Shown here: positions 1 through 8,371 of the stretch, piece after piece
Position numbering within the stretch: position 1 is the first letter of the stretch
Layout of the letters: each line of letters opens with the position of its first letter
Assembly: GCA_951406725.2 (NCBI GenBank)
Contig: CATOCA020000075.1
Coordinates: forward strand, 1-8,371
Origin: Octopus vulgaris
Taxonomy: Eukaryota
Reading direction: 5' to 3'
DNA length: 8,371 nt
Notes under the pieces: generated by a model
What the model saw: only the letters and a program-made list of their open reading frames with translations
Told to the model about the DNA's origin: nothing
Databases searched by the model: none
Made by a program: the position numbers and the translations under genes

Positions 1-71
1 GTCCAGGATTCGAGCTCACAACCTCATGATCGTAAGCTCGACGCTCTAACCACTGAGCCATGCGCCTTCAC
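1..71 (-). mobile_element. 5' head of a tRNA-derived SINE, truncated by the window edge
   Basis: Minus strand reads GTGAAGGCGCATGGCTCAGTGGTTAGAGCGTCGAGCTTACGATCATGAGGTTGTGAGCTCGAATCCTGGAC. Pol III A box TGGCTCAGTGG lies at 60-50 and a B-box-like GCTCGAATCC at 15-6, with tRNA spacing. The anticodon and T stems pair poorly, so this is a SINE head rather than a functional tRNA. Confidence 0.8.

Positions 72-97
<26 letters not shown>
72..97. repeat. (AT)13 microsatellite
   Basis: Perfect AT dinucleotide run between the two SINE-like fragments. Confidence 0.95.
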
Positions 98-103
<6 letters not shown>

Positions 104-104
104 A

Positions 105-279
105 TGGCACGTAAAAAGCACCCACTACACTCGCGGAGTGGTTGGCGTAAGGAAGGGCATCCAACTGTAGAAACTATGCCAGATCAGACTGGAGCCTGGA
201 GCAGCCCCTGGCCTCCCACACTCTGGTCGAACCGTCCAACCCGTGCTGGCGCGGAAAACGGACGTTACACGATGATGAT
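105..279 (+). mobile_element. 5'-truncated 3' end of a SINE or RTE-type LINE, ending in (GAT)3
   Basis: GC-balanced island inside TA repeats. It contains GTTGGCGTAAGGAAGGGCATCCAACTGTAGAAAC, which resembles the RTE-derived 3' segment shared by many SINEs (recalled, not searched). It has a terminal nested stem-loop (CGTCC 233-237 with GGACG 260-264; CCGTGC 241-246 with GCGCGG 249-254) and a short tandem tail GATGATGAT at 271-279. Confidence 0.7.
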
Positions 280-350
280 ATATGTGTAAGTATACATATA
301 TATGTATATTTATATACGTATATATATATACATATATATGTATATATATA

Positions 351-557
351 CATACATGTATATATACATACATGTATATATACATACATGTATATATACA
401 TACATGTATATATACATACATGTATATATACATACATGTATATATACATACATGTATATATACATACATGTATATATACATACATGTATATATACATACA
501 TGTATATATTCATACATGTATATATACATACATGTATATATACATACATGTATATAT
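351..557. repeat. 16-bp tandem repeat (CATACATGTATATATA), ~13 copies
   Basis: Units start every 16 bp from 351 to 543, with a single A>T variant at 510. Confidence 0.92.
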
Positions 558-574
558 GCATATGTATATATACA

Positions 575-612
<38 letters not shown>

Positions 613-678
613 TATATATACATATATGTATATATACATATATGTATATATATATATATGTATATATAGATATATATA

Positions 679-1446
679 CATATATGTATATATACATATA
701 TGTATATATACATATATGTATATATACATATATGTATATATACATATATGTATATATACATATATGTATATATACATATATCTATATATACATATATGTA
801 TATATACATATATGTATATATACATATATGTATATATACATATATGTATATATACATATATGTATATATACATATATGTATATATACATATATGTATATA
901 TACATATATGTATATATACATATATGTATATATACATATATGTATATATACATATATGTATATATACATATATGTATATATACATATATGTATATATACA
1001 TATATGTATATATACATATATGTATATATACATATATGTATATATACATATATGTATATATACATATATGTATATATACATATATGTATATATACATATA
1101 TGTATATATACATATATGTATATATATACATATATGTATATATATACATATATGTATATATACATATATGTATATATACATATATGTATATATACATATA
1201 TGTATATATACATATATGTATATATACATATATGTATATATACATATATGTATATATACATATATGTATATATACATATATGTATATATACATATATGTA
1301 TATATACATATATGTATATATACATATATGTATATATATACATATATGTATATATATACATATATGTATATATACATATATGTATATATACATATATGTA
1401 TATATACATATATGTATATATACATATATGTATATATACATATATG
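679..1446. repeat. 16-bp self-complementary tandem repeat (CATATATGTATATATA), ~47 copies
   Basis: 27 units of 16 bp (679-1110, G>C variant at 782), 2 of 18 bp, 11 of 16 bp, 2 of 18 bp, then 5 of 16 bp. Less regular copies continue to ~1855. Confidence 0.92.
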
Positions 1447-1447
1447 T

Positions 1448-1482
<35 letters not shown>

Positions 1483-1628
1483 TGTATATATACATATATG
1501 TATATATACATATATGTATATATACATATATGTATATATATATATATGTATATATACATATATACATATATGTATATATACATATATGTATATATACATA
1601 TATGTATATATATATATGTATATATACA

Positions 1629-1676
<48 letters not shown>

Positions 1677-1846
1677 TGTATATATATATATGTATATATA
1701 CATATATGTATATATATATATATATATATATACATATATGTATATATACATATATGTATATATACATATATGTATATATACATATATGTATATATACATA
1801 TATGTATATATACATATATGTATATATATATATATGTATATATACA

Positions 1847-1927
<81 letters not shown>

Positions 1928-1985
1928 TATACATATATGTATATATATATATGTATATATATATATGTATATATATGTATATATG

Positions 1986-2154
<169 letters not shown>

Positions 2155-2167
2155 ATATGTATATATA

Positions 2168-2199
<32 letters not shown>

Positions 2200-2237
2200 C
2201 ATATATATACATATATATATATACATATATGTATATA

Positions 2238-2574
<337 letters not shown>

Positions 2575-2611
2575 CATATATATAAATATATATATATACA
2601 TATATATATAA

Positions 2612-2644
<33 letters not shown>

Positions 2645-2841
2645 TATATATATATATATATATATACATATATAATATATATATATATGTATATATACTA
2701 TATATATATATATACATATATATGTACATATATGTATATATATATATGTATATATAATATATATATATATATACATCAATGATGATATATATATACATAT
2801 ATATACATATATATATATACATATATGTATATATATATATG

Positions 2842-2900
<59 letters not shown>

Positions 2901-2945
2901 TGTATATATATATATGTATATATACATATATATACATATATATAC

Positions 2946-3036
<91 letters not shown>

Positions 3037-3079
3037 CATATATATGTACATATATGTATATATATATATGTATATATAA

Positions 3080-3116
<37 letters not shown>

Positions 3117-3184
3117 GTATATATATATGTATATATACATATATATATATATGTATATATACATATATATATATGTATATATAC

Positions 3185-3211
3185 ATACTTTGATACTTTG
3201 ATACTTTGATA
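3185..3211 (-). repeat. LINE 3' tail, (TATCAAAG) x3.4
   Basis: Plus strand has ATACTTTG at 3185, 3193 and 3201, followed by ATA. An 8-bp tandem tail instead of poly(A) is typical of CR1-clade elements. Confidence 0.9.
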
Positions 3212-3217
3212 GGTTTC

Positions 3218-3231
3218 GGCCATTATTGGCC
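3218..3231 (-). other. 3'UTR hairpin, candidate RT recognition structure
   Basis: GGCCA-ATAA-TGGCC lies 6 nt upstream of the tail. A second short inverted repeat CACCA-GG-TGGTG is at 3265-3254. 3'-terminal stem-loops are known cis signals of stringent L2/CR1-group LINEs. Confidence 0.55.
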
Positions 3232-3277
3232 CAGGCCATGTCTAACTTAATAGCACCACCTGGTGAAGTCTTTCAAG

Positions 3278-3736
3278 TCAGAATTTGGGCACTATGGCCC
3301 ACTCAAGTAGAGAGTTATTGTTTACAGAGACATATCCGGGTGTAGGGGGTTTATCTGGGATTTCTTGAAGGAATCTGTCCAAAGACTTCTTGAACCCTAT
3401 AGGGTCAGTTTCTGTTTTAATGTGTTTTGGTGTAATGTTAAAGAGAGCGGGGCCAATTGAGGTGAAATAATTGTGCCGTATTGTTGTTATGAGATGAGAG
3501 TGCGATTTTTGTTTTGGGCGGATGGCACGGGGCCCAAGCCTTGGATGTACCTTAAAGGTGATGCCAACATCATTTGGGCAATGCTGATGGAATATTTTCC
3601 ACATCATGCAGATGATGTAGCACTCACGACGACGTTGGAGAGAATAGAGTTTTAGCTTTTCTAGTCGACCCCAATAGTCGAGGCCTGTCATGCCATCTAT
3701 CTTTTTTGTGATTGCCCTTTGAGGTGCTTCGACTTT
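3278..3736 (-). CDS. C-terminal part of LINE ORF2, separated by a 1-nt frameshift
   Basis: KVEAPQRAITKKIDGMTGLDYWGRLEKLKLYSLQRRRECYIICMMWKI...FKKSLDRFLQEIPDKP is the expected continuation after LWSPHTIQGIK. Stop TGA at 3280-3278. It lies within track ORF 3278..3775. Confidence 0.85.
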   Translation of the reverse strand, partial: KVEAPQRAITKKIDGMTGLDYWGRLEKLKLYSLQRRRECYIICMMWKIFHQHCPNDVGITFKVHPRLGPRAIRPKQKSHSHLITTIRHNYFTSIGPALFNITPKHIKTETDPIGFKKSLDRFLQEIPDKPPTPGYVSVNNNSLLEWAIVPKF

Positions 3737-6312
3737 TTGATACCTTGTATTGTGTGGGGAGACCACAGTGGACAACAGTATTCAAGGTGGGGTCGGGCAA
3801 AAGTGGAGAAGAGAAGGATAATGGTGTGGATATCTCTCGACTGGAAAGTTCTGAGAATCCAGGAACACATTCTGCGGGCCATGTCAACTTTGGTGTTTAT
3901 ATGAGTGGCCCAGCTTACGTTGTTGTCCACAATTACTCCCAAGTCTCTGATGTTGTTGGACGCCGCGAGAGTTTCACCTGAAGGAAGGGAGTATGGGAGT
4001 TTCAGGGCATCCTCTTTTCCAAAGTGGATTAGCTCAAATTTATCCTCGTTCAGCAGCATATTGTTTTTTTCTGCCCATTGGATAACAGCCAGTAGATCTG
4101 ACTGAAGGCATGTCCGGTCACTCGCCTCATTTATGACCTTCTGTAGCTTGGAGTCATCTGCAAAGATTTTTATGTTGCTGTGCTTGATGATGTCATTAAT
4201 GTCATTAATGTAAATGATGAAAAGAAGTGGGCCCAGCACAGTGCCTTGCGGAACGCCACTACTGACTTTGGCTGGGCTTGATTTTACCCCTTCAACTACA
4301 ACATGTTGAGATCTGTCTGTCAGGAAACACTTAATCCATTTCAGTAACTTTCCAGAGACACCAATGTTGGATAGTTTTTTCAATAGGATCTTGTGATCGA
4401 CCCTGTCGAAGGCCTTACTGAAATCAAGGTAGATGACATCGGTGTTGGAGCCCTCTCCCAAAGCTCTCAAAATGTCCTCAAAGTGATGCAGGAGCTGCGT
4501 TAGGCAGTCCCTTCCATTACGGAACCCATGTTGGTTGGAGATCAGCCGTCTGTTGCTTTCCAGAAATTGGGTTATTTGAGATCTCACCACCCTCTCAAAT
4601 ACCTTGATGATATGAGAGGTGAGTGAGATCGGACGGTAATTCACTGCAAGGGACTTGTTTCCCTTTTTGAAAACTGGGACAACAGACTGGGACAGAAGGT
4701 TTTTTGGAATATAGCCAGCATCCAGTGAGTTTCTCCACAGATTAGCAAGGGGAGATGCAAGTTGGTGTCGACACACCTTCAGGACACAAGCAGGGAACCT
4801 ATCGGGGCCTACTGCTGAATTGTGTTTTATTTCGTTTATCGCCGCTAAGACATCAGGGGCACTAAACGTTATGTCCGATATAGTGTGTTGGGGGTTGACA
4901 TCACTGATACAGCCCAGATCGGCCATATCAGGATTGCTGAAAACAGAGCAGTATTGTTTCTGCAGTATCTCGGCCATGGATTTGGCATTATCTTGGAGAG
5001 TGCCAGTTTCGTCAATTAGAGGGCCTACAGTGGAGACAGTGACCCTGCGTTTCCTCGCAAATGAAAAGAACACTTTGGGGTTGAGTTTGATTTTTTCAAT
5101 GGCCCACTTCTCCTCAGCTGATCTTTGGTTATTGATGAGGGACTTCATGCATTGTTGGAGGTTATATTTTTTGGATTCAAGCAGTGCGATAGCCGTCGAA
5201 TGTGTGTGTTGCTGTTGGCAGTACTTTAGTTTGTTAATTTTTTTGTTTGTTCTTTTTATTTTTCTGATAATGGTTTTTCTGTTTTGGGGGATTCTGCACT
5301 TTTTGTTCACAGGTCTTGGTGGGGAGTGTTTTGCACATATGTCTGTGACGGTGTCTACAAAGATCTGCCAAGATGTTTTATGGTTGGTGGAGATGTGTGT
5401 ATGTGTAAAGGACCAGTCAACATTTGATAGCTCGTTCCTGATTGCATCCCAGTTGGCTTTATGGAGATCCATGTTGTCAAATGGGTGGGCTGGAGGAAGG
5501 TCACTAGGATTAGCTTTCGGCTGGTGGAATTTCATGTTACAGAGAACCATGTCATGGTCTGAAAGAAGGGTTTTTTCCACTGTAACGTTATGTATAGTGT
5601 TAGTGTGGTTACTAAACACTAGGTCCAAAATGTTCTGATGTCTTGTTGGTGCAAGGACAAGTTGGGACAAGAAAAACTCATTCGTAAAGTCGAAAAGTGA
5701 CTCTGCTGCTTCTTTGTCAGCGGTTGAGGCGGGAGTGCTTGGTTTCAAACAGTTTGTAGTCCAGTCAACACAGGGTAGATTGAAGTCTCCCATCATGAGT
5801 ATGTTGCTAGAATGGCACTGTTGAATAAAGCACTTAATGCTGTTGAGGCATTCTTTAAAGCACAGTATGGGTGTTTGGGGCGGCCTATAGAGCCCAATTA
5901 CTGTCAGATCATTGGCTTTGTTGTGCACGGTGACTGATTCACAGTAGCCGTTGGAGAATATACTATTTCCATCTGCCGTAAATGAATCATGCAGGAAAAT
6001 GGCAGTTCCACCCTTCCTCCTGCCGATACGATCCGCGCGGATGGTTGTGAAATTCTTCACTCTCACTTCGGCTTCCAAGTGGGAGTTGTCAAGGTGGGTC
6101 TCAGTGAGAATGAAGAAAGGGATGTGGTGTGAATGGTTACCAACCCAGTCTTCAATGAATTGGACCTTCCATTTTTGTGCATTGATGGAAGGGCTGACAC
6201 CTTGTGCATTGAGTAGGAATGTGGAGGTTAGTGTAGTGGCTGGTTTTGACTGTTGCAGGGGGCTTGGATTTTTTGTGTGTGTTAGTGGCAGCAATGTGGG
6301 GAATTGGTGCAC
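3697..6312 (-). CDS. LINE ORF2: APE-type endonuclease plus reverse transcriptase (frame open from 6408; true end 3278 once the indel is repaired)
   Basis: Endonuclease motifs LLNAQG, LTETHL, RADR..RKGG, GLYRPP, GDFNLP, PTR..NILDLVF and SDH (~6220-5550). RT motifs NYRPISLTS, QHGFR, YLDFSKAFD, SGVPQGTVLGPLLF, FADD (4164-4153) and RDLGV. The track start at 6312 is GTG, not ATG. Confidence 0.95.
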   Translation of the reverse strand: MHQFPTLLPLTHTKNPSPLQQSKPATTLTSTFLLNAQGVSPSINAQKWKVQFIEDWVGNHSHHIPFFILTETHLDNSHLEAEVRVKNFTTIRADRIGRRKGGTAIFLHDSFTADGNSIFSNGYCESVTVHNKANDLTVIGLYRPPQTPILCFKECLNSIKCFIQQCHSSNILMMGDFNLPCVDWTTNCLKPSTPASTADKEAAESLFDFTNEFFLSQLVLAPTRHQNILDLVFSNHTNTIHNVTVEKTLLSDHDMVLCNMKFHQPKANPSDLPPAHPFDNMDLHKANWDAIRNELSNVDWSFTHTHISTNHKTSWQIFVDTVTDICAKHSPPRPVNKKCRIPQNRKTIIRKIKRTNKKINKLKYCQQQHTHSTAIALLESKKYNLQQCMKSLINNQRSAEEKWAIEKIKLNPKVFFSFARKRRVTVSTVGPLIDETGTLQDNAKSMAEILQKQYCSVFSNPDMADLGCISDVNPQHTISDITFSAPDVLAAINEIKHNSAVGPDRFPACVLKVCRHQLASPLANLWRNSLDAGYIPKNLLSQSVVPVFKKGNKSLAVNYRPISLTSHIIKVFERVVRSQITQFLESNRRLISNQHGFRNGRDCLTQLLHHFEDILRALGEGSNTDVIYLDFSKAFDRVDHKILLKKLSNIGVSGKLLKWIKCFLTDRSQHVVVEGVKSSPAKVSSGVPQGTVLGPLLFIIYINDINDIIKHSNIKIFADDSKLQKVINEASDRTCLQSDLLAVIQWAEKNNMLLNEDKFELIHFGKEDALKLPYSLPSGETLAASNNIRDLGVIVDNNVSWATHINTKVDMARRMCSWILRTFQSRDIHTIILLFSTFARPHLEYCCPLWSPHTIQGIKKSKHLKGQSQKR

Positions 6313-7511
6313 TGGGGTAATAGCATAGGATGGTGTTGAGTGATGGCAAGAATGTTTTTGTGTATCTCTTTTGCCATGTTCAACATGGCTAAAAAAGAAT
6401 TTTCCTGCTTAGGGAGCAGTTTTTGGCTGGAGGTGTGGTTGCACTGTTGGATAGGGTTGTAGTTTCCACTTTTATTGTTGTTGTTTTTGTGTCTTCCTGA
6501 AAAGACTGGACCAGCATTACTGCAGCATGGTGTGTTTCTATTTTTATTGTTATTCAGGTTTGTGTGTTGGCTTGAGGCCCCGTTTCTGTTTGTGCGTCGG
6601 GTCCCTGGAAGATGAGTGAAGGGACAGTCACTCAGTAGACATGTTCTCTCACGTTGGGAATACCGGCAGATTTTGGGACTCCGAGTTGTGTGTGTTTTGA
6701 ATTTCGATTTACTATTTGGTGGTGTTGATGTTATTGTGGGATGCGTGCTTTGGCCTTGGCCAGTAGTGCGTCTAGTGCCGGGTAGATGCGTGAAGATGCA
6801 GTCACTATTTGTGCAGAGTCTCTGGCGCAGTGAATAGCGGCATATTTGGGGATTTCTTGTTTGTGCCGTGGGGGGCGCATTCTGCTTCCTATGTTTCTTT
6901 AAGTTTTTGTTACTGCAGTAGTATTGAGGTGGTGATGTGGGGGAAGAGGGCAGTGGTTTCTTATTTGGTTTTCTGTTGGTATTTTTGGTGATAGAAGACG
7001 ATGGTGGCAGCGGTGGTGATGATGATGATGATAATTGTGGTGGTTGCTGTGAGAGCGGTGAAAAGATACTGGCATTTAGTGAATCGTCTAGTAAGCTAGA
7101 GTTGAGGAGTGGCTGTTGTTGTTCTTGTTGCTGTGGCTGTTGTTGTTGTTGTTGTGCCTGACCGATGTCAGGGTCAGCCATTGTGTTGGGAACCAGGAGT
7201 GGCTCATTCTGTTGTTGTTGTTGTTGTGGCTGCTGATTTTCTAGCTGTTGTTGTTCTTGAACTGTGAAAATATGTAGAAGCTTTTCATAATGGCCTCTTA
7301 TCAGTTTGAAAGATACTTCGATATGTTTCAACTTGCTACGAATCTGTTTGACGGATCGTGTGTTGACCACTTGTGATGTTTTTTCGGCAATCTCATTCAA
7401 ACACAAGACATTTAGATTTTCTGTTTGGGAAAGAGAGAGCCATGTGTTTATTAAAACATCAATTTCGTTATCAGACCAATTTCGTCTGTTGCAGGCCTGC
7501 AAGTTAGTCAT
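6282..7511 (-). CDS. LINE ORF1 nucleic-acid-binding protein (Myb/SANT-like domain, polyQ, two CCCH zinc fingers)
   Basis: 409-aa uninterrupted ORF. ATG sits in an ACAAACATGA context with no upstream ATG in the 5'UTR. N-terminal NWSDNEIDVLINTW...EIAEK...RSVKQIRSKLK, and two C-x8-C-x4-C-x3-H motifs (6842-6786 and 6668-6612). Stop TAA at 6284-6282. Confidence 0.88.
   Translation of the reverse strand: MTNLQACNRRNWSDNEIDVLINTWLSLSQTENLNVLCLNEIAEKTSQVVNTRSVKQIRSKLKHIEVSFKLIRGHYEKLLHIFTVQEQQQLENQQPQQQQQQNEPLLVPNTMADPDIGQAQQQQQQPQQQEQQQPLLNSSLLDDSLNASIFSPLSQQPPQLSSSSSPPLPPSSSITKNTNRKPNKKPLPSSPTSPPQYYCSNKNLKKHRKQNAPPTAQTRNPQICRYSLRQRLCTNSDCIFTHLPGTRRTTGQGQSTHPTITSTPPNSKSKFKTHTTRSPKICRYSQRERTCLLSDCPFTHLPGTRRTNRNGASSQHTNLNNNKNRNTPCCSNAGPVFSGRHKNNNNKSGNYNPIQQCNHTSSQKLLPKQENSFLAMLNMAKEIHKNILAITQHHPMLLPQCTNSPHCCH
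6334..6396 (-). promoter_or_regulatory. Candidate programmed -1 ribosomal frameshift signal (U_UUU_UUA plus stem-loop)
   Basis: ORF1 codons TCT TTT TTA give the heptamer at 6396-6390, and a -1 slip enters the ORF2 frame. Downstream pairings are UGUUGA (6385-6380) with UCAACA (6339-6334) and AUGGCAA (6377-6371) with UUGCCAU (6349-6343). Confidence 0.7.
7113..7259 (-). repeat. CAA/CAG triplet repeats encoding the ORF1 polyQ tracts
   Basis: Plus-strand TTG/CTG runs at 7113-7154 and 7209-7259 translate as QEQQQLENQQPQQQQQQ and QQQQQQPQQQEQQQ. Confidence 0.85.
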
Positions 7512-7793
7512 GTTTGTTTTTCTTTTGTTTGTTTTCCTTTTGATTTTTGAAAATATATATATTCTTTCTTGGGAGTTAAAGAAGTGTATATATATATAAA
7601 TGTTCTCTCTTAAGGGTGTGAGTTTTTGATTATTTGGTTGTTTGAGGATATTAAAAGAAAAACAGGTGTATATAACAATTTGTAGTTAAATGAAAACGTA
7701 CTTACGGGTTTGTAGGCAAACACGTGGTTACAAATATATATATATTTAAGGTCAGTTAGTTTTGAAGCTGTGTAGCTTGCTACTGACTCAGTA
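7512..7793 (-). promoter_or_regulatory. LINE 5'UTR with putative internal promoter
   Basis: ~280 nt A-rich leader with no ATG. It begins with the palindrome TACTGAGTCAGTA (7793-7781), which contains an Inr-like TCAGT and an AP-1-type TGAGTCA. An E-box CACGTG is at 7721-7726. Promoter function is inferred. Confidence 0.5.
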
Positions 7794-8046
7794 TATATAT
7801 ATACATAATATATATATATCCAGTATAATAGTATAATATTATATATATATATATATATATATGATAATATTTATATATATATAAGTATATATATATGTAT
7901 ATATATATATATATATATGATAATATTTACATATATAAGTATATATATATATGTATATATATATATGATAATATTTATATATATAAGTATATATATATAT
8001 TATATATATATATATATATATAGATAGATAGATATATGATAATATT

Positions 8047-8096
<50 letters not shown>

Positions 8097-8158
8097 TAGA
8101 TATATATAATATTATATATAAGTATATATATGTATATATATGTATATATATATATATA

Positions 8159-8243
<85 letters not shown>

Positions 8244-8294
8244 TAATATATATATATATATATATATGAATGATATATATATATATATATATAT

Positions 8295-8296
<2 letters not shown>
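7792..8296. repeat. Compound (TA)n array with a GATAATATTTA...TAAGTA higher-order motif and short (TAGA)n
   Basis: GATAATATTTA recurs at 7863, 7919, 7967 and 8038, separated by variable TA runs. A long pure (AT)n lies at 8161-8240. Confidence 0.92.

Positions 8297-8330
<34 letters not shown>
8297..8330. repeat. (TG)17 microsatellite
   Basis: Perfect TG run. Confidence 0.95.
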
Positions 8331-8334
<4 letters not shown>

Positions 8335-8341
8335 ATATATA

Positions 8342-8371
8342 CAGGGGTTGTACAAAACAATGGAAACATCT
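8342..8371. mobile_element. Probable Tc1/mariner terminal inverted repeat, truncated by the window edge
   Basis: TA (8340-8341) followed by CAGGGGTTGTACAAAACAATGGAAACATCT. This resembles Tc1-type termini of the form TA|CAGGGGTTGGACAA...GAAACA (recalled). The other end is not visible. Confidence 0.55.

Follow-up and report, generated by a model that had tools for sequence, protein, structure and literature searches.

A conserved slippery heptamer and the likely expression of ORF2 by programmed -1 ribosomal frameshifting in a CR1-like LINE family of Octopus vulgaris

Described routes to ORF2 and the element in the window

The translation of LINE ORF2 is an open question, which mammalian L1 and silkworm SART1 have so far answered with reinitiation or coupling. 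According to the legend of a review, ORF2 of both TRE5-A and TRE3-A from Dictyostelium requires a -1 frameshift (PMC5911963); the first-pass annotation of the present DNA omitted this statement. Known shift sites include G_GA, G_GAU_UUU, A_AAA_AAC, U_UUA_AAC and U_UUU_UUA (PMC5009743). PHD fingers occur in ORF1 of CR1 and L2 elements (PMC4120745), and passages of this CR1 survey had 0 matches for 'CCCH' or 'frameshift'. Our search found no -1 frameshift for CR1-like LINEs in print; Repbase reports and most subscription papers were outside its scope, and a prior mention is possible there.

The window, the whole stretch of 8,371 nucleotides of Octopus vulgaris DNA that was analysed, carries a near-full-length APE-RT LINE on its minus strand (Table 1). 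As in other APE-type LINEs the endonuclease precedes the reverse transcriptase in ORF2, an LTR is missing, the 3' tail is a simple repeat and the element is multicopy. CR1-type traits are the tail of 8-bp tandem repeats, the lack of RNase H and of a C-terminal CCHC motif, and a PHD-type ORF1 in relatives, where a PHD-like finger takes the place of the Myb/SANT-like domain of the window copy. The C-terminal motifs are ones which we take to be CR1-like. The element was placed as CR1-like by its tail and domain content, the tree being composed of its relatives only. The element is young. The C-terminal helix of ORF1 has a hydrophobic heptad pattern in 16 elements, which suggests a coiled coil. 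A single break of the ORF2 frame near 3733 is specific to the window copy, and we used the reading of 2/2 covering runs at this point. An Rfam search gave no match near the gathering score, ARAGORN reported 0 tRNAs, and no relatives of the element were found among viral contigs.

Table 1. Coordinates of the LINE and its features in the window
Feature	Position	Strand	Remarks
5' leader	7512..7790	-	no upstream ATG; 5' end approximate; contigs reach 7780
ORF1, 409 aa	6282..7511	-	ATG at 7511, stop at 6284-6282; Myb/SANT-like head, Q/S/P-rich spacer, two CCCH-type fingers, C-terminal amphipathic helix
Myb/SANT-like domain	7293..7487	-	PF13837, E 2.4e-5, marginally below curated cut-off
CCCH-type finger 1	6786..6845	-	PF14608 E 0.089; P-x-x-C..C..C..H columns invariant in 12 ORF1s
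CCCH-type finger 2	6612..6671	-	duplicate of finger 1
TAA ending the -1 (ORF2) frame ahead of the slip site	6409..6411	-	
Slippery heptamer U_UUU_UUA	6390..6396	-	ORF1 phase (x-F-L)
ORF1 C-terminal amphipathic helix	6330..6395	-	predicted coiled-coil; starts with F-L of the slip site
Predicted stem-loop	6334..6385	-	after 4-nt spacer; 6-bp lower stem, upper stem 5 bp in family (7 bp in window copy); modest stability
ORF2 frame (-1)	3278..6408	-	linker, APE endonuclease, RT
APE endonuclease	5545..6231	-	PF14529 E 3e-14, PF03372
Reverse transcriptase	3934..4662	-	PF00078, E 5e-30
Short 3' UTR	3185..3277	-	ends in 8-bp tandem repeat (3.4 copies, 3185-3211)

The -1 layout: conserved site and phase, open -1 frame and missing AUG

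The junction in the window had the properties that the first-pass annotation had ascribed to it. The ORF2 frame opens after TAA 6411-6409, is -1 relative to ORF1 and overlaps it by 127 nt. The codons TCT TTT TTA provide T_TTT_TTA at 6396-6390 in X_XXY_YYZ phase, 12 nt past the frame opening, and no other in-phase heptamer among the 409 codons of ORF1 fits the strict pattern. The claimed lack of an early ORF2 AUG was also seen: 204 codons pass without AUG before the first ORF2-frame ATG at 5796 (codon 205, ILMMGDFN), which is inside the endonuclease. A UAAUG of the SART1 type, i.e. an ORF2 AUG in the -1 frame overlapping the ORF1 stop, was absent in the window and at 16 ORF1 stops. Copies of the family were read via contigs assembled from 8 runs out of 7 studies, and such contigs drop rare variants. 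Their main contigs bridged the junction gap-free in 8/8 runs. An indel in the T run of this copy, against which the annotation had cautioned, is ruled out by the indel-free contigs of 8/8 runs, where the family junction is also -1 and has no ORF2 AUG. The open -1 overlap of the window alone is not significant (1.2 stops expected, P0 0.26); its significance derives from the relatives.

The clade consisted of the window element, L001-L016 and L020 with a FastTree support of 0.995, and L064 was joined via 79% identity to L015. The junction count excludes L005 and L020, whose contigs begin at or within the endonuclease; L011 is a counter-example. The 15 relatives with ORF1 in view have endonucleases that are 27-79% identical, and all counts ignore kinship (L010/L012 69%, L015/L064 79% identical). 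The overlap frame was -1 in 15/15 with a length of 151-631 nt. Twelve of these relatives carry U_UUU_UUA in phase at the homologous site, as the heptamer proposal of the annotation had led one to expect, two on separate branches have swapped it for G_GAU_UUU, another known slippery heptamer, and one has U_UUU_UUG. The sites are 0-54 nt past the opening of the -1 frame in the relatives, and the nearest upstream -1-frame stop is 0-18 codons before the site in 16/16 elements.

The site nucleotides are conserved beyond the requirement of the protein, both in codon choice and in motif swaps. TTT makes up 54/138 Phe codons and TTA 46/377 Leu codons, and T_TTT_TTA is used at 0/64 other in-frame FL pairs. 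Upstream of the site, 3375 codons of the -1 frame include 317 stops; there are none in the 1468 codons from the site to the ORF1 stop, where synonymous resampling predicts 47; for comparison, the +1 frame from site to ORF1 stop has 79 stops in 1452 codons. Met is absent between the site and endonuclease motif I in 12/16 elements, while 4/16 have an ATG ahead of the endonuclease. L011, with two in-frame ATGs and no in-phase heptamer, counts against frameshifting. An in-frame finger-EN-RT protein of the clade (P0026; 1185 aa in 3/5 cluster members) was counted for a fusion, and P0001, P0138, P0147 and P0002-P0004, which as protein records alone start with M a few residues ahead of motif I, were counted against it. 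P0200, the sole match in a search for long in-frame ORF1-ORF2 fusions, has no endonuclease and resembles a deleted copy, and no support was drawn from it.

About 2000 ORF1 clusters (50% identity) match the ORF1 type of the window. x-F-L was present in 129/150 ORF1 cluster representatives. Residues without a U-ending codon (E/K/Q/M/W) occupied x in 0/129 vs 24% nearby (P 4e-16), although the profile used itself contains FL and a helix N-cap preference can account for part of the effect. In eight other representatives the helix opens with x-K-N-D, as A_AAA_AAC would be expected to leave in the protein. Among more distant LINEs, those with a -1 overlap had an in-phase X_XXA_AAC in 15/20 cases with 0.43 expected, the 15 loci corresponding to approximately 7 lineages and L040/L041 being identical; with a +1 overlap it was found in 1/13.

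RNA folding downstream of the site and alternative routes to ORF2

The two-part stem suggested by the annotation is the minimum-energy fold in the window with -12.1 kcal/mol and a z of -1.6 to -3.3, varying with the folded window, but its 7-bp upper stem exists only in the window copy. Base 6348 differs from the main contig of 8/8 runs, and because this base is private to the window copy and two upper pairs depend on it, the family has an upper stem of 5 bp. With the family base at 6348 the fold yielded -10.8 and a z of -2.0; a rival hairpin, GCCAUGU/ACAUGGC, which begins right at the heptamer, yielded -10.6, and 2/8 control windows folded as well as the stem with the family base. The spacer between the heptamer and the window stem is short at 4 nt, a stimulatory structure being expected 5-9 nt downstream. 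Folding just downstream of the site surpassed control windows in 13/16 elements (mean z -2.2 vs -0.9, p 5e-4). A stem common to different families or a compensatory pair was not found: no consensus stem was shared by L008/L013/L009/L014, nor was one shared downstream by L004/L010/L012, and L015/L064 have one common stem with one-sided changes only. A conserved stimulator in the form of an HIV-like bipartite stem found no support, as the stem is partly copy-specific and without covariation. Base pairing between the 3' end and the sequence past the slip site was not supported in the 15 elements with 3' ends, because the best duplex was equalled by many other spans (window 33/65), and the 8-bp GCCAUGUU helix of the window, equalled in 12/85 windows, was not above background.

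ORF2 may instead be reached by termination-reinitiation or coupling as in L1 and SART1, starting from a non-AUG codon close to the ORF1 stop, with F-L retained for the helix. Reinitiation is the textbook route (PMC2881922), and any sense codon is tolerated in place of the L1 ORF2 AUG (PMC1965478). The ORF1 stop is -50 to +22 nt from the endonuclease start in 16/16 elements, and the window has a near-cognate CTG at 6258. Yet this route, which we consider improbable, leaves unexplained the exact codons (0/64 other FL pairs), the switch to G_GAU_UUU and x-K-N-D, and a -1 frame which stays open over the 36-202 codons leading to the ORF1 stop and closes right before the heptamer. Furthermore, in 8/16 elements the ORF1 stop sits within endonuclease motif I, formed by its L-N codons, and an ATG following such a stop belongs to the ORF1 frame and is not a UAAUG.

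We give still less credit to the idea that a separate ORF2 mRNA arises with TTTTTTAG as its 3' splice (or trans-splice) acceptor. G comes next after each of the 13 T_TTT_TTA sites, which creates a U-tract plus AG, and L007 has TTTTCAG. On the other hand, the stretch of 14 nt before the site favours purines (pyrimidines 0.36 vs 0.46 background) and holds a competing AG in 13/16, the run never tolerates C, L001 and L064 lack YAG, and the A_AAA_AAC-type sites of distant LINEs are not acceptors. Contigs of 8 runs had no joint at 6388, a weak point as contigs drop rare forms. If the polymerase slipped on the U6 run, so that the shift arose on the RNA/DNA level, or if there were just low-level leakage and no programmed stimulator, six consecutive T and the weak stem of the window's family would fit. 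This reading is very improbable, given that the run never departs from six T (x is not L, V, I or F in any of 129), that G_GAU_UUU sites have no six-T run and that the T run is free of indels in the contigs of 8/8 runs.

Proposed mechanism and comparison with known systems

We favor the view that ORF2 of this LINE family is, in all likelihood, expressed by programmed -1 ribosomal frameshifting, an interpretation of the first-pass annotation which gains support from the conserved -1 layout and heptamer of the relatives. Because the heptamer is conserved where the ORFs begin to overlap, a ribosomal slip-back by one base likely makes the copying enzyme. A fraction of the ribosomes on ORF1 would slip at U_UUU_UUA, presumably by tandem tRNA slippage (Phe, Leu) and assisted by a family-specific downstream stem. 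The predicted fusion of ORF1 head, CCCH fingers, linker, endonuclease and reverse transcriptase comprises 374+1037 = 1411 aa with the 2/2-run reading near 3733, compared to about 1410 aa in the annotation, and QENSFLSHVEHGK / QENSFFSHVEHGK are its predicted tryptic peptides. The remaining ribosomes would complete ORF1p including the C-terminal helix, probably in a Gag/Gag-Pol-like ratio. The shift would swap the oligomerising helix and the Q/P tail for the enzymes, and the helix would be absent from the fusion.

With clearly less assurance we lean towards -1 frameshifting as the normal ORF2 route in a very large part of animal CR1-like LINEs, with repeated turnover among U_UUU_UUA, G_GAU_UUU, A_AAA_AAC, G_GAA_AAC and U_UUA_AAC. 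It may act as a domain switch: because the shift falls on the first codons of the ORF1 coiled coil, the enzyme would keep the RNA/chromatin-binding fingers without the oligomerising helix. A conserved, precisely placed slip site is a testable third route to ORF2, which predicts an ORF1-ORF2 fusion and a fixed ORF1p:enzyme ratio like that of Gag/Gag-Pol. If true, the annotation of ORF2 would change in thousands of repeat families, where AUG-based calls remove catalytic motifs, and animals would add a large stock of -1 frameshift signals. The ORF1 modules (PHD, Myb/SANT, CCCH) would then be carried along by the integrating enzyme and may guide it.

The site shares the identical heptamer, the phase and the following G with HIV-1 gag-pol (PMC5009743; PMC3458567), and both have an upstream structural ORF with zinc fingers and a downstream polymerase ORF in -1. 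In contrast to HIV-1, the window carries a non-LTR element with an APE endonuclease and without protease or integrase, the LINE stem is weaker and differs from family to family, and the 0 frame continues for 36-202 codons as helix and Q/P tail. Mammalian L1 and silkworm SART1 likewise have a bicistronic LINE RNA with ORF2 dependent on ORF1 translation (PMC2881922). There, however, ORF2p is a protein of its own, produced when ribosomes reinitiate or are coupled past the ORF1 stop, whereas in the window clade a usable AUG is lacking and the two ORFs share 127-631 nt in the -1 frame. CR1-group LINEs with PHD-type ORF1 (Metcalfe and Casane 2014) are similar in APE plus RT, a modular ORF1 (PHD in the relatives) and the 8-bp 3' tandem repeat; the window copy differs by a Myb/SANT-like instead of a PHD head. 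TRE5-A and TRE3-A are APE-type non-LTR retrotransposons with a stated -1 shift for ORF2 as well (PMC5911963), but they are tRNA-gene-targeted protist elements with a C-terminal zinc finger, while the window LINE belongs to an animal CR1-like clade with a conserved heptamer that turns over between known slippery motifs.

The element and its ORF1/ORF2 junction

The window contains a single LINE, flanked on both sides by very long (TA)n tracts, which raises the possibility of a microsatellite target preference. The element likely belongs to CR1. The closest named relative, from Argonauta hians (52% identity), is sister to the window element in the tree, and further relatives come from ctenophores.

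Features of the LINE and its flanks
Feature	Position in window	Strand	Remarks
LINE	about 7790 to 3185	minus	near-full-length
(TA)n tracts	296-3183 and 7792-8331		
ORF1	7511-6282	minus	409 aa
Myb/SANT-like head of ORF1	7293-7487	minus	PF13837, E 2.4e-5, below curated cut-off
Two CCCH-type fingers	within ORF1	minus	
ORF2 frame (APE endonuclease and RT)	from 6408 on	minus	
8-bp tandem repeat	3' end of element		

The head of ORF1 has been swapped as a module, being a PHD-like finger in the relatives L003, L007, L014 and P0111 while the rest of ORF1 is homologous; the last CCCH finger is duplicated in the window family. Outside the LINE a tRNA-like SINE head with A- and B-box-like motifs was seen by eye at 1-70 of the minus strand, where ARAGORN found no tRNA, and a second short non-TA segment lies at about 125-280 of the same strand. 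Both segments are probably other repeats.

The first-pass annotation had proposed that a -1 frameshift joins ORF1 to ORF2, and its description of the junction was verified. The ORF2 frame opens at the TAA at 6411-6409, is -1 to ORF1, overlaps it by 127 nt and has its first ATG only at codon 205. T_TTT_TTA at 6396-6390 is in ORF1 phase and is the sole in-phase strict heptamer within ORF1. Other copies were read in contigs assembled from 8 public runs (7 studies): in each run the main contig crossed the junction without a gap and with 2-4 differences from the window. Thus this young element has the -1 layout as its family state. Near 3733 the window copy carries a frame break of its own, from which both covering runs (2 of 2) differ. 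A sister subfamily, seen at the endonuclease only (5997-6227, about 81% identical), was present in 4 of 4 runs examined.

Conservation of the probable slip site

LINE loci were fetched with an endonuclease alignment, namely the best 80 of 457 confirmed metagenome loci and 34 fragments from prokaryote-labelled assemblies (L081-L114), most likely eukaryotic contamination of bins. In a FastTree phylogeny of 134 sequences the window, L001-L016 and L020 formed one clade with a support of 0.995; L064, too short for the tree, was assigned by its 79% identity to L015. From these 18 clade loci the junction count omits L005 and L020, which end short of the junction, and L011, which showed no heptamer and two ATGs in the 199 nt of upstream sequence in view. 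All 15 remaining relatives had a -1 overlap of 151-631 nt with the site 0-54 nt after the opening of the ORF2 frame, at endonuclease identities of 27-79%, mostly near 30-45%. The site reads T_TTT_TTA in 12 of them, T_TTT_TTG in L064 and G_GAT_TTT in L001 and L007, which sit on separate branches. In the ORF1 alignment it is homologous: it comes after the last CCCH finger and falls on the residues that begin an amphipathic helix.

Codon, stop and Met counts include the window and are uncorrected for kinship. On this basis TTT makes up 54 of 138 Phe and TTA 46 of 377 Leu codons in clade ORF1s, and the other in-frame Phe-Leu pairs, 64 in all, never read T_TTT_TTA. Upstream of the site, 3375 codons of the -1 frame contain 317 stops; the 1468 codons from the site to the ORF1 stop contain 0, against 79 in 1452 for the +1 frame and 47 predicted when the ORF1 tail is resampled synonymously (1.2 for the window alone). 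Met is absent between the site and endonuclease motif I in 12 of 16 elements (window plus 15 relatives). In ORF1, selection also seems to keep the helix/tail region free of stops, of which 26 would be expected. Both layout and conservation are thus shown, and we conclude that the signal is real and conserved.

Expression of ORF2

Programmed -1 frameshifting very probably expresses ORF2 of the window LINE. Ribosomes on UUU-UUA would slip and read S-H-V-E-H-G-K onward to yield a 1411-aa ORF1-APE-RT protein; non-slipping ribosomes would finish ORF1p with its Q/P-rich tail and the helix, a putative oligomerisation element. Non-AUG reinitiation close to the ORF1 stop is improbable: all 16 elements have this stop -50 to +22 nt from where the endonuclease starts, and several protein records begin with M there, but reinitiation accounts for neither the exact codons nor the open -1 frame. 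The site is very unlikely to be a splice acceptor, since the upstream sequence is rich in purines and 13 of the 16 elements have an AG there that would compete; polymerase slippage or mere leakage is just as unlikely.

Frameshifting might be aided by a downstream stem. The stem of the first-pass annotation was indeed the minimum-energy fold (-12.1 kcal/mol), but its 7-bp upper part is 5 bp in the family, as base 6348 differs from the window in all 8 runs; the resulting fold (-10.8 kcal/mol) competes with a rival hairpin at -10.6. In 13 of 16 elements the sequence directly 3' of the site folded more strongly than control windows did (mean best z -2.2 vs -0.9, p 5e-4), and several elements have clear stems 4-8 nt downstream. 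Because sub-group comparisons yielded no stem common to different families and no compensatory pairs, and pairing of the post-site sequence with the 3' end was at background level, a stimulator is plausible but unproven, and modest in the window family.

Distant relatives and known systems

With a cut-off of E 1e-10 an ORF1 profile search matched 2020 clusters, some of which may be unrelated CCCH proteins. Among the best 150, the residues that the heptamer would encode (x-F-L) followed the last finger in 129, F-F in 3 and neither in 18. At position x the residues that lack a U-ending codon, namely E, K, Q, M and W, are absent (0/129 vs 24% background, P 4e-16), as are L, V, I and F, which would lengthen the run (0/129); since the profile contains FL and an N-cap preference may contribute, this test is supporting only. 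Nine of the 18 carry x-K-N-D, the footprint expected of A_AAA_AAC, seen in protein alone; eight have it at the start of the same C-terminal helix (P0269, P0297, P0310, P0315, P0323, P0330, P0331, P0332), a sub-group that likely reflects slip-site turnover. Inside the clade, three 1185-aa records (P0026) have fingers, identified by eye without a Pfam match, in frame with endonuclease and RT, so a finger-endonuclease-RT fusion occurs naturally. In P0301, which may be a deleted copy, the fingers continue via F-F to the endonuclease in a single frame.

Outside the clade, 20 loci have a -1 overlap, and 15 of them carry an in-phase heptamer, vs 0.43 expected; of 13 loci with a +1 overlap, 1 does. 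The 15 loci, about 7 lineages of differing ORF1 types (L019, L022, L025, L026, L040, L041, L045, L054, L061, L066, L071, L074, L077, L079, L081), carry A_AAA_AAC (11), G_GAA_AAC (3) or U_UUA_AAC (1). L028 and L057 resemble frame-damaged copies of such LINEs.

Literature searches covering openly accessible papers turned up no description of a frameshift signal for CR1-like LINEs. The available text of three surveys covering CR1-group elements (PMC4120745, PMC10294476, PMC13343379) lacks the word 'frameshift', and that of PMC4700185 uses it for LTR elements only. On U6A, short spacers favour -2 shifts (PMC3458567). For LINEs the accessible part of PMC5009743 favours unconventional initiation, and L1 and SART1 express ORF2 by reinitiation or coupling according to excerpts of PMC2881922 and PMC1965478. 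According to a figure legend (PMC5911963), Dictyostelium TRE5-A and TRE3-A depend on a -1 frameshift, a requirement that the available portion of PMC5633606 does not mention. The heptamers are established viral shift sites, as stated in the accessible part of PMC5009743.

Follow-up and report, generated by a model that had tools for sequence, protein, structure and literature searches.

The window analysed here, a stretch of 8,371 nucleotides from Octopus vulgaris, contains a single copy of a LINE that lies on the minus strand, spans ~4.5 kb and is flanked by TA-rich arrays on both sides. Read 5’ to 3’ (all features of the element are on the minus strand), it comprises a 154-nt 5’ UTR without ATG (7512..7665), with the main transcription start probably at 7665; a 409-aa ORF1 (6282..7511; ATG at 7511 preceded by an A at -3, stop at 6284-6282); an ORF2 frame of 899 codons, counted from a slippery heptamer described below (3697..6396), whose first Met is codon 200, within the endonuclease; and a 3’ tail of 3.4 copies of an 8-bp tandem repeat (3185..3211), which adjoins a TA-rich array. 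ORF1 encodes, in order, a Myb/SANT-like domain, a linker of poly-Q (CAA/CAG triplet repeats, 7110..7259) and Pro/Ser, two CCCH fingers and a C-terminal helix. Upstream of the mapped 5’ end is a unique segment (7666..7795), either element or host flank, across which contigs of three sequencing runs extend with no listed differences (X1 to 7789, X19 to 7788, X16 to 7735). A low-complexity 12-mer at 7807-7796 is identical to the LINE’s 3’ flank and possibly represents a target-site duplication, which in TA repeats is inseparable from chance.

Within ORF2, Pfam identified an APE domain (about 6159-5554; Exo_endo_phos_2, E 3e-14) followed by the RT (about 4662-3934; RVT_1, E 5e-30), an order that is a trait of the CR1 group, and the best sequence match in the PDB was human L1 ORF2p (E 1e-22). 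The C-terminal part of ORF2 lies in another frame (3278..3781), beyond a frame break near 3728-3737. Since contigs of runs X1 and X19 differ there by a one-base indel, the break is either specific to this copy or an assembly error; ORF2 and the 3’ tail are nearly intact. A tail of short repeats rather than poly(A) is likewise a CR1-group trait, and three relatives introduced below (L006, L007 and L009) have 3’ ends with similar AAGTA-type repeats. The APE-RT, the 8-bp tail and the absence of other domains suggest that the LINE belongs to the CR1 group; our ORF2 tree, which is unrooted and is built from eight rows (the window and seven unclassified elements, three short ORF2s being left out), puts the window row on a long branch.

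The initial annotation had read ORF1 residues 11-70 (7481-7302) as a Myb/SANT-like domain, and this assignment was borne out. Pfam matched PF13837 (Myb_DNA-bind_4, trihelix-type) to aa 9-73 (7293..7487, enclosing 7302-7481) over profile positions 1-71 of 89, with 25.1 bits (E 2.4e-5) in the context of the whole ORF1, below the curated cut-off of 27 bits for this family, and with scores above it for the isolated pieces aa 1-90 (29.0 bits, E 1.4e-6) and aa 7-82 (29.3 bits); it was the only Pfam family listed for the isolated N-terminal piece. Scanning 1.84 billion representatives with ORF1 returned 10 matches, seven to the CCCH/C-terminal part and three to the Myb part (P0005, P0006 and P0009; pieces of 77-157 aa). 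P0005, 41% identical to the ORF1 Myb region, itself reached 31.7 bits against Myb_DNA-bind_4 over the same 71 profile positions, P0006 matched the family weakly (E 0.024) and P0009 had no Pfam Myb match. The three are 29-36% identical in our alignment A2, in all four rows of which R52, Q56, I57, K60 and K62 are invariant; two of them likewise continue into poly-Q, and one sits on a contig of 4569 nt, suggestively near the LINE’s 4.5 kb length.

In the ESM Atlas, the best scores of the Myb piece were 0.81-0.87, all below 0.9, and the Myb/SANT clan accounted for all ten best matches having a family, which we treat as a lead only; the Myb alignment, searched against PDB sequences, gave 11 matches at E<=10, none of them to a Myb protein. 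The middle Trp had been reported as replaced, and it is, although not alone: Trp12 is retained, while Leu38 and Leu61 (in K60-L61) occupy what we take, from the Myb pattern, to be the second and third Trp positions. Such a pattern would rule out canonical c-Myb repeats and would still be compatible with a divergent trihelix/MSANTD type. The family assignment, which draws on sequence profiles, appears good and near the cut-off, with a predicted fold that is compatible rather than decisive.

Modelled by AlphaFold2 from a four-row alignment (ORF1, P0005, P0006 and P0009; pLDDT 73, pTM 0.48), the region forms helices at 14-27, 35-48, 54-73 and 75-92. Three helices plus a long extension are thus predicted. 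Foldseek gave no significant counterpart; 0/17 PDB matches reached E<=0.001 and the SANT domain of DNAJC2 ranked fourth at E 6. A wide structure search gave best Z scores of 5.7-5.8, all below 6 and in a range that may reflect a common arrangement. Among its best rows were homeodomains (Z 5.6-5.7; 51-55 residues at rmsd 1.7-2.5); the GT-1 trihelix domain (75 aligned, Z 4.8 and rmsd 5.9) and SANT (Z 3.0) scored lower, and no row rose above background. A Myb-like fold of aa 9-73 is very probable in our view, the model resembling a homeodomain-like three-helix bundle at middling fold scores.

Finger 1 of the CCCH pair (C-x8-C-x4-C-x3-H; aa 224-242, 6786..6842) was detected by Pfam below threshold (zf-CCCH_2, E 0.089) and by hhalign to a PHD-CCCH ORF1 family (probability 96%, E 3e-9), and finger 2 (aa 282-300, 6612..6668) is its internal duplicate, the two units being 62% identical at the nucleotide level over 108 nt. 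At aa ~196-207 (6920-6860), the stretch YYCSNKNLKKH aligns with the relatives’ third finger and appears to be what is left of a decayed finger ahead of the duplicated last one. The window’s fingers share homology with the last finger in a ~400-440-aa protein family (10 matches among 6002 candidates), and a metagenome scan with that last finger matched 38 stretches, 10 of which were confirmed (L001-L010). Because all ten of these finger-found loci carry an APE(-RT) ORF2 downstream (29-41% identical to that of the window), the fingers place our ORF1 in a LINE lineage, and its 409 aa fall within the 393-485 aa of the relatives. ORF1s with tandem CCCH fingers, often behind a SAP/HEH-like domain and a PHD-like finger, were seen in L001-L010 and also in P0007, P0008, P0010-P0012 and P0026-P0034; this type has no entry in the accessible text of two ORF1 catalogues (PMC4120745, PMC13343379) and is of interest apart from Myb. 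The L004 contig opens (1-1250) with tandemly repeated units of ~30 nt, which lie far upstream of ORF1 and could be 5’ UTR monomers.

Half of the ten loci (L001, L004, L006, L007 and L010) keep the whole ORF1 N-terminus. The first four share a 90-aa helical domain (pLDDT 93) whose fold neighbours, at middling Z scores of 3.5-5.8, include Rho-N, DEK, Endo VII, the SAP domains of Ku70/PIAS/Hcc-1 and the LEM domain of emerin, and which is followed by a C4-H-C3 finger with Trp; the ESM Atlas returned no usable match for this domain. A PHD-like finger stands first in L010 (Pfam E 0.1), and one is also present in P0008 (Pfam E 0.07). The N-terminal slot of all five whole relatives is therefore filled by SAP-like plus PHD-like modules or by PHD alone, never by Myb, and the Myb region showed no homology to the relatives’ N-termini (E 0.84 and 0.86, with 0/90 other targets under E 0.35). 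We rejected the idea that the relatives’ helical domain is a diverged Myb, given this lack of homology and its SAP-like fold neighbours. Since the relatives’ slot never holds Myb, the Myb domain looks like a swapped-in module, and the simplest reading is a single ORF1 of CCCH type, the N-terminal slot of which is exchangeable and receives fillings of DNA- or chromatin-binding type.

The proposal that the module was captured agrees with the unrelated SAP-like/PHD-like modules in the relatives’ slot, but the donor side of it found no counterpart: no Harbinger or host donor of Myb appeared in the protein searches (0/14 and 0/7226 candidates). A second full-length Myb-plus-CCCH ORF1 was likewise not retrieved in protein or prokaryote searches. 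Comparing the Myb region with proteins of 224-716 aa gave 0/14 candidates; the Myb alignment against proteins of 276-2000 aa gave 0/7226, which is weak evidence; pattern matches in viral contigs were confirmed in 0/109, 0/7 and 0/15 cases; and prokaryote genomes yielded 0/137 and 0/20.

ORF1 contains the slippery heptamer U_UUU_UUA (X_XXY_YYZ type) in its own phase (6390..6396; codons S372/F373/L374), the same as the heptamer of HIV-1 gag-pol, and the -1 frame at this site opens ORF2. The same arrangement, with the heptamer in ORF1 phase, the same F-L dipeptide and a -1 frame leading into an AUG-less ORF2, was found in 11/11 elements, namely the window and the 10 loci, which represent seven families and four deep lineages at 29-42% ORF2 identity; the 10 loci had been chosen by the CCCH finger, ~70 codons upstream of the heptamer (heptamer positions in relatives: L001 1162, L003 666, L005 509, L006 1604, L008 420 and L009 264). 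As a control, only one of 20 other F-L dipeptides has the heptamer. From each element’s codon use, the chance of the heptamer is 0.003-0.05 per family, or about 2e-7 as a product with one family per deep lineage. The -1 frame is open merely 0-21 codons upstream of the heptamer, and the first Met of ORF2 falls at or inside the endonuclease; the open -1 frame across the overlap adds weak support (chance 0.05-0.29 per family).

Two other routes to ORF2 were weighed. The ORF1 stop coincides exactly with the endonuclease’s first motif (first L-N codons) in 5/7 families, so that a restart after it would clip the endonuclease, and no near-cognate start precedes that motif in the same five families, for which termination-reinitiation was accordingly rejected; the window copy has one in-frame CUG between the ORF1 stop and the endonuclease, which leaves reinitiation conceivable there. 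Transcriptional slippage is unlikely, with T-runs of 6-7 and no indel listed in the contigs. A predicted stem-loop that starts ~5 nt past the heptamer (6334..6385; -11.6 to -12.1 kcal/mol; z -2.15 over 75 nt and -1.39 over 80 nt) is a candidate stimulator, though the stem of this copy is weak. The stem starts 5-10 nt downstream in most families, with z at about -2 or lower in 5/7 of them, the others being L007 (-1.59) and L010 (+0.11, no stem). It is highly probable, from these sequence comparisons, that ORF2 is expressed by -1 ribosomal frameshifting at U_UUU_UUA, and the earlier suggestion that frameshifting tethers Myb to the endonuclease and RT gains support from the conservation of the heptamer in all 11 elements.

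To relate the window to sequencing runs, we drew on 24 listed runs, 20 of which, carrying three organism labels between them, contain 87-94% of the words found in 6250-7750, and compared the contigs of four (X1, X15, X16 and X19) with the window. Single contigs of X1 (4588-7789) and X15 (5571-7665) join Myb to ORF2. Those of X16 and X19 are interrupted within the poly-Q repeats, with Myb on a separate contig. The X15 contig (depth 120.7) has a loose end at 7665 whose reverse complement matches the Smart-seq2 start label (as given in the accessible text of bioRxiv 10.1101/2022.01.12.476004), and 7665 therefore represents the 5’ end of an RNA on the ORF1 strand. The adaptor and poly(T) ends of X15, whose run label is ‘DNA?’, led us to read it as cDNA. 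Inside ORF2 lies an internal polyadenylation signal with a poly(A) end (5230..5260; AAUAAA at 5260-5255, loose T10 end at 5230), at which the X15 depth steps from 120-440 above the site to 0-7 over the RT. Abundant RNA in X15 thus appears to stop 25 nt past AAUAAA, within ORF2 and before the RT, and premature polyadenylation at 5230 would favour ORF1p over full-length RNA. A Myb N-terminus is likely a trait of the LINE family; what the contigs document is linkage and transcription rather than numbers of loci, and they therefore leave room for the one-locus chimera weighed below.

Combined, these results favour, with a probability of about 0.56, a model in which a Myb helix-turn-helix at the N-terminus of ORF1p occupies an exchangeable slot, is fused by frameshifting to the ORF2 enzymes and acts as a DNA/chromatin tether. 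Capped sense RNA starting at 7665, a start shown in one run (X15), would be translated by most ribosomes into the 409-aa ORF1p, whose CCCH fingers may bind element RNA, a function established for CCCH families. A minority of ribosomes would, with strong support from the heptamer, slip -1 at U_UUU_UUA and produce a gag-pol-like Myb-CCCH2-APE-RT fusion, this slip being the sole evident route to ORF2. The basic helix 3 would then bind DNA and keep the RNP, along with the endonuclease in the case of the fusion, on chromatin, so that Myb would fill the role of the relatives’ SAP/PHD, with a sequence preference that is probably loose rather than strict. Taken by itself, the role of Myb as a DNA/chromatin tether seems to us on balance probable.

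A bolder version, which we regard as doubtful, holds that an APE-type LINE independently rebuilt the R2 design from a captured Myb and an HIV-type frameshift, that Myb reads a DNA sequence and thereby steers insertion, for instance to TA-rich microsatellites such as those on either side of this copy, and that SAP+PHD, PHD and Myb are interchangeable targeting cassettes of the slot. In R2 and R4/Dong, according to the accessible text of two sources, a Myb-type domain N-terminal to the RT is tied to target recognition, the Dong target being (TAA)n repeats (PMC7998251, PMC13708176). The window LINE resembles these elements, so far as those sources describe them, in having a Myb-type domain N-terminal to the RT, here via the predicted fusion. 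R2/R4, however, have a restriction-like endonuclease at the C-terminus and a single ORF, whereas the window LINE has an N-terminal APE and two frames, and Pfam matched no restriction-like endonuclease family in the C-terminal piece of ORF2. A Myb-like region also occurs within TRAS ORF2. The single insertion into TA-rich flanks says little about targeting, because over one third of the window consists of such repeats.

It is unlikely, in our view, that the Myb/SANT fold is a family trait that binds proteins or histone tails, oligomerises or binds the element’s own promoter, with no role in bringing the endonuclease to DNA. Helix 1 is indeed acidic (aa 10-34: 1 K/R vs 4 D/E), whereas the helix 3 region is strongly basic (aa 51-80: 8 K/R vs 2 D/E) and carries the invariant residues; in the model, helix 3 runs on into the long helix 75-92, which may be able to dimerise. 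Leu stands at two of the three Trp positions, yet the best Pfam family is of the DNA-binding trihelix type. The relatives’ slot bears on both sides, PHD fingers being histone readers and SAP-like domains being DNA-binding folds. A precedent for protein-mediated targeting is TRE5-A, whose ORF1p targets via host TFIIIB proteins according to the accessible text of PMC5911963.

Improbable, too, is a one-locus chimera in which a 5’-truncated CCCH LINE came to lie in frame behind the Myb exon of a host gene or a Harbinger relic, possibly heading to domestication. In X16 and X19 the depth of the Myb side is 2.3-2.9-fold below that of the part 3’ of poly-Q, and the join lies within the poly-Q repeats, but depth declines steadily from 3’ to 5’, as for any LINE. 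Similarly, the 5’ part has no listed differences among the three organism labels, the three of three ORF1 differences among those listed are synonymous, and the main X15 RNA stops at 5230, ahead of the RT; this same 5’ part nevertheless is a single open frame, has an AUG-free UTR of its own and shows no listed joint, the ORF1 length of 409 aa fits the relatives’ 393-485 aa, and ORF2 and the tail are nearly intact. The failure to retrieve a Myb-CCCH homologue (0/14 and 0/7226 candidates) would also fit a chimera, against which stand the three diverged Myb homologues, two running into poly-Q and one on the 4569-nt contig, as suggestive evidence only. Finally, a small helical bundle merely resembling Myb, which the whole-ORF1 score of 25.1 against 27, the P0009 sequence with no Myb match, the Atlas scores below 0.9, the fold Z below 6 and the four-row model (pTM 0.48) might allow, is very improbable, since two sequences 41% identical both exceed the curated cut-off across an identical set of 71 profile positions and Pfam, Atlas and fold search agree on the HTH clan.

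We compared the favoured architecture, Myb in an exchangeable slot of a CCCH-type ORF1, with published ones. Metcalfe and Casane (2014) sorted the ORF1s of 448 CR1/L2 elements into types I-V, with PHD, RRM, CCHC, Tnp22, esterase and zf/lz, and proposed general genome targeting for the N-terminal PHD; neither Myb nor CCCH occurs in the accessible text or three supplement files (PMC4120745). Compared with these types, as far as that source describes them, the window LINE is alike in its APE-RT ORF2, its modular, shuffled ORF1 and its N-terminal chromatin-type module, and differs in having Myb and CCCH, both outside those types; conversely, RRM-CCHC, Tnp22, PHD and esterase are absent from the five Pfam families listed for the window ORF1 at E<=10. 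In the accessible text of Stuart et al. (2026), vertebrate ORF1s are esterase and transposase-22-like only, with 0 matches to Myb, SANT or CCCH (PMC13343379). The initial annotation’s impression that Myb is missing from CR1-group ORF1 catalogues is thus supported for the accessible parts of these two sources. Ivancevic et al. describe an algal L1 with an HTH_1 ORF1, and a helix-turn-helix ORF1 therefore has one precedent, although the accessible text contains no Myb, SANT or CCCH (PMC5203782). Accessible text of three mollusc papers (PMC9115989, PMC10294476, PMC11203168) gave 0 matches to Myb. Our literature search, whose scope ended short of Repbase, Dfam, subscription journals and some supplements, found no description of a Myb- or CCCH-type LINE ORF1 or, within the same limits, of U_UUU_UUA or a slippery site in CR1-group LINEs.

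For the frameshift, the closest parallel is offered by the Dictyostelium TRE5-A/TRE3-A elements, APE-type LINEs whose ORF2 requires a -1 frameshift according to the accessible text of PMC5911963, and which differ from the window LINE in being L1-clade amoebal elements. Reviews describe LINE ORF2 initiation as open or as occurring by stop-start coupling, and their accessible text gives no such heptamer for CR1-group elements (PMC3894237, PMC5009743). With PIF/Harbinger Myb/SANT accessory proteins and host trihelix/MSANTD proteins, the window ORF1 shares an N-terminal PF13837 domain followed by a low-complexity linker, the difference being that it is here joined to CCCH fingers in a LINE ORF1.

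What appears to be new is thus a Myb-type N-terminus on a CR1-group LINE ORF1, a variant of a known LINE group in which the putative swap and frameshift are well supported by relatives. Because the N-terminal module is all that distinguishes relatives sharing the CCCH core and ORF2, the function of the slot is testable by swaps, and with it the role of ORF1 accessory domains, namely whether the N-terminal slot sets where a LINE lands. With regard to LINE ORF2 translation, the conserved heptamer and the ORF1 stop on the endonuclease motif point to a gag-pol-like fusion and to a seven-base site. If Myb does steer insertion, the element would offer a natural precedent for retargeting APE-type retrotransposons.

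Several features lie outside the LINE. A TA-rich array of ~2.9 kb occupies 280-3185, with a 16-bp higher-order unit across much of 340-1850, and gives rise to many spurious sub-threshold miRNA matches; in an Rfam search of the window, only sub-threshold miRNA matches on TA repeats were present among the matches listed (150 of 239). At 1-68, on the minus strand, A-box- and B-box-like motifs resemble, by eye, the head of a tRNA-derived SINE; ARAGORN found 0 tRNA genes in the window. Positions 102-280 form a GC-richer island with (GAT)n at its end, probably where another interspersed repeat has its 3’ end.
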